A stretch of DNA of 64,000 bases. Source: Phormidesmis sp. GTDB lineage: Bacteria; Cyanobacteriota; Cyanobacteriia; Leptolyngbyales; Leptolyngbyaceae. The position numbers and the translations under genes were made by a program. Position 1 is the first letter of the stretch; the number at the start of each line of letters is the position of its first letter. The DNA is taken from NCBI GenBank assembly GCA_965248535.1, contig CBDFJR010000002.1, positions 96,001-160,000 on the forward strand, read 5' to 3'. This document shows positions 1 through 64,000 of this stretch, piece by piece. Below the pieces are notes generated by a model. That model was given only the letters and a program-made list of their open reading frames with translations. It was not told the origin of the DNA and ran no database searches.

Positions 1-909
1 CACTAACTGAAGCAGTTTTCCTGAGCTACTGCCCGTCTTCTTAAACACATATCGCTTGCCGATCGTGAGATTGGTAGACGTGTTTGGATCGCAATCTGCA
101 CAAGTGTTGTTAAAGCGCACCTTTAGCCCATAAGACGATGACGGATAACGTCTCGCCTCACCCGGATCGAGCACCTCGGTGTCTCCATCAATCTCAAACA
201 CAATCACGCTCCTGGTGTGGTTAGAGATGCGGGTATAGGTTTCGCTGTCGTCGGGTTCCAGAAACGATTTCAGCACTTTGCCATCGCTGCACTTAAACTG
301 CCGTGACACTCGCACATCGCCGCATTCGTCAAGCGAGACACTGGAGTTTTTGCAGACTTTCTTGGTCTCCCACTCGGCATCGCGGTGCACTCGCTGAAAG
401 CTTTTGGCAATTTGAGCGCTAAATTTGCCCGAATCAATCACGCGATCGCGCTCTTTGATTTCATACTCAAACTCATTGGCTCCCTCTATTAGGTTGAAAT
501 ATTTGCCGTCGTGGGTGGTTCCCAAAGTGGTGCGCGCGGTTTCTGAGCTAGAGCGACGCTCGTCATATTCACGGTTTGTAAACGGGTAAGGATTGGCGCT
601 GATGCCTTTGGTGATGTTGTGAATAATCACCCGGCGATAAGGGGCAGGTGGCGTTTTGTCAGAAATAAAACTTGCCGCAAGCTCAGAAGTCTGGACTCCT
701 GCACAATCACCAAAATATTCGATCACCGAAAACTCGGCTTGATTAAGCTGCGATCGGGCCCCAAATCTTAGCCCCACTGATTCAGCGCTAAAGGCGGCAG
801 GCATGGCCCCGATCGCTAGAGTCGGCTGAGATGCCATCATTGCAGGCAGATTGATCAGGGCGACGGCTGCGCCAAGGCCGACGATCGCCAAACTCCAGGC
901 TCGGTTCAT
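1..909 (-). CDS. Secreted hypothetical protein, 3' end runs off the window
   Basis: Not in the ORF track because there is no stop in the window. ATG at 909 follows GGAGAACACC; the frame is open for 303 codons (MNRAWSLAIVGLGAAVALINLPAM..., hydrophobic signal-like N-terminus, several Cys). Confidence 0.75.
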   Translation of the reverse strand, partial: MNRAWSLAIVGLGAAVALINLPAMMASQPTLAIGAMPAAFSAESVGLRFGARSQLNQAEFSVIEYFGDCAGVQTSELAASFISDKTPPAPYRRVIIHNITKGISANPYPFTNREYDERRSSSETARTTLGTTHDGKYFNLIEGANEFEYEIKERDRVIDSGKFSAQIAKSFQRVHRDAEWETKKVCKNSSVSLDECGDVRVSRQFKCSDGKVLKSFLEPDDSETYTRISNHTRSVIVFEIDGDTEVLDPGEARRYPSSSYGLKVRFNNTCADCDPNTSTNLTIGKRYVFKKTGSSSGKLLQLV

Positions 910-999
910 GGTGTTCTCCAGATGATTATCTTAAGCTGAGAGGGGGTTTAGAATTCTCTACAGTCAATTAATAGACCTTAAATTGAGGTACGGAGTTCC

Positions 1000-1740
1000 G
1001 TGAAAACTTGGCGACTTATTCCGCTCATTCAGGCATCGGGTCAACTGCACATGGCGATCGACCAATGGCTGTTAAACCAACACGCTGAGGGCAATCATCC
1101 GCCTGCGCTGCGGTTTTACACCTGGTCGCCTGTGGCTCTCTCATTGGGCTATCATCAGCATCGCTACCCCGACGAGTGGAAGCAGTTAACTTGGCACGGT
1201 AAACCGATCGAGCTAGTGCGCCGACCGACCGGAGGACGGGCTGTTTTGCATCAAGGCGATTTGACCTATGCCGTAATCACATCCGGGTTGTCAGGCAATC
1301 GAATGCAGGCTTATCAAGCCATCTGTGAATTTTTAATTGAGGGCTGGCGATCGCTCAATGTCGATTTGCATTACGGGCAAGCGGGCGGTAGTTATATTCA
1401 CAATCCCAACTGCTTTGGGACGGCTACGATCGCGGACTTGGTAACATCTGATGGCGCAAAGCTAATCGGCAGTGCTCAATTACGAAAGGGAAACGCGATT
1501 TTGCAACACGGATCAATGCGATTGGAACCCGATCGAGAACTGTTTGCTCAAATCTTTGGTAACGAATCTATGAATCCGTCCAACTTACTACCGGGAATGC
1601 AAGGAGAAGCATTTGTTCAAACTCTAGTGGAGACGTTAATTCAATCAGCTAGTCACTGTTTTGATATTCATTTAGAATTGCAACCCCTAACAGAAATGGA
1701 ATGGCACCAAATTTGGACTATGAATGTTCCAATATGTTAG
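1000..1740 (+). CDS. Lipoate-protein ligase A / BPL-LplA-LipB family protein
   Basis: Motifs LRFYTW, RRPTGGRAVLH, KLIGSAQ, LQHGS. Confidence 0.85.
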   Translation: MKTWRLIPLIQASGQLHMAIDQWLLNQHAEGNHPPALRFYTWSPVALSLGYHQHRYPDEWKQLTWHGKPIELVRRPTGGRAVLHQGDLTYAVITSGLSGNRMQAYQAICEFLIEGWRSLNVDLHYGQAGGSYIHNPNCFGTATIADLVTSDGAKLIGSAQLRKGNAILQHGSMRLEPDRELFAQIFGNESMNPSNLLPGMQGEAFVQTLVETLIQSASHCFDIHLELQPLTEMEWHQIWTMNVPIC

Positions 1741-1758
1741 AGTATCGGTAATTGAGAC

Positions 1759-1968
1759 TTGAATCTACAAATGAGTCAAATCACTATCACTTTTCAAGAT
1801 GAGCATTTGCAAAAGCTGCAAGCCACCGCCGATCGTTTGGGCGTTTCACTAGAGACCTTGCTTCTCATGAGTGTAGACTCACTAGTCAACCAACAAGAGC
1901 AGACTCTTCAAACTGCTATAGACTATGTGCTCAAGAAAAACGTTGAGCTTTACCAACGCCTAGCCTAA
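1759..1968 (+). CDS. Small antitoxin / DNA-binding protein paired with Doc toxin (start possibly ATG 1771)
   Basis: RHH-like N-terminus; C-terminal KNVELYQRLA is typical of Doc-associated antitoxins; TAATG overlap with the toxin. Confidence 0.7.
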   Translation: MNLQMSQITITFQDEHLQKLQATADRLGVSLETLLLMSVDSLVNQQEQTLQTAIDYVLKKNVELYQRLA

Positions 1969-2357
1969 TGCGCTATTTGACCCTAGCTGAAGTTTTAGAA
2001 ATTTATCGGCGCATTGTTGAGCAGTCAGGAGGGGCAGCAGGAGTCTCTAACTTAGCTGGGTTGGAATCTGCCTTAACTCAACCTCGCATGAGGTTCGGTG
2101 GAGAAGAGCTATACCCAACCATCATTGAAAAGGCATCTGCTTTAGGGTTTTCATTGATCAAAAACCACCCGTTTATCGATGGCAATAAGCGGATTGGTCA
2201 TGCTGTAATGGAAATCTTTTTAGTGTTAAATGGCTTTGAAATTAGTGCTTCAGTCGATGAACAAGAGCAAGTCACCTTACAAGTCGCCTCTGGCGAATTA
2301 GGACGAGATGGTTTTGTAAATTGGTTAAAAGAGAACACAATTTCTACAGATTCTTAA
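1968..2357 (+). CDS. doc: Death-on-curing (Doc/Fic) family toxin
   Basis: HPFIDGNKR Doc-type Fic motif; 129 aa; translationally coupled to the upstream small gene. Confidence 0.85.
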   Translation: MRYLTLAEVLEIYRRIVEQSGGAAGVSNLAGLESALTQPRMRFGGEELYPTIIEKASALGFSLIKNHPFIDGNKRIGHAVMEIFLVLNGFEISASVDEQEQVTLQVASGELGRDGFVNWLKENTISTDS

Positions 2358-2391
2358 CATCTATTTCGCCTGAAATTGGAGAAGATCAAGA

Positions 2392-2964
2392 ATGGAGATT
2401 AGAGAGTTTTTTGATCGATATAAAAATGGACAGAGAGACTTCCAAGGAGCTAATTTACCAGGGATTGAGCTATGTGAAATCATTTTGGAAGATGGAGTAG
2501 ATTTGAGTGAAGCAAACTTAGTGGGGATAACTATCTACAAAGCTAATCTGGCTGGAATTAAGCTAGTTGGAGCAAACTTGCAAGGGGCTGACCTACGTGA
2601 AGCCAATTTAACAGCAGCAAACCTGCAAGGGGCTGATTTGAGTGACGCATTTTTGCTTGATGTTGGCTTAAGCTACTCGAATTTGAGCAAAGCAAACCTG
2701 AGTAGAACTGTATTTGCGGAAACGTCTCTGTTTGCTGCAAATTTGAGTAACGCAAACCTAACTGAAGCCGAACTCGGTGAATGCGACTGTCGAGAAAGCA
2801 ACCTAAGTGGAACAGATTTGTCCAATGCGTTTCTTGGCAACTCAGATTTCTCAAATGCAAATCTAATGGGAGCGATCTTGGATCTCACTGAAATAGACGA
2901 GGAAGTGAACTTTTCCGGGTCAATTATGCCTGACGGAACGATTTATACGGCTCTTCTGGGTTGA
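2392..2964 (+). CDS. Pentapeptide repeat protein
   Basis: Tandem A(N/D)LxG/S repeats, N-terminal Y..GQRDF and C-terminal MPDG. The last codons and stop lie inside the ISL3 terminal repeat. Confidence 0.9.
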   Translation: MEIREFFDRYKNGQRDFQGANLPGIELCEIILEDGVDLSEANLVGITIYKANLAGIKLVGANLQGADLREANLTAANLQGADLSDAFLLDVGLSYSNLSKANLSRTVFAETSLFAANLSNANLTEAELGECDCRESNLSGTDLSNAFLGNSDFSNANLMGAILDLTEIDEEVNFSGSIMPDGTIYTALLG

Positions 2965-3831
2965 TGGTGATAAGTGAGACTAATCAGAGAAGCAAGCGAG
3001 TAGCCTTGCTCGAAAATTATCGAAGTTAGTAAACCCATAAGCTTGACGCTTAATCAATTTAATCCGGTTGTTCATCCCCTCGACTACGCCACTGGTCGTC
3101 CGACTCAAAAAGTAATTACAGATGCCATCAAGATGAGTGCAAATAGTCATCAAGACCTCACAGTAGACAGAACGAGCTTTCTTGAGCCATTCCAGAAGTT
3201 GCTCTTTACCCGCCTCAACCGTGTGGCAAGATTCAAAAATACTTCTAAATTCTTCTTTCAATTCATAGGCAAGTTTTAAGCGGTCTGATTGGTTCAAGAT
3301 CACAGCTAATTTAATCTGTTCTTCTGAGGTTAAATCGACCCCGTTCTTGAGCAAAATAAAATAAACTTACTGCCTTTCAGCGTCATGTCAACTTGTTTTC
3401 GCACTTTGTTCAACGCTTGATTGACTGGCTTCATGACATGAAATCGTGGTAAATATAGTCTTCATAGCGTTGGGTATAACGCCACTCCCAATCGACAAAC
3501 GTCAGATGTTCCGTAAAATAGCGCTGACAAGGATGACAGTAGAACTGACGACGAGGCACTTGGAGTTGGACAGGTTGACCAAAAACAGACAAGTTCCGGA
3601 CTAAAACAGGGCGATTTTGGTGTAGATTCTCACTCGACTATTGGCAATAGAGACAGTCGCCTTTTTCCAACAAAAAGCGTAATTTCATGACGACTTGCTG
3701 CTCTTAGTGAAGACAGCTTTCGACCGTCGTGTCAGGTAAATTGAGGAAGGTGTCTAGATGAAAGTCCATGAACCGATGGCATAGGAAAACGTACCTCTCT
3801 ATACCATCTTCACCAAGACCTCAGAAGAGCC
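2949..3831 (-). mobile_element. Degenerate ISL3-family insertion sequence
   Basis: Imperfect terminal IRs: GGCTCTTCTGggttgaTGGTGA at 2949 and its inverse TCACCAagacctCAGAAGAGCC ending at 3831. They enclose transposase remnants. Confidence 0.85.
2980..3769 (-). pseudogene. ISL3 transposase pseudogene
   Basis: ATG 3769 MDFHLDTFLNLP...; zinc-finger part (C..C, PRRQFYC..CQRYFTE) has two in-frame stops. A large internal deletion leads to RFHVMK, then a frameshift, then the C-terminus EGMNNRIKLIKRQAYGF. Confidence 0.85.
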
Positions 3832-3923
3832 ATATCCGTCTTAGACCTATAGTTAAACTAGAACGGTGCGTAAAACTCTTTGTACAGTTCAAGTTGGTGT
3901 ATCTCAGTTACTAAATATCAATT

Positions 3924-4709
3924 ATGTACATCAGCCTAATTGCAGATTATGGAACGGGTGATCCTGCCTTTTCAGAAGTGACTCAACGCCTCTTGATGGG
4001 ACTTCCGCAAGCACAAATTAATTTGCTCTCAGTTCCCCCGTTTAGCACGTTGGCGACAGGGTTTTGGATCGCCCAACTGGGTCTGAATCCTGGCCCGGCA
4101 GAGCGATTGATCTATCACAACTGTGCCCCGCGCCAAGATGATCCCGAAGCTCGACAAAACAATGAAGGCGAGGGATTGACTTACGCGCTCTTGAACAATG
4201 GGGTGAAAGTGGTGGGCGTAAATGCAGGGTTTGCTCTCTCGTTTATCAAGCATCACGCTCAGGTTTTGCAAGTTGTGAATGTCTCACGAGGCGGGTCACA
4301 GTTTCGATCGCGCGATGTTTTCCCCCCGGCGGCAGCGGCGATCGCTGACGGCGATCTCAGCTTGCTAGGCGAAACTCTCAACCCCAATCAAATTCCCGAT
4401 GTGCCCGGCGATCGGGTGGCCTGGGTCGATGGCTATGGCAACATCAAAACTACGATCCCGGCGCACACGCTGACCTTAGAGCCAGAAGCCAAAGTCGTGA
4501 TTAAGATTGGTGATGTGGTCAGCGATGCGATTTACTCAGACGGCAGTTTTCGGGTGCCTGAAGGCACATTGGCGTTTGCACCGGGCAGTTCTGGCTGGTC
4601 GATTGCGGGCGGCCAGATTCGGTGGATGGAGTTATTTTTGCGCGGGGGCAGCGCGTGGGAGCGATTTGGTAAGCCGCGGGTGAATCAGAAAGTAGCCCAG
4701 ATTGATTAA
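3924..4709 (+). CDS. SAM hydroxide adenosyltransferase / chlorinase-fluorinase (DUF62) superfamily protein
   Basis: N-terminal ISLIADYG.GD, VPPFS, F.SRDVF and WVDGYGNIKT motifs. Confidence 0.75.
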   Translation: MYISLIADYGTGDPAFSEVTQRLLMGLPQAQINLLSVPPFSTLATGFWIAQLGLNPGPAERLIYHNCAPRQDDPEARQNNEGEGLTYALLNNGVKVVGVNAGFALSFIKHHAQVLQVVNVSRGGSQFRSRDVFPPAAAAIADGDLSLLGETLNPNQIPDVPGDRVAWVDGYGNIKTTIPAHTLTLEPEAKVVIKIGDVVSDAIYSDGSFRVPEGTLAFAPGSSGWSIAGGQIRWMELFLRGGSAWERFGKPRVNQKVAQID

Positions 4710-4741
4710 TTCAACCGATCTATAAACGCTAAGAGCAATGA

Positions 4742-6421
4742 GTGGTCGTGAGGGATCAGAACGCTGTGAAGAAACTTCTAAAACAAGTCCGAAATCAATT
4801 TAAACACGCTTGGCAACCTGGATTTTTAGCCGCGCTGGTGACGATCGCTCTGATCGTATCCAATTGCAGCAGTCCGGCTAACCCAGGGGGAACGGCGCAA
4901 TCGGGCGTTTTGATCTACGGCTCCGGTGGGCAACCTGTCAATTTAGAATCAGGCAACATCACCGACGGCAACTCGATTATTGTTCACAATCAGATCTACA
5001 ATCGCCTGATCGAGTTCAAGCCCAGCACGACAGACCTACAGCCTGGTTTGGCGACTGCATGGACGGCTTCACCGGATGGCAAAACCTGGACATTCAAACT
5101 TCGTCAGGGCGTTAAGTTTCACGATGGGACGGAGTTTAATGCGGAAGCGGTTAAATTTAATGTCGATCGCTGGTGGGATAAAACCAATTCCTTTAGCTAT
5201 CGCAATGCGGGCAAGACCTACGAGATTTGGGAACAGATTTTTGGTGGCTTTAAAGGCGAACCCAATTCGCTGCTTCAAAGTTTGATTGTGACGGATAAAT
5301 TGACGATTGCGTTTGGGTTAAAGCAACCGTTTGCGGCTTTTCCTAGCACGATCGCATCAGGTTATTTTGGCATCGCTAGCCCGACTGCGATTCAGAAGGC
5401 TGGTGCGAGTTATGGTACGCCTGCAGCTGGTGCTGTGGGCACGGGAGCCTTTGTGTTTAAAGAATGGCGATCGGGCGATCGCATCGTGCTCGAAAAAAAT
5501 CCCAATTATTGGAACGCCGGATTTCCTAAAAGCAATCAACTCGTGATGCGGTTCATCACCGATCCGGCTGCACGGCTGGCACAGCTTCGCGCCGGACAGA
5601 TCGATTTCACCGTTGATCTGGCTCCTGACCAAAAAGCAGAAATCGATCGCGACCCCAATCTGACGGCCGTTGCTCGACCTTCTTTTAATGTAGGCTATCT
5701 GGCCCTAAACCCGACCTATAAACCGTTGTCGGATGTGCGAGTCAGGCAAGCGATCGCCCATGCGATCAATCGACCTGCGATCGTCAAAGCGTTTTGGGGC
5801 GACCTAGCAGAAAGCACGCCTCATTTTGTGCCGTCTACCCTAGCGTGGGCGCAGTCTTCAGGCTTGCAAGACTATGACTACAATCTTCAAAAAGCTAAAG
5901 AACTGCTGGCTCAAGCAGGCTACCCCAATGGCTTTGAGATGGATTTGTGGTACATGCCCGTCTCTCGTCCCTATTTTCCGACTCCGAAGCCGATCGCCGA
6001 GGCCTTCGCCGCCGATCTCAACGCAGTAGGCATTCGCGTCTCTCTTAAAACAAAAGACTGGACTGCTTATATTGCCGATCGCATCAAGCCCCCTGGCTAT
6101 CAGTCCTTTATGATGGGCTGGACGGGTGACTATGGCGACCCAGATACCTTCTACTATCCGCACTTTGGGTCGGGCAGCACCAAAGATATCGGCAACTGGA
6201 AGAACGATCGGGTTCTGCAATGGCTCGATCAAGCCAGACTAACCGCCGATCAATCGGCGCGCTCAAAACTCTATGCCGAAGTCGATCAGATTTTACATCG
6301 AGAAGTCGTGAGATTGCCGATCGTCCATTCCAAACCCCTGCTGGTTTCTCGCAAAGCGATCGATGGTTGGCTGCCCAGCCCTCTGGGGACAGAACCCTTT
6401 GAAGCTATCTCTAAGAAGTAA
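4742..6421 (+). CDS. ABC transporter peptide/nickel substrate-binding protein (DppA-like, family 5)
   Basis: WTFKLRQGVKFHDGT, GTGAF, W.GDYGDPD motifs; lipoprotein-like signal. Confidence 0.9.
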   Translation: MVVRDQNAVKKLLKQVRNQFKHAWQPGFLAALVTIALIVSNCSSPANPGGTAQSGVLIYGSGGQPVNLESGNITDGNSIIVHNQIYNRLIEFKPSTTDLQPGLATAWTASPDGKTWTFKLRQGVKFHDGTEFNAEAVKFNVDRWWDKTNSFSYRNAGKTYEIWEQIFGGFKGEPNSLLQSLIVTDKLTIAFGLKQPFAAFPSTIASGYFGIASPTAIQKAGASYGTPAAGAVGTGAFVFKEWRSGDRIVLEKNPNYWNAGFPKSNQLVMRFITDPAARLAQLRAGQIDFTVDLAPDQKAEIDRDPNLTAVARPSFNVGYLALNPTYKPLSDVRVRQAIAHAINRPAIVKAFWGDLAESTPHFVPSTLAWAQSSGLQDYDYNLQKAKELLAQAGYPNGFEMDLWYMPVSRPYFPTPKPIAEAFAADLNAVGIRVSLKTKDWTAYIADRIKPPGYQSFMMGWTGDYGDPDTFYYPHFGSGSTKDIGNWKNDRVLQWLDQARLTADQSARSKLYAEVDQILHREVVRLPIVHSKPLLVSRKAIDGWLPSPLGTEPFEAISKK

Positions 6422-6425
6422 ATAA

Positions 6426-6454
6426 AAACCCCTGAGAGGATGTCTCTTCTCAAG
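6426..6454. terminator. Hairpin between convergent genes (probable terminator)
   Basis: CCC-TGAGAGGA tgtc TCTTCTCA-AGGG directly after the SBP stop, preceded by an A-run. Confidence 0.45.
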
Positions 6455-6507
6455 GGTGGAACGAATACCAATTTCAAAGATGGTTGCGATCGATCGTTCA
6501 ATCCGAC

Positions 6508-6595
6508 GGGGCATGGCGGTGCCGTGCCCCTACATTTTGGGTGGATATGGATTGCGGGCCCCTACTTTTTGGACGGGCATGGCACCGCCATGCCC
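6508..6595. repeat. GTAG-type REP-like palindromes
   Basis: GGGGCATGGCGGTGCCGTGCCCCTAC (reverse complement begins GTAGGGGCACGGC), a partial GCCCCTAC, and GGGCATGGCACCGCCATGCCC. Confidence 0.65.
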
Positions 6596-6612
6596 TTTGT
6601 GAATATGAGAAA

Positions 6613-7872
6613 CTAGGCTCGTGCCGCAGCAGGTTGAGCTAACGCCTCTTTGAGCACAGCAACTTTATCGATTTGCTCCCAAGGAAGCTCTAGATCGGTG
6701 CGTCCAAAGTGACCATAAGCTGCCACATCTTGATAAAAGCGACCGCCACGCTCTCCGGGTAGGCCTCTCAGGTTAAACGCCTGAATGATGCCTGCCGGAC
6801 GCAACTCAAAGTGCTGATTGACTAACGCTAGAAGCTGGCTGTCGTCCACCTTGCCCGTGCCAAAGGTTTCGAGCATGATGCTCACCGGACGAGCCACCCC
6901 GATCGCGTAGCTTAACTGCACTTCGCACTTATCGGCTAACCCAGCGGCGACAATATTTTTCGCCACATAGCGGCAGGCATAAGCTGCACTGCGATCGACC
7001 TTGGTGGGGTCTTTGCCCGAAAATGCGCCGCCCCCGTGCCGAGAATAACCGCCGTAGGTGTCTACGATGATTTTGCGCCCTGTTAAGCCAGAGTCACCCT
7101 GGGGCCCGCCGATCACAAACTTGCCCGTGGGGTTGACCAAAAAGCGGGTGGTTGCATCGGGTTTGAGATCGATACCTTCAAAGGTTGGCTCGACAACCAA
7201 AGCCCAAAGATCGGCTTTGATTTTAGCTAAAATCGCCGCATCCTCAGTGATGTCTCCGATCGTGGCAGTGTGCTGAGTGGAGATCAAAATCGTGTCGATG
7301 CCCACCGGACGATCGTTCTCATAAAGCACGGTGACTTGAGTCTTGCCATCAGGACGCAGATAAGGCAATTGACCCGTCTTGCGAACGGTTGCCAGCTTGC
7401 GCGAGATGCGGTGAGCCAAACTGATCGGCAATGGCATTAACTCCGGCGTTTCATTGCAGGCAAAGCCAAACATGATCCCCTGGTCGCCTGCCCCGATCGC
7501 GTCGAGCGCTTCTTGACTCGATTCTTCACGAGATTCGTGGGCGGTGTTGACCCCTTGAGCAATATCAGGTGATTGCTCGTCGATCGCAATCAGCACCGCG
7601 CAACTGCTGGCAGAAAAGCCATTTTCAGCGCCCGTATATCCGATTTCGGCGATCTTTTGGCGGGCTAAATCGATGAAGTTGACTTGTGCTTTGGAGGTAA
7701 TCTCACCTGTAATGAGAACCAACCCAGTGTTGACAACCACTTCAGCGGCCACACGGCTTTTAGGATCTTGCGCTAGCAGAGCATCAAGAATTGTGTCAGA
7801 GATCTGATCGCAAATCTTATCGGGATGCCCTTCAGTAACCGATTCTGAGGTAAAAAGATATCGTCGTGACAA
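6613..7872 (-). CDS. metK: S-adenosylmethionine synthetase
   Basis: [28 protein letters not shown] signatures. Confidence 0.98.
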
Positions 7873-8136
7873 GGAGTTCTCCTCTTGACTAGATAAGGGT
7901 TAGAGACAGTCTATGTTGGGGGATTATATCACCCGGCTTCGGCCAGCTATTGGGCGATCGGGCATCCCTAAGCACTATTGGCTTCGAGACTCAAGCTCAG
8001 GCGAGCCTGACAGAAGTTTTGAGATCTGTGGTGGCATCCTAGCAATTACACGGAGAAAAGCGCTCTTCTCAATTGTCAAGCTTCATTAACTCTTTGAGGT
8101 CGATTTCTGGCAGACGTTCAGAGAAAGTTCACAAAG

Positions 8137-8949
8137 TCAAGTCAGGAGAGGAAAAAAGTGTCCAACGGGGCCTTGACCCTGACCGATGTTGAGGGCATGG
8201 CGAAGCGCGCCAGTCACATACTCCTTTGCCAAACAGGTGGCGGATAGGAGATCGTGGCCCAGCGCAAGATTTGCCGCGATCGCGGCCGACAAGGTGCAGC
8301 CCGTTCCGTGGGTGTTTTGGGTATCGACTTGCTCGGTGATCAGAGTTTTTAAGCGATCGCCATCAAACCAAATGTCCACACCTTTGAGGTCGCCTTTCAT
8401 GCCGCCGCCTTTGACTAAGACCGCCTTGGCTCCGAGTTGATAAATGCGCTGGGCTGCCTCTTGCATGGCTTCTAGGGTGTCAATTTCCAGCCCACTGAGC
8501 ATCTGCGCCTCATAGCGATTAGGCGTGAGCAGCATCGCCTGGGGAATTAGCTGCGATCGTAGCGCCGCGATCGCGTCATCGTCGATCAGTTGCGCGCCTG
8601 TGCGAGACACCATCACGGGGTCAACCACCAGATTTTGAATGTTAAAGCGTCTGATCTGCGCCGCAACGGCCGCGATAATTTCCTGATTGAGCAGCATTCC
8701 CGTTTTGGCCGCCTGCACGCCGATGTCTTGCACAACGGCGTGCACTTGGGCTACAACCGCCTCAGCAGGCAGCGCATCGACGCGAGTCACCCCCAGCGTA
8801 TTCTGTGCGGTGACGCAGGTTAAAGCACTCGTTCCATGAACTCGATGAAAGGCAAAAGTGCGAAGATCTGCCTGAATTCCGGCTCCACCGCCGCTATCTG
8901 AGCCAGCGATCGTCAACGCAACTGGGACGGAATCAAGTTTAGAGGTCAT
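8137..8949 (-). CDS. thiD: Hydroxymethylpyrimidine/phosphomethylpyrimidine kinase
   Basis: TIAGSDSGGGAGIQADL, VDPVM, THGTGC. Confidence 0.95.
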   Translation of the reverse strand: MTSKLDSVPVALTIAGSDSGGGAGIQADLRTFAFHRVHGTSALTCVTAQNTLGVTRVDALPAEAVVAQVHAVVQDIGVQAAKTGMLLNQEIIAAVAAQIRRFNIQNLVVDPVMVSRTGAQLIDDDAIAALRSQLIPQAMLLTPNRYEAQMLSGLEIDTLEAMQEAAQRIYQLGAKAVLVKGGGMKGDLKGVDIWFDGDRLKTLITEQVDTQNTHGTGCTLSAAIAANLALGHDLLSATCLAKEYVTGALRHALNIGQGQGPVGHFFPLLT

Positions 8950-9045
8950 ACACCACAGATCAAGGGGCTGAGTCCCTATCCTAATCGGTGATGCCAGACT
9001 GAGGCGCGAGATTGAGTGATCCCCGCAAATCCGACTTCCAACGGC

Positions 9046-9336
9046 TTAGGCCGATACCGATTTAGCCCCATGAGTCTTGGCTTTATACACTTCTTCGCCC
9101 GCATAATAAAGCGAGAGATAGCGCACACCCAACATCAATCGGGTTGAGTTGAGGAGGCGATCGACATCCCCAATAATCTGATCGATCAGCCAAGGTTCGG
9201 GGCAGTGCACTCGCAGCGTGTTTTGAGAGTCTAGCTTGAGCAAGCAAAGACCTAGGGTTTTTGAAAACAGTTGGCGTAGCCGCTGAATCCGATATTTTTC
9301 TAAAAGCCGCAGGTCTTGACGAGTTAGCTGAGACAT
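9046..9336 (-). CDS. Hypothetical protein
   Basis: 96-aa ATG ORF with plausible composition; no recognised motif. Confidence 0.55.
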   Translation of the reverse strand: MSQLTRQDLRLLEKYRIQRLRQLFSKTLGLCLLKLDSQNTLRVHCPEPWLIDQIIGDVDRLLNSTRLMLGVRYLSLYYAGEEVYKAKTHGAKSVSA

Positions 9337-9791
9337 GAGAGCAACCCAGAAAGTGATGTACAGATTGAATCGGATTCACGATCGAACCCACACGGTGGAA
9401 TTCGGGATATTCTACTGACTGGTCAAGTCTCAATCCCCGTAGTTTCACTGGATCTTGATTATCCCGGTTCTCTCCCGGCGGGTTGACCTACCTAAAGAGA
9501 GGTTTAGTGGCCCGATCGAGTCGAGAAGACTCTCTAACCGTCTTCTGAAAGGTGTAGGCATTGACTACCGCAAGAGAGATGTCTCAAGACACCAGGTTGA
9601 GATCGCTATAAACACTTAGGTAGATCTTCAGAAATTTGCCTGTTCCTAAGCTAAAACGGCGTGTATTGTGGAATATCGATCCGCTAGGATTCTAAGCGCG
9701 TGCTCTCTTGGGGTTGCGCCTCACTAGAGCAGGTCTATAAATACTCGGATGCTTGGTTTATCAGAAACCAGACTGATCAGGGTGACATTGG

Positions 9792-11108
9792 TTGAGAGAA
9801 TATTTGAGAATGAGTGATTCTAAAGAGCTAAGAGGGCAGCGTCTAGCGTGGCTAGAGGGAATTCGTATTTTTGCAGCTATTATGCTGTTGCTCTACCACT
9901 CGCAGCTACTGGTCACGAAATACGGTTACACGCCTCAGCCAACGGGATTGTTGAGCAATGGGCAACAGATTTTAAGAGCCGCCAATCAGCTTGGGACAGG
10001 GTTTATTAGTCAAATTGCCAGTGTCCCTGTTTGGTTTGGCTTTCAGTTTGTAGACGTGTTTGTCTTGATTAGCGGCTTCAGCCTAGTGTTATCACTGAAG
10101 GGAAAACCCTTAGAACTCACGAGCTTTCTTAAGCGGCGATCGCTGCGAATCCTCTTACCGTTTTGGACGGTAGCCTGGTTAGCCTACCCAATCTTGTGGG
10201 CGATCGGTAAACTTACCAATACCTACGCACCCGATGCCTGGCACACCTTTGGCGGGCTGACTTTTCCCCTTCTATTTGACTATGGTGGAGGGGTGCTGAT
10301 GCCCACAAATGGGCCGTGGTGGTTTATTCCGCTCATTCTCAGCTTTGCGTTTATCTTCCCACTTCTGTGGAGTCTTCTACAGCGTTGGGGCATACGTAAC
10401 ATATTGATTATAAGTGTTTTAATTACCACACTCTATCGAGCGTTAGCCGTTTATGTCTTTGGCGGGCATCCGACTTATGTAGTGTTCAATACTCCTGCTG
10501 ATTGGCAGCCCTTTCTGCCGTTCATTGCAAAACTGAGCACCTTTGTGTTGGGAATGGTGACCGCAAAACTTTATCTGCGGGGTAAGGGTGCGATTTATTG
10601 GCAGTCATCTAAAGCTTTATTAGTCGGAGTTCCTATCTATAGTCTTGGGTTTATCTGTCAGTTTTATCGATTTGGTTGGATTTTTGCTGACTTTTTAGTC
10701 GCGATCGGGCTTTCGCTCTGCTGCATGGTCATCTTTCGCACTATTGCCGAAAGGCTGCGGCTGCAATCGATCATGGTTTGGTTGGGGCTGCACAGCTATA
10801 GCTATTTTTTGATTCATAACTTTGTCGTCGATCGAACGATCGGTCTTGCCGTGAGCAATCGGTTTATCTCTTATTATCAAGCGCTTCCTGTGATGGCGAT
10901 CGGGACGCTGCTTTTGGCGATTTTGGTCGATTCAACCGCACCCCTGCTGCAACGAGGAGCCACTCGCTTGGGGCGATCGCTCGACGCGATTTTGGTGCTC
11001 ACGTCTCATTCTCAGATCCGCTCATTCAAAGTGGGCAAAACGCTCTGGGTCAATGACCCTGATCTTGAGCCAGATCTCGATCGATCTAAACAAGCAAAGA
11101 TCCGTTGA
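9792..11108 (+). CDS. Acyltransferase family 3 (OafA-like membrane O-acyltransferase)
   Basis: LEGIR..A, FVLISGF, R..RILLP, WFIPLI, SYSYFLIH; multiple TM segments. Confidence 0.85.
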   Translation: MREYLRMSDSKELRGQRLAWLEGIRIFAAIMLLLYHSQLLVTKYGYTPQPTGLLSNGQQILRAANQLGTGFISQIASVPVWFGFQFVDVFVLISGFSLVLSLKGKPLELTSFLKRRSLRILLPFWTVAWLAYPILWAIGKLTNTYAPDAWHTFGGLTFPLLFDYGGGVLMPTNGPWWFIPLILSFAFIFPLLWSLLQRWGIRNILIISVLITTLYRALAVYVFGGHPTYVVFNTPADWQPFLPFIAKLSTFVLGMVTAKLYLRGKGAIYWQSSKALLVGVPIYSLGFICQFYRFGWIFADFLVAIGLSLCCMVIFRTIAERLRLQSIMVWLGLHSYSYFLIHNFVVDRTIGLAVSNRFISYYQALPVMAIGTLLLAILVDSTAPLLQRGATRLGRSLDAILVLTSHSQIRSFKVGKTLWVNDPDLEPDLDRSKQAKIR

Positions 11109-11168
11109 TCCTGAATTCCTATTCTCAACTTCTGCTGCCTCGATCGTGAGACTGATCCGCTACTCTAA

Positions 11169-11412
11169 GGAACGTGGATTAAATAACTTGTAAAAGTCCT
11201 CTAATTGGTCATCGTCGAGACGCTTGGCTCGTAAATTCCCCACGAGTAAGAGACTTTAAAACTGGAGTCTTGGCTCAAAGTCGCCCAACATGGGGGATCT
11301 AGGGGGCTAAAGCCGACCGAAACGCAGCGACAAAGACTTTGTACACTGTAGGCTCCTGAGGGAGAGAGTTAGGGAGAGGGCGAGACGTTGCCCCTTAATC
11401 AATCCACGTTCC
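11169..11412. mobile_element. MITE-like element
   Basis: Perfect 12-bp TIR GGAACGTGGATT...AATCCACGTTCC, flanked by TAA on both sides; no ORF. Confidence 0.75.
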
Positions 11413-12076
11413 TAAGCATTTAACGTGCATCCTAGTCTTGCTAGTCTCAAATGAGCCTAAATTCGAGAATATAGGCTGAAAGCCTCATTGCGTCGAGGGT
11501 ATGAGTTTAGGTAATAGCACTATTGCAAACGTGGGATGCCCCAGCATTTACGAATTTTTACCAAGAATTCGATGCCAACATGTGAAGTCCCTATGAATCC
11601 GGACGGGTTTCTTGTGCGTGTTACTGAGAGAAATGTTAAGGTGCTGTCAGAAGAAAATAGCAACGTAGATTCTTGGAGCATTATCTGACCTAAGCTGCTT
11701 CGAGTTGCAATTTCCGTGCGTCTAGGCACAGTAACTCCCGCTCAAGTGCCTCACCCCGCATAGATACACCGATACCCCCATGAAAAAACTGACTCAAACG
11801 GTTGCTGCCTATGTCTTTACAGCAAGACGGTCATCCAGTAACAACTACGTGATCACATTCAACGATTGACTGTTCCATGCAATAGTCCGGACAGTTTTTT
11901 GAACGGTTCCATCAGGTTTTCAGGGGTTGCAGTTCTAGGATCGAGCTACACGATCAAAGTTAGAAATAACGCTGACTTTAATCAAGAGATCCCATCCACG
12001 ACTGAATCAGGGTCTGAGCCTCAAAATCTGCTCAAGGTTTGTCCGAAGGGTTACTAGAAAATTAACAGCTTAAGAC

Positions 12077-13273
12077 ATGAAAATCGCCGTGATTGGTTCT
12101 AAAGGTTTGCCCCCTTGTGAAGGCGGGATTGAACACCATTGTGCTGAAATCTATCCTCGTGTCGTCACAGAAGGGTATCTCGTTGATCTCTTTGCTCGAT
12201 CTTCCTATACTGGCTCCTCCTGGCGTGATCCCAGTGAGTTTCGAGGAGTTCGCATCGTTTCTTTACCAGGCTCAAGATTCAATGGCTTTGATGCACTAGT
12301 TAACTCGGCCCTTAGCACGATCGCCGCTAGCCTAAGGCGATACGATGTCATCCATTTCCATGCTTTGGGGCCATCTTTGTGGTCATGGCTACCCCGCCTA
12401 GTCACTCAGTCAGAGATTGTTGTGACCTGTCATGGTCTTGACTGGCAACGGGGCAAATGGGGGAAATTTTCTAGCCTATTGATTCGGTTAGGTGAACTGG
12501 CTGCCGTTCAATTTGCCCACCGCATCATCGTCGTTTCAGAAGACCTACAGCGTTATTTTTGGGAAACCTATGGTCGAGAAACGATCTACATAGGCAATGC
12601 GCCTGCTAGCTACGCTGAATCCGACTCAAACTTCTCCTATGGCACGTCGCTTGGTTTAGACAAAAGTCGATACATTCTGTTTTTGGGTAGATTGGTGCCA
12701 GAAAAATGCCCTGACTTATTGATTGCCGCATTTCAGAAACTTCAAATCGAAGGTTGGAAATTGGTGATTGCGGGTGGGGTCGTCAAAGACTCAGCGTTTA
12801 GTAAATCTTTACTAAGCTCGGCGGCAGGAAGGACTGATATTGTGTTTACAGGTGAGCTACGAGGCAATCAGTTGGCTGAAATAGTCCGAAGTGCTGGACT
12901 ATTTATGTTGCCGTCTGCCTTAGAAGGACTGTCCCTGGCTTTATTAGAGGCGATGCACGAGAAGGTGCCTGTGATTGCCAGTGACCTGCCTGTTCATCAA
13001 ACGATCCTTGGAAAGGAGCGAGGACTCTTGTTTCGTGCCAATGACCTAGATTCGTGCGTATCTAAACTAGAGTGGGCAGTGCAACATCTCCCACAAATGG
13101 CAGCTATGGCTAGCAAAGCTCAGGCTTATGTGGAAGAGCACCATAATTGGGATCAAGTTATAGTAGAACACCTAACTGTCTACCAACAAGTTTCAACTTC
13201 AGGTGCTTTACCAATATTTCATGATCAGGAGGCACCGACAGTCTGCGCCGCAGTATCGCAAAAAGGCTTCTAA
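12077..13273 (+). CDS. Glycosyltransferase family 4
   Basis: GGIE, FLGRLVPEK, PS..EGLSLALLEAM (EX7E). Confidence 0.9.
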   Translation: MKIAVIGSKGLPPCEGGIEHHCAEIYPRVVTEGYLVDLFARSSYTGSSWRDPSEFRGVRIVSLPGSRFNGFDALVNSALSTIAASLRRYDVIHFHALGPSLWSWLPRLVTQSEIVVTCHGLDWQRGKWGKFSSLLIRLGELAAVQFAHRIIVVSEDLQRYFWETYGRETIYIGNAPASYAESDSNFSYGTSLGLDKSRYILFLGRLVPEKCPDLLIAAFQKLQIEGWKLVIAGGVVKDSAFSKSLLSSAAGRTDIVFTGELRGNQLAEIVRSAGLFMLPSALEGLSLALLEAMHEKVPVIASDLPVHQTILGKERGLLFRANDLDSCVSKLEWAVQHLPQMAAMASKAQAYVEEHHNWDQVIVEHLTVYQQVSTSGALPIFHDQEAPTVCAAVSQKGF

Positions 13274-14003
13274 GCCGCTCTATCAATGCTCCGGACAGGG
13301 TTAGTTTGCTATCGCTAGAATGGGGCATTCAGCCCCTGACCACAGTGACGTGACTAACGAGAAATTGAGGGTTTCAGCCTCTTTCTAAAAAACTGTCCGG
13401 ACTCCTATTATAGGCAGCGTTGTATTATATACCCAGCTAACACTTATAGCATTTTCAGATGGTTTGCAACCCTTCCTACCTGCGTTAAGCTCTAACTCTA
13501 GATTAAACCTTCCTGCTGCCTAAATTGTTTCTGAGCAGGATCAATCTCCTCGACACCAGCAGAGTCAGTCACCAGAACAAAATCCTTCCGTACTCCTATA
13601 GGCTATAGTTCCCATGAGCTTAATCGTTAACATCGTCCACTCTTCTAGTCCTTCAAATAGACCTGAAGTCAATCTCAAACTAAAATAATGGAGGCGAGGG
13701 TTATTAGAGCAGACGTTCTTATCGACTTAAAGCAAACTCAATGACCGTCTGGGCGTTATCGCGTTAGTTAGAATTCTGAGAGCAGTTTAAGCGCTGAGTA
13801 GCAAGCTTTTATCTGCGAGATGACAAGAGCAGGTCAGGAGATTAGTTGAATTGACTAGATTGGATCAAGCTTTCTCTGTTTTGCAATTTGTTGAACTAAG
13901 TAGGTGGGTCAGATTGAGTATAAGATGACCTCGCTTGAAAGTCTTATACATCCCTATCCATCCTGAAAAGCATCTTCATTTTAATTACACGCACCAACTT
14001 AGC

Positions 14004-16214
14004 ATGAATTCTAAAACTCAAAAAGTGTCACTAGATTCCCTAGAAATTGACTTGCAGCAGTACTGGTTGATTGTGATGCGCCGATGGCTTCCTGCTTCCA
14101 GTGCTTTTTTCTGTGTGCTGATGCTGTCAGTATTCCTCGCTTCTCTGCAAAAGCCAGTTTATCGGGCACAGGGAAAGCTCTTGTTGAAATCAGATCGAAC
14201 GGCATTGCTGACAGGGATAGGAACAGAGCTAGGAGAATTTTCACCGTTAACTGTGCAGAGTAGCCCCCTTAAAACAGAAACCGAGGTGCTGCTGTCGGCT
14301 CCTCTATTGGAAAAAACGATCGCACGGCTTAAGGCAACCGATCCGCACGGCGATTTCCGGGAGTTAGGGGCTATGGGAGAGCGGTTGAAGGTGACAGCGG
14401 TTTCTGGTGCTGATGTTTTGCAGGTTGCGTTTGAAGATAGAAACCCTCAAACTGCTGCGACAGTCGTTAATGAACTGATGAAAGTCTACATTGACAATAA
14501 CATTGCCACCAACCGGGGACGAGCAGCCGCAGCGCGAGAGTTTATTGCTCAACAACTGCCTAAAACAGAAGCAACCGTCCATCAGGCAGATGTAGAGCTA
14601 CGTCGATTTAAAGAACAAAATGGTATTACTAATTTAGAGGAAGAATCTAAATCACTAGTGGCTAATACCTCTTCATTGCAATCTGATATTATCAAAACCT
14701 CTACCGATCTTGCCGATGCTACTGCTCGTTTGAGTGCGCTGAAAAGTAAGGTGGGGCTTAGTAGTGAAGCAGCGATATCTCTTAGTTCTCTAGGTCAAGC
14801 CGTTGGGGTTCAGCAGGCTCTTAAAGAGTTGCAAGATACTCAAAATCAACTGGCAATTGAGCAATCACGATATGAAGATCAGTATCCTACTGTTGTCAAT
14901 CTTAAGCAGAAAGAAGCTGCTCTGCGGGCGTTGTTAAAGACTCGTGTCAGTGGGGTTGTGGGTCGCCCTGGTGCTGTTGCAGATGCCAGTTTGCAGATTG
15001 GCTCAACGAAACAAAGCCTGATTGAAAAATTTGTTGCCACTGAAGTAGAGCGCTTAGGGTTAGCCAATAGAGTCGCGGTGCTTTCTAATGCCGCCGATCG
15101 CTATCGGCTTCGGGCTGGCACGTTCCCCAGACTAGAACAGGATCAGCGAGAATTGCAGCGGCGGTTAGAAGTATCGCAAACGACTTATGAGACGCTGTTG
15201 AAAAAGCTTCAGGAAGTAAAGGTCACAGAACAACAGGATACAGGGAATGCCCGGATTGTTGAATTGGCGGCAATGCCTACTGCCCCGGTGGGGACTAAGA
15301 AACTTCTGAGCTTAGTCATGGGAGGATTGCTGGCAACGATCGCAGCCATCGTAACCATCATTGCCCTAGAAGCCGCCGATCGATCAGTGAAGACACTCAA
15401 GGAGGCGCGGCAGCTATTTAACTATACCTGGCTAGGCTCGATTCCTCGGTTTGGTAAGTCTTCTCTGCCTCGCGGCAAATATGCAGACTATTTAGTCCCG
15501 GCTTTGCCCGTGCGGGATCAGCCCCGATCGCCCATTAGTGCCGCTTACCGCATGTTGCAGGCAAATATGAAATTCCTCAACGTGGGCAAGGAGTTTAAGA
15601 CTGTTGTCGTGACGAGTTCAGTCCCCAAGGAGGGCAAGTCTACCGTTTCAGCGAATCTGGCAGCTACGATCGCTCAGTTGGGTCGTCGAGTCTTGTTGAT
15701 CGATACCGATCTGTATCATCCTCAGCAGCATCATATCTGGAATCTAACCAATGCAGTCGGGTTGACCAATGTGATTGTGGGAGAGTCCAGTCTAGCGGCC
15801 GCTTTCAATCCAGTGATGGATAGGCTGGATGTATTGACCGCTGGTGTAGTTCCTCCAAATCCCTTGGCAGTGTTGGACTCTAAACCCATGAGTGACCTTG
15901 TTGCTGCTGTTGCCCAAAACTATGATTTCGTAATTTTGGATGCATCGCCGCTGATGGTCGGCGCAGAAGCTCTGACTTTAGGGAAAATAACGGATGGTTT
16001 ATTAATGGTTGTTCGTCCGGGCGTGTTGGATTTTGCCAGTGCCAACACAGTCAAGGAATTACTGCAACAGTCTGGACAGAATATTCTGGGAATGGTTGTT
16101 AACTGTGCTGCCTCAGAAACCGAGTTCAATCGCTTTTCTTACTACACCCAGACTGGGTTGAAGTTGGACAAGAATGCGCCAAAGCATCAGTCTACTTTGC
16201 CCAGAGATAGCTAG
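14004..16214 (+). CDS. wzc: Polysaccharide co-polymerase / tyrosine autokinase (GumC/Wzc)
   Basis: Two TMs around a coiled-coil; Walker A SSVPKEGKST, VLLIDTD, VILDASP. ATG 14004 preferred over TTG 13935. Confidence 0.9.
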   Translation: MNSKTQKVSLDSLEIDLQQYWLIVMRRWLPASSAFFCVLMLSVFLASLQKPVYRAQGKLLLKSDRTALLTGIGTELGEFSPLTVQSSPLKTETEVLLSAPLLEKTIARLKATDPHGDFRELGAMGERLKVTAVSGADVLQVAFEDRNPQTAATVVNELMKVYIDNNIATNRGRAAAAREFIAQQLPKTEATVHQADVELRRFKEQNGITNLEEESKSLVANTSSLQSDIIKTSTDLADATARLSALKSKVGLSSEAAISLSSLGQAVGVQQALKELQDTQNQLAIEQSRYEDQYPTVVNLKQKEAALRALLKTRVSGVVGRPGAVADASLQIGSTKQSLIEKFVATEVERLGLANRVAVLSNAADRYRLRAGTFPRLEQDQRELQRRLEVSQTTYETLLKKLQEVKVTEQQDTGNARIVELAAMPTAPVGTKKLLSLVMGGLLATIAAIVTIIALEAADRSVKTLKEARQLFNYTWLGSIPRFGKSSLPRGKYADYLVPALPVRDQPRSPISAAYRMLQANMKFLNVGKEFKTVVVTSSVPKEGKSTVSANLAATIAQLGRRVLLIDTDLYHPQQHHIWNLTNAVGLTNVIVGESSLAAAFNPVMDRLDVLTAGVVPPNPLAVLDSKPMSDLVAAVAQNYDFVILDASPLMVGAEALTLGKITDGLLMVVRPGVLDFASANTVKELLQQSGQNILGMVVNCAASETEFNRFSYYTQTGLKLDKNAPKHQSTLPRDS

Positions 16215-16253
16215 CGCGATCGCGCTTAACATTGAAATCCACGAAATACCCCT

Positions 16254-17333
16254 ATGAAACTGCTTTTTAGAGTCCTTAAGTCACTCAGTCCGGTGATCTT
16301 GCTGGCGATCGCGCTGGTCAGCAACTCGGCTGGAGCGATCGCCAACCCGACTCAGCCCCCTGCCTTTAAGCCAGCCAAGACATCTTTGGCAACCGAGCCA
16401 CTGCAACGAATAGACTTAGCAACGTCAGACTACATTTTGGGGGCAGGCGACCAGATTGAGATTACGGTGATGGGTTACCAGGAATTTACTGGCACAAAAA
16501 TGATCCTGAATGATGGCACAATTGTCCTGCCTGTGGTTGGCAACGTCAAAGCTGCTGGGCGCTCTCCGGCAGTCCTTGCTCAGGAGATGAAACAACAGTT
16601 GCGCCCATTTCTAAAAAATCCTGTCGTAACAGTTGGCGTTCTAAACACCCGCCCTCTGCTGATTACGGTTGCTGGAGAGGTGCAGCGCCCCGGCCCCATA
16701 CAGTTGCAAAGTTTTAGCTCTACTCCCTCAAGCTCAGGAAATCAGCCTAGGGAGATCCCGACTGTTAGCTCTGCTTTAGTGCTTGCGGGTGGCTTGACGC
16801 AGAACGCCGACATTCGTCAAATCACTGTGCGCCGGGTCACGCCAACGGGTGAGCCAATGACAATCACCGTTAATCTGTGGAATGCGGTGGTGTCAGAAAA
16901 TGCGTCTAATAATGCCCTAGTCCAAGATGGCGATGCTCTCTTTGTGCCCAAACTGGCAGCAGGTGATCCCCTAGATCGACGGTTGCTTGCCCGCTCAACC
17001 TTGGCCCCTAAAACCGTCAGAGTAAGGGTGGTGGGTGAAGTCAAGCGGCCGGGTGAAGTGGAGGTGTCACCCAATAGCTCAATTTCGAGTGCGGTTGCGA
17101 TCGCAGGTGGCCCTACCGACAAATCTGCCCTCAAAAAAGTCACGTTTGTTCGCCTGCTAGAGAACGGCAAAGTTGACAAGCGAACGATCGACTTGAGCAA
17201 TTTAACAGATACTTATCAAATTCAAGATGGGGATGTTGTGATTGTGCCCAAGAGTTCTGGTTCAGCCGTGTTGGACTTCACCACACAACTGTTCAGCCCC
17301 CTGGGTGTTCTGCTTAATTTGATTGCACGATGA
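16254..17333 (+). CDS. wza: Polysaccharide export protein with SLBB domains
   Basis: YILGAGD, DGTIVLPVVG, GEV.RPG, AGG repeats. Confidence 0.9.
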   Translation: MKLLFRVLKSLSPVILLAIALVSNSAGAIANPTQPPAFKPAKTSLATEPLQRIDLATSDYILGAGDQIEITVMGYQEFTGTKMILNDGTIVLPVVGNVKAAGRSPAVLAQEMKQQLRPFLKNPVVTVGVLNTRPLLITVAGEVQRPGPIQLQSFSSTPSSSGNQPREIPTVSSALVLAGGLTQNADIRQITVRRVTPTGEPMTITVNLWNAVVSENASNNALVQDGDALFVPKLAAGDPLDRRLLARSTLAPKTVRVRVVGEVKRPGEVEVSPNSSISSAVAIAGGPTDKSALKKVTFVRLLENGKVDKRTIDLSNLTDTYQIQDGDVVIVPKSSGSAVLDFTTQLFSPLGVLLNLIAR

Positions 17334-17447
17334 TTCAACCTATCCTCTACCCAGAAATAGGCTTGGGGGTTGCAGGCGGTGTGAGAGTTTTCTCATTACC
17401 CAGGGAGAACCAGACGTTTAGCCCATTCGCGAGTTTGAGAACCTAAC

Positions 17448-18836
17448 ATGAGCCTAAAAGCCAAAGTTCTACAGGGCGGTCTCTATCTGGCAATTCGTCA
17501 GGGTATGGGCATGGTGATTAGTTTAGTAGGTGTTTTGCTAATCACCCGTTTTATTGGCCCAGAACAATATGGACTCTATGCCTCCGCTTTTGGGTTGTTC
17601 TACTACCTGCAAAGTGTCAGTCAGTTAGGCATCGCTGTCTACCTAGTGCGTCACGAAGAAGAAAGCGATGTCACAATTTATCATCAGGCGTTTACGTTGC
17701 TGCTGCTGGTCAGCCTCTTGGGTGTTGGTCTCAGCTTAGTGGGAGTGCCTCTGTTAAGTCAGTGGATCGGACTCAAGGGGTTTGGACTCTTGGCTCAAAT
17801 GTTATTTCTAAGCTTGCCTATTGTGCTGGTGAGTCAGGTGCCTTTAGCAAAAATGGAACGGGAGTTGACCTATAAAGGGGTGGCCTGGATTGAGCTAGTG
17901 GGGCAGATTGGTTACTTTTTAATAGCGCTGCCGATCGCGTTCAAAGGGGGTGGAGCCTGGAGCCTAGTCGCTGGCTGGTGGCTCCAGCAATCCAGTATGT
18001 TAGTTCTATTTTTCTGGGTGACTCGCTATCAGCCCCGTCTCTGCTGGCAGCCAACGTTAGTCCGGCAAATCTTGGGCTACAGCATTGGCTACTCGGCTTC
18101 GTTTTGGGTGTGGCAGTTGCGTTCGCTAGTCAACCCGCTGCTAGTAGGGCGTTTTTTGGGAGCGGAAGCGGTCGGTTATGTAGCGCTGGCAAGCCGCATG
18201 GTGGAACTATTGGGGTTTGTCAAGTCTGCTACCTACCGTCTTTCGATCGCGGCCTTGGCACGCTTGCAGGGCGATCGGGTGCGGTTGGCAAAGGCAATTA
18301 CAGACGGCATGAGTCTACAAGTGCTGGCGCTAGGCCCGTTCTTAGTGATTGTTAGTTGGCTGGGTGTCTGGTTTCTACCGCTATTATTTGGGGCCAAATG
18401 GCTGCCGACAATGCTGATTTATCCCTTCATTGCAGCTAGCCTGCTGGGAAATGCGTTGTTTAACATGCACTCTTCTGCCCTGTATGCCCTCAATCGCAAC
18501 TGGGAAGTCACTATATTTCACCTTGTGCATATTGCTTTGTTTGCAGTCACAAGCTGGCTGTTGCTTCCGAAGCTAGGACTGATTGGCTATGGTTATGCAG
18601 AAATCGCCACGATCGCCAGCCATGGCGTGATTCACGCTTATCTGGTGCGCGACTTGCAAAGCCCCAATTATCAATTTGCTGGGCTATTAGCCCTTGGGTT
18701 TGGGATAGCACTCTTTCCTTATCAGTTAGGGTGGTGGGTTGTTTTAGTCTTAGCCTTTGTCCTTTTGTTGCCAGATACGCGGCATAAACTCGTGGATTTG
18801 TGGAAAAGCTTCAGGAGTTTGAAAAATGCAGGTTAA
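17448..18836 (+). CDS. wzx: Oligosaccharide flippase
   Basis: Polytopic membrane protein, R...PEQYG motif, EPS-cluster context. Confidence 0.85.
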   Translation: MSLKAKVLQGGLYLAIRQGMGMVISLVGVLLITRFIGPEQYGLYASAFGLFYYLQSVSQLGIAVYLVRHEEESDVTIYHQAFTLLLLVSLLGVGLSLVGVPLLSQWIGLKGFGLLAQMLFLSLPIVLVSQVPLAKMERELTYKGVAWIELVGQIGYFLIALPIAFKGGGAWSLVAGWWLQQSSMLVLFFWVTRYQPRLCWQPTLVRQILGYSIGYSASFWVWQLRSLVNPLLVGRFLGAEAVGYVALASRMVELLGFVKSATYRLSIAALARLQGDRVRLAKAITDGMSLQVLALGPFLVIVSWLGVWFLPLLFGAKWLPTMLIYPFIAASLLGNALFNMHSSALYALNRNWEVTIFHLVHIALFAVTSWLLLPKLGLIGYGYAEIATIASHGVIHAYLVRDLQSPNYQFAGLLALGFGIALFPYQLGWWVVLVLAFVLLLPDTRHKLVDLWKSFRSLKNAG

Positions 18837-19779
18837 AGGGTCGAATTCATTGCCGCTGGTCAGCATCCTGATCAACAACTATAACTACGGTCAATTCTTG
18901 GCAGAGGCGATCGAAAGCGCGTTACAGCAAACTTATCCCCATACCGAGGTCGTTGTGGTAGATGATGGTTCCACCGACAATTCACGCGAGATCATTGCCA
19001 CTTATGGGGAGGCGATCGTTCCTGTTTTGAAAGCAAACGGTGGGCAGGCTTCAGCATTCAATGCTGGGTTTGCGGCCAGTCAAGGAGATATCATTTGTTT
19101 TTTAGATGCGGATGATCTGTATCTGCCCGAAAAAGTCACAGCGATCGTAGATGTTCTCAACAATTACCAGGAAAGCGCCTGGTGTTTCCATTCCCTCAAG
19201 ATTGTAAACTCCACAAACAAAACCCCGATCGCTCCAGAAGATCACCCTAGGATTGTTTCGGTAGAGGCGTGCGATGTGCGCTCCGATATGCGTCAGGGCG
19301 GCAAAGGACTGCGGCAAAAGCTGCCCTTTTCCCTTCCCGCAACCTCTGGACTCTGCTTTACTCGTCCCCTCCTTCGGCAGATTTTACCAATGCCGGAGGC
19401 CGAAGGAATCGCGATCGGGGATAGCTACGTGCAATTTGTCTCTCTGGCACTAGCACAAGGCTTTGCAATACTCAGCAACCTTGCACTCCAGCGCGTTCAT
19501 AGCAACAATTCCTATACCCGCAGTGTCAACCGAAAAGCCGCAACCGCCAGGATTTTTTGCCTAACAGCCTTCTGGATGCGAACCAACTTTCCCGTTCAGA
19601 CCCAATTTGCCCATAAATTCTTTGCGGCTGGCTTGAGCGACTACTGGCAGGTCAACCAAACAGACAGCAAGACCCAAGAAGTGATAGAGAAATATTTTAG
19701 GTCTATTTCTCCCCTAGAACAGTTAAAAATTCGAGTCAGATCGTTGTACTACTACTTCACCAGCAATCATGTCGAGTAG
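18826..19779 (+). CDS. Glycosyltransferase family 2
   Basis: VSILINNYN, VVDDGSTD, FLDADD. Confidence 0.9.
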   Translation: MQVKGSNSLPLVSILINNYNYGQFLAEAIESALQQTYPHTEVVVVDDGSTDNSREIIATYGEAIVPVLKANGGQASAFNAGFAASQGDIICFLDADDLYLPEKVTAIVDVLNNYQESAWCFHSLKIVNSTNKTPIAPEDHPRIVSVEACDVRSDMRQGGKGLRQKLPFSLPATSGLCFTRPLLRQILPMPEAEGIAIGDSYVQFVSLALAQGFAILSNLALQRVHSNNSYTRSVNRKAATARIFCLTAFWMRTNFPVQTQFAHKFFAAGLSDYWQVNQTDSKTQEVIEKYFRSISPLEQLKIRVRSLYYYFTSNHVE

Positions 19780-19812
19780 CTGCTGTTATCTAACCCTCCT
19801 TCACCAAAACAG

Positions 19813-20931
19813 ATGAGAGACGATATGAAAATTAAGACAATGCTTGTGACGGGCGACGCACTCTTTTTGCGCCGTTATCAGCCTTTGTTTGAGGCGATCG
19901 CCTCCCAATGTCAACAGTTAACTTACTTGACGGGTGATCAACGGTCTGAGAATCGTTTCTTAAATCAGATCACAAAAGTAGCGAATAAGCTGATTTATAC
20001 GGTTTCTCCAAGCTATGCCAACAGATTACAGAAAAATAGCCAGACATTTATCAGAAAATCAAGATGGCTTGAAGGCAAAATTAGACAGCTTACCGATCAA
20101 CCAGATTTTGTACTACACACGTTTAGTATGTACAGCCCTTTTTGGGATCAATTCGACATCCCCTACGGCATGTATCTGGACTATACAATGATGCTGGTTC
20201 ACAAAAACTGGGCACCCTGGGCACCCTTTGAAACCCCTGACAAATTCTCCGATTGGCTTAACTGCGAGCGCCTGACCTATGAGCGGGCTACTCATCTTTT
20301 TACAATGAGTCGTCTGGTTAAGTCTTCGTTAGTCAATGACTATAATATCTCGCCTGAGAAAATTACGGTTGTGGGTTCTTTTGCAAATCGTCATACCGTG
20401 TATGATGGCGAAAAGAAATTTGGCAGCAAACAGCTTTTGTTCAATGGTGCAGAGTTTGAACGCAAGGGTGGAGATCTAGTACTAGAAGCATTCAAACACG
20501 TCAAGAAAGCTTTGCCAGAAGCCAGTCTAGTGGTGATTGGTAAAAAGCTAAAAACCACTGTTGCCGGAGTTGATAATCCAGGTCGCATTGCGTCCCTAGA
20601 GGAAATGCGCCAACTGTTTCTAAAAACCGATCTGGTTCTCGCTCCCGCTAGGTGCGACCCATTTCCATCGTTTGTGATTGAAGCAATGAATTATGGGGTT
20701 CCCTGTGTTGTCTCACGAAATGATGGAATGCCTGAAATCGTCGATCACGGCATTAATGGTCTGGTTGTCGATTCGCCAACTCCTGAAATGCTGGCTGAGA
20801 AGATCATTGATTTGATGAGTGATCTTCCAACCTTAGCGTCAATGTCTCAACAAGCTCGGCAAAAGGTCACCACTGAGTTGAATCGGCACAGCGTCGCTGC
20901 AAAGATCATCCAAGCCATCGCCATCAAATAA
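19813..20931 (+). CDS. Glycosyltransferase family 4
   Basis: RKG, DPFPSFVIEAM, EIVDHGING. Confidence 0.85.
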   Translation: MRDDMKIKTMLVTGDALFLRRYQPLFEAIASQCQQLTYLTGDQRSENRFLNQITKVANKLIYTVSPSYANRLQKNSQTFIRKSRWLEGKIRQLTDQPDFVLHTFSMYSPFWDQFDIPYGMYLDYTMMLVHKNWAPWAPFETPDKFSDWLNCERLTYERATHLFTMSRLVKSSLVNDYNISPEKITVVGSFANRHTVYDGEKKFGSKQLLFNGAEFERKGGDLVLEAFKHVKKALPEASLVVIGKKLKTTVAGVDNPGRIASLEEMRQLFLKTDLVLAPARCDPFPSFVIEAMNYGVPCVVSRNDGMPEIVDHGINGLVVDSPTPEMLAEKIIDLMSDLPTLASMSQQARQKVTTELNRHSVAAKIIQAIAIK

Positions 20932-21002
20932 CTTATTGACTCAAACGTTCAGATTCAGACATTTATTCCGTAGATTACCGATCGGTTGTATCTTGATTCA
21001 AA

Positions 21003-22286
21003 ATGAGCAAATTGTTGAAGTGGGTTGACAAGATAATCGTTATTTTCAGCCTGCTTTACTATACAGGGACGCTGAATTTTTTGGGTGGTATCACTATCGC
21101 AGATGATCCTGCCCTCAAACGAACAGAACCGACGGAAGGCGCGGTGCTGAGTATGATTCAACTCTTGCTTTACGCCGCTACTCTCTTGATGACGGGTGCC
21201 CGCTATAAGCAAATTCTTTATGTTGCCAGCAAGCGTAAAGTCTTCTGGGGGTTTGTTGCAGTTATTCTACTGTCATTTTTGTGGTCTCAGGTTCCTGACA
21301 TTACGATGCGACGAGCGGTTGTGTTTCTAGGAGTTACCCTGCTAGGGTTGAATATTTCTGTTCGTTACACCATCAGAGAGCAATTGTTTCTTCTAGCCTG
21401 GACAATGGGGATTATGGTTCTCATTAATCTTGTATTTACACTAGGATTTCCCTGGGCAGCGATCGAAGCCGGAGAACATCAGGGAGCTTGGCGAGGGGTC
21501 TATGCCCAAAAAAATATCCTTGGTAGAAACACAGTTTTGAGTGCAATTATCTTTTTGTTAGCAGCGATGGAGAGTCGTCCTCATCGGACTATACTCTGGG
21601 GCGGTTTGGGGCTTTCCGTTCTGCTTATTCTATTGTCTGGGTCTAAAGGTGCCCTGGTGGTGTTTTTAGTTCTGCTGGCTCTGATCCCGTTGTTTAGTGC
21701 TCTACGATCAAGCAATAGTTTGGTTTTACCGTTGTTAATTATAGGGATACTGGTAGGAGGTAGTATCGCTACTTTACTGATTGGAAATACAGAAACAATC
21801 GTAAAATTTTTGGGTCGAGATTTGACGTTAACAGGCCGCACTGGAATCTGGTCAGTTGTGATCAGCAAGATCGCCCAACATCCCTGGCTAGGCTATGGCT
21901 ACAAAAGCTTTTGGCGGGGCATGGACGGAGACTCAGCCGATGTTTGGTATGAGACGTTGTTTATGGCACCCAATTCACACAACGGTTTTTTAGATTTGCT
22001 GGTAGACCTAGGAATCATCGGTTGTTCATGCTTCATCCTGAGTTTTATCAAAAACTGCGATCGCGCGATCGTTTGGTTGCGCTTAGATCCGACAGCCGCC
22101 GGGTTACTCCCGATCATGTATCTCATGTTCATGTTTCTCTACAACCTAACAGAAAGCACAATCCTGGATCCGGCTATCTTCGTCTTGCTTCTCTATCCCG
22201 CCATCACGACTTCTGTCCTGACTCAGCCCATTGCGATCAAAACGTCGGCTTCACCAGAATCAACCATTCACCCCTCAGGAGTCTAA
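21003..22286 (+). CDS. O-antigen ligase / Wzy-like polymerase
   Basis: WRG...QKN, LTGR..IW, HPWLGYG, HNGFLD. Confidence 0.85.
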   Translation: MSKLLKWVDKIIVIFSLLYYTGTLNFLGGITIADDPALKRTEPTEGAVLSMIQLLLYAATLLMTGARYKQILYVASKRKVFWGFVAVILLSFLWSQVPDITMRRAVVFLGVTLLGLNISVRYTIREQLFLLAWTMGIMVLINLVFTLGFPWAAIEAGEHQGAWRGVYAQKNILGRNTVLSAIIFLLAAMESRPHRTILWGGLGLSVLLILLSGSKGALVVFLVLLALIPLFSALRSSNSLVLPLLIIGILVGGSIATLLIGNTETIVKFLGRDLTLTGRTGIWSVVISKIAQHPWLGYGYKSFWRGMDGDSADVWYETLFMAPNSHNGFLDLLVDLGIIGCSCFILSFIKNCDRAIVWLRLDPTAAGLLPIMYLMFMFLYNLTESTILDPAIFVLLLYPAITTSVLTQPIAIKTSASPESTIHPSGV

Positions 22287-22289
22287 AAG

Positions 22290-23387
22290 ATGTCTAAACG
22301 ACTAGCTATTTTTGTACACAGCTTATATGGGGGTGGAGCAGAACGGGCAATGTTAAATCTAGCACGGGGGTTTTCAGAACAGGGAATTCAAGTAGATTTG
22401 GTACTGTTGCGGGTGGAAGGTGCCTATTTATCCCAGCTACCACCAGAAGTGCGGGTGATTGATCTAGGCAGAAAGCGATTGTGGCAAAGTTTGCCTGCTC
22501 TAGCCAACTATCTGCGCCAAGAAGCGCCACCAGTGATGCTTTCAACATTAGATGATACCAACATTGCTGCCTTGTGGGTGCGCCGTCTGGCTGGTAGTAA
22601 AACCCGGCTAGTTGTGAATGTGCAAAATACCATCTCCCAAGATGCGAAAACTGCAACCGATCTAAAAACTCGACTAATGCCCTTATTCGTGCGTTGGTTT
22701 TTCTCCTGGGCTGATGCTGTCGTACCTGTATCTCATGGGGTTGCTGAAGATTTGGTGCAACTAGGAGTCGCGCTCGATCTCATTCATGTGATCCCCAATC
22801 CAGTCATTACGCCAGAGGTGTTTCAGAAGGATAGGGAAACCATTGATCATCCTTGGTTTGCTCCTAATCAATTGCCCGTGATCTTGGGTGTAGGTCGGTT
22901 GAATCAGCAAAAGAATTTTCCCACCTTGATCCGGGCGTTTGCCGAGGTGCAACAGCACCATCCCTGTCGATTGGTCATTTTAGGAGAAGGTGAGGAACTA
23001 GCATCCCTGAAAATATTGATCCAAGAACTGGGACTCAGTGACGTTGTTGATTTCCCAGGCTTTGTGAGCAATCCCTATGCCTACATGGCACAGTCTGCCG
23101 TTTTTGTCCTTTCGTCCCTGTTTGAAGGCTTGCCAAGTGTGCTGATCGAAGCTCTGGCGATGGGAACGTCGGTTGTAGCAACCAACTGTAAGAGCGGGCC
23201 ACTGGAGATTTTAGAAAGCGGGAAATACGGCAAATTAGTCAACGTCGGCGATGTAGAGAAAATGGCGATCGAGATCCTAGAAACATTGGCATCGCCAATG
23301 GATGCAGAGATGCTCCGACAACGAGCGCGAGAATTTACCCTGGAGCGATCGCTCTCCCAATATGCTGAGGTGTTGCAGCTTGTTTAA
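22290..23387 (+). CDS. Glycosyltransferase family 4
   Basis: GGAER, VGRL..QKNF, SS.FEGLPSVLIEA. Confidence 0.9.
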   Translation: MSKRLAIFVHSLYGGGAERAMLNLARGFSEQGIQVDLVLLRVEGAYLSQLPPEVRVIDLGRKRLWQSLPALANYLRQEAPPVMLSTLDDTNIAALWVRRLAGSKTRLVVNVQNTISQDAKTATDLKTRLMPLFVRWFFSWADAVVPVSHGVAEDLVQLGVALDLIHVIPNPVITPEVFQKDRETIDHPWFAPNQLPVILGVGRLNQQKNFPTLIRAFAEVQQHHPCRLVILGEGEELASLKILIQELGLSDVVDFPGFVSNPYAYMAQSAVFVLSSLFEGLPSVLIEALAMGTSVVATNCKSGPLEILESGKYGKLVNVGDVEKMAIEILETLASPMDAEMLRQRAREFTLERSLSQYAEVLQLV

Positions 23388-23498
23388 GGCGATCGGGTTA
23401 CAGCCAGGGTATGTGAAACTGACGTGCGATCCGATTCTGGAGACTGGTTGGCTTCTTTGTCGTTACTCCATTCACTTTAGATTTAGAGGTCTATAACG

Positions 23499-24683
23499 AT
23501 GAGTGTTCCTAAGTTACTCATTTTTTCGGCTGATTCATCATACGCTGGTCTGGCTCGACTGCCTAAAGCCCTCAAAGGCGCTGGATTTGAGGTTGCTGCC
23601 TTGTGTTGGTCAAGTGCCTTTCTGTCTAAAACACGTTACCTTGATCAACTTTTTCTCTTAAGCAAAGATCGGCTTTTTTGTCTAATCAGAACGATGGATT
23701 CAGCTAAACTTTTGCAGCAGCTAGTCAAGGTTGTAAAAGTTTGGCAGCCATCTCTCGTGATCTATGGCGACGAAATGACTGTTGCGTTTGCTCACTATAT
23801 TGTTCGCCATGCAGTCAAGTTTGCAACGATCTTGCCAAACGATGTTTTAGGGTTGCTTCAATCGTCACTGGGAGACCCTCAATTTTTTGAAGCGACCCTG
23901 CTAAAGCATAAGACTTTGGAGGCTGGCTATGCACTGGGGCGACGGGTGCCTGCCATAGACTCAGTAGTTGATGAACAGGAAGCGTGGCAGTTTGCTGAAA
24001 AAGTTGGCTACCCAGTTGTGGTGAAGAAAGGCTTTAGCTGTTCTGGGGTTGGAGTCAAAGTTTGTCACAGTGATACAGATTTTTCATCTGCATTGCAGGC
24101 GTTTCTGCCCCGCCCATTGGCTCCTCTCAAGAGTTTTATCCGAAAGCAACTGCGTCGCGATTGGTTCCCAGTTGAAACAGCATTGGGACTACAGCAGTTT
24201 ATTCGGGGACGCACCGCAATGTATCCTCTAGTTGCTATGGAGGGAGAAGTTCTGGCAGGATTTGTTGCGATTAAGGAACTAACCTGTTCGGAAAATGGCC
24301 CCAGCAGCGTCATTCGTCTGGTTAACCATGCCGAAGCGGGAGCGACTGCTGCTGCCCTGATTAAGCAGTTTCGGTTTACAGGGTTTGCAACAGTTGATTT
24401 CATTATTGAGGAAGGGAGCGATCGCGCCTACTTGCTGGAATTTAATCCCAGACCCGTTCCTGTTTGTCATTTGGGTGCGTTAGCTGGGGTCAATTTGGGG
24501 GCAGCCTTATTTGCCCGCATCAGTGGTCATCCCTGGGAACCTCAAACAGTTATGGAACAAGAACAGTTAGTTGCACTGTTTCCACAAGAGTGGCGGCGTG
24601 ACCCAGACAGTGCAAATTTACGCCAGATCTACCACGACGTACCCTGGGACGATCCAGACCTAATGAGAGCTTATACAGCCTAA
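23499..24683 (+). CDS. ATP-grasp domain protein
   Basis: GYPVVVK, G.GV, QQFIRG, FTGFATVDF, LLEFNPR. Confidence 0.85.
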   Translation: MSVPKLLIFSADSSYAGLARLPKALKGAGFEVAALCWSSAFLSKTRYLDQLFLLSKDRLFCLIRTMDSAKLLQQLVKVVKVWQPSLVIYGDEMTVAFAHYIVRHAVKFATILPNDVLGLLQSSLGDPQFFEATLLKHKTLEAGYALGRRVPAIDSVVDEQEAWQFAEKVGYPVVVKKGFSCSGVGVKVCHSDTDFSSALQAFLPRPLAPLKSFIRKQLRRDWFPVETALGLQQFIRGRTAMYPLVAMEGEVLAGFVAIKELTCSENGPSSVIRLVNHAEAGATAAALIKQFRFTGFATVDFIIEEGSDRAYLLEFNPRPVPVCHLGALAGVNLGAALFARISGHPWEPQTVMEQEQLVALFPQEWRRDPDSANLRQIYHDVPWDDPDLMRAYTA

Positions 24684-24833
24684 GAGGATGTTTGAAAAGT
24701 ATTTTTTCTGACGTTACAGTTTCTCGCCTCCCCTACATCACCCTTAAAAAGGGGGACTCTGATGTCTTGTTCCCCCTTTTTTAAGGGGAGCTAGGGGGAT
24801 CTCCTGACGATTTGATACTTCTCAAACATCCCC
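24684..24833. mobile_element. MITE-like element (150 bp)
   Basis: TIR GAGGATGTTTGAAAAGT...ACTTCTCAAACATCCCC flanked by TAA/TAA; the left TAA is the stop of the ATP-grasp gene. Internal CCCTTAAAAAGGGGG palindromes. Confidence 0.75.
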
Positions 24834-24972
24834 TAAGAATGTATCTAAGAAATGTTCAATCTCTCTTACTGCCTGTCAGAGAGAGAGAAACGAAAGACTG
24901 TTTAAGATTCCTTCGCCTAGGAGATTTCCAGAAGTTTCTGATGGCACAGACCACCGTTTAGTAGGAGCACCT

Positions 24973-26331
24973 ATGAGCAAAAGTTCAATACACGGACTGA
25001 CTGATTATCTGATCAAACCGATCTGTCTTACCAAAAATGCCCCAGAAACATCCAATTCTTGGAGAGCACAACTGGCATCTTTAGCGCTCATTCTCTTTAT
25101 TGCACTAATCGCGTTCTGGAGAATTAAATCCAAAATTGTAGGAATTGATGATCCATACTGGTTGAGAGATTTTTATTTTGCCTACTATCCCGCAGGTCAC
25201 CTAGTATTTAGCGATCCAGGACAACTCTACGATTTTACAAAAGTAGAGTTTGGCCCCAGGGTTGGATTGCCCCAGCCAGTGATCTATGGGTTTGTCAATC
25301 TTCCGATCGTCGCTTACCTGTTTACGCCATTTTCCTGGCTCGGTCAATTTCCAGGAGACTTTTTGTTTACCCTGATCGGAGTTTTGACAGTCATTTTCTC
25401 CGGTTGGCTACTGATCAGATTAGCGGATCTTCAGGGGTGGAAACGCATTGTTTTCAGCGTGCTCTTGGCACTAAATGCCCCTATATTTAACAGTATCTGG
25501 TTAGGCAACTCTACTCATATAGTTCTGCTGCTGGTGATTGCATCTTTCTGCTGCCTGCGTGGGAAGAAGGATGCTTGGAGTGGAGCCTTGTTGGCGATCG
25601 CTGGGTTGATTAAAATTCCCCTATTATTCCCAATCTTGTACTTCGTTTTAAGAAAACGCTGGCAGGCGGTAAAGGGGTTTTTTGCTACTCTGTTAGCGAT
25701 CGTAAGTCTATCGATTTTGGTCTGTGGCTTCAATTTAAATCTCGTCTGGTTCCAAAAATGCATTTTAACCTTCTCTGGCAAAGTCGTCGCGGGCGATACG
25801 GTTCAGTCTGTTGACTCATTTTTGATCCGACTGTTGACTAATGCACCAATTAGTAGTTATGACTATGTAGAAGGTGATTGGGTCTTTAAGCTACTGCGAT
25901 ATGCAGTGTTCCTAGTTCTCATTGGTGGGACGATGCTGACCATGCTGCGTTCCCGATCAGTTCAATCTACCGAGACTGAAAGCTTAGAATTTTCTAGTTT
26001 TTTATGTTTGACTTTGCTGATTAGCCCGATCTCTTGGACTCACTATTACCTTCTCCTGGTGTTGCCGATCGCCCTTTATATGGGTGGACAATTAGGCATT
26101 TCAAACCGATGGCAATGGTCTGCTGCAATGGTGTTGAGTATAGTCCTCTTGATCACGCCCAATATCAGAAATATCCCGCACCATCCCGTCATGGCTGCTT
26201 TGACGCGCCACATACTGGTCTCCCACTATTTTTGGGGTGGCATCTTGTTGTTAGGGGTTTTATTGGCAACGTTAATAAAACAACAAAAACTTAGTTCGGG
26301 TTCGTCATCTATATCAGCCGAAAAGAGTTGA
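24973..26331 (+). CDS. GT87 / DUF2029 family membrane glycosyltransferase
   Basis: DF..AYY, FVNLP, GN, A..IKI, ISPISWTHY. Confidence 0.8.
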   Translation: MSKSSIHGLTDYLIKPICLTKNAPETSNSWRAQLASLALILFIALIAFWRIKSKIVGIDDPYWLRDFYFAYYPAGHLVFSDPGQLYDFTKVEFGPRVGLPQPVIYGFVNLPIVAYLFTPFSWLGQFPGDFLFTLIGVLTVIFSGWLLIRLADLQGWKRIVFSVLLALNAPIFNSIWLGNSTHIVLLLVIASFCCLRGKKDAWSGALLAIAGLIKIPLLFPILYFVLRKRWQAVKGFFATLLAIVSLSILVCGFNLNLVWFQKCILTFSGKVVAGDTVQSVDSFLIRLLTNAPISSYDYVEGDWVFKLLRYAVFLVLIGGTMLTMLRSRSVQSTETESLEFSSFLCLTLLISPISWTHYYLLLVLPIALYMGGQLGISNRWQWSAAMVLSIVLLITPNIRNIPHHPVMAALTRHILVSHYFWGGILLLGVLLATLIKQQKLSSGSSSISAEKS

Positions 26332-26380
26332 TATCAGAAAAAGCTCAATGTACTAGTAGTCCGCTCATTTAGTAAAGCAA

Positions 26381-27631
26381 ATGCAGTTTGATAAAATTTC
26401 CTCCGCGTTAGCTCGGCCCGGAAAGTCTTTGCCGGGAACACTTGCATTGATTTTGTTGATTGGACTAATTGTTTATAGAAGGATACACTCAACACCACCA
26501 GAACTTCTTGACTTCTATAATGCTTATTACCCAGCAGGGCGGCTGATTTTTGAACATCCAGATAGACTCTATAGTTTTGCCAAATCAATTATTCTTGGGT
26601 TTGTCAATCTGCCGATTATTGCCTATCTATTGACACCATTTTCATTGCTTGATCAGTATCCGGCTGGCATTCTGTTCACGCTTCTGGGCGTTGGGTCGGC
26701 CATTATCTCTGGCTGGCTTCTCATTAAATTGGCTAACCTGAATGGCTGGAAGCAGGTTGTGTTCATTCTGCTTCTAGCGATCAATACTCCAATTTATTAC
26801 AGCATTTGGTTGGGCAATTCTACTCCAACCGTCTTCCTGTGCATCATTGCCTCATTCCTATGCTTTCGTCTGAAACGAGATACCTGGAGCGGGGTATTTC
26901 TAGCGATCGCTGGGCTGCTTAAAATTCCACTCTTATTTCCCATCTTATATTTTGTCCTGCGAAAACGCTGGCAGGTTGTCAAAAGCTTTTTCGTCACCCT
27001 GTCTGCTGCTGTGGGGCTGTCAGTTTTGGTCTGCGGATTAAACTTAAACGTGACCTGGTTTAAGGAATGTATTTTGGCATTTGCTGGCAAGGTTGTTGCT
27101 GCTTACAATGTGCAATCTGTTGACTCTTTTGTGATCCGCTTAGTCACCAATGCTCCCATCGATACTTGGGACTATACAGAAGGGAGTTGGTTATTTAAAC
27201 TGTTACGCTATAGTTTGTTTCTCATCCTCATTGGGGGAACAATTTTCACCCTTCTGCGGTCTCGTCAGATTCAATCACCCGAAGTTGAAAACCTGGAGTT
27301 TTCCAGTTTTCTTTGCTTGGCATTGCTCGTCAGCCCAGTATCTTGGACTCATTATTACCTTGTTTTGCTCTTGCCGATCGCCCTCTATTTGGGGGGACAG
27401 TTGGGTATCCCCAATCGATGGTATTGGGTTACTCCAATGATGGTTAGCATTTTGTTACTCACTTTACCAAACGTGAGAAGCGTCACCTCTGCAAATCCTC
27501 TGCTTGCCGCTCTTACCCGTCATCTTCTGGTTTCCCACTTTTTTTGGGGAGGTGTCTTACTTCTAGGAATCTTATTATCTGCACGATTACGTCTCGGTTC
27601 GGCAGGCTACGCCAGTAGAACTCAAGAATGA
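26381..27631 (+). CDS. GT87 / DUF2029 family membrane glycosyltransferase (tandem paralogue)
   Basis: Same motifs, and long identical blocks shared with the upstream ORF (KIPLLFPILYFVLRKRWQ, VQSVDSF, LEFSSFLCL). Confidence 0.8.
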   Translation: MQFDKISSALARPGKSLPGTLALILLIGLIVYRRIHSTPPELLDFYNAYYPAGRLIFEHPDRLYSFAKSIILGFVNLPIIAYLLTPFSLLDQYPAGILFTLLGVGSAIISGWLLIKLANLNGWKQVVFILLLAINTPIYYSIWLGNSTPTVFLCIIASFLCFRLKRDTWSGVFLAIAGLLKIPLLFPILYFVLRKRWQVVKSFFVTLSAAVGLSVLVCGLNLNVTWFKECILAFAGKVVAAYNVQSVDSFVIRLVTNAPIDTWDYTEGSWLFKLLRYSLFLILIGGTIFTLLRSRQIQSPEVENLEFSSFLCLALLVSPVSWTHYYLVLLLPIALYLGGQLGIPNRWYWVTPMMVSILLLTLPNVRSVTSANPLLAALTRHLLVSHFFWGGVLLLGILLSARLRLGSAGYASRTQE

Positions 27632-27836
27632 TTCGAGAGACCTCAGCGATTGAAGCCATTATTGATCAAGCCCCACAAAATGGGTCGCAGGGCAAAGCCC
27701 CACAGTGGGGTTTAGCTTTTGATCTATGGCAGGTTTGAATCTAAATCTCTGCAATGCAGGCTTCCTAATAAAGAAGCTTCTAAAATTCTTGATAAAATTT
27801 CTGCGGCTGTTAGATAGCTCTATTAAAAAGCCAGAC

Positions 27837-28658
27837 ATGATCTCTGATAGAAACTATACAAGAAATGTTTTCTTAGTTATCCTTTGTATGGCTATCTTCT
27901 TAATAGCTGGATGCCCAAATAAGGAGGATCGCGTGATTGGAGTCTCTATGGAAGCTAGTAATCTCTCCATCGTCGAAAAATGTGAAGATTTTGCTCGTAT
28001 TCCTGTAGGTGAGTATCTGTTGGATAACAATGTGTGGGGAAAGGGCGATAGTTTAGATTACCGACAGTGTGTTTGGGCTGACCTAACCAGTAATCCGCTC
28101 AGGGCTGGATGGTCGTGGTCGTGGCCAACCTTCAACAAAAAAGTGAAGGCTTATCCAGAGATTCATTATGGGTGGGACTGGGACAAGAAATTTACAACTC
28201 CCAAATTACCGCTCAAGGTTAATAAAATTGACAAAATTCAAGCGAAATATGATATCAGCACGTCTGCGGAAGGAGCCTATAATCTTGCATTCGATTTGTG
28301 GCTCACAAAAGCATCTTTTCCAACACGAGATAATCTATCGAGAGAAGTCATGATCTGGGTGGATGGAACCCAAAAGCATAATACTGATTCAACACAGGTA
28401 GGAAGATTTAAGATTGATGGTGAGGACTATGATTTATTCATTAACCATGATTGGAATTATTGGACTTATTTTGCCTTCGTTAAGGTGATTGCACAACCAA
28501 AAGGTACGTTAAATATTCATGAATTTCTATTTTTTCTGAAAAATGCTGGATATATTTCGCCGAACGAATCTCTAGTTGAGATAGAGATTGGCAATGAAAT
28601 TTGGCTCGGAAAAGGACAAACGATCGTGAATAGCTACTCTATCAATGTTAATGATTGA
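27837..28658 (+). CDS. Glycoside hydrolase family 12 endoglucanase, probable lipoprotein
   Basis: NNVWG, KAYP, YNLAFDLW, catalytic REVMIW and IGNEIW; lipobox LIAGC from ATG 27837. Confidence 0.8.
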   Translation: MISDRNYTRNVFLVILCMAIFLIAGCPNKEDRVIGVSMEASNLSIVEKCEDFARIPVGEYLLDNNVWGKGDSLDYRQCVWADLTSNPLRAGWSWSWPTFNKKVKAYPEIHYGWDWDKKFTTPKLPLKVNKIDKIQAKYDISTSAEGAYNLAFDLWLTKASFPTRDNLSREVMIWVDGTQKHNTDSTQVGRFKIDGEDYDLFINHDWNYWTYFAFVKVIAQPKGTLNIHEFLFFLKNAGYISPNESLVEIEIGNEIWLGKGQTIVNSYSINVND

Positions 28659-28899
28659 AGCGATTTCCTGTGGTTTCGAGGGTGGGGTTTGAGTAACAAT
28701 AGCGTGAGTTTGGGATAACATGTTGCAGGCTATTTTCAATTTGGTATGAAACCCAAGTTCTAGGGCTGGTGATGCAAATCGATCGTGACGGTTGCTTCGA
28801 TAATCCCTGTTTATTTAGAGAGGGGTTAGGTATGGGTTTGATGAAAGTTGAGAAAGGACGATCGCTGCCCCTAGCCCGATCGCTAGACTTAACCCTTTG

Positions 28900-28942
28900 G
28901 TGCTGAGAGATACAAAACGCCTCTATAGTCAGCCTTTAATCT
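28900..28942 (+). promoter_or_regulatory. NtcA-type promoter of the flavoprotein gene
   Basis: GTG-CTGAGAGA-TAC (28900-28913), 23-nt spacer, TAATCT (28937-28942). Confidence 0.6.
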
Positions 28943-28968
28943 TGCAGCACTGTCTGAAGGTGTCTTTA

Positions 28969-30252
28969 ATGAATGCCCATTATTCTGTTGTTGTAGTTGG
29001 AGGCGGGCAAGCTGGGCTGTCAATTAGCTATTGCTTAACGCAGCGGGGCATTGACCACATTATTTTTGAGAAAAATCAGATCGGATATGCTTGGCGATCG
29101 AGCCGTTGGGATTCGTTTTGTTTGGTGACTCCCAATTGGCAATGCACCCTGCCAGGGCATCCCTATCAGGGTGACGACCCGAATGGGTTTATGCAAAAAA
29201 ATGACATCGTGAAATACATTGAGGACTACGCTGCGTCGTTTAATCCTCCGGTGAAGGAAGGCGTTGCAGTGCTGCGAGTTTGCAAGAATGACGATCGCGG
29301 AGTGTTTGACGTGACCACCTCGATCGGAGACTTCACCGCCGATCAAGTTGTGATTGCAGCCGGGAGCTATCATCGCCCCAAAGTGCCGCGCATGGCTGAA
29401 CGGCTGCCCGCAGAGATTGTGCAATTGCACTCGTCTGGCTATAAAAATCCGCAGGCGCTGCCCGATAAAAGCGTGTTAGTCGTTGGCACCGGGCAATCGG
29501 GCTGTCAGATTGCAGAAGATTTGCATCTGGCGGGCAAAAAAGTTCATCTCTGCGTGGGCGGTGCGCCCCGATCGCCGCGTCGATATCGCGGTAAAGATGC
29601 CGTCGATTGGCTAGAGCAAATGGGCTACTACGACCTATCGATTAATGAGCATCCTCAAAAAGAAAAAGTTAGAAGCAAAGCTAATCACTACCTAACCGGG
29701 CGCGACGGCGGGCGCGAAATTGACCTGCGCCGATTTGCCTTAGAAGGAATGCAGCTACACGGCAGATTGAAACATGTTAGCGATCGCTGCCTCGATTTTT
29801 GGGGCGATCTCAAGCAAAACCTCGACCAAGCCGATGCAGTCTCTGAAAGCATTAAAAAAACTATTGACGAATTCATCACAAGACACCAGATCCAAGCCCC
29901 TACCGAACTGCCTTACCATCCACTCTGGGAGCCAGAAGAAGACATTCTCACTCTAAATTATGAACAGGCGAATATTGGCGCGGTGATCTGGTCTACGGGC
30001 TATGAGTCTGATTTTAGTTGGGTTGAGGTTCCGGTGTTTGATGGCAAGGGTTATCCGGGGCACGATCGGGGAGTCACTCAACTTGAAGGACTCTACTTTT
30101 TAGGGTTGCCGTGGCTCTATACCTGGGGTTCGGGCAGGTTTTCAGGAGTTGCTCGCGATGCTAACTATGTGGCCGATTACATTGTGTCGAGAAAGAAATC
30201 ATCACCGTCTAGTGCGTGGAGCATTGTGAATGAATTTTTAATCGGCTCATAG
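28969..30252 (+). CDS. Flavin-dependent oxidoreductase, MSMEG_0569 family (Nit1C cluster NitH)
   Basis: GGGQAG, RWDSFCLVTPNWQC, VGTGQSGCQIAEDL, YTWGSGRF; cluster context. Confidence 0.85.
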   Translation: MNAHYSVVVVGGGQAGLSISYCLTQRGIDHIIFEKNQIGYAWRSSRWDSFCLVTPNWQCTLPGHPYQGDDPNGFMQKNDIVKYIEDYAASFNPPVKEGVAVLRVCKNDDRGVFDVTTSIGDFTADQVVIAAGSYHRPKVPRMAERLPAEIVQLHSSGYKNPQALPDKSVLVVGTGQSGCQIAEDLHLAGKKVHLCVGGAPRSPRRYRGKDAVDWLEQMGYYDLSINEHPQKEKVRSKANHYLTGRDGGREIDLRRFALEGMQLHGRLKHVSDRCLDFWGDLKQNLDQADAVSESIKKTIDEFITRHQIQAPTELPYHPLWEPEEDILTLNYEQANIGAVIWSTGYESDFSWVEVPVFDGKGYPGHDRGVTQLEGLYFLGLPWLYTWGSGRFSGVARDANYVADYIVSRKKSSPSSAWSIVNEFLIGS

Positions 30253-30363
30253 AATCTAGTCATCAAAAACCTATCGATTTAGACAGGTTTTCGATGATCA
30301 CTACCGCTTATTTTTAGCGTTCTCATCGTCACCCCTAGTCATATAACTAGACCTACAACTTTC

Positions 30364-30406
30364 GTATTCACAAATACAAAATATCTCGATCGCCAGAGCT
30401 TACTGT
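30364..30406 (+). promoter_or_regulatory. NtcA-activated promoter of the Nit1C operon
   Basis: Perfect GTA-TTCACAAA-TAC (30364-30377), 23-nt spacer, TACTGT -10 (30401-30406). Confidence 0.8.
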
Positions 30407-30443
30407 GGCATCACATCAGTCTGTTAGAGATAAGGAGACAATC

Positions 30444-30926
30444 ATGCCTGAAATTACTGCTCCCGCTCATCAGGTTGGCGATTTCTTTGTTGATTATGAA
30501 GAGAAAGTCTTTCCCGATGTCAAAGCCGATCCCGGTGAGAAAGCCTTAGTCACATTCCACACGGTGGCTTTTGAAGGCTCGATCGGGTTAGTCAATTTAT
30601 TACAAGCCACTCGCTTGCTTCGCAAAGGCTTTGAAACTTCAATCTTGTTATATGGCCCTGGCGTAACCTTGGGCATTCAGCGTGGCTTTCCTAAAATTGG
30701 TGACGAACCGTTTCCAGGCCAGCAGAATTTTAATAACCAACTCAGTAAATTTATGTCTGAGGGTGGCAAGGTCTATGCGTGTCGCTTTGCGTTGCAAGCG
30801 CTGTATGGTCACGGTGAGCCTTCTTTAATTCCTGGCATTCGTCCAATCAGTCCCCTTGATGTTTTAGATATTATTCTAATGCACCGCAAAGACGGCGCAT
30901 TTATCCTTGACACCTGGACACTTTAG
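30444..30926 (+). CDS. MSMEG_0572/Sll0783 family nitrogen-starvation protein (NitB, DsrE-like)
   Basis: [36 protein letters not shown] before ATG 30444. Confidence 0.85.
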
Positions 30927-30973
30927 GCGATTTTCAACTAGGGGACGTTCAGCGCTTTTCTCAGGAGGAAGTT

Positions 30974-31978
30974 GTGAATTATTCGCGCACAGTTCGGGCG
31001 GCTGCGGTTCAAATCAGTCCAGTTTTGTTTAGTCGAGAGGGCACGATCGAAAAGGTGCTGACCGCGATCGCCAATGCAGCCAAAGAAGGTGCTCAACTAG
31101 TGGTATTTCCAGAAACGATCGTCCCCTATTATCCCTATTTCTCATTTGTGCAGCCGCCCGTTCTGATGGGCAAAGAACACATGCGGCTGTATGAAGAGTC
31201 TGTGCAGGTTCCCAGTCCGGCAACGGATGCCGTGAGTCAAGCCGCCCGATCGCACCAGGTTGTGGTTGTGTTGGGCATCAACGAGCGTGATGGTGGCTCT
31301 CTCTATAACACTCAACTGGTGTTTGATGCTGATGGCAGTCTGCTGCTCAAGCGACGCAAAATTACGCCCACTTATCACGAGCGCATGGTGTGGGGTCAAG
31401 GCGACGGTGCCGGACTCAAAGTGGTGGATAGCGCGATCGGAAAAATCGGTGCCCTTGCCTGCTGGGAGCATTACAATCCGCTGGCTCGATTTGCGCTGAT
31501 GGCACAGTCTGAACAGATTCACTGTGGTCAGTTTCCGGGTTCGCTGGTGGGTCAAATCTTCGCGGATCAGATCGAGGTGACGATTCGCCATCACGCTTTA
31601 GAATCAGGCTGTTTTGTCGTCAATGCAACAGGTTGGTTATCACCAGAACAAGTGGCCCAAGTCACGCTAGATGAAACCCTACAGCGAACGCTAAAAGGAG
31701 GCTGCTATACCGCTATTATTGGGCCCGAAGGAACGCATCTTTGTCCACCAATTATTGATGGAGAGGGCATGGCGATCGCGGATCTCGATTTCTCGCTGAT
31801 CACCAAACGCAAACGCATGATGGACTCGATCGGGCATTACTCTCGACCCGATCTGCTGCAACTACAGCATAATTCAAGCGCGTGGTCAGTGATAACTGAG
31901 CCATTAAAATCCGATTCAACTAGCGTTCACACCTCTGAAGACAATGGTGTTATCAATCAGAATCTAACTTCTGTCTGA
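30974..31978 (+). CDS. nitC: Nitrilase (Nit1C / Sll0784 type)
   Basis: E-K-C triad: VFPE, RRKITPT, ACWEH; GHYSRPD. Confidence 0.92.
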
Positions 31979-31987
31979 CGATTGATT

Positions 31988-32410
31988 ATGGAAACAAAAC
32001 CGCCGCTTCCCCCGTTTACGTTTGAGACCGCAAAAGCTAAAGTTCAAGCTGCCGAAGATGCCTGGAATACCTGCAATCCCGACAAGGTAGCGCTGGCTTA
32101 CACCGAAGATTCGCAGTGGCGCAATCGAGACGAGTTTTTTAGCGGACGAGATGCGATTCGCGAATTTCTTAAGCGCAAGTGGGCAAAAGAATTAGACTAC
32201 CGTTTGAAAAAAGAACTCTGGAGCTTCACCGACGATCGCATCTCAGTCTGCTTTCAATATGAGTGGCACGACGATGCAGACAACTGGTATCGCGCCTATG
32301 GAAACGAACAGTGGGAGTTTGCTGAAAGTGGCTTGATGCGGCGGCGAGAAGCCAGCATTAATGATGTTGCCATTCAAGAGTCTGAACGCATGTTTCAATG
32401 GGAGCGCTAA
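31988..32410 (+). CDS. DUF1348 / NTF2(SnoaL)-like protein
   Basis: [43 protein letters not shown]. Confidence 0.8.
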
Positions 32411-32417
32411 TCGGTTG

Positions 32418-33503
32418 ATGAATAAGAAACTATTGATTACTGAGCTTCAGTCGCAGGGGCTGACGTTAATCGACTCCGAGACTGGAGCATCGGGGCGAAA
32501 AGGGGGAGCCGGCCCTTCAGATCACAAAGCGGTGACCGTAGATGGCACAACAATCATGGTGCCGATCTACAACAATGTGGCAGCCCGATCGCCCTACACC
32601 ATCCGCAATAGTTCATCAGCAGAGTTGTTGTTAGAACGTTATGGAGAGGCAGTTTCGGCGATTAGCTTTCCGCAACAGCCGCAGTTCTATAATCTCACCA
32701 CAACAGACGGCATTCCCTATTGGAAGATTGCTCTGTTGCACAGCCGAGATGTGTTAGCCACCACCGTTATGCAAACCTGCATTCGCTATGGTGACACCGC
32801 AACGTCGTGTCAATTTTGCGCGATCGGGCAATCTCTAGACTCTGGCAAAACCATTGCCCGCAAGACTCCGGCTCAACTTGCAGAAGTCGCAGAAGCCGCC
32901 GTTCGGCTGGATGGAGTCAAGCATTTAGTGATGACGATCGGCACACCCAACACCCACGATCGCGGAGCCGCTTATCTGATCGACTGTGCTGTTGCGATCA
33001 AAGCTAGAGTTGATCTGCCCATTCAAGCGCAGTGTGAGCCACCTGACGATTTTGCCTGGTTCGATCGCATGAAAACGGCGGGCATCGACAGTTTAGGAAT
33101 GCACTTAGAAGCGGCAGATCCGCAGGTTCGGGCTAAGATTATGCCCGGTAAGGCAACAGTGCCCGTAGAGTATTACTTTGCGGCCTTTGCAGCCGCCGTT
33201 AAGGTGTTTGGCTGGGGACAAGTCAGCACTTATTTACTCGCTGGGTTAGGGGACAGTTTAGAGACTTTGTTGGAAGTCAGCGATCGCTTAATTCAAATCG
33301 GAGTTTATCCGTTTGTGGTGCCGTTTGTTCCCATTACCGGAACTCCATTAGCCCATTATCCTTCCCCCAAAAGTGAATTAATGTTCACTCTCTATGAGCG
33401 CATTGGGGCCCAACTCAAACAAGCCGGAATGTCATCAGCAGATGTGAAAGCCGGGTGTGCAAAGTGTGGGGCCTGTTCAGCAATCTCTAACTTTGAATCT
33501 TGA
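32418..33503 (+). CDS. Radical SAM protein, MSMEG_0568 family (NitD)
   Basis: GGAGPSDH, extended CX9CX2C (CIRYGDTATSCQFC), C-terminal GCAKCGAC. Confidence 0.85.
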   Translation: MNKKLLITELQSQGLTLIDSETGASGRKGGAGPSDHKAVTVDGTTIMVPIYNNVAARSPYTIRNSSSAELLLERYGEAVSAISFPQQPQFYNLTTTDGIPYWKIALLHSRDVLATTVMQTCIRYGDTATSCQFCAIGQSLDSGKTIARKTPAQLAEVAEAAVRLDGVKHLVMTIGTPNTHDRGAAYLIDCAVAIKARVDLPIQAQCEPPDDFAWFDRMKTAGIDSLGMHLEAADPQVRAKIMPGKATVPVEYYFAAFAAAVKVFGWGQVSTYLLAGLGDSLETLLEVSDRLIQIGVYPFVVPFVPITGTPLAHYPSPKSELMFTLYERIGAQLKQAGMSSADVKAGCAKCGACSAISNFES

Positions 33504-33506
33504 TTC

Positions 33507-34001
33507 ATGTACCAATTTAAACTAGCCGCTAGTTCTCGCGAAATTGACGATTACTTTGCACTTCGTCGCACCATTTTTGTTGAAGAACAGCAAATCTTTG
33601 AAAATGACGATCGGGACGACATTGATCACAGTGCCTACCCGATCGTGGCGATTGCTCCTAACCACCAAGTGATCGGCGTAGTCCGAATCTATGAAGTCGA
33701 ACCCGGTGTGTGGTATGGCGGCAGACTCGGCACTCATGCTAACCATCGCAAAGGCTGGAAAATCGGCAAAGGACTGATCCATAAAGCAGTCACAACTGCC
33801 AACATGTGGGGATGCCACCAGTTTTTAGCGACCGTGCAGATGCAAAATGTGCGATTTTTTCAACGATTTCACTGGCAGTCTCTTGAAGAACGCTTGATCT
33901 GCGATCGTCTCCATCACTTAATGGAAGCTGACCTCAAGTTCTACCCAGCTAGCCCTGATATGGGGTCGAGGGTGTTGCTGCGATCGCAGGAGGCTTCTTA
34001 A
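33507..34001 (+). CDS. GNAT acetyltransferase, Sll0786 type (NitE)
   Basis: LRR.IFVEEQ, WYGGRLG, FLATVQ..NV.FF. Confidence 0.85.
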   Translation: MYQFKLAASSREIDDYFALRRTIFVEEQQIFENDDRDDIDHSAYPIVAIAPNHQVIGVVRIYEVEPGVWYGGRLGTHANHRKGWKIGKGLIHKAVTTANMWGCHQFLATVQMQNVRFFQRFHWQSLEERLICDRLHHLMEADLKFYPASPDMGSRVLLRSQEAS

Positions 34002-35032
34002 TGCTGTCGTCTCTCATAGAACGGCTCCAACAATCGTTGAGTCTCGTACAAAAACAAGATATTCAAACCGCTTCGCAGGCATTATCAGTCGGCGCAAACT
34101 GGCAATCTGCTGAAGTGCTATTAGGCGATGACTGTGCGGCGATTCCTGATGAAGATGGCTACTTGCTATTGGCAGCCGAGGGAATGTTGCCCTCTCTGGT
34201 CGAGACAGACCCTTGGTTTGCGGGGTGGTGTGCAGTGATGGTGAATGTGAGTGACATCTATGCGATGGGCGGATATCCGATCGCGATCGTCGATGCTCTA
34301 TGGAGTCGATCAACCGATCTCACTGCCTCAATTTGGGACGGCATGAAGGCGGCGGCTGACGCTTATAGAGTCCCGATCGTGGGCGGTCACACCAACTGCC
34401 ATAGCCCCTACAATGCCCTATCAGTGGCGATTTTGGGACGGGCGACGCGATTGATCACGAGCTTTAACGCCCGATCGGGTGACCAACTTCTCGTCATCGC
34501 TGATTTTCGCGGACACCTTCACCCCGACTCTCTCTTCTGGGATGCCGCAACCACTGCCGATGCCGGGCAGCTTCGCAAAAATCTCGCCCTCCTCCCTCAA
34601 CTAGCCGAAACTGAATTGTGTGACGCGGGAAAAGACATCAGCGCGGGCGGCATCATCGGCACCCTGTTAATGTTGCTAGAAACCTCTGGCTGCGGAGCCG
34701 TTTTGGATTTAGATCTGATTCCCTGCCCTCAAGACCTCTCTCTCGAACAGTGGCTCGTTAGCTTTCCAAGTTATGGGTTTCTTCTCAGCGTCCGCCCCGA
34801 TCGCGTCTCTACGATTCAGTCTTGTTTTCATCAACAAAGCTTAATCTGTGAAGTTATTGGAGCCGTGCAGTCCACTCGCGAACTGGTGCTGCAATCAAGC
34901 AAAGCGGATGCTCAATCATCGCACCTAGAATCGGCTGTGTTTTGGAATTTATCTGATCAGAAACTAACGGGCTTTTCAAAGAGACCACGTAGCCCCCTAG
35001 AACATAACGCAACCCATAGTCCCCTATATTAA
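34001..35032 (+). CDS. AIR synthase/SelD-like protein, Sll0787 type (NitF)
   Basis: GDDCAAI, VNVSDIYAMGG, VGGHTN, KDIS.GG. Confidence 0.85.
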   Translation: MLSSLIERLQQSLSLVQKQDIQTASQALSVGANWQSAEVLLGDDCAAIPDEDGYLLLAAEGMLPSLVETDPWFAGWCAVMVNVSDIYAMGGYPIAIVDALWSRSTDLTASIWDGMKAAADAYRVPIVGGHTNCHSPYNALSVAILGRATRLITSFNARSGDQLLVIADFRGHLHPDSLFWDAATTADAGQLRKNLALLPQLAETELCDAGKDISAGGIIGTLLMLLETSGCGAVLDLDLIPCPQDLSLEQWLVSFPSYGFLLSVRPDRVSTIQSCFHQQSLICEVIGAVQSTRELVLQSSKADAQSSHLESAVFWNLSDQKLTGFSKRPRSPLEHNATHSPLY

Positions 35033-35090
35033 TAACTTATGTTAAGATTATTCACATAACTTTACATCTTTTCTGTAACAGGCATCCATC

Positions 35091-35636
35091 ATGTCGATTA
35101 CCGTGTTCTTAACCAAGATCCTTAAACCCAGCATCAGTTCTGGCTTTTGGGTTCAGACTACTTGGGCCATCCTCCGCACTGTGGCTGGCATCATGATGAT
35201 CCATAACGGGTTAGACAAGCTAGGCGACATCGAAAGCTTTTCTCACGCCTATGTTGAGGTGATTGGCTTACCCTTTCCGATCGTCTTTAGCTATTTAGCA
35301 GCCTTTACCGAGCTACTCGCCGCGCCGCTGCTGGCTATTGGGTTTTTGACTCGCCCCGCAGCCTTGGGTTTGTTGAGCACCATGGGCGTTGCCATTTACC
35401 ATCATGTTCTCGTCGCTGGGCTAAACCTTCCCTATTTAGAACTGTCTGCCGTCTATGCAGCCTGTTTCTTGCTGTTTACCGTCAATGGGGCGGGCTTGTT
35501 TTCGACCGATGCGCTGATCGTGAATTGGCTTGATGCCAGTGCGCTGTCTTTGCAGGCAAAACAAGTAATGCGCCTAGAGAAGGCTTATCAAGCTACAAAT
35601 TCCCAGAAAGAATCGGTCGGTTCTGCGGCTGACTAA
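35091..35636 (+). CDS. DoxX family membrane protein
   Basis: LR...G...HNGLDKL, E......G..TR.AA, GAG.FS.D. Confidence 0.85.
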   Translation: MSITVFLTKILKPSISSGFWVQTTWAILRTVAGIMMIHNGLDKLGDIESFSHAYVEVIGLPFPIVFSYLAAFTELLAAPLLAIGFLTRPAALGLLSTMGVAIYHHVLVAGLNLPYLELSAVYAACFLLFTVNGAGLFSTDALIVNWLDASALSLQAKQVMRLEKAYQATNSQKESVGSAAD

Positions 35637-35679
35637 CGTTCTGCGATCGCAGGCTCTAGATCATGAATCGCGTTTATCT

Positions 35680-35706
35680 GCCTCAGAAAAAATTCTGGGG
35701 CTTTTT
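35680..35706 (+). terminator. Rho-independent terminator
   Basis: GCCTCAGAA-AAAA-TTCTGGGGC followed by TTTTT, downstream of doxX. Confidence 0.65.
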
Positions 35707-35921
35707 GATGGCGTTTAGTCCGCACCAAACGAGCGCGATCGAGTATCACCCATCTACCTGCTCCAATATTGTCATGACCAGAGTCAAGCATAGACCGACG
35801 TTAGGTAAAATGCAAGTGGCACTTGCAGGCAAAGCTCGAAGTTGGTAGCATAGATGCAATCAGTGCTTGCCTGGTTTTACCGCAACGCCCTGGGAGCTAA
35901 AAATCGAGTCTTTGGAATTTA

Positions 35922-36782
35922 ATGACCTCAAAATCTCTTGCGACTGCTCTTCCTAAGAGCAGCAAGCAGCTTGCGCTTGATTGGACGACGGTAGCTTTTT
36001 TGGCGGTGATGCACGGGCTGGTGCTTCTGGCTCCCTGGTTTTTTTCTTGGTCTGCTTTGGGGGTGGCGCTCTTCCTGCACTGGCTGTTTGGCGGAATCGG
36101 CATTTGCTTAGGATATCACCGACTGCTGAGTCATCGAAGTTTTCAAGTGCCTAAGTGGTTAGAGTATACGATCGCCACCCTAGGCGCGTTAGCGATTCAG
36201 GGCAGCCCCTTGGCTTGGGTGGGTGGGCACCGTCAACACCACGCCCACACCGAAGACCTTGATAAAGACCCTTATTCGGCACGGCGCGGCTTTTGGTGGA
36301 GCCACATGCTATGGCTGATCTACCGTCGCCCAGAGTTTTTTGACCGCGAAGCCTACTTTAAAAATGCCCCTGACCTAGCCAAACAACCCTTTTATCGCTG
36401 GCTCGATCGCTACTTTTTGATCTTGCAAATTCCCCTAGCCATCTTGCTATATGGGCTAGGCGGGTGGTCGTTTGTGATCTATGGGATTGTGGTGCGATCG
36501 GTCTTATTGTGGCACTCCACTTGGCTGGTTAACTCGGCCGCTCACGCTTGGGGCTATCGCACCTTTGACGTTGAAGATGGTGCTCGCAATCTCTGGTGGG
36601 TTTCTCTGTTGACCTATGGTGAAGGCTGGCACAACAATCACCACGCCTACCCCCATGTGGCAAAAGCGGGCTGGCGCTGGTGGGAGATTGACACCACTTG
36701 GTGGGCGATTCAAGTTCTTAAAGGCTTGGGTCTAGCCAAGAAGATCGTCAGGAACCCCATGCTCAATGATAAAAGCCTGTGA
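35922..36782 (+). CDS. desC: Delta-9 acyl-lipid desaturase
   Basis: His boxes HRLLSH, HRQHH, HNNHH; GEGWHNNHH. Confidence 0.88.
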   Translation: MTSKSLATALPKSSKQLALDWTTVAFLAVMHGLVLLAPWFFSWSALGVALFLHWLFGGIGICLGYHRLLSHRSFQVPKWLEYTIATLGALAIQGSPLAWVGGHRQHHAHTEDLDKDPYSARRGFWWSHMLWLIYRRPEFFDREAYFKNAPDLAKQPFYRWLDRYFLILQIPLAILLYGLGGWSFVIYGIVVRSVLLWHSTWLVNSAAHAWGYRTFDVEDGARNLWWVSLLTYGEGWHNNHHAYPHVAKAGWRWWEIDTTWWAIQVLKGLGLAKKIVRNPMLNDKSL

Positions 36783-36787
36783 AATCG

Positions 36788-37273
36788 CTACTCTCCTTGC
36801 ACGGTCAATCGATAGTTTTGACGAATGCCTGGCTCGATCGAGCCAACCCACACTTGATAGGTGCCTGCTTGCCAATCGCCATCTTCTAAGATGGCCCCCT
36901 TGTTTGAAGAGTTGGTGTTATCCCCACAGCGGACTGAGTTGTCAGACCCCTTGATCACGATCGTGGTCTCTCGATCGCCACTGGTCACTTTTAGCCTCAG
37001 CTTTGCGAAGGGCTTTTGCAACACGAGCAGGTGATCAGGCTTGGGGTCGCCAAAGCCGAGACATTTTTTGTCATGGCGATCGCTATTGCTGACGATGGCA
37101 GGCAGCGAAGTCGAGCCGCCCGTCGAGCCGTTTAAATTTCCAGCCGTGCTGCCAGCACTCAAGGTCAGGGTGCCAAAGTTGGCAGTCTGCGCCCAAACAG
37201 GAACCGCACCAAAAACGGTCAACGTTAAGAGCAAAGAGTTCCAGCTAAATCGATGCTTTTGCCAAATTAACAT
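36788..37273 (-). CDS. Secreted hypothetical protein (PPC-like beta domain)
   Basis: Signal peptide; C.G....PDH and W.AGTYQVWVG motifs. Confidence 0.7.
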   Translation of the reverse strand: MLIWQKHRFSWNSLLLTLTVFGAVPVWAQTANFGTLTLSAGSTAGNLNGSTGGSTSLPAIVSNSDRHDKKCLGFGDPKPDHLLVLQKPFAKLRLKVTSGDRETTIVIKGSDNSVRCGDNTNSSNKGAILEDGDWQAGTYQVWVGSIEPGIRQNYRLTVQGE

Positions 37274-37608
37274 TTCAACAGTCTCACTTGATAAACACTA
37301 AAAATTTAGGCGTTAGAACTTCAGATTTGACCCATTCCGGTTAGATGAAGCTTATCAGTTGACACACTCTCTCTTTGATCACAATCTTTTAATAATCTTT
37401 CTAGCTAGAGAAGTCTCCGTATTTTGGTTCATGTCTCAGTATTAAAAATCACACACTAAGATAGAAGATTTTGCCCTAACAAACGCTGAGCAGATTAGGT
37501 ATAAAAGTAACCATAGAGGCAGATTGAGGTCACTCTCACTGCGCCTCGCTACAGCGGAGCAACTGTTTGATTGGTGATAACCCAGCCGATCGAGCCAAGC
37601 GATAGCTT

Positions 37609-37806
37609 GTGACGATCGTTCAACAACCGTCCCCTAAAGGAGCCTTGATGCCGTTGCTAGGTTTGAGTCTGATAGTGGTCGTCGGGTTATTGCTCACTCA
37701 AGTTTTGCTGATAGTTCCTTTAGAGCTAGTTTCTGTGGTCAAAGTTCCCCTTTGGCTAATGGCATTGGGTTTATTAATCCTATTTGCTTGGCTTTTAGGT
37801 GATTAG
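37609..37806 (+). CDS. Small two-TM membrane protein (start possibly ATG 37648)
   Basis: Strongly hydrophobic; AAAGGAG precedes the internal ATG. Confidence 0.55.
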   Translation: MTIVQQPSPKGALMPLLGLSLIVVVGLLLTQVLLIVPLELVSVVKVPLWLMALGLLILFAWLLGD

Positions 37807-37999
37807 TGGGTCTTCAATCACTGGAGTTGAAGGTCGTGAAAGCACTGATTTCTTAAGAGAATCTTAAGCTCAAAAAGCACATTTAACAGATGGCTCGATA
37901 GAGCTAATAAACACCCTTATTAACGTGTGTTCTAACCAGAGGACGATCGCCCTCGATTGACCTTCTCTCAGAGCAGCACCCAAACCCAAAGGCACCCTT

Positions 38000-40900
38000 A
38001 TGACTGACGTTCACCTCCCTAACAGCGTAGCTTATCGCATCGAAACCTTTATGGGCCAATCGCTGTTGGATCAAGAAACGGCCAGACTTGCCGCCCTCGG
38101 CGAGTACAACATTCTAGACACTGGCTCAGAAGACGTGTTTGATCAGCTAGCCCGCTTGACCGCTACTCTGTGTGACACCCCGATCGCTTTCATCAGCTTT
38201 ATTGACGACGATCGTCAGTGGTTTAAAGCCAAAATCGGCATCGAAGCCTCAGTCATGCCCCGTAGCAAAGCCATGTGTGCTCATACGATGACTCAATCAG
38301 ATGTGCTGGTGATCGTTGATGCGTCAGGAGAAGAGCGATTTATCACCAACCCCCAAGGGGCAGCGGCTTTGCCGATCCGAGTCTATGCGGGGGTGCCTCT
38401 GATCAATTCAGAAGGCTATGTGCTGGGCACTTTGGGCGTGATGAACTATGTGCCGCAGTCCTTTTCACCCAAAGAATTAGATATTTTGCGATCGCTCGGT
38501 CAGCAAGTGATGGCCCAACTTGAGCAGCGCCGCCAAATCATCCGCTTGCAGCGAGCCATCGTTCCGAGCAAAACCATCGATATTCATCAACATTTGCGTC
38601 TGCAACACGCGATCGCTCACGTTTTGGCAGAGTCTCTCACCCTCGCTGAAGCCACCCCTCGACTCTTAGAAGCCATTTGCCGTAGCTCTTCGTGGGATGT
38701 AGGGGAATTGTGGATGGTCGATCGGGCGGCTAATGTGATTCGCTGTGCCGCCAACTGGGCCGAACCCTCCGATCGCCAACTTGATGAGTTTGCAACGGGT
38801 GCTAAAGAATGGGTGTTTGCGCCGGGTTTAGGGCTGCCTGGCGGCGTTTGGGCCAGTGGCGAACCGCTTTGGCTCACCGATGCCATTTACGATAAGCGCT
38901 TTTTGCGCGCCCCGATCGCCGATCGAGCCGGGTTACACAGCGCCTTGGGCTGCCCCATCTCTAGCCGTGGAGACGTGTTGGGCGTGATCACCCTATTTAG
39001 TCACGAGATCCAACCGCCTGACGAAAACTCTATGCTGCTGCTGATGGGGGCAATCAGCCATCAGGTGGGCCAGTTTGTTGAGCGCAAGCAAGCCGAAGAA
39101 GAAGTTCAGCGGCAAACGCTGCGATCGCATCTCTTCGCCGCGATCACCCTCCGCATTCGTCAGTCGCTGAATTTAGACGAAATTCTCTCAACTACCGTGG
39201 CAGAAGTGAGGCAGTTTTTGCAAGCCGATCGCGTCGTCATCTATCGATTGAACCCCGAAGGAAACGGCTCTGTCTTAGTTGAGTCGGTCAACGCTGCCTG
39301 GGCACCCAGTTTGGGCGCAGTGATCGAAGACACCTGCTTTGAAGATGGGCGCTGGAGTCTCTATCATCAGGGGCAAACCCTCGCGATCGACGATATTGAA
39401 CTCGCAAATCTCACCGCCTGCCACAGACAGCTATTGAGAAAGTTTCAGGTGAGAGCCAATTTAGTCGTGCCCATTTTGCAAGGTCGCGGAGCCGTTCACG
39501 ATCCGTCTCTCTGGGGGCTGCTGATCGCTCATCAATGTGGAACTCCTCGCCACTGGCAAAATTTTGAGGTCAACTTCTTAACTCAACTGGCTGATCAGGT
39601 CGGCATTGCCTTGAGTCAAGCGCGACTTTTGACCCAAGAAACCCAGCAGCGAGAACAGCTAGCCTGCCAAAACCTGGCCCTTGACCAGGCGCGGGCAGAA
39701 GCCGAACGGGCCTCAGAGATGAAAAGCACGTTTTTGGCGATGATGAGCCACGAAATTCGGACTCCGATGAATGCCGTGTTGGGGATGACGGGCTTGTTGC
39801 TAGACACCGATCTCAGACCCGATCAGCAAGACTTTGTTGAAACCATCCAGTCAAGCGGAGACAGCTTGCTGATGTTGATCAATCAAATTCTAGATTTCTC
39901 AAAGCTAGAAGCGGGCGAAATGGAACTCGAAGCCCTAGACTTTAATCTAGATGCCTGCATTGAAGAAGTGGCGGATTTGCTGGCTGCCTCTGCCCACGCT
40001 AAAAAACTTGAACTCGGCACGCTCATTTATCGAGATCTGCCTACTAAGCTGCGCGGTGATGTGGGTCGTTTGCGGCAGGTTCTGACCAATTTAGTCAGCA
40101 ACGCCATTAAGTTTACCCATACCGGAGACGTGCTGATTCAGGCAGGGTTGCAGTCTGAAACTGAGACGACGGTGACGATCGCCTTCTCGGTCACCGATAC
40201 TGGCATTGGCATTTCTCTAGAGGCTCAGAAAAAGCTATTTCATCCCTTTGCTCAGGTTGACGCGTCAATGACTCGCAAATATGGAGGAACCGGGTTAGGA
40301 CTGGCCATTTCTAAACAATTAGTCGAGTTGATGAGCGGCACGATCGGGGTGAACAGTCACGAACACCACGGCTCACAGTTCTGGTTTAATCTCACCTTTG
40401 AAAAACAGACGACGGCGATCGCCGATGTTGAATCTGCGCCCAAATTTCTCCCCAATTTGAGCCAGCTTCGAGTCTTGATCGTGGATGACAATGCCACCAA
40501 TCGCAAGATTCTGCGCTATCAGCTTTCTGCCTGGGGCATTGAGTCTGATGAGGCTAACAGTGCCACAACCGCTCTGGTAGCGTTGCGCGATCGCGTCTAT
40601 GGGGGGCAACCCTATCATCTAGCGATTTTAGATATGCAAATGCCAGAGATCGATGGCGAAGCCCTGGGCTTGCAGATCAAAGCGGATTCTGTCTTGTCGC
40701 CGACTACCTTGATTATGATGACTTCAGTGCATCCCAAGGGAGGCGCAAAGCGAATGCTGGCAGCCGGGTTTTCTGGCTATCTGGTCAAGCCTGTTAAACC
40801 GTCTCGCTTGCTCGATTGCCTGATGACAGCGCTCACCCAAGCCTCAGTGCCGCAGTCAATGCCGCAATCAGTGCCGCAACTTGTCCCCTATTCTCAAGCG

Positions 40901-41758
40901 GTGGAGCTATTGCCGAGAGGTTTAACGCCGTCGCCTCTCAACACCCTTTCGGCGGTCTCGATCGCGTCTCCTCTAGTCCAATCGACTGCATCTTTATACC
41001 CAAGTTTTTCGTCAAACAAAAAGATTTCAAAGCTCAAAATCTTGCTGGTAGAAGATAATGCAGTCAATCAAAAAGTAACTTTAAATCAGTTAAAAAATCT
41101 GGGTTACACTGCTGACGTTGCTGCCAATGGTCGAGAAGCCCTGCACATGATTCGGCAGATTTCTTACAACCTAGTGTTGATGGATTGCCAGATGCCAATT
41201 TTAGATGGCTATGGGGCGACTCAAGAGATTCGTCAGTTTGAAGGAGATCAGCAACGAACGATCGTGATTGCCCTGACCGCCAATGCGCTGCGTGAAGATC
41301 GAGAAAGATGTCTAGCGGCTGGCATGGATGACTATCTCAGCAAGCCGATTTCAAAAGAAAGGTTGAAGGACAAACTAATTTATTGGGGTGAAGGTTTGGA
41401 AAGCGATCGGGTCAAACGAAAACGGATCACTCTCGCGATCGACTGGGATCATTTGCACCAAATCTCAGACGGCAATGAAGATTTTGAGCGAGAGCTTCTG
41501 CAAATCTTTGTCGAAGACACTTATGATCATCTAGAGGAAGCTCAGTCGGGGCTGCTAGCGGGCGATCATCTGGCGGTTTCGCGGGCAGCCCATCATGTCA
41601 AGGGGGCAAGTGCCAACGTGGGCTTAAAAGAGATGCGGGCGATCGCAGGCAAGTTAGAAACCGATGCTCACGCCAACCACTTATCTGAAGCAGCGGCTAT
41701 GCTAGCGGGGTTGGCAGACTTGCTCCAAGCTGTGCAGGCTTTTCTAGCTCAAGACTAA
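38000..41758 (+). CDS. Hybrid histidine kinase: GAF-GAF-CBCR GAF-HisKA-HATPase-REC-REC-Hpt
   Basis: [31 protein letters not shown], two receiver domains, Hpt AHHVKGAS; third GAF has DTCF and CH. Confidence 0.92.
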
Positions 41759-41776
41759 AAAACGCTAGTGGTTTCG

Positions 41777-41810
41777 ATCTGGGGTGGATGATGCTTCACC
41801 CCCAGATTTT
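41777..41810 (+). terminator. Probable terminator
   Basis: ATCTGGGGTGGA...TTCACCCCCAGAT followed by Ts after the kinase stop. Confidence 0.5.
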
Positions 41811-42026
41811 GCATAGTTGAAAAAGAATTGATCGATTTCCTCTGGTTGATTGATCATTGCCGTCGTTGGCTATTGAGATGATCTGCAAAAGATTTTCCGG
41901 ATTGTGAATTAAAAGTAGCGAAACTAACAGAGGAATTGATGAAATGTAGGAAAACTGAACCCAGTTTTTAGGCTGACTTGATGGACAAATTGCTATTGAT
42001 CTCAACGCATAGTGATCAGAGTCAAT

Positions 42027-42160
42027 TAACGCGAATTTGACGACTTCGCTATCAGCCCATCGTGCCCCCTAAATCCCCCGGTATTGGGAGGCTTTGACCT
42101 TTGGCTCTCTAGAGTTGGGAGCTGGGGGCGGTTTGCTAAGGGTTCATCAAATTCACATTA
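42027..42160. repeat. Degenerate MITE-like repeat
   Basis: Imperfect IR TAACGCGAATTTGACGA...TCATCAAATTCACATTA, enclosing GCCCCCTAAATCCCCC...GGGGGC. Confidence 0.5.
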
Positions 42161-42388
42161 AATCAAGGTAGATTTTAGGAGGAGCGATCGCTTAAGATAG
42201 CTCTATAAGTTTTGAGATTTTGATCTCTGTAGATCAGAAAACGCGGGGATCACAGCCACCGCAAATCTGCTCCATTTAAGACATGAACTAGAGCAAAAGT
42301 CTGGCGTTTGTCCAGGCTTTTTTCAGATGCTCACAAACGGTCTATAGACAGATCAATCACCGATTTCAATTTCAGAAACTGGGTTAAT

Positions 42389-44170
42389 ATGGCTAGCGGA
42401 TTTTCGTTTATCTCTACCTCCTCTCGCATCAACCAAAGCCGATCGCAACGCTCTCACCGCTCTGTGTTGCTGTTTATGGTGGCGACCACGTTGATTAGTG
42501 GCTGCCTGTTTCGGCTAGCCCAGTTGCAGATTGTGCAGGGGCATCACAATCGCCAGCTTGCCGATCAAAATCGCATTCGTCCCTTGCCGATCGTGTCCGA
42601 TCGCGGCAATATCTTCGATCGCAGAGGTCTGCCCCTCGCCGCTAACCAGTTGTCTCGATCGATCTATCTCTATCCCCGTGAGCAGTCGATGCAGCAATGG
42701 CAAGCCACCGCCGTTCGACTCAGCAAGATTCTCGACACGCCCGCCGAAGAGATGCTTAAAAAGCTTAAACAAGTCGGCTATCGATCGGCGGTTCCGGTTC
42801 GCGTCTATCGCAACCTCACCCCTCCCCAATTTGTAGCGCTGGCCGAGGTCGGGCAAATCCCTGGGTTAGAGATTCAGGCAGAGTCTAGCCGCTATTACCC
42901 AAACGGCAATCTGGCGGCTCACATTTTGGGCTATATCGGTGAAGCCACGGCTGACGATCTCAAAGCCAACCCCGACATCCCGATGGGGATGCTGCTGGGG
43001 CAGATGGGCATTGAGCGCATTGCTGATCCCAGTCTGCGCGGCAAGTGGGGCAGTCACCTGCTCGAAGTCGATTCAGTCGGCAAAGAGTTGAGACTGCTGG
43101 GCGAACAAAAGCCCGTATCCGGGTCTGATCTAAAGCTGACGATCGACCTCAAACTTCAGCAAGCGGCAGAAAAAGCCCTAAACAACCAGCGAGGCGCAGT
43201 GGTGGCCCTAAATGTCAAGACAGGAGCCGTTTTGGTCATGGCCAGCGGGCCCACCTTTGATCCCAATCTGTTCACTCGCAAGATCTCAACCCAAGAGTGG
43301 AAAGACCTTCAGGGGCAAGATCATCCTTTCCTCAATCGGAGTTTGCAGGGCTATCCGCCGGGCAGCACCTTTAAAATTGTCACCACTTCGGCGGGCATTC
43401 AGTCGGGCAAGTTTTCGTCTGACTCGGTGCTGCCCACGTTTGGGGCGATTAATATTGGCGGCACCCTGTTTCATGAGCATGGGGGCAGTGGCTATGGAAC
43501 GATCGGGTTTCGTGATGCCCTTGCCTTTAGCAGCAACACCTTCTTTTATCAGGTGGGCATGGCCGTGGGCCCGAATGAGATCTCAAAATGGGGTCATCGG
43601 CTCGGCATTGGTGAAACTGCCTCAATGGGGCTAGAAGGCGGAAGTCACGGGGTGATCCCCACTCCTGAGCAAAAGCAGAAACTCTATGGCGAACCCTGGT
43701 ATGGCGGAGATACCGTGAGTATGGCGATCGGGCAAGGCGTAGTTCAAGTCACCCCCCTCGAACTGGCGGTGATGGTGTCTGCGATCGCCAATGGCGGTTA
43801 TCGGGTCAAACCCCATCTGATGGCTGACCAAACCAACACGCCCGCCACCATGCGCGAAGCAACCGGGCTAAAGCCAGAGACGATCGAGGTGATTCGCGAT
43901 GGGCTGGCAGCGGTGGTCAAAGAAGGCACGGCTCGTCGATTGAGCGATGGTTCGATTCCGCCGACGGCTGGCAAGACAGGCACGGCTGAAGTGATTGGGC
44001 AGCGAGACAATGCGCTCTATGTTGGCTATGGCCCGTTGAATGATCCTCAAATTGCGATCGCGGTCGTAGTTGAAAATGGTGGATTTGGAGCCGAATCTGC
44101 GGTGCCGATCGCCCACGAAATCTATAAAGCCTATTTTGGAACGCCCAAATCTGCGCCCCCGATTCAGTAA
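42389..44170 (+). CDS. mrdA: Penicillin-binding protein 2
   Basis: RG.I.DR, RYYP, STFK, SSN, KTG motifs. Confidence 0.92.
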   Translation: MASGFSFISTSSRINQSRSQRSHRSVLLFMVATTLISGCLFRLAQLQIVQGHHNRQLADQNRIRPLPIVSDRGNIFDRRGLPLAANQLSRSIYLYPREQSMQQWQATAVRLSKILDTPAEEMLKKLKQVGYRSAVPVRVYRNLTPPQFVALAEVGQIPGLEIQAESSRYYPNGNLAAHILGYIGEATADDLKANPDIPMGMLLGQMGIERIADPSLRGKWGSHLLEVDSVGKELRLLGEQKPVSGSDLKLTIDLKLQQAAEKALNNQRGAVVALNVKTGAVLVMASGPTFDPNLFTRKISTQEWKDLQGQDHPFLNRSLQGYPPGSTFKIVTTSAGIQSGKFSSDSVLPTFGAINIGGTLFHEHGGSGYGTIGFRDALAFSSNTFFYQVGMAVGPNEISKWGHRLGIGETASMGLEGGSHGVIPTPEQKQKLYGEPWYGGDTVSMAIGQGVVQVTPLELAVMVSAIANGGYRVKPHLMADQTNTPATMREATGLKPETIEVIRDGLAAVVKEGTARRLSDGSIPPTAGKTGTAEVIGQRDNALYVGYGPLNDPQIAIAVVVENGGFGAESAVPIAHEIYKAYFGTPKSAPPIQ

Positions 44171-44204
44171 ACTTTCGTTTAGATTAGAGTCTGTGCAGTG
44201 CTAA

Positions 44205-45407
44205 GTGGCAATGGTGAAACAACTCAAGCCTCGATATTCTGTTGCCTGGATTAATAAGATTTCTGAGATCCCTCAAGCCGAGTGGGATGCGTTGGCGATG
44301 CCGCTCAAAACCCCATTCTTTGAGTGGGACTGGCTGCACAACATGGAAACATCGGGCAGCACGACCGCAAAATCGGGCTGGTTGCCCAATCACCTGACGG
44401 TTTGGCGCGATCGGGCTTTGATTGCGATCGCGCCCCTCTATCTCAAAGGTCACAGCTATGGCGAGTTTGTCTTTGATCATCAGTGGGCCGATCTGGCCAG
44501 CCGATTAGGAGTCGAATACTATCCCAAACTGTTGGGCATGTCTCCGTTTACGCCTGCCGAGGGCTATCGTTTTTTGATTGCCCCCGGCGAAGATGAAGAT
44601 GAATTGACCGAGGTGATGGTGGGCGAAATCGACCAGTTTTGCACGCGCAACCGGATTTCTGGCTGCAACTTTTTATATGTTGACCCCGCGTGGCGATCGC
44701 AGATGGAGTCGCACGGGTTTAGCACCTGGCAGCACCACAGCTACATCTGGCAAAATCAGGGTTACAGCACGTTTGATGATTATTTAGGGGCATTCAACGC
44801 CAATCAGCGACGCAACATCAAGCGAGAACGCAAAGCCGTCGGGCAAGCCGGATTGTATCTAAAAGCTTTTACAGGAGACGCGATTCCTGAACTGCTGTTT
44901 CCGACGATGTACAGCTTTTATAGCGACACCTGCGATAAGTTTGGCTGGTGGGGCAGTAAGTATTTGACAAAGCGATTTTTTGAGCAACTGCACCCCCAAT
45001 TTTCTAACCGAGTGGTGTTTTTTGCGGCGTATAGTGAACAGGATGATCAGCGCCCGATCGGGATGTCATTTTGCTTGACCAAGGGCGATCGCTTATATGG
45101 ACGCTATTGGGGATCGCTGCAAGAAATTGACTGTTTGCACTTTGATGCTTGCTACTATTCTCCGATCGAGTGGGCGATTCAAAACGGCATTCAACTCTTT
45201 GATCCGGGTGCAGGTGGCCCCCACAAAAAACGCCGTGGGTTTCCGGCCACGGCCAACTATTCTCTGCATCGATTTTATAATAGCCGCCTGTCTCAAATCT
45301 TGCGTTCACACATTGCTCAAGTTAATGATCTAGAGCAGCAAGAGATTGACGCAATCAATCAAGATTTGCCGTTCAAACAAGAATCTATTAACTTCAAAAT
45401 TGATTGA
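44205..45407 (+). CDS. GNAT/FemAB-like protein (DUF482)
   Basis: HSYGEFVFDHQWA, PFTP..G, LYGRYWG, LHFDACYY, FDPGAGG.HK.RRGF. Confidence 0.85.
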   Translation: MAMVKQLKPRYSVAWINKISEIPQAEWDALAMPLKTPFFEWDWLHNMETSGSTTAKSGWLPNHLTVWRDRALIAIAPLYLKGHSYGEFVFDHQWADLASRLGVEYYPKLLGMSPFTPAEGYRFLIAPGEDEDELTEVMVGEIDQFCTRNRISGCNFLYVDPAWRSQMESHGFSTWQHHSYIWQNQGYSTFDDYLGAFNANQRRNIKRERKAVGQAGLYLKAFTGDAIPELLFPTMYSFYSDTCDKFGWWGSKYLTKRFFEQLHPQFSNRVVFFAAYSEQDDQRPIGMSFCLTKGDRLYGRYWGSLQEIDCLHFDACYYSPIEWAIQNGIQLFDPGAGGPHKKRRGFPATANYSLHRFYNSRLSQILRSHIAQVNDLEQQEIDAINQDLPFKQESINFKID

Positions 45408-45485
45408 GAATGGGATGATTTAGAAAACAGCCCTGCCCCTTCTCTATCAGGTAGAGAAGGCTATAATAGAGAACGCTTTTAAAGT

Positions 45486-45875
45486 TTGACTATGAACCAG
45501 ACTGTTGCCGATACTACTGCTCTAGATAACCAGCTTTCTAACCGCTTTATTGAACTCGACCCCAACGGTTATTTTATTATTTATCTCGATCGCGACCATC
45601 ATTTAATTTGTGCAAAACATTTCACAAATGTGATTAATGATCAAGGGTTAGCGTGTGACCCTCAAACAGGTGCGCCACTGCCTTGCAACAGCACGCTACA
45701 GCGCCAATCCAGCACAATTTTTAAGGGCAGAACGGCTAAAGAACTTTGCGTTGAACTGTTTGAAAAACCTGAACATTGCGTTGTGACTCGTCTAGATCAC
45801 GCGGCTTATTTAGGCAGAGAATTTGTCCGCGCAGAGGTCGCACTGTTAACCGGGCAAGATTACATTCAAGACTAA
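45486..45875 (+). CDS. DUF4346 domain protein
   Basis: LDPNGYFII, GRTAKEL, HAAYLGRE, YIQD. Confidence 0.8.
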   Translation: MTMNQTVADTTALDNQLSNRFIELDPNGYFIIYLDRDHHLICAKHFTNVINDQGLACDPQTGAPLPCNSTLQRQSSTIFKGRTAKELCVELFEKPEHCVVTRLDHAAYLGREFVRAEVALLTGQDYIQD

Positions 45876-45939
45876 TGGTCTTGACAACGGACTCATTAAT
45901 AACCCGTTGTCAATCTCAGATGCTTTTTGCAGACAGCGA

Positions 45940-46668
45940 TTATTTTACATACCAAAAATAAGTTGCCATGGGGATAATCGTCGCTGCAATCAACAGCCCA
46001 ATTACCCAAACGGTGGCATTGCTTTCCTGGGTCTGTTCAGGAGTTGCAAACGTGCCTTCAACCTGAATCGTGTCTTTGACAACGGGCGGGCCGGGATCTT
46101 CTTGACCCGACAGAACGGCTACTAGGCGATCGCTGGCATCCAAAAATCCCTGATTATAGCGTTCACCAATTTTTAACGGCACTTGCAGAGTTTCTTGAGC
46201 CACACTGTGAGCGATCGCGTCTGACATGATCGCCTTTGCCTGCTCACCCGTGTAAATAGCGCTGTTGTTGGTCAGCTTGTCGAGCACCATCAGGGTTTGG
46301 TTGGCTTGCGCGTCAGGGGTCACAAACCACTGCTTAAATAGTTTTTCGGTAAACGACTCGATCGTTTCGTCATAATCTAAGCCGCGAATCGTGACAAATC
46401 GGACTTCTTGACCCGTTTTTGCCTTGAGATCGGTGAATGACTCGGTGATCTTGCCTTCACTAAACCGACTCAAAATATTGGCTAAATCTAAAACCTGTGA
46501 ATCTGCGGGAATGCCCGGAACCTCATAGAGACTCGTAGCCTGGGCAGGCGCAACCACTAATTGGGTGGTCAAAATTAAAGCAACGATCGGCAAAATCCAA
46601 CGGTTGCTAAGAGCGGAGAGGAGCTTTCTCATGGGCGATCGACCTTCAGACGACATCTTTTTAGACAC
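45940..46668 (-). CDS. psb32: Photosystem II repair protein Psb32 (TPM domain)
   Basis: VLD.A..LSR, FVTI..LDY, L.GQEDPGPP, ATVWVI.LLIAATIIPMATYF.Y. Confidence 0.85.
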   Translation of the reverse strand: MSKKMSSEGRSPMRKLLSALSNRWILPIVALILTTQLVVAPAQATSLYEVPGIPADSQVLDLANILSRFSEGKITESFTDLKAKTGQEVRFVTIRGLDYDETIESFTEKLFKQWFVTPDAQANQTLMVLDKLTNNSAIYTGEQAKAIMSDAIAHSVAQETLQVPLKIGERYNQGFLDASDRLVAVLSGQEDPGPPVVKDTIQVEGTFATPEQTQESNATVWVIGLLIAATIIPMATYFWYVK

Positions 46669-46759
46669 AACGGTGATAAATAACGTGAGGAGTTTAAACT
46701 CTTCTCATTAATTACATTACAATTTTTGACAGACTTTGAATCGCAAGGAGCTAATTCAC

Positions 46760-47197
46760 ATGCCTCTTTCTGTTGGCGATAGTGCCCCTAATTTCACCGC
46801 TAAAGATACGAACGGCAACACGGTTTCCTTGTCAAGCTATGCAGGTAAGCCTGTGGTTATCTATTTTTACCCTAAAGATGACACCCCCGGCTGCACAAAA
46901 GAAGCCTGTAGTTTTCGAGATAACTACGCGCAATATCTCAGCAAAGGAGTCACCGTTTTTGGGGTCAGCATGGATGATGAAGCGTCTCACCAGAAGTTTA
47001 CTGAGAAGTTTAGTCTGCCGTTTCCTCTACTAGCCGATACTGACGGTGCGCTCACTAAGGCGTTTGATGTCGATGGTGGCGGCTATTCTAAACGGGTCAC
47101 CTATGTGATTGATGGCGCTGGCAAAATTAGCCAGGTTTACACCACGGTTAAAACTGACACTCACGCCACCGATATCTTGGCTGAGATGGGCAGCTAA
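46760..47197 (+). CDS. bcp: Peroxiredoxin Q / BCP
   Basis: YFYPKDDTPGCTKEACSFRD; RBS AAGGAG before ATG 46760. Confidence 0.92.
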   Translation: MPLSVGDSAPNFTAKDTNGNTVSLSSYAGKPVVIYFYPKDDTPGCTKEACSFRDNYAQYLSKGVTVFGVSMDDEASHQKFTEKFSLPFPLLADTDGALTKAFDVDGGGYSKRVTYVIDGAGKISQVYTTVKTDTHATDILAEMGS

Positions 47198-47509
47198 ATT
47201 CTCTCTAGGGTTGTGGGTTGAGTCGTATCGGGCACTGCACAGGCAACGGATACGGCGATGCCCTTCCGCTTGACGTTCCCACTTCTTTGCTGAGGAGGGA
47301 ACGTTTTTTGTGAAGCGCTTGATGAAATTCTTAAGTTTGATGGAGAGTGGGGGCATTCTCTCTGAGGTGAGTCAGGCTTAGACAATTGAGCTAAATTGTT
47401 AGGGTTCTTGGCTCGATCGTTGAGCAATCATCTCGCGAAACTGCTAACTCAAGCCGTTTTTTAACAGATAAGTCTGGCGGCACTGTTCACTCTATTCGGG
47501 GCGATTTCT

Positions 47510-49126
47510 ATGACCGACACCACCGCGACCAGCACTCTCTCATCACCCGGAGTCACGACTCCTCCAACTTATTCAGGGCCTAAAGAGGTTTTGATCAACA
47601 AGCCTGTGACGCTAAAAGGCACCTATGATGCAACGCGCATCACTCAGGTTACACTGTCTGCTGAAGATAAGTTTCCGCTTAAGGTCACGACCAATGCTGG
47701 AACTTGGCAGGTGATGATGCCGAATGGATTTTCGACGGCAGGGTCGCGATGGCTGCGGTTAAAAGGCACCGATAGCGCGGGTAAGGTGATTGAGAATCGG
47801 GTTTTTTATATCACGGTGAGCAGTGACCCGTTGACGATCGGGCAATCTTTAACGCTCAAAGTTTTACAAGATACGTTTTTTAAGGCGGCTCCGGCTGATT
47901 CTTCAACGCTCAACGATCAGCAAAAAGTTTTAGTCAAGGCAGGACAGTCGTTTAGCGTCAATCGCTACGGCTCGATCGATGGCCACGTCAAGCTAGAGTT
48001 GGGTGAAGCGATTGCCCCGATCGGCAACTTTGGCTATTTTTATGACAGCCATGTGCAGTTAAGCAAAGGCACTCAGATCTTTCGCTTTAATCTTGAAGAC
48101 GTTCCTGATGTCTCGGTGACGGCTCAGTTGATGATCGCGACCACCACGATTCTCAAGGCAAAGTTAGGAGACTCTTCAACCCTGGCGGCTAATCAAAAAA
48201 CCAATGTGATGCAGGGACAAACCTATGCCATCACGGGCTATGCCTGTGTGAGTGGCCACTTTCGCGTTAAGCTGGCCGACCCGATCGCTGGGTTTGGCGA
48301 TGTAGGCTTTGTCTATTGGAAGTTTGCTCAGATTAAGCGCAACGGCAAGTCCATCCCCTACGACTCAGATGCTTTGACGGTGACGGCGCTCACGACGACG
48401 ATTTTTAAAAAGCGTCCCGTTGATTCGACCCAGCTACAGGCGACAGAGAGAGCCAACTTCAACGCAGGAGCTTTATATGGCGTGTCTAGCTATGCGATTC
48501 AGGGTGGGCACATCAAGGTGGCGCTGACTGAAGAGTTGCCCGGTTTTGGCAATACGGGGTTTGTCTTTCCAAGCTTTGCCCAGATGAAACGCGGTGGGCG
48601 GCCGTTTAACCCGATTCCGCCGACGGTTGAGATGAATGTGCCTTATTTTTCTCAGAGAGATAACCCTCGCTATTATTGGTCAACCTGTAATGTGACCTCG
48701 ATCGCGATGGTCTTTTACTATTACGGGATTCGTTCTAAAGACGGCGGTCAGCTAGAAGATGAACTCTTGCAGTGGTGTCTCAATCAAGGCGGGGAGGGCG
48801 CTCAAACCAATCACAATGTTCTTTCTCAACTGATCCAGTCCTACGGGTTTAAGCCTAGCTTTAATATCAACCGCACCTGGCAAGATGTTAAAGAAGAACT
48901 GATCAACGGTCGTCCGGTCGTCTTATGCGGACTGTTTACCCATGGGGGGCACATTGTGACGGCCATCGGCTACACGTCTCAGGGCTATATTGTGAATGAC
49001 CCTTGGGGCGATGCGATGTCTGGCTACGCCAACACTGAGGGCCGAAAGCGGTTATATCCCTATAGCTATGTTGATGAAGTGGCTGGGCCCGATGGGAAAG
49101 TGTGGGCACATTTTATTGCTAAGTAG
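47510..49126 (+). CDS. C39-like peptidase with three N-terminal repeated modules
   Basis: VPYFSQRDN, CNVTSIAM, GHIV, NDPWG. Confidence 0.85.
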   Translation: MTDTTATSTLSSPGVTTPPTYSGPKEVLINKPVTLKGTYDATRITQVTLSAEDKFPLKVTTNAGTWQVMMPNGFSTAGSRWLRLKGTDSAGKVIENRVFYITVSSDPLTIGQSLTLKVLQDTFFKAAPADSSTLNDQQKVLVKAGQSFSVNRYGSIDGHVKLELGEAIAPIGNFGYFYDSHVQLSKGTQIFRFNLEDVPDVSVTAQLMIATTTILKAKLGDSSTLAANQKTNVMQGQTYAITGYACVSGHFRVKLADPIAGFGDVGFVYWKFAQIKRNGKSIPYDSDALTVTALTTTIFKKRPVDSTQLQATERANFNAGALYGVSSYAIQGGHIKVALTEELPGFGNTGFVFPSFAQMKRGGRPFNPIPPTVEMNVPYFSQRDNPRYYWSTCNVTSIAMVFYYYGIRSKDGGQLEDELLQWCLNQGGEGAQTNHNVLSQLIQSYGFKPSFNINRTWQDVKEELINGRPVVLCGLFTHGGHIVTAIGYTSQGYIVNDPWGDAMSGYANTEGRKRLYPYSYVDEVAGPDGKVWAHFIAK

Positions 49127-49290
49127 CGATCGCTCTACTTGCCGCAGTCGTTTGTCAGCTTAGGTTGCTCGATCGGCACTTAGGCTGCAAGGAGTCCAAT
49201 CTAATTGTCTTCTTGGTGAATTAGACTGCGAAGCTGTCAGCCTAATCTTGTGAGGAGAGAAAGTTGATGTGTGTGTGCCATACTCCCTAA

Positions 49291-49500
49291 GAGGATGTTT
49301 GAAACGTATCGAAAGTTTCTTTGCTGCGTTGCCGTCCCGCCCGTGACTGCAAGTCCGGGCTAACGGTGCAAAACCCGTTGAAACGGGTTGAATTCAACTG
49401 CTACCAGGCGTTTAGTCCCTTCAGTGGACTTCGTTCTGTTAGCCCGGATTTTCAATCACGGGCGGGTTGTGCTAGCAACGACTACTTTTCAAACACCCTC
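49291..49500. mobile_element. MITE-like element (210 bp), same TIR family as 24684-24833
   Basis: GAGGATGTTTGAAACGTA...TACTTTTCAAACACCCTC flanked by TAA/TTA; internal long IR CCCGCCCGTGA...TCACGGGCGGG. Confidence 0.75.
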
Positions 49501-49638
49501 TTAGCAAACAATCGATTGAAAGAGGATATCAGGCGATCGCCAAAAACTCAGTTGAGTTAGCCGAAAGGAAAAGTCCACGTCCAGAGTTCACTTTGAAGCC
49601 ACGTATGGGTGGAAACAGATAAGTAATCCTCAGGGGCA

Positions 49639-49959
49639 TTAATGTTTTCTCTCGTTCTTAAGTTGGTCTTGAAGACGTTCCCAAGATCCCTCTAGTAGAG
49701 TTAAGATTGTTGTAGCCCCAACAATAATCCGCCGACGTAAATATGGTTCAACTTGAAAAGCGATAGCGCTAACAAATAGAGCCTTAAGATACCCAATGAA
49801 CACGCCTATAGATAGAACTGTTAGTACAGCTTTCCCTAAAGCTGGAGATGCAAGCAAAAAAGGGTGGATTCTTACCAGCCAAACAACCGAAAAGTGTACA
49901 AATGCTGAACTAGGAATACACCAAATTAAGGAAGTAGAAAGAACTTTGAAGTCATGCAT
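49639..49959 (-). CDS. Hypothetical membrane protein (AT-rich)
   Basis: 106-aa ATG ORF with hydrophobic segments, downstream of tRNA-Cys. Confidence 0.4.
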   Translation of the reverse strand: MHDFKVLSTSLIWCIPSSAFVHFSVVWLVRIHPFLLASPALGKAVLTVLSIGVFIGYLKALFVSAIAFQVEPYLRRRIIVGATTILTLLEGSWERLQDQLKNERKH

Positions 49960-50059
49960 AGGTGAGAATGCTCACCCTAACACGGGCACTTTTGAGCCGT
50001 GCATTAGCCTGATGAATTCTGTCTTGCATACCTTGCTTAAATCTTGCTTAGATTTGCAG

Positions 50060-50095
50060 GTACATAGAGGTACATTTAAGTACATGTGGGTACAT
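50060..50095. repeat. Four phased GTACAT direct repeats (10-bp period)
   Basis: GTACAT at 50060, 50070, 50080 and 50090. Confidence 0.8.
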
Positions 50096-50169
50096 TAAGC
50101 AGTTTCAGTTCTTTCCTGAAACCATTGACTAGCAAGACTTTGACTCAGTTTTCAGACATGAGAAATTAA

Positions 50170-50240
<71 letters not shown>

Positions 50241-50367
50241 GATCGATGAAGCTAATGAGCTTCATTTTTGCAGGTACTATAGCTTACCAAACTTCAGGTC
50301 AGAGTTTTGCAAGAATCTCAAATCATTTATCTATCCGTGTCTGGGGGAATTGAGAAAACTCAACCTG

Positions 50368-51612
50368 TTAAAAGACAGTGCCATCGCTCTCAATGCGAAT
50401 AGGAGAAGCACCGCCAGGTCTTTGGTGGGCGGCAATTTTTCGGCCAGCGGCCCAAGTGCCGCCTTGTAGCACTTTAACCAACGGAAGGTCAGAGACGCTC
50501 AGATTGAGTCGTTGGCGCATGGTATGAGCGATCGCGTCTAACAGGCAAACGGTGAGGGCGCGCCATTCAATAATCACCGCTGACCCTGGTAAGTGGGAGT
50601 GCTCCCAAATTTGCTGATCTTTGACGTTTAACAGCCCTAGGTCGAGACACAATCCGCCATTTCGATATTCTGGCAGCCCGGTTAGGGCATCTAGATCAGT
50701 CATCTCTAAGCCTAATTCTTGCAGGGGTTCTAGCAGAGAATAGGTGAGCCATTGAGACAGTTTGTGAAAGGGCACTAATTTATCGCTGATCTCGTTTCCG
50801 GGCAGAGTTGGATGGAGCCAAACATCTCCCAGGTTGATCCCTGCGATCGCGACTCGCCCAGACCAGATTTCTCCAAAGCCTTCTAGAACGGCGTTGAGGA
50901 TGATCGGGGCTGAGAGCTTGCCATCTTGGGACTGTTCTAAAAGATAACTAACCAGGTTTCCGGGACGGGGATGGGTGTCTCCAAACCAGCTTGGGCGCTT
51001 TTGCAGGGCTTGACCCAGTTTTTGCAGTAGGTGCGATCGTCCTTCTACCCCTACGAGCGGATTTTGATCAGTAACTTGCAAACGGTCTGCCAGAGCGCTT
51101 GGCGTTAGTTGGCGCAGCCCGTCTGCGTCAGTTTGATAGCACCGATCGGGGTCGCTAGAAAACCCTCCCTGGCAGAATAAATCAAAACTGGCGATCGCTA
51201 ACCCTTCTGATCGAGTCCACGTTTGCCCAAGGTCAGACTCAACATAGCGCCAGCGATCGCCAGCGCCCGCATCGAGCAAGACACTGGGAATGACGAGATC
51301 AAACTTTGCTTTGGCTCTTTCTAAGGGAGACAGCGGGGCGAGGGCGCGATCGAGGCGCTTCATTCTCGACAGCGTTCCGACTTCAAAGTGTCGCCAGCGA
51401 CTGTGAAACGGAATCTGCAAATCTGGGTAGTGATGGCGAGTGACAGCAATCACATAATCAGACACCTGCTCTAACTGAGTCAGATCGCACCGAAAATAGC
51501 GAAGTTGATCGGCTTGGGCTAAGGCAAAAAGCTTGCCACAGCGCTCTCTAATCGCTTGAGGAGACCTCAGATAAGCGATCGTATCGACTTCAGAAGGGAG
51601 TTGAGCAGGCAT
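50368..51612 (-). CDS. URC4/Urg3 family protein (DUF1688)
   Basis: IPFHSRWRHF, SVLLDAGAG, RSEGLA, FHKLSQWLTYSL, LTGLPEYRNGGL, SDGTVF. Confidence 0.9.
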   Translation of the reverse strand: MPAQLPSEVDTIAYLRSPQAIRERCGKLFALAQADQLRYFRCDLTQLEQVSDYVIAVTRHHYPDLQIPFHSRWRHFEVGTLSRMKRLDRALAPLSPLERAKAKFDLVIPSVLLDAGAGDRWRYVESDLGQTWTRSEGLAIASFDLFCQGGFSSDPDRCYQTDADGLRQLTPSALADRLQVTDQNPLVGVEGRSHLLQKLGQALQKRPSWFGDTHPRPGNLVSYLLEQSQDGKLSAPIILNAVLEGFGEIWSGRVAIAGINLGDVWLHPTLPGNEISDKLVPFHKLSQWLTYSLLEPLQELGLEMTDLDALTGLPEYRNGGLCLDLGLLNVKDQQIWEHSHLPGSAVIIEWRALTVCLLDAIAHTMRQRLNLSVSDLPLVKVLQGGTWAAGRKIAAHQRPGGASPIRIESDGTVF

Positions 51613-52880
51613 TAGTCAGTCAGTCCTCGTCCTTGAATGGCGGCTAGTCCTTCCGCTGTGAGAACTGGGCTTTCGGTGTAGTAACCAGCCGCTTTTTTTG
51701 CCTCGATCTCGACCTGAGCATCTGCCGGAATCAAGTCGTCAGGGATGGCGACTCGCTGAATGACCTGAATGCCAGATTGAGTGATGGCGTTATATTTGAG
51801 GTCGCTCATTGAGACTAAGCGATCGATGCGGGTGATGCCCAGCCAATGCAGCACGTCGGGCATGAGTTCTTGAAAGCGCATATCCTGCACGCCAGCGACA
51901 CATTCAGTGCGAGTGAAGTAGGAATCAGCCCGATCGCCCCCCGTTTGTCGTTTGCGGGCGTTGTAGACCAAAAACTTAGTGACTTCTCCTAGCGCCCGCC
52001 CTTCTTTGCGGAGGTAGACCACCACACCTGCGCCGCCTGCTTGGGCGGTTTGAATGCAGGTTTCGAGTCCGTGTACCAAATAGGGGCGACAGGTGCAAAT
52101 ATCTGAGCCAAAAACATCAGAGCCATTGCATTCATCGTGAACTCTGACAGCCAGAGGTCTATCGGGATCGGTAATTGCTGCTGGGTCGCCAATCATGTAG
52201 ACGGTGATGCCCCCGATCGGGGGCAGAAAAACTTTCAGATCCGGGCGAGTCACCAGATCTGAAAACATGCCGCCCGTGTGGTCAAACAACGCTCGCCGCA
52301 GCAGACTTTCGTCAACGTTAAACCGTTTGGCCAGACCAGGAAGATACCACACAGGCTCGATCGCCGCTTTGATCACTTCTAGGTTGCCGCCTGGCTTCAT
52401 GACCGTGCCATCTTCGACTAAGCGCCCTTTAGCAACCGCGTCTTGAAGCTCTGGCAGGTTAATATGGGCTTTGGTGATAGCGATCGAGGGTCGAATGTCA
52501 TATCCCTGCTGATAGAGAGACTGATAAACATCGCTGACGACAGCCCCAAAGGGGTCGAGAGAAATAATCCGATCGGGGTCTGCCCAAGCCGGGTGCGGGC
52601 CAATTTTAACCACGGGTGAGGTGTTGGTGAGATCAGCCCGGTGGCTTGCTTGCAGTCTGCCGCTGCCCACAGCTAGCGCTCGATAGACTGCATAGGGCCC
52701 TGAATGGGTGCCAATCACGTTGCGGTGGGCAGGGTTGAGCAGGGTGCCCACGATCGGGCCTCGTTCTAGGGGGTCTGCGGCTCCCCAATTAATAACACTG
52801 GCTGGAGAAAATCGCGATGGGTGGGATGCCAGAACCCTACGGTTCTGCTTTGGACTGATGGGCTGACTGACCATAGACAC
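51612..52880 (-). CDS. GTP cyclohydrolase II-like URC1/Urg1 protein
   Basis: N-terminal WGA.DP..RGP domain plus RVHDECNGSDVFGSDICTC and EGRALG; TAATG overlap with the URC4 gene. Confidence 0.9.
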   Translation of the reverse strand: MSMVSQPISPKQNRRVLASHPSRFSPASVINWGAADPLERGPIVGTLLNPAHRNVIGTHSGPYAVYRALAVGSGRLQASHRADLTNTSPVVKIGPHPAWADPDRIISLDPFGAVVSDVYQSLYQQGYDIRPSIAITKAHINLPELQDAVAKGRLVEDGTVMKPGGNLEVIKAAIEPVWYLPGLAKRFNVDESLLRRALFDHTGGMFSDLVTRPDLKVFLPPIGGITVYMIGDPAAITDPDRPLAVRVHDECNGSDVFGSDICTCRPYLVHGLETCIQTAQAGGAGVVVYLRKEGRALGEVTKFLVYNARKRQTGGDRADSYFTRTECVAGVQDMRFQELMPDVLHWLGITRIDRLVSMSDLKYNAITQSGIQVIQRVAIPDDLIPADAQVEIEAKKAAGYYTESPVLTAEGLAAIQGRGLTD

Positions 52881-53110
52881 TCCCCGACGTGATGATTAAA
52901 AAATTCTAAAGTTAATCGATTTGGGATAGCCTTCGATATTAGCAACACCTGTTGAAATAGCACAGTAGTCTGTAAGGCAGAAATTATCGGAGTTGTCTAT
53001 TAGGGTTGTTGAGGCTGAATTGTTCACGGCTACTCTCTCGATCGCCCCCGTCGCGTTGCCTTGCCCCAAAGTCTGGGCACTCTACCAAAGCATTCGTCAT
53101 GGAATTTGTC

Positions 53111-54637
53111 ATGCTTGCCAAGGTTTGGAGTGCATCGCTCGTCGGCATTGATGCGGTGAAAGTGGGGGTCGAAGTAGACATCGCGGGAGGGCTGCCCGGA
53201 ATGGTCGTGGTAGGGCTGCCAGACACGAGTGTGCAAGAGTCTAAAGAGCGGGTCAAGACGGCTCTCAAGAATGCAGGCTATGCCTTTCCGATGCGGCGAA
53301 TTGTGATTAATCTAACTCCCGCAGACTTGCGAAAAGAAGGGCCGAGTTTTGATTTGCCAATCAGTGTTGGCATTCTGGCTGCCTCCGAGCAAGTCAAAAT
53401 TGAGTTGCTAGAGACGCATTTGTTTCTGGGCGAAGTTTCGCTTGACGGAACTCTCAGACCTGTGGCAGGGGTGTTGGCGATCGCCGCTGCCGCTCAACGG
53501 CTCGGCATTTCTGGGTTAGTCGTCCCGGCGGGCAATGCCCGCGAAGCGGCGGTAGTCAAAGGCATCTCGGTCTATGGCTTTGGTCACTTGTCTGAGGTGG
53601 GGCAGTTTCTCACCGACCCGACGGCTCACACGCCCATGCAAGTAGATATGGCAGAAGAACTGGAGCGATCGCAGACTCCAGCTTTTGACTTGAGGGATGT
53701 CAAAGGCCAGGCCCATGCGCGTCGAGCGCTAGAAATCGCGGCTGCCGGAGGACACAATCTGGTGTTTGTCGGGCCCCCCGGCAGTGGCAAAACCATGCTG
53801 GCTCGTCGCCTACCCGGAATCTTGCCACCGCTCTCGTTTGAGGAAGCCCTAGAGGTGACCCAGGTTCACTCAGTAGCGGGGTTGCTAAAGGACAAAGGCT
53901 CTTTGGTGAGCACTCGTCCGTTTCGCAGCCCGCACCATTCTGCGTCGGGGGCTTCACTGGTGGGCGGCGGCAGCTATCCGAGACCGGGCGAAATCTCTCT
54001 GGCTCACAGAGGAATATTGTTTCTAGATGAATTGACAGAATTTAAGCGCGACGTGCTGGAGTTTTTGCGGCAGCCTTTAGAAGACGGTCACGTTACCATT
54101 TCTCGCGCTCGGCAGTCGGTCTCGTTTCCGGCTCGATTTACGCTGGTTGCTAGCACTAATCCCTGTCCCTGTGGTTTCTTTGCTGACACGGTGCAGGCTT
54201 GTACCTGTTCTCCGCGATCGCGAGAGCACTATTGGGCAAAACTATCGGGCCCATTGATGGATCGGATTGATCTGCAAGTTGGGGTCAATCGGCTCAAGCC
54301 AGAAGAGATCACTCGACAGCCTACGGGCGAAGACTCAGAAACGGTGCGATCGCGGGTGCAAATTGCTCGTGATCGGGCCCGTCTGCGATTTAAAAACACC
54401 GATTTACGCTGCAATGCCGAGATGCAAAGTTCCCATCTCAGGCAGTGGTGCAAGCTAGATGACTCGACCCGCAATCTTCTCGAAGGCGCGATTCGCAAAC
54501 TGGGATTATCAGTCAGAGCCAGCGATCGCATTCTCAAAGTGGCGCGCACGATCGCCGATCTCGCGGGGGATGAGCCTCTCCAAACCCATCATGTTGCCGA
54601 AGCGGTGCAATATCGCACGATCGATCGAATGCAATAG
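53111..54637 (+). CDS. comM: YifB/ComM family Mg-chelatase-like AAA+ ATPase
   Basis: VGLPD..VQES.ERV, GPPGSGKT, PFRSPHHS, LFLDE, NPCPCG. Confidence 0.9.
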   Translation: MLAKVWSASLVGIDAVKVGVEVDIAGGLPGMVVVGLPDTSVQESKERVKTALKNAGYAFPMRRIVINLTPADLRKEGPSFDLPISVGILAASEQVKIELLETHLFLGEVSLDGTLRPVAGVLAIAAAAQRLGISGLVVPAGNAREAAVVKGISVYGFGHLSEVGQFLTDPTAHTPMQVDMAEELERSQTPAFDLRDVKGQAHARRALEIAAAGGHNLVFVGPPGSGKTMLARRLPGILPPLSFEEALEVTQVHSVAGLLKDKGSLVSTRPFRSPHHSASGASLVGGGSYPRPGEISLAHRGILFLDELTEFKRDVLEFLRQPLEDGHVTISRARQSVSFPARFTLVASTNPCPCGFFADTVQACTCSPRSREHYWAKLSGPLMDRIDLQVGVNRLKPEEITRQPTGEDSETVRSRVQIARDRARLRFKNTDLRCNAEMQSSHLRQWCKLDDSTRNLLEGAIRKLGLSVRASDRILKVARTIADLAGDEPLQTHHVAEAVQYRTIDRMQ

Positions 54638-54649
54638 AAACTAGTTAGA

Positions 54650-56110
54650 TTGAGACCTGATTTGAGCACTCTAGCCAGAGTCTTAAAAGAATTGGTTGCT
54701 ATGTCAAAAAACTATCGTCAAGTCCGCAAGTCAACAGTCGTCAAAAACTCCGCTGGTCAGCAATTCCAACTAGGCGGCTATCGCCCCGAAAAGCAGAACT
54801 CTCAAGACAAAAAATACAGTGCGGGTCGCGATCGTTCCCTGCCTTCTAAAGTCGATCTTCGCGCCTACATGACTCCGGTCGAAAATCAGGGCAACTCCAA
54901 TAGCTGCACCGCCAACGCCATGGCAGGGGCCTATGAATATCTGACAAACCGCCTGCTCGGACAATCGGAAGATGTCAGCCGTTTGTTCATCTACTACAAC
55001 GCACGAGAATTTGACGGCGACCCCAGCCAAGACCAAGGCACATATCTGAAAAGCTGCGTCAAAGTGTTGCGAAAATATGGCGCTTGTTCTGAAAACACTT
55101 GGTCGTTTAACCTCGAACAAATTCTAGAGCAGCCGCCTAAAAAGGCTTATGCAGAAGCCACAAACTTCCGAGTTGAAGACGCGGCTCGTGTGGAGGTCGA
55201 TCTTCACGCCATGCGGAGTTGTCTGGCAGAGGGCTATCCGTTTGCGTTTGGCTTGCAGCTTTTCGAGTCTTTTCAGCAGGCAGGCTCTAGCGGATTGGTG
55301 CCCATGCCTGACCCCGATCGCGAAAAGCACGACGGCGGCCACGCGATGCTGTGTGTGGGCTATTCTGACCCTGATCAAGTTTTTATCGTTCGCAATTCAT
55401 GGGGCGATGACTGGGGCGAGCAGGGCTATTGCTACATCCCTTACGACTACATGACCAAGCCTGATTTTAACCACGACTGCTGGACGATTCGCCAAGTCAG
55501 CGATCGTGACCTGAGTCAGGGCATTCAGGGCAGTTCGGCTCCTCTGTTTAGTGGGTCAAAGGCGGCGATCGCGACTGCATTTCAAACCCCCGGCGCAATT
55601 TATCAACCCTCAGTGATCGCCTTGTTAGAAGAGTCTCACTATGAGACTTACACGGTTGAATATGAAGAAGAGCTTGTCTACATCGAAAACCAAGGGTTTG
55701 TCTCCGTCGATGCTTACGAGAACCTCGATTTTCTCTACTTCCAGGAGTATGACGAAACTGAAGAAGAGTCCGACGACAGCGACGAAGACTCTGAATTCTA
55801 CGAGGAGACTGTAACCGAATACGAAGAAGAGTCCGACGACGAAAAGTCCGACGAAGACGACTCTGAAGAAATCGATAACAGCGACGACGAAGAGTCTGAC
55901 GAAGACGACGAAGAGGAAAGCGACGAAGACGAAGAAGATATCGACGCAGAGACTGAAGGCAGCGACGACGAAGAGGATTCTGAAGAAGAGGAAGATCCTG
56001 AAGAGGAAGATCCTGACGAAGAGGCTTCCGAAGAAAGCGACGAAGAAAGCGAAGACAGTTATGAAGAAGAGTCTGAAGAAGATTTAGGAGGCGATGAAGG
56101 CGAAGAGTAG
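54650..56110 (+). CDS. C1A (papain-like) cysteine peptidase with a long Asp/Glu tail (start probably ATG 54701)
   Basis: QG..NSCTANA, GGHAM..VGY, RNSWG..WG..GY; the C-terminal ~125 aa are mostly D/E/S. Confidence 0.88.
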   Translation: MRPDLSTLARVLKELVAMSKNYRQVRKSTVVKNSAGQQFQLGGYRPEKQNSQDKKYSAGRDRSLPSKVDLRAYMTPVENQGNSNSCTANAMAGAYEYLTNRLLGQSEDVSRLFIYYNAREFDGDPSQDQGTYLKSCVKVLRKYGACSENTWSFNLEQILEQPPKKAYAEATNFRVEDAARVEVDLHAMRSCLAEGYPFAFGLQLFESFQQAGSSGLVPMPDPDREKHDGGHAMLCVGYSDPDQVFIVRNSWGDDWGEQGYCYIPYDYMTKPDFNHDCWTIRQVSDRDLSQGIQGSSAPLFSGSKAAIATAFQTPGAIYQPSVIALLEESHYETYTVEYEEELVYIENQGFVSVDAYENLDFLYFQEYDETEEESDDSDEDSEFYEETVTEYEEESDDEKSDEDDSEEIDNSDDEESDEDDEEESDEDEEDIDAETEGSDDEEDSEEEEDPEEEDPDEEASEESDEESEDSYEEESEEDLGGDEGEE

Positions 56111-56266
56111 GGCTAACCGATAGCGCGATCGCACAAATTCCATCAAAACCTGCTGCAATGCCCAGGCTGACTATTTCAACAGCGTGGGCATTGCCGTGAC
56201 ATAACCCACCATTTATCAAGCAAATTAGACGCTACAATGTGACGGTTGTATTCTGCACGACGAGCC

Positions 56267-57562
56267 TTGATAGAGCGCTATACCCTACCCGAAATGGGCA
56301 ATTTGTGGACTGAAGCCTATAAATTTCAAACCTGGCTAGAGGTTGAGATCGCCGTCTGCGAAGCTCAGGCTGAGTTGGGTTACATTCCGGCTGAGGCCGT
56401 TGCAGACATCAAAGCAAAAGCAACCTTTGACCCCAAACGCATCTTAGAAATCGAGGCCGAAGTTCGGCACGATGTGATTGCGTTTCTCACTAACGTTAAT
56501 GAATCTGTAGGCGAAGCCGGACGATACATCCACTTGGGCATGACCAGTTCTGATGTCCTAGACACCGCCCTGGCACTGCAACTTGTCGCCAGTTTAGATG
56601 TGATTATGTCTCACGTTGAGGCGTTGATTCAGGCACTTCGCTATCAGGCTCAACAGCACCGCAACACCGTCATGATTGGGCGATCGCACGGCATTCACGC
56701 CGAGCCAATCACCTTTGGCTTTAAGCTGGCTGGCTGGCTGGCAGAAATGCTGCGACACCGCGATCGTCTCTGTCAACTCAAAAAAACCATTGCCGTCGGT
56801 CAAATCTCTGGCGCGGTTGGCACCTACGCCAACATTGACCCTCGCATTGAGTCTTTAACCTGTCAAAACCTGGGACTCGAACCCGATGCTGCCTCGACGC
56901 AGGTGATTTCTCGCGATCGCCACGCCGATTATATGAATGGCTTGGCGCTGTTAGCCTCGTCGATCGAGCGTTTTGCCGTAGAAATTCGCAACCTTCAGCG
57001 CACCGATGTTTTAGAAGTTGAAGAGTTTTTCTCAAAGGGACAAAAAGGCTCCTCTGCAATGCCCCATAAGCGGAACCCGATCCGGTCAGAGCGTCTCACC
57101 GGAATGGCTCGTCTCATCCGAGGCTATGCGGTTGCCGCGATGGAAAACGTTGCGCTCTGGCACGAGCGAGATATTTCCCATAGCTCAGTCGAACGGGTGG
57201 CCTTTCCCGATGCCTGCATTTTGACTCACTTCATGTTGGTCGAAACGACTGACTTGGTGAAAAACCTGCTGGTTTACCCCGACAACATGGCGCGCAACAT
57301 GAACCTTTATGGGGGAGTCGTTTTTAGTCAAAGAGTTTTGTTGGCGCTGATTGGCAAAGATGTCAGTCGCGAAGAGGCGTATACGATCGTGCAGTCATGC
57401 GCTCATCAAGCCTGGAACAAACCCGAAGGTGACTTCCGCAAGTTGATTAGTGAAGACCCCCGCGTGGTCGAAAAGCTCTCCCCGGCTGAAATTGCTGATT
57501 GTTTCGATCCTCAACATCATCTCAAAAATCTAGATCAGGTTTATCAACGACTAGGCATTTGA
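56267..57562 (+). CDS. purB: Adenylosuccinate lyase
   Basis: IERY, HLGMTSSD, GRSHG.HAEP, GSSAMPHKRNP. Confidence 0.97.
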   Translation: MIERYTLPEMGNLWTEAYKFQTWLEVEIAVCEAQAELGYIPAEAVADIKAKATFDPKRILEIEAEVRHDVIAFLTNVNESVGEAGRYIHLGMTSSDVLDTALALQLVASLDVIMSHVEALIQALRYQAQQHRNTVMIGRSHGIHAEPITFGFKLAGWLAEMLRHRDRLCQLKKTIAVGQISGAVGTYANIDPRIESLTCQNLGLEPDAASTQVISRDRHADYMNGLALLASSIERFAVEIRNLQRTDVLEVEEFFSKGQKGSSAMPHKRNPIRSERLTGMARLIRGYAVAAMENVALWHERDISHSSVERVAFPDACILTHFMLVETTDLVKNLLVYPDNMARNMNLYGGVVFSQRVLLALIGKDVSREEAYTIVQSCAHQAWNKPEGDFRKLISEDPRVVEKLSPAEIADCFDPQHHLKNLDQVYQRLGI

Positions 57563-57689
57563 GCTTCTTAGACTCTACTGTTCCATCCAAGGCAGATTCA
57601 CATCGTCAGGCATTCCAATCGGCAAGAAAGATAGTCAACGTAATCAAGTTACTGCACCCTTCTGGAACACAACCGAAAAAGGTTAGCAA

Positions 57690-58044
57690 ATGATGACTAT
57701 ATTGCTTTTGATTGTGTGTTTTGTGGTCACGGTCTTGCTCCTCCTTGGGGTTCTGATCATCGGCATAGGCGTTCACTTCACCCTACAGAACCTTAAAGCG
57801 CCGTTAATTCAAAGAATGGCACGGGTGGTCAGCAAATAAAGAGCGCCAAGTGATGGTTTCAACTGGCTTGGGCACCGTTCCTTTTCCAATATTTTCTGTT
57901 ACTTTTGCCTTCCAAAATAGTTCGCCAGAGAAATTTGAAGTCAGTTCGTCGCAGTATCGGGGCATTCAAGAAGGCAGTTATGGAATCTTTGCCTCCCAAA
58001 GAACCTGGTATAAACGGTTCGATAGTACTGAAGCGTTTCAGTAA
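57690..58044 (+). pseudogene. DUF2500-like membrane protein split by a frameshift
   Basis: TM + QNLKAP....ARVVSK* (57690-57839), continuing in the +1 frame as KERQV...FSVTFAF...FEVS..QY..IQEG..G.F. Confidence 0.5.
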
Positions 58045-58241
58045 GCCCTAGACTTCTGTTTCCCTTTTAGTGGTTGTCTTCTGACCTGCGTTTCTATCTT
58101 TTTTCTACTAGTTTGGTTCGCGATTTATGGAGCAGTTTAATCTTCGTCGGTCGTTGGATGGATTTAATTTAAGTACAGAACAAAAAACTTAGCCTGTGGA
58201 CATACTGCGCTCGCCGACGATCGCACTCACTCTACCCAAAC

Positions 58242-60161
58242 TCACTCCATTCGGGCAAAATGCTCTAGTAGCATCCGATGGACAAAGATATAACCGCCGC
58301 CAACTTTTTGCAGAAAAATGCGCTCACTGGCGTAGTCGAGGAAGCGGGAATAGTCCCAGGGAATACAATTGTTGCGGTGAAGGATGGATCGTAAGATGAA
58401 GTGTTGGAGGCAGGCTTTACCACCTCCAAAAAACAGCCCAAAGATCAGTCCGAAAATTAGCCCCAGTCCCAGCCATTGTAGTTGCCCTAGAAAAATTACA
58501 ATCAGCAAGCCAATTCCTGCGCCTATCATTCCTAAAATAAGGGCGTTTCTAACTGAGTTCCAAATTCCTTGATTAGGAGATGTTTTTCTCTCTATTTTTG
58601 GGCCGATCAGTCCACCTAGCAAGCCCAAAATTAGTCCACTAATTAGCCCATACGCGATTATTAAGATAGGCATGAGTGGTGATAAAAGAGAAATTCCCAC
58701 AATTATTCCCAAAGGCAATCCTCCAAGGAATCCTTGTTTCGCAGACTTTATGGCTTCTTGCCAAGACCATTTCAAGCTTTCATCTTGCCAAGACCATTTC
58801 AACGTTTCAACTGTTTTGATTTCATCCATCCGCCAAGCTAATTTCCATTCCTCCATCTTCCACCAAGCTAAAGGTAGGACGATACTCATTCCAATGATTA
58901 GTCCCTGTAATGGACTCAATACAAAACAACCAATCAGGAAACCCATCATTAACCCCATCAGGCGAGTTCCCCATTCATAGACCTTTTTTTGGGTCGTTTC
59001 TAACCAAGTCGGCTGCATTCCCTCAATAAAAAAGACCGTTTGCGATGCGTGAGACATCCGTTGCGCTAGCCAAGTTAGCCAGTGTATGGACTGACCCTTC
59101 GAGTATTGTTGATTAACTCCCTTTCGCTTGAACATCCGCTCAATATAAGAATTGAATAAGTGTTCACGATGTGCTTCTACTGAACCTGTTTGAAGTATTT
59201 CTTCTACCTTTTTGCCTTGATAAGCCAAAGTCATAACATTAAGCGTTAGAGGAGACTTCGCTAACTCTTGCAGTGCGGTATCTTCGGACAGCAGAGTTTT
59301 GACGGCTTCTAGTTGTTCACCTGCCGCGTCTAAATAGTGGTTAACCTGCTCAGGAGTCAGAGAGCGGATGTAGATCGCGCCCCGTAATTGCAGACGGTTA
59401 GACAGAACTTCATAGTCTGCAATCCGACTACAGACCACTATCTCAGTCTGCCCGTGCGTTTGCATAAACTGGTTGATAGCTTCGACGCAGGCTTCTCGCC
59501 GATCGGACTTTACCTCGTCTAGACCGTCTAGCAGTAGGAGTAGTTGTTGATCTTCAATCCAGGTTTTAGCAAGAGTCTTGGAAACTTTATACTGACTGTA
59601 CAGTTCCTCAATCAGCCAATCTGCGATCGTTTGCCGTTTGCTGCCCCAAGAAGATAAGTTAAACACCACTGGACTCAGCCGACTCAAACCCCCTTCAGCA
59701 CGAGCAATCAAATTCTGTGCCAGTTTTAGGAGGGTTATTGTTTTCCCAGCCCCTGGGTCTCCCAAAATCAACAGAGTTCGCCCCTCTCCGATTTGATTGA
59801 AGACCTCAGTTGCGCCTGTCCCTGAAGGCAAAATTTGTCTGGACTCTTCTGGTAGCTCCTCGAAGCTACTAAATGAACGTTCTATTGCATCCGATCGCTT
59901 TTCTAGACCAAGTTCAATCATTGTCTTGGTGTGCAATGACTTTTCTAAGACCCCTTCAATCCAATAATCTTTGACTTTACTGAGTAAAACTTGCCTCTGG
60001 CGGTATTCTACCTGAGTTAAAGATTGTTCTGCACTGGGTGATTGCCCACTAATTAACTCAGAGACTTGGGAAATGAAGTATTGAGTGACGGCTCCATGAT
60101 TTTCTTGGATAAACCCCTGAACATTTCCGCCAGAGATGTTGACAAAATTATCGGCAGTCAT
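58242..60161 (-). CDS. NACHT NTPase with C-terminal transmembrane region and N-terminal amyloid-like motif
   Basis: Walker A GDPGAGKT, Walker B LLLLLDGLDE, CSR, PL.L, Gly-rich TM helices, C-terminal FLQKVGGGYIFVH. Confidence 0.9.
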   Translation of the reverse strand: MTADNFVNISGGNVQGFIQENHGAVTQYFISQVSELISGQSPSAEQSLTQVEYRQRQVLLSKVKDYWIEGVLEKSLHTKTMIELGLEKRSDAIERSFSSFEELPEESRQILPSGTGATEVFNQIGEGRTLLILGDPGAGKTITLLKLAQNLIARAEGGLSRLSPVVFNLSSWGSKRQTIADWLIEELYSQYKVSKTLAKTWIEDQQLLLLLDGLDEVKSDRREACVEAINQFMQTHGQTEIVVCSRIADYEVLSNRLQLRGAIYIRSLTPEQVNHYLDAAGEQLEAVKTLLSEDTALQELAKSPLTLNVMTLAYQGKKVEEILQTGSVEAHREHLFNSYIERMFKRKGVNQQYSKGQSIHWLTWLAQRMSHASQTVFFIEGMQPTWLETTQKKVYEWGTRLMGLMMGFLIGCFVLSPLQGLIIGMSIVLPLAWWKMEEWKLAWRMDEIKTVETLKWSWQDESLKWSWQEAIKSAKQGFLGGLPLGIIVGISLLSPLMPILIIAYGLISGLILGLLGGLIGPKIERKTSPNQGIWNSVRNALILGMIGAGIGLLIVIFLGQLQWLGLGLIFGLIFGLFFGGGKACLQHFILRSILHRNNCIPWDYSRFLDYASERIFLQKVGGGYIFVHRMLLEHFARME

Positions 60162-60178
60162 TTTCTAAGCGCCCTTGA

Positions 60179-60556
60179 TTAACTGAAGTTTTGAGTTATC
60201 GTCCCAGTATTTTGCTGTGTCAAACCTTGAACTGTACCCCCAGAAATTTGAACACTAAATTTCCCTTCCGCTGCTTCTTGAGGATGTAGTTGTTCCATTA
60301 ACTTTTGAGCCAGTTTAACAATTTCTTCGTCTTTGTCAGCTCCAGCCTCAGTTAATTCATCTTCTAAAAGAGGTCTCGTCTTTTCGGGCTTCTGTTCATA
60401 CTTATCCAGGATAGTAGCTGAATCTGATTTTCCTTGACTCTCAAACTTGTGCTTAATCAAGGCTTTCAAGCCGTTGTAAGCATCTTGAGCGACACCACCA
60501 GCCGTTTTTGCTGCACCAGCTACCAATGCTGCAAGGATAAGAGAAATAGGATCCAT
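60179..60556 (-). CDS. Bell-like helical protein with C-terminal amyloid-signalling-like motif
   Basis: N-terminal MDPISLILAALVAGA, AY..LK..I..KF helix, C-terminal G/Q/N/T-rich tail matching the NACHT N-terminus; RBS AGGAG. Confidence 0.75.
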   Translation of the reverse strand: MDPISLILAALVAGAAKTAGGVAQDAYNGLKALIKHKFESQGKSDSATILDKYEQKPEKTRPLLEDELTEAGADKDEEIVKLAQKLMEQLHPQEAAEGKFSVQISGGTVQGLTQQNTGTITQNFS

Positions 60557-60774
60557 AAATTCATCTCCTGAGGTTTAAGTTTTGAGTCAAACCATCTGTT
60601 GCGTTTAAGATAGGACAGGAAAAGAGATAACACTGGAAAGACGCAGATATCGTGATGTTTCTTGATAAACAGATTTGAGTATCAGTGCGATCGCTTTAAC
60701 CAAGAGCTTACGGGGTTTTGGCGATTTCTTCCTACCGATCTCTTCCCGATTGCAGCCTCATCAAGGATTCAGGG

Positions 60775-61560
60775 GCATAACGGCTCAAATCAGCGGCGGC
60801 AGACAATTTCTGTGACTCCACCGAGACCTCGCGCCCTTCCGCTCCAACGTGTTGTGTACGCCCAGCATGGGTGTGAACTAATGGGGTGAAAGTCCCCTGT
60901 CGGAGAACCAACGTCCAAATGATCCCAAAAGATCCGAGTGACGACAACGACTAGCTTAAGGTAAGGGCGTTTCCGCGAGGAAGGGTCTGAAGGAAGCCAG
61001 CGGCAAATCTGCGAGCTGACGGACAGAAACGTCATAGAAGGCTGAGATTCCTGTGGCAAGTGAGCACAACATCATGAAGCCTTTTGGTTCAGGGAACACA
61101 GTAAATGACGCAGTTGTGCAGAGACAGTTCACGTTCTTATCTGGGGAGATCTGCTCAAAGGGCGGTCTGAGGGTCTACGGGAGTCTGATTGAGGTCTAGC
61201 GGGAAACGGCTAGGGAGCCACGGAACCCTAAGGACATTCAGGCAGCGTGAGTCATGGCAACAGGACTCATGATTGAGCAGAAGTCAGCAGAGGTCATAGT
61301 AGCCAAACACTCACCGTAATGGGTGAGACAGGGTGAAGGGCTGAACCTTAGAAAGCAGGGAGGAGTTGCAAAGCTCGACTGGGCGATGAACCCGAACGGG
61401 GGAGCTATTTTGTCGGCGCTTAACTGCACAACCAGCCCTGGATATTCAGTTCTATTGAACTGGCTTGTCTAAAACTTTTCTGGGGACGCGCCCCGTGCGG
61501 AGCCGCACGCGGGGTGCCGTGGGGACTGGGGGAGAAAATCCCCTGGTTACCCGATTATGC
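60775..61560 (-). other. attC-like recombination site interrupted by a group II intron (86 bp once the intron is removed)
   Basis: On + strand: GCATAAC ggctc aaatCAGCGG...CCGCT...TGTTGT|intron|TATGC; lies 4 bp after the dprA-like stop. Confidence 0.8.
60856..61555 (+). mobile_element. ORF-less group IIC (attC-targeting) intron
   Basis: 5' GTACGCCCAGCATGG; GAGCAGAAGTCAGCAGAGGTCATAGTA; short DV with CGC triad (CGCCCCGTGCGGAGCCGCACGCGGGGTG); DVI with bulged A; ends CCCGAT. Confidence 0.88.
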
Positions 61561-61564
61561 TGTT

Positions 61565-62557
61565 CTACGATGATGCAATAAGACTGAGTTGAACCATCTG
61601 ATTATCTAGAGCCTTGTTCTCATTTACAGAATCACTCCTCTCTAAAATTGAAGTGATTTTTTGAACACCATTTTCCAATGAGATCTCGTGACAGCCTAGT
61701 TGAATTAAGTCCGAATTACCAATTGGGGGTTGTGCCAAGCAGTTTGGTGAGAGAACAAAAACTGGTATGTTCATCGCCATTGCACTTCTAGCAGCATCAA
61801 ACGTGCCACTCATCCTGCCTTTACTATCAATTTCTTGTCCTGAAGCTATAACAACAACTGCATCTGCCAGCGCACAAACCAACTTATTTCGTGCCATAGC
61901 ATTTCGAGCAAGCCACTTTTCTGAAGGGTTGAATTGCGAAAGAACAAGAGTGTTATACGCAGTAAAAAAGGGTTTGAATTCCTTCTTGGCTTCAAAATTT
62001 AGAATGCCTAGACTAAGAATAATCGTAGTAGTACCTTCTGCTTCTAAAGCGCCTAAATGAGCGGCAGAATCAACACCTTTAGCATAACCAGAGACAATAT
62101 TAAACCCTGCTCTAGCTAGTCCCTTTGCTAACTCAGCTGTGATGGCAAGAGCATCTTCACCAACGTTACGCGAACCAACAATTGAAATGCTTGGTGATTT
62201 TGCAAGTGGTGTATGCCCTCTTGCGTACAAGACTGGGGGAATGTTGTATTGCCGCCCATACTTCTTCAGTCTAGAGGGAAAGTCAGGAGATTCAGGATGC
62301 AGAATCTTCACTCTATTTGTCTCTAGCTGTTCGTAAGCGCGTTGAATCAATTCGTAATCCTGTTCATGCGGAAAGGATTTGAGTGTAGTTCTCAGTCTTC
62401 CTGAGATTTTTGGAAAATCTAATTTCCTATTAGTTAGGAAATTGTTAAGATCGGTAGATTCTCCAGATACGAGATCGTGAACTTCCCACAGCAATTTCGT
62501 CCCTATTCCTTTGGCGCGAGCCAACCGAAACCAATCGAAACTGCTGCTGTAAGTCAT
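61565..62557 (-). CDS. DprA/Smf-like protein (ShosA-like)
   Basis: PPVLYARG, SIVGSR, VSGYAKGVD..AH, ARNKLV..LA; ATG 62557 overlaps the PRTase TGA (ATGA). Confidence 0.85.
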   Translation of the reverse strand: MTYSSSFDWFRLARAKGIGTKLLWEVHDLVSGESTDLNNFLTNRKLDFPKISGRLRTTLKSFPHEQDYELIQRAYEQLETNRVKILHPESPDFPSRLKKYGRQYNIPPVLYARGHTPLAKSPSISIVGSRNVGEDALAITAELAKGLARAGFNIVSGYAKGVDSAAHLGALEAEGTTTIILSLGILNFEAKKEFKPFFTAYNTLVLSQFNPSEKWLARNAMARNKLVCALADAVVVIASGQEIDSKGRMSGTFDAARSAMAMNIPVFVLSPNCLAQPPIGNSDLIQLGCHEISLENGVQKITSILERSDSVNENKALDNQMVQLSLIASS

Positions 62558-63177
62558 CTTTTTGTCCTCGTCATCGTTATCGTTAGCACGTAGACTCTCG
62601 CTACACCCCCCTGGAACGTGAGAGCATTGCACACTGCGTTCAAGGTTTCCCCAGACCTAAAGAGATCGTCAAACACCAAAAGAGACTGCTGAGCGTATCT
62701 TTGGTCAGCGACCTGAAACGCACCTTGCATTTGTTGCTGGCGAATTTCAGCGTCTTCTATATCTTTCAGCGCTTGTGTCTGTCTAACCTTGATGAGGTAA
62801 TCGTCTGGTACAGAAAGCCCAGTCTTCTCCCCGATCGCTTTCGCTAATTCTAACACTGGCTGAAAAGGGCGGTCTAATTTGGATGGTGGAACAGCGACGA
62901 TGCTTTGGAAGTAGCGAAAAACCCTAAAATTATTCCGGATATAATTTGCAGCAATCTCAGCCATTGGCTCGACTTTGCTACGGTCAAAATTATACTTTAG
63001 CTGATAGAGAGCTTCACCCAGTTCAGTACGGGTTGTATCAAACCCTCCATCACTCCGAGAAACGCTCGACACTGTATGTAGATCAAGTGCTACTCCATAA
63101 ATCCACGAACCATTAATAACTCTTGGGTCAATATTCACGGTCGAAGCCCGCCCTATCCCGTCTTGTGAAGCTCTCAT
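62554..63177 (-). CDS. ComF-like phosphoribosyltransferase (ShosT-like)
   Basis: LYQLKY, VPPS...R.FQP, PRPP loop LVFDDLFRSGETL. Confidence 0.85.
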   Translation of the reverse strand: MRASQDGIGRASTVNIDPRVINGSWIYGVALDLHTVSSVSRSDGGFDTTRTELGEALYQLKYNFDRSKVEPMAEIAANYIRNNFRVFRYFQSIVAVPPSKLDRPFQPVLELAKAIGEKTGLSVPDDYLIKVRQTQALKDIEDAEIRQQQMQGAFQVADQRYAQQSLLVFDDLFRSGETLNAVCNALTFQGGVARVYVLTITMTRTKR

Positions 63178-63242
63178 TTTATCTTGTGTGACTATACCTG
63201 ATTACCAGGCCTAGATTGCCCACAAAATAAAGCGAATGTGCA

Positions 63243-63328
63243 GCCTAACGTTCCCAATCAGCGGCGACAGATATGACTGAAACGAAGTGCAAAGACTTTT
63301 TACGTCCGCTGCATTGGGGTTGTTATGC
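63243..63328 (-). other. Intact attC-like site (86 bp)
   Basis: Top strand GCATAAC-AACCC-CAATGCAGCGGACG...TCGCCGCTGATTG-GGAAC-GTTAGGC, with two extrahelical bases; 4 bp after the upstream stop. Confidence 0.85.
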
Positions 63329-63332
63329 CGCG

Positions 63333-64000
63333 CTATGGACACGAACTGTTTTTGCCATTAATAGTCCACGTATCGTTAGCGATCCAACCTGTTCGTCCTC
63401 CAGATGTAATTTCAAAATAGCCTTCTGTAGAACCCGCAAATTCTCTTGTCACGTAATCCGAGACCGTATAATTGCCAGAGCTTACCCTGATAAGCTCTTG
63501 ACTGAATCTGTCTGGGGCACTTCTTAAGGAAACCAAAGAATTATTAATTGCTACAACACATCCTGACGAAGCAATAGCTTGCCTCCTAGCTACTTCTGCC
63601 CGTTGACGCGCAAGCTCCTGTTGCCGTGCAAGTTCTTGCTGACGTGCAGCCTCTGCTTGCTGACGTGCAAATTCTCTCTGCCGTTCAGCCTCTTCCTGAG
63701 CAGCACGTTGTCTTGCAGCCTCTTCCTGAGCAGCACGTTGTCTTGCAGCCTCTTCCTGGGCAGCGCGTTGCCGTTCAGCTTCTTCTTGGGCGGCACGTTG
63801 TCTTGCAGCCCCTTGCTCGTCAGTGTTTGAGTTAGGGGGTACAGATGGCTTATTACCTGAACTTGATGGTAGTTGCGGCGAGACAACGGTGTTAGGCTTG
63901 CTAGGCTCTCCAACTTCGCCACCAACAGCTTTAGCAAATTTTAGAGCTTTAGTGTCAGAAATAAAACTTGCGACTAGGACTGCCTTCTCACCTGTTTGCC
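63333..64000 (-). CDS. 5'-truncated protein: Pro/Ser linker, coiled-coil repeats, C-terminal SH3b-like domain
   Basis: The frame of the 63333..63536 ORF stays open to the window edge (QTGEKAVLV...AARQRAAQEE x4...LRSAP...GRTGWI). Confidence 0.7.
   Translation of the reverse strand, partial: QTGEKAVLVASFISDTKALKFAKAVGGEVGEPSKPNTVVSPQLPSSSGNKPSVPPNSNTDEQGAARQRAAQEEAERQRAAQEEAARQRAAQEEAARQRAAQEEAERQREFARQQAEAARQQELARQQELARQRAEVARRQAIASSGCVVAINNSLVSLRSAPDRFSQELIRVSSGNYTVSDYVTREFAGSTEGYFEITSGGRTGWIANDTWTINGKNSSCP
63690..63809 (-). repeat. Coding 30-bp tandem repeat (four units of AARQRAAQEE / AERQRAAQEE)
   Basis: Unit CTCTTCCTGAGCAGCACGTTGTCTTGCAGC repeated with few substitutions. Confidence 0.85.

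Follow-up and report, generated by a model that had tools for sequence, protein, structure and literature searches.

A Bell/BASS-type gene pair of Phormidesmis sp. with a NACHT receptor carrying a predicted transmembrane insert

The window analysed here, a stretch of 64,000 nucleotides from Phormidesmis sp., contains two minus-strand open reading frames lying 17 nt apart, the first encoding a small protein of 125 aa and the second a NACHT protein of 639 aa, with similar amyloid-like tags at the C-terminal end of the former and the N-terminal end of the latter (Table 1). The named homologues known for both proteins are all cyanobacterial. In 23 pairs the intergenic gap ranges from 3 to 123 nt, and reading of the pair as a single gene through a frameshift was ruled out, since these gaps are distributed 8/8/7 over the three frames. 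A PsyrTA-like pair is located 1 kb upstream, and an intron-like element with eight matches in the genome, the copy in Table 1 included, also lies upstream; coverage in two RNA runs is essentially confined to this element. Promoter and terminator scans gave signal at or below chance.

Table 1. Features of the Bell/NACHT locus and its upstream neighbours (positions within the window).
Feature	Position	Strand	Basis
Bell-type effector gene, 125 aa	60179..60556	-	ORF, HetE-N homologues, BASS dataset match
Five-helix domain, predicted (residues 1-96)	60269..60556	-	model pLDDT 74-92 over residues 1-90
Hydrophobic helix at the N-terminus, with MEPIS-type start (residues 3-16)	60509..60550	-	AlphaFold2 helix, conservation in 42 homologues
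Effector-side amyloid-like tag (residues 102-124)	60185..60253	-	disordered in model, pN/pS 0.16
NACHT gene with predicted multi-TM insert, 639 aa	58242..60161	-	ORF, Pfam, Foldseek
Receptor-side amyloid-like tag (residues 7-29)	60075..60143	-	14/23 identity to Bell tag, pN/pS 0.27
NACHT nucleotide-binding domain; Walker A 134-141 and Walker B D212-E216 intact	59331..59780	-	Pfam PF05729
Helical domain 1 plus beginning of winged-helix domain (residues 291-388)	58998..59291	-	HHalign
Membrane insert of variable sequence, with TM hairpins (three predicted) joined by charged loops (residues 389-582)	58416..58997	-	hydrophobic blocks, low-confidence model
Conserved C-terminal tail (residues 583-639), probable winged-helix wing, Y-x-F-x-H (H628)	58245..58415	-	conservation, weak alignment
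PsyrTA/ShosTA-like DprA and phosphoribosyltransferase pair	61565..63177	-	PADLOC PsyrA E 5.5e-53, PsyrT E 1.3e-16
ORF-less group II intron-like element, ends approximate	60856..61555	+	Rfam RF02001, RF01998

The strongest evidence that the small protein is of the Bell type is its direct match to CCI22909.1, a Bell-side entry in the listed part of the BASS dataset, with 71 of 79 residues identical over residues 29-107 as counted by eye (PMC8086366). In addition, a precomputed PF20701 HetE-N annotation is present on 116 of the 120 listed homologues and the top Atlas clusters are likewise HetE-N (score 0.96), while the local, older Pfam HetE-N model matched neither the small protein nor any of the four homologues scanned. 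The available preprint text of Dyrka et al. describes Bell by a five-helix domain, a size of 120-140 aa and a C-terminal tag (bioRxiv 10.1101/2020.01.06.895854), and the protein of the window falls within the short (<200 aa) Bell-domain class; its AlphaFold2 model, built on 42 sequences, predicts five main helices within residues 3-90 and a short sixth one, with the tag left unstructured in the monomer (pLDDT < 50 over residues 105-125). In helix 1, S5, I7, A10 and L11 are invariant among the 42 homologues, and P3 and G14 are conserved in at least 90%; its hydrophobicity is moderate only (KD 1.74). The Bell-like effector claimed by the earlier note was thus corroborated, and the structural comparison that it suggested returned a Bell-like five-helix model on the one hand and no link to HeLo or MLKL on the other. 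Indeed, Foldseek with the Bell model found nothing at E 0.001 or better, leaving HeLo, MLKL and Bab unconnected, and the best fold-search Z was 5.5, to unrelated bundles. Neither protein of the pair had a significant match in profile searches of solved structures, NCBIfam and PADLOC named neither of them beyond partial NACHT matches, and 600 pattern matches checked on viral contigs yielded no confirmed Bell relative.

The two tags, VQISGGTVQGLTQQNTGTITQNF at effector residues 102-124 and VNISGGNVQGFIQENHGAVTQYF at receptor residues 7-29, are identical at 14 of 23 positions, compared with nine identities in the best off-diagonal 23-mer match between the two proteins. Shuffling the NACHT N-terminus 10,000 times never reached their local alignment score of 72 (maximum 54), and among the genome's 24,665 six-frame ORFs a profile of the receptor tag recovered only these two sites at E < 0.05; taken together, these three tests rule out a chance or low-complexity match. 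The identity and the 17-nt spacing claimed by the earlier note were recovered on recounting, and so was its proposal of a BASS-type paired tag, given that, with matrix and gap costs identical to those in the accessible methods of Dyrka et al., where a pair is called from a local alignment that spans 15 aa or more and scores at least 40, the window pair aligns over 23 aa with a score of 72. Both tags are terminal, lack proline and consist of G, Q, N, V or I at 15 of their 23 residues. With regard to motif class, the comparison with BASS and RHIM profiles proposed by the same note led to a divided outcome. The N-termini of the orthologous receptors BAZ82062.1, BAZ83820.1 and PSB32049.1, which are the same as those of the NACHT-TM proteins at loci L010, L011 and L001, are filed as Cya03, equal to BASS9, in the dataset entries listed (PMC8086366); the central G-h-Q-h-G signature of BASS3/RHIM, by contrast, is missing from both window tags, and a RHIM/BASS3 identity was rejected on this ground. 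That signature is present in more distant Bell homologues. Among the entries listed, the window tag is, by eye, unlike most others of BASS9, its Bell-side version was not found and the pair CCI22909.1/CCI22907.1 is filed as 'class not assigned' (PMC8086366), and the BASS9 label would therefore apply only loosely to the window tag.

Co-variation of the tags was assessed in 69 pairs, kept from 93 loci (89 with a Bell match) after leaving out those with no downstream P-loop gene, with a Bell ORF outside 110-200 aa or representing duplicates; for one locus, L031, the N-terminal window was shifted by hand. The mean tag score was 70.9 for cognate and 31.7 for mismatched pairings, a score of at least 40 being reached by 67 of the 69 cognate pairs versus 20% of the mismatched ones, and none of 20,000 permutations equalled the cognate match, bearing in mind that the sequences are related and do not represent independent samples. 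Most of this signal stems from contrasts between tag classes. Among the 22 pairs that belong to the NACHT-TM clade, cognate pairings score only slightly higher (73.5 versus 69.7, p 0.008, again for related sequences), and coordinated changes on both sides are seen in L020, L132 and the dataset's pair from Microcystis. Moreover, where related Bell proteins possess clearly different tags, each is matched by the tag of the STAND gene next to it. Purifying selection acts on both tags: over 21 orthologous pairs, pN/pS amounts to 0.16 in the tag of Bell and 0.27 in that of the receptor, compared with 0.16 in the Bell core and 0.17 close to Walker B. When the two tag copies of one locus are compared, synonymous sites are close to saturation (pS 0.67), which rules out that the tag DNA was recently duplicated or gene-converted, and the match between the tags is therefore maintained by selection rather than by recent copying. 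The co-variation that the earlier note had put forward as a test is thus found across pairs.

As regards the receptor, the Pfam PF05729 NACHT domain is recognized at residues 128-277 with E 5.5e-10, better than the cut-off, and its gene is adjacent to and collinear with the Bell gene, with a short N-terminus, as is the case in Bell/BASS/NLR pairs. The Walker residues are invariant in 17 orthologues, and Walker B fits D-[GAS]-h-D-E, as expected of NACHT-clade STAND NTPases, for which a D-G-h-D-E signature was defined in the available text of Kibby et al. (bioRxiv 10.1101/2022.07.19.500537). The best Foldseek matches of the receptor model, which is of low confidence (mean pLDDT 56), are NLRP3, NLRC4 and NOD2 at E of about 4e-6. 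Nevertheless, the protein does not qualify as an NLR if that term is reserved for a nucleotide-binding domain plus repeats: a Pfam scan detected no TPR, WD40, ANK or LRR repeats in the window receptor or in the 18/18 NACHT partners scanned. Instead, three long hydrophobic blocks are situated between residues 401 and 581, two of which (476-521 and 539-581) contain no charged residue at all; each block is probably a hairpin, in line with the six helices of the low-confidence model (mean pLDDT 56), and the charged loops that separate the blocks suggest that both ends of the receptor are cytoplasmic.

The location of this hydrophobic region can be appreciated from a comparison with a cyanobacterial NACHT family that lacks TM segments. 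HHalign places residues 291-373 on residues 248-331 of that family (probability 67%, E 5e-5), and tail residues 614-639 on 377-402, i.e. in the expected place, with an alignment that is weak (E 0.067), as is a second one in the same place (E 0.012). As both flanks align to TM-less NACHTs, about 195 residues appear to be inserted in the window receptor, and it is most likely that the TM block splits the NACHT switch module instead of coming after it, with a conserved, presumably cytoplasmic tail thereafter. This amends the view of the earlier note that TM helices replace the repeats: TPR and WD40 are indeed absent, while the TM block would be an insertion within the NACHT module rather than a C-terminal replacement. 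Assignment of the tail to the wing leans on its position and on its Y-x-F-x-H pattern, the alignment alone being weak. We take this pattern to be a mark of the winged-helix wing of NLRs, with H628 presumably the counterpart of H443 in NLRC4. The latter residue holds ADP (PMC8260849). Mean identity to the query over 119 homologues is 31% for the insert, 78% for the nucleotide-binding domain, 86% for the wing part and 72% for the tail.

The surroundings of this receptor type were explored from both the Bell and the NACHT side. Among 50 scanned proteins encoded downstream of Bell genes, 18 are NACHT proteins without repeats (two of them truncated), 26 are nSTAND1 and one is nSTAND3, while five more show WD40 matches among the rows listed; NACHT-TM proteins accompany the closest Bells and conventional nSTAND1-WD40 receptors accompany distant ones. 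At a threshold of E 1e-40, the receptor family itself was detected in 143 of the 401 genomes of the class. Among 109 loci of the family, 32 encode a long N-terminus, which contains a kinase in 19 cases, AAA_35 in four, CHAT in three, a cyclase in two, TIR in one and no match in three. A short N-terminus combined with an upstream ORF of at least 100 aa characterizes 50 receptors, and 34 of these match that ORF at a score of at least 40. The matched partners include 14 Bells of the window's type (the window included), six other Bell-like proteins as judged by eye, two CHAT-type proteins with a terminal tag, one tandem paralogue and 11 proteins in which the tag precedes an unnamed helical domain, either alone (5) or behind CHAT (5) or TIR (1); Pfam, run on five of these seven CHAT proteins, confirmed CHAT in three of those with the tag behind CHAT and in one of the two with a terminal tag, and gave no match for one fragment. 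When 70 selected receptors were placed on a quick tree, those accompanied by the window's Bell type, 25 in number, grouped together with a support of 87. Hence, the N-terminal slot of this family is occupied by an output domain or else by a tag pointing to one, and it is likely that this fixes the direction of signalling.

Based on the above, we consider it probable that the locus is a two-gene, horizontally mobile cyanobacterial Bell/BASS signalling cassette in which the receptor oligomerises, the tags template and Bell attacks the membrane. The NACHT protein would be anchored in the membrane by its three TM hairpins, its N- and C-termini both being cytoplasmic, and a change in or at the membrane, perhaps felt by the variable insert, would free the nucleotide switch, upon which the NACHT protein would oligomerise and its N-terminal tags cluster. 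These clustered tags would then serve as a template on which the matching tag at the Bell C-terminus adopts a cross-beta fold, Bell would in turn free helix 1 to attack the membrane, and the cell would die or arrest, probably as a form of defence. Whereas the anatomy of the pair, the matching of its tags, their co-variation and their selection were observed directly, templating is expected by analogy with BASS1, BASS3 and BASS11 and killing by Bell by analogy with Bab; whether the insert is a sensor or a mere anchor is evenly balanced. Support for this explanation is provided by the intact Walker motifs, the output domains in the N-terminal slot of relatives and the precedent of Bab/Agp, and also by the adjacent PsyrTA-like pair, a GC content of 0.42-0.45 versus 0.50 for the genome, and a DNA search of seven same-genus genomes in which the neighbouring gene at 56246-57562 was found in six and the pair only as short scraps. 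Conversely, it is disfavoured by the silence of Foldseek on HeLo, MLKL and Bab, the failure of the local HetE-N model to match, the small cognate advantage within the NACHT-TM clade, the weak PADLOC enrichment described below and predicted outward-facing insert loops of only a few residues.

The alternative that survives best, possible although clearly less likely, retains the same amyloid-coupled pair and regards the TM block as an anchor only, with the signal being read in the cytoplasm by the NACHT domain or the charged loops, or with the receptor guarding a host membrane protein. The very short hairpin turns and the probably cytoplasmic position of the charged loops agree with this option, and because TM segments tolerate substitution, the low identity of the insert need not imply diversifying selection. 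A plain anchor is, on the other hand, harder to reconcile with an insert whose length varies between 182 and 317 residues, as measured in 101 out of 120 homologues, and which lies inside the switch module, or with the three of 18 orthologues in which the tail is followed by an additional TM segment and a CxxCH-bearing Tll0287 domain. The latter hints at input from across the membrane, while it may also represent a captured fragment.

It is rather unlikely that the cassette serves stress or developmental signalling, for instance in response to membrane or redox state or in the removal of cells from filaments, rather than antiphage defence. In this respect, a Ser/Thr kinase is the commonest fused domain, and this all-in-one form is compatible also with non-immune signalling; the Tll0287 extensions point the same way, and the accessible part of the literature treats what Bell/NLR pairs do as an open question. 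Enrichment of defence genes around the orthologous loci is weak as well, PADLOC matching 16 of 121 crudely called ORFs around 18 loci versus one of 43 control genes from the window. Many of the 16 matches are generic (kinase, TnpB-like, TPR, methylase). A role in immunity is instead favoured by the patchy spread of the Bell family (31 of 401 genomes of the phylum), its presence on both chromosome and plasmid in one strain, the low GC and the CHAT and TIR partners, which suit conflict systems.

Somewhat less likely still is a finite, adaptor-like docking of the tags through beta-strands with no self-propagating amyloid, which would accommodate the side-specific differences between Bell and receptor that are fixed across orthologues at tag positions 12, 14 and 19. 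The motifs tested experimentally in the available sources are BASS1, BASS3 and BASS11, not the tag of the window; every one of them formed fibrils, and the window tags resemble BASS motifs in length, richness in G/Q/N/V/I, lack of proline and terminal position. Lastly, a reversed arrangement in which the TM block is a pore-forming effector and Bell its regulator, conceivable in that oligomerising STAND proteins with TM segments could make pores, is very improbable in view of the enzymatic output domains in the N-terminal slot of relatives, the killing role of the Bell-like Bab in the tested system according to its available text and the hypervariability of a region that does not resemble a conserved pore.

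Returning to the favoured cassette, a broader and more tentative proposal is that NACHT-TM proteins constitute a widespread family of membrane-embedded cyanobacterial pattern receptors, in which the hypervariable six-helix insert within the winged-helix domain might feel an intruding membrane protein or envelope damage and pull the wing histidine off the nucleotide, with swappable amyloid tags leading to Bell, caspase-like CHAT, TIR or the unnamed helical protein with an N-terminal tag. If true, amyloid signalling would begin at the membrane without any repeat sensor. The role of bacterial Bell/NLR pairs is described as open in the sources available, and no experimentally tested TM-inserted NACHT was found in the literature searched, so that this 2.3-kb cassette unites two questions; natural orthologues, with the same tag and other inserts or with similar receptors and other tags, offer ready swaps to address the specificity of trigger and coupling. 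Since the principle is already established, the gain would be a new sensor type and not a new mechanism.

By every criterion testable here, the feature is, as judged from its sequence, a Bell/BASS pair, and it shares with the Bell/BASS/NLR pairs in the available text of Dyrka et al. (bioRxiv 10.1101/2020.01.06.895854) its collinear adjacency, matching tags and cyanobacterial host. The partners in that text are NB-ARC/TPR or NACHT/WD proteins, unlike the repeat-free receptor of the window, and the word transmembrane was not found in it. In Bab/Agp (BASS11), an antiphage system of E. coli, the effector likewise has a MEPIS-type helix 1 and a C-terminal tag and the sensor a matching N-terminal tag, and it has been reported that abortive infection depends on the tag and killing on the MEPIS-type helix (Ibarlosa et al., bioRxiv 10.1101/2024.11.07.622273, text available). 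However, Agp is a TPR-GreA/B-PIN protein and not a STAND ATPase such as the NACHT receptor of the window, the Bab domain is shorter (about 80 aa) and its tag different, and the function of Bab/Agp has been proven, whereas the window pair is known from sequence alone. Fungal NWD2/HET-S follows the same principle, an oligomerised NACHT templating the tag of a membrane-targeting effector, but it differs in having a WD40-type sensor and an effector with a HeLo domain and two repeats of the tag, and no sequence or fold link to the window pair was detected.

TM-bearing NACHTs have also been described: class 4 of Kibby et al. (bioRxiv 10.1101/2022.07.19.500537, Supplementary Discussion, in its available part) comprises NACHT proteins with multiple TM regions, as predicted for the window receptor, and sometimes within the NACHT module, which were proposed to read intramembrane or periplasmic signals. 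In contrast to the window, no link to paired tags was made, and neither amyloid nor Bell was found in the main text available. The envelope-sensing idea of the earlier note is consequently already in print, and the system is not an unrecorded one, as orthologous pairs figure in the published BASS dataset (PMC8086366); judging from these sources, it is largely known. The literature searched contained no discussion of a Bell/BASS pair combined with a TM-inserted NACHT, which the journal version of Dyrka et al., subscription papers or bioRxiv supplements may mention. What is added here is a receptor of this type with no repeat sensor and with three predicted, highly variable TM hairpins that would sit inside the NACHT module before the wing, in a family where fusion to a kinase, CHAT, TIR or cyclase domain also occurs, as do different tags that match different partners.

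Some partners of the NACHT-TM relatives, that is, of the receptor family with a variable predicted membrane insert and no repeat sensor to which the NACHT of the window belongs, carry the amyloid-like tag N-terminally or internally, before a helical domain of about 100 amino acids that has a hydrophobic helix at its end. For this helical domain no Pfam family reached cut-off and the Atlas clusters were without a name, and the tag-first helical protein may represent an undescribed effector or adaptor. At one locus (L151), the receptor start as called gave no match to the tag of the partner.

Nearly identical tags were also observed on a CHAT-like fragment (L154) and a Bell (L132) from different loci, and each of these genes precedes a NACHT-TM gene. 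Among the receptors themselves, three orthologues are extended by a TM segment, a Tll0287-like CxxCH domain and a further TM segment, and in L007 the extended gene is followed by a cyclase-like gene. Tandem NACHT-TM genes occur in L171, L185 and L195, with N-terminal tags that are similar in L185. The genome from which the window derives (G000) holds, outside this pair, stray NACHT-TM tail fragments, the remainder of the gene being absent there. Broken cassettes were seen as well, with a truncated receptor in L005 and L019 and a Bell without tag in L126.

The window includes further elements (see table), among them an intron-like element whose close relatives show deep coverage in two RNA libraries, although this coverage is that of contigs and thus does not demonstrate transcription.

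Coordinates and loci of the features discussed (L, numbered loci with Bell or NACHT-TM relatives)
Feature	Location	Strand	Remark
Tag-first partner, upstream ORFs	L102, L108 (885-1319), L137, L139, L151, L181		
Tag and helical domain fused to CHAT	L140-L142, L180, L199		
Tag and helical domain fused to TIR	L184		
CHAT-like fragment	L154:3511-3957		
Bell	L132:807-1178		
Extended NACHT-TM orthologues	L007:6398-9109; L010:6398-9118; L016:6401-9118		
NACHT-TM tail fragments	G000:C5 ~74495-74614 and 336335-337109		
Group II intron-like element	window 60856-61555	+	ORF-less; 8 matches in genome
PsyrTA/ShosTA-like pair	window 61565-63177	-	DprA and phosphoribosyltransferase
Papain-family peptidase	window 54650-56110	+	Very long acidic C-terminal tail

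Remoter Bells (L022-L059) are paired with nSTAND1-WD40 receptors and carry several distinct tags, some of the BASS3 type; the original BASS screen used two domains, of which nSTAND1 was not one (bioRxiv 10.1101/2020.01.06.895854). Compared with the BASS layout, in which the tag is C-terminal on the Bell, the order is reversed in the tag-first partners of NACHT-TM receptors.

Follow-up and report, generated by a model that had tools for sequence, protein, structure and literature searches.

An ORF-less group II intron of the IIC-attC type in an integron attC site of a Phormidesmis genome

A 64,000-nucleotide stretch of Phormidesmis sp. DNA (hereafter the window) was analysed, and a complete group II intron without an RT gene was found at positions 60856-61555 of its + strand. 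The intron lies in an integron attC site, and its sequence features support placement in the group IIC-attC lineage. Very probably it is a non-autonomous, ORF-less member of this lineage that spread recently with an RT/maturase supplied in trans. An initial annotation, made from the letters of the window, had left this reading beside that of a decaying copy; six identical copies in different attC sites and a fold kept across five genera favour the former.

The intron and the attC site it occupies

The intron is 700 nt long, starts with GUACG and ends with AU, and was delimited from Rfam matches and from identical copies elsewhere in the genome. On the + strand of the window, CCAACGTGTTGT stands directly 5′ of it, GTACGCCCAGCATGGG opens it, GGTTACCCGAT closes it and TATGCTG follows; the fuller 5′ flank is CCGCTCCAACGTGTTGT, and the junctions fall at 60855/60856 and 61555/61556. 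The initial annotation had called a group II intron here, naming the absence of a domain V/VI match as grounds for dropping the call, and the covariance models agreed with it. The whole-window Rfam scan matched RF02001 (D1D4-3; 127.8 bits) at 60969-61135 and RF01998 (D1D4-1; 63.7 bits) at 61246-61341. The DV/DVI model RF00029 matched at 61486-61555 with 43.5 bits (gathering threshold 40), its last model position being the proposed 3′ end at 61555; this match came from a 1.2-kb region scanned alone and was missed by the whole-window scan at gathering thresholds. In-silico removal of the 700 bases leaves GTTGT+TATGC, so the annotated restoration of the end seen in the intact neighbouring attC (GGGGTTGTTATGC) holds. 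Because T precedes the intron and is also its last base, the boundaries could be shifted by one base, and the choice of G...AU follows the Rfam alignment. A 5′ boundary two bases further upstream (GUGUA) was considered and rejected, as removal from there would not restore the empty-site TTGTTATGC.

Inside the intron (60856-61555) the + strand holds no ORF that reaches 50 aa; three minus-strand ORFs and one overlapping + strand ORF gave no Pfam match. Domain IV (61346-61485, +) is 140 nt long and lacks an RT gene, close to the 150 nt without an RT ORF given by the annotation. It retains a ribosome-binding-like site, GGGAGGAG, and a 28-codon remnant ORF (61386-61472) whose start, MNPNGG, resembles what full-length relatives have around the second Met of their RT (MNPDGGDG / MNPEGGDG). 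A profile search against RT-bearing relatives, made to find a C-terminal RT remnant in domain IV, gave convincing alignments for the start of the domain, with the ribosome-binding site and the opening codons, and for DV-DVI, but for nothing else. An ancestor would have shed nearly the whole RT/maturase gene from domain IV, while the ribozyme, the ribosome-binding site and the first ORF codons stayed.

The 5′ part of the occupied attC (bottom strand) was detected at 60774-60855 (+) with an nhmmer attC profile (E 6.9e-15); it contains GCATAAC (60775-60781), then AGCGGCGGCAGA...TTCCGCTCCAACGTGTTGT upstream of the intron. Insertion into the bottom strand of the attC, between TTGT and T at its R″ end, had been read correctly, the order being TTGT, intron, TATGC. 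IBS1 (TTGT, 60852-60855, +) adjoins the intron 5′ end, and the remainder of the R″ box (TATGC..., 61556-61562, +) follows the 3′ end, its first T being IBS3; a T is the first post-intron base in 9/9 copies of the genome. With the intron removed in silico, the 90-nt attC folds as a single hairpin (−11.2 kcal/mol) with a 10-bp R-box base helix, GCATAACGGC/GTTGTTATGC; in the interrupted site as it stands, the stretch 5′ of the intron taken alone folds no better than shuffles. The neighbouring attC at 63240-63328 (+; nhmmer E 1.6e-17) is intact and empty, ends in GGGGTTGTTATGC and TTGTTATGC, and forms a DNA hairpin on either strand (−14.8 kcal/mol, z −2.6). The cores GCATAAC...GTTATGC agree with the consensus at 6/7 positions each (manual reading).

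An intact intI gene lies 1.5 kb past the window end (G000:C2:161487-162425, +; 359-aa open frame; TIGR02249 467.9 bits, cut-off 265), and a second intI of the genome at C2:1131581-1132513. The cassette genes are on the minus strand and diverge from intI, as expected of cassettes. The intron is on the intI strand and antisense to the cassette ORFs, as annotated. The attC profile was built from 18 sites, with occupied sites among the seeds, and gave 28 matches in the genome at E <= 1e-3, a count that divergent attC would escape; eight of the 28 are directly followed by the intron 5′ end and are therefore occupied. The only two profile matches in the window are 60774-60855 and 63240-63328, which makes the intron-bearing attC the last that could be detected in this array. 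With its imperfect inverted repeat, its hairpin and an array next to intI, the site has the make-up of an integron attC.

Ribozyme structure and lineage

Domains were assigned on a consensus fold of seven ORF-less introns from five genera and on the Rfam alignments. Domain I (60861-61145, +; consensus fold, column mapping) holds an AGGAA motif at 60991-60995 in an unpaired stretch, AGGAAG being invariant in 7/7 aligned members. Folding DI-DVI and locating EBS1 and EBS3 had been suggested in the initial annotation; the fold and EBS1 were obtained, and EBS3 was not located in the window intron. The EBS1 loop, ACAAC at 61066-61070 in domain I, pairs with the 5′-exon (G)UUGU over 4-5 bp, and ACAA(C) is invariant in 7/7 members. 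Domain II is predicted at 61146-61285 (+); at 140 nt it is unusually large and branched, and its helices (14-18 of the consensus fold) include 16 pairs with compensatory changes. Domain III (about 61292-61341, +) was read from the alignment as the 3′ hairpin of the RF01998 match, with a CAUAGUA...GAAGG internal loop, and the domain IV stem has compensatory changes in helices 21, 23, 27 and 29. Domain V (61488-61517, +; RF00029 alignment) measures 30 nt and has two pairs with compensatory changes; CGC stands under the AGC of the model, and a 4-nt gap in the distal stem makes it 2 bp shorter than the Rfam consensus. In domain VI (61521-61552, +) the bulged A is position 61549, which lies 7 nt before the intron ends, and four pairs show compensatory changes.

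According to the accessible part of PMC1702495, class IIC introns are marked by CGC for AGC, a DV distal stem shorter by 2 bp, the AGGAA motif, a short IBS1-EBS1 pairing and a hairpin ahead of the insertion site. These hallmarks were all recovered in the window intron: the CGC triad, the shortened DV, AGGAA, a 4-5 bp EBS1-IBS1 pairing and an upstream attC hairpin. As to the lack of EBS2/IBS2 in this class, a hairpin stands where IBS2 would be, the search for EBS2 having been non-exhaustive. The ribozyme is not abbreviated as in other IIC introns: it measures about 560 nt without domain IV, with the 140-nt domain II. A known IIC-attC intron aligns through the same region, so the large ribozyme is a trait of the attC lineage. 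With the terminator-targeting IIC intron B.h.I1 (PMC1702495, as far as its accessible text goes) the window intron shares CGC, the DV stem shorter by 2 bp, AGGAA, the short IBS1-EBS1 pairing (3-5 bp) and a hairpin in place of IBS2; it differs in targeting an attC hairpin instead of a terminator, in its unabbreviated ribozyme, in starting with GUACG instead of GUGYG and in having no ORF.

Among the closest known elements are the integron introns. According to PMC7923331 and PMC3001079, IIC-attC introns enter the bottom strand of an attC at the TTGT/T of R″ and run against the direction in which the cassettes are transcribed; most integron introns are placed in the last cassette (PMC3001079). 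The window intron resembles these S.ma.I2-type introns in its TTGT/T position in R″, its antisense orientation, its location on the intI strand and its place in the attC of the last cassette.

IIC-attC introns are known as RT-bearing elements of resistance integrons. One of them, in a class 1 integron on the plasmid NZ_CP031121.1, was used for comparison: it is 1,926 nt long and follows catB3; it shares its strand with intI1, is antisense to the cassettes, starts with GTACGCCCAGCATGGG after AATTGT and ends CTACCCGAT|TAGAC. It is 68% identical to the window intron over positions 1-510 and 79% over 634-700. The first 16 bases of the two are alike (GUACGCCCAGCAUGGG), both end in ...ACCCGAU and both have the CGC triad. 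Domain IV is about 1.4 kb in the plasmid intron, whereas in the window intron it is 140 nt without an RT/maturase gene; the host of the former is a proteobacterial resistance plasmid, whereas the latter is multi-copy in a cyanobacterial chromosome. The RT of a full-length cyanobacterial relative is about 52% identical to that of the plasmid intron. The alignment of the RNA and the identity of the RTs are indirect evidence for monophyly with the S.ma.I2-type introns.

The comparison also bears on the termini. The 3′ AU fits AY, and the 5′ GUACG departs from GUGYG (GUCCG in a copy of 85% identity). The annotation had read these bases correctly. The GUACG start appears to be typical of the lineage rather than a defect: the RT-bearing relative in the same genome and the class 1 integron intron start alike, the latter sharing the first 16 bases.

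Copies, relatives and mode of spread

Near-identical ORF-less copies, which the initial annotation had proposed to look for, taking a single copy as the contrary case, are numerous in the genome. Six copies, the window copy included, are 100% identical over positions 1-700. One copy of 99% identity (C2:609290) has a damaged 5′ end, a body 10 nt shorter and a degraded attC, and one of 85% identity (C5:1939398) starts with GUCCG; a 130-nt fragment lies at C2:378132-378261. A full-length RT-encoding parent had also been suggested, and here the outcome was mixed: a 1,998-nt RT-bearing relative was found at C2:1673018-1675015, and its RT gene is broken. It too lies inside an attC (TTGT|TATGC), starts with the same GUACG and is 75-79% identical to the ORF-less intron over the first 447-549 nt. 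All nine full copies stand after attC-like sequence (hairpin), and both the attC bodies and the outer flanks differ from copy to copy. The insertion site is TTGT|T in 7/9 copies of the family and ATGT|T for the 85% copy. One occupied site (G000:C2:1136864) is a paralogue, with flanks CATTGGGGTTGT|...|TATGC, the same as those of the empty site of the window. The flanks vary, the junction is constant and the identical copies have not diverged at all; this pattern indicates that the intron was inserted recently and separately at each site, and it is unlike the duplication of a DNA segment. Gene conversion could account for part of the copy-to-copy identity.

Spread at the DNA level, by integrase recombination, homologous recombination between attC or gene conversion instead of retromobility, would be in keeping with copies that sit in IntI substrates, with the two intI genes and with the lack of a working RT. 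The crossover made by IntI is in the R′ box, at the opposite end of the attC. The intron junctions, however, are at TTGT/T at the R″ end, which is the IBS1/IBS3 site of IIC-attC introns (PMC7923331, accessible sections); the attC and outer flanks vary right up to the junction, and the 4-5 bases that precede each insertion can pair with the EBS1 loop. This makes spread as DNA very unlikely, and recent RT-dependent mobility is the reading that we retain.

ORF-less relatives of full or nearly full length, 74-87% identical, were found in five other genomes (G010, G007, G014, G015 and G047), among them G047 from another family and G010 with nine ORF-less copies listed. Some intron match was present in 22 of the 61 genomes searched, the present one (G000) counted. 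In a search of 401 genomes, G000 and 400 others drawn evenly across the phylum, the part of domain IV that marks the ORF-less form turned up in G000 and in at least one more genome (G144); these phylum-wide counts are lower bounds, because only two candidates per genome were scored. Among the relatives examined (one each from G007, G014, G015 and G047, two from G010), those that retain the 5′ junction are likewise preceded by attC-like hairpins, with the insertion at NNGT|T.

All seven ORF-less members, which represent five genera, align collinearly across domain IV, which disfavours independent losses of the ORF. Their consensus fold has 204 pairs, with 97.1% of cells paired. Compensatory changes were counted in 50 of the 204 pairs, against 24.6 +/- 3.2 in shuffles and 6-14 with partners slid, the consensus structure having been derived from the same seven sequences, which favours it somewhat. 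The same ORF-less architecture in other genera, together with the 50 compensated pairs, suggests selection on a working RNA, and the alignment argues for an ORF-less form that is old.

Helper RT, transcription and retromobility

The proposed route of spread would start with transcription of the intron on the + strand, folding of the RNA and splicing with a class C RT/maturase from trans. The resulting RNP would reverse-splice into the single-stranded bottom strand of an attC, guided by the attC hairpin and by the 4-5 bp pairing of EBS1 (ACAAC) with IBS1 ((G)UUGU); the T that follows the site would be recognised through a single EBS3-IBS3 pair, and the inserted RNA would then be copied to DNA. 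RT-dependent spread with the RT supplied in trans is inferred here by analogy with the ORF-less introns of Thermosynechococcus elongatus. For these TeI3 introns, mobilisation in trans by 'driver' IEPs has been tested (PMC2882425, in the part of the article available to us). As far as that text describes them, the two systems have in common a cyanobacterial host, a single ancestral deletion of the domain IV ORF, a remnant of the ORF start and ORF-less copies that outnumber the ORF-bearing ones. The TeI3 introns are chloroplast-like (IIB), have ordinary base-paired homing sites and coexist with intact helper IEPs, according to the same source. The window intron, in contrast, is of class IIC, targets an attC hairpin and resides in a genome without an intact helper.

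A candidate for the former helper is the genome's own class C RT, whose gene is now broken. The RT of the relative at C2:1673018-1675015 is of class C type (best solved relative GsI-IIC RT, E 7.3e-98), and its gene is disrupted by a partial tandem duplication that changes the frame twice and leaves two frames. The fragments align to residues 1-123 and 120-444 of the intact G035 orthologue; both halves are well conserved, YVDD included, so a recent loss of the RT would fit. Recognition of the ORF-less introns by this RT is not assured, because the ribozyme of its own intron is only 75-79% identical to theirs. Searches with TIGR04416, RVT_1 and GIIM found no other group II RT in the genome (99.76% complete), the sole further RVT_1 gene being a retron-type RT. 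No intact IEP that could act in trans was found in the genome, its only group II RT being split in two frames. In the five other genomes with ORF-less copies, the RTs of the lineage are split, stop-containing or fragmentary, though drafts may hide intact copies; in G010 the two parts of the RT gene are separated by 8 kb and there is a TGA in the gene. With the only group II RT gene of the genome disrupted, the ORF-less copies are probably stranded at present.

Among the assembled contigs of four sequencing runs (contigs, not reads), none joins 60855 to 61556. In RNA-library contigs of ice metatranscriptomes (X9, X12 and X13), intron-like sequence of 90-99% identity was present without the flanks of this locus, where DNA carry-over is possible. 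In run X1 the contigs break at the intron repeat. A simple sigma-70 scan of 60100-61700 gave no + strand promoter upstream of the intron, and the consensus scan of the same interval gave no promoter-like site inside the intron on either strand. The promoter and terminator scan of that interval picked up a single promoter-like site on the minus strand, which lies outside the intron, and no signal that would account for transcription of the intron or for an outward promoter.

Several of these observations could also be expected of dead relics, that is, immobile leftovers of full-length introns that do no more than interrupt attC sites: the genome is without an intact group II RT, the copy at C2:609290 is damaged and shortened, a 130-nt fragment persists at C2:378132-378261, no contig spans the junction and no promoter-like site lies upstream. 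Relics would not be expected to match at every one of 700 nt when they occupy six different attC sites, nor to share with other genera an ORF-less architecture with 50 compensated pairs and a collinear domain IV, and we regard this explanation as unlikely. A non-autonomous intron, mobile until recently through an RT in trans, accords better with these data.

The neighbouring cassette and wider meaning

Between the two attC sites of the window lies a two-gene cassette (61565-63177, −). Its DprA-like (PsyrA/ShosA) ORF at 61565-62632 (−) matched Pfam DNA_processg_A (E 1.2e-40) and, in PADLOC, PsyrA (5.5e-53) and ShosA (2.4e-35). Its PRTase-like (PsyrT/ShosT) ORF at 62554-63177 (−) matched PsyrT (1.3e-16) and ShosT (4e-05) in PADLOC, with weak ComF/GntX matches. 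As a likely side effect, the split of the R box by the intron would weaken recombination by IntI at the attC of 60774-61562, and the weakened attC could hold this putative PRTase/DprA-like toxin-antitoxin cassette in place. In the DNA fold of the whole 790-nt strand, intron included, the two R-box halves are still paired, which makes the lock uncertain; it is a plausible consequence of the insertion.

A benefit to the host or the integron, through such a lock or through an outward promoter for downstream DNA as in S.ma.I2, would suit an intron that interrupts the R box of an attC, the last one detected in its array, beside a defence-type toxin-antitoxin cassette. Outward promoters have been described in IIC-attC introns, S.ma.I2 among them, most of these introns being in the last cassette (PMC3001079, as far as its available text shows). 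The sigma-70 scan, however, gave no promoter-like site within the intron on either strand, the R-box halves still pair in the 790-nt fold, and multi-copy spread that is independent of the flanks is the pattern of a selfish element. We therefore consider a benefit of this kind extremely unlikely as an explanation for the insertion, and return to the intron as a non-autonomous element of the IIC-attC lineage.

PMC4424553 describes ORF-less bacterial group II introns as rare elements that do not last long and that almost without exception share their genome with a related IEP. A full-text search of the literature, with few subscription journals covered, returned no description of ORF-less IIC-attC introns or of IIC-attC introns in cyanobacterial integrons. 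The ORF-less attC intron is not a new principle and is well supported; it would add a stripped-down, multi-copy IIC-attC form, common to several genera and present at about 8 of 28 recognisable attC sites, in a genome without a working helper RT. Neither of the two near-complete genomes examined has an unbroken RT of this lineage. The finding raises the questions of how non-autonomous introns find a helper, whether an intron in the R box disables cassette excision, and what share such insertions have in sedentary chromosomal integrons and integrase-less attC clusters. A small, compact ribozyme that targets a DNA hairpin might also prove useful in practice.

It is conceivable, and we offer it tentatively as the less likely case, that ORF-less IIC-attC introns are long-lived, SINE-like hyperparasites of integrons that cross cyanobacterial genera, outlast their helper RT and freeze cassettes. 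If this were true, with about one third of the recognisable attC sites occupied, mobile cassettes would gradually be frozen as fixed chromosomal genes, the anti-phage toxin-antitoxin cassette of the window being one frozen example, and mobile integrons would turn into sedentary arrays and CALINs.

Genes around the split attC

Between the attC split by the ORF-less intron (60774-61562) and the intact attC of the window (63240-63328), PADLOC identified a PsyrTA/ShosTA-like gene pair (61565-63177, minus strand), whose overlapping ORFs encode a PRTase-like toxin (207 aa) and its DprA-like antitoxin (355 aa). The pair is, as predicted from these PADLOC assignments, an anti-phage toxin-antitoxin system borne as an integron cassette. 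The first cassette ORF (63333-63998, minus strand), which runs on past the window, gave only a sub-threshold match to SH3_3. Near-identical tandem DNA repeats were seen in this ORF at approximately 63600-63800, and the encoded repeat is rich in alanine, glutamine, glutamate and arginine.

Immediately past the last attC of the window lie an ORF of 125 aa that matched none of the families searched (60179-60556, minus strand) and the gene of a 639-aa NACHT/STAND-type NTPase (58242-60161, minus strand; Pfam NACHT, 5.5e-10; weak PADLOC matches). The attC profile search found no attC after these two genes, so they may or may not be cassettes. A tRNA gene was also detected at 50170-50240 (minus strand; Rfam, 66.5 bits), whose anticodon loop, as read from the Rfam alignment, gives GCA, i.e. 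Cys.

Other intron and reverse transcriptase loci in the genome

A 130-nt stretch at C2:378132-378261 (minus strand) of the Phormidesmis genome was 88% identical to positions 443-572 of the ORF-less intron and may be the leftover of a decayed copy; an empty attC is located approximately 0.9 kb away (C2:377170-377254). Outside the ORF-less attC intron family, a DV/DVI match of 45.9 bits at C5:1439336-1439412 (plus strand) suggests that the genome, whose only group II reverse transcriptase (RT) gene is the broken class C one, holds a further group II intron. A retron-type RT of 373 aa is encoded at C2:2381100-2382221 (L013:1315-2436), with best PADLOC matches to RT-Protease_XI, RT-TIR_XII and RT-Toprim, and of these fused models the RT part alone was covered.

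Relatives in other genomes and in ice

In the congeneric genome G007, the ORF-less intron copy at L053 (C509, 8-2869, minus strand) is an apparent twintron: a group II intron of a different type, which does carry an RT, lies inside it at about 45-2203 and separates DV from DVI. The complete genome G010 carries at least nine ORF-less copies, and its class C RT of the same lineage was found in two pieces 8 kb apart (C1:2201624-2201944 and C1:2209994-2211016) with an in-frame TGA; the copy at C1:2212091 directly adjoins this split RT.

Sequence comprising attC plus intron, with 90-99% identity to 60782-61580 of the window, was present on contigs of the ice metatranscriptome runs X9, X12 and X13, where its source may be RNA or DNA carry-over alike, and none of these contigs contained the unique flanks of the window's intron locus. 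The occurrence of such intron-like contigs in ice metatranscriptome libraries thus places relatives of the element in cold-habitat communities.
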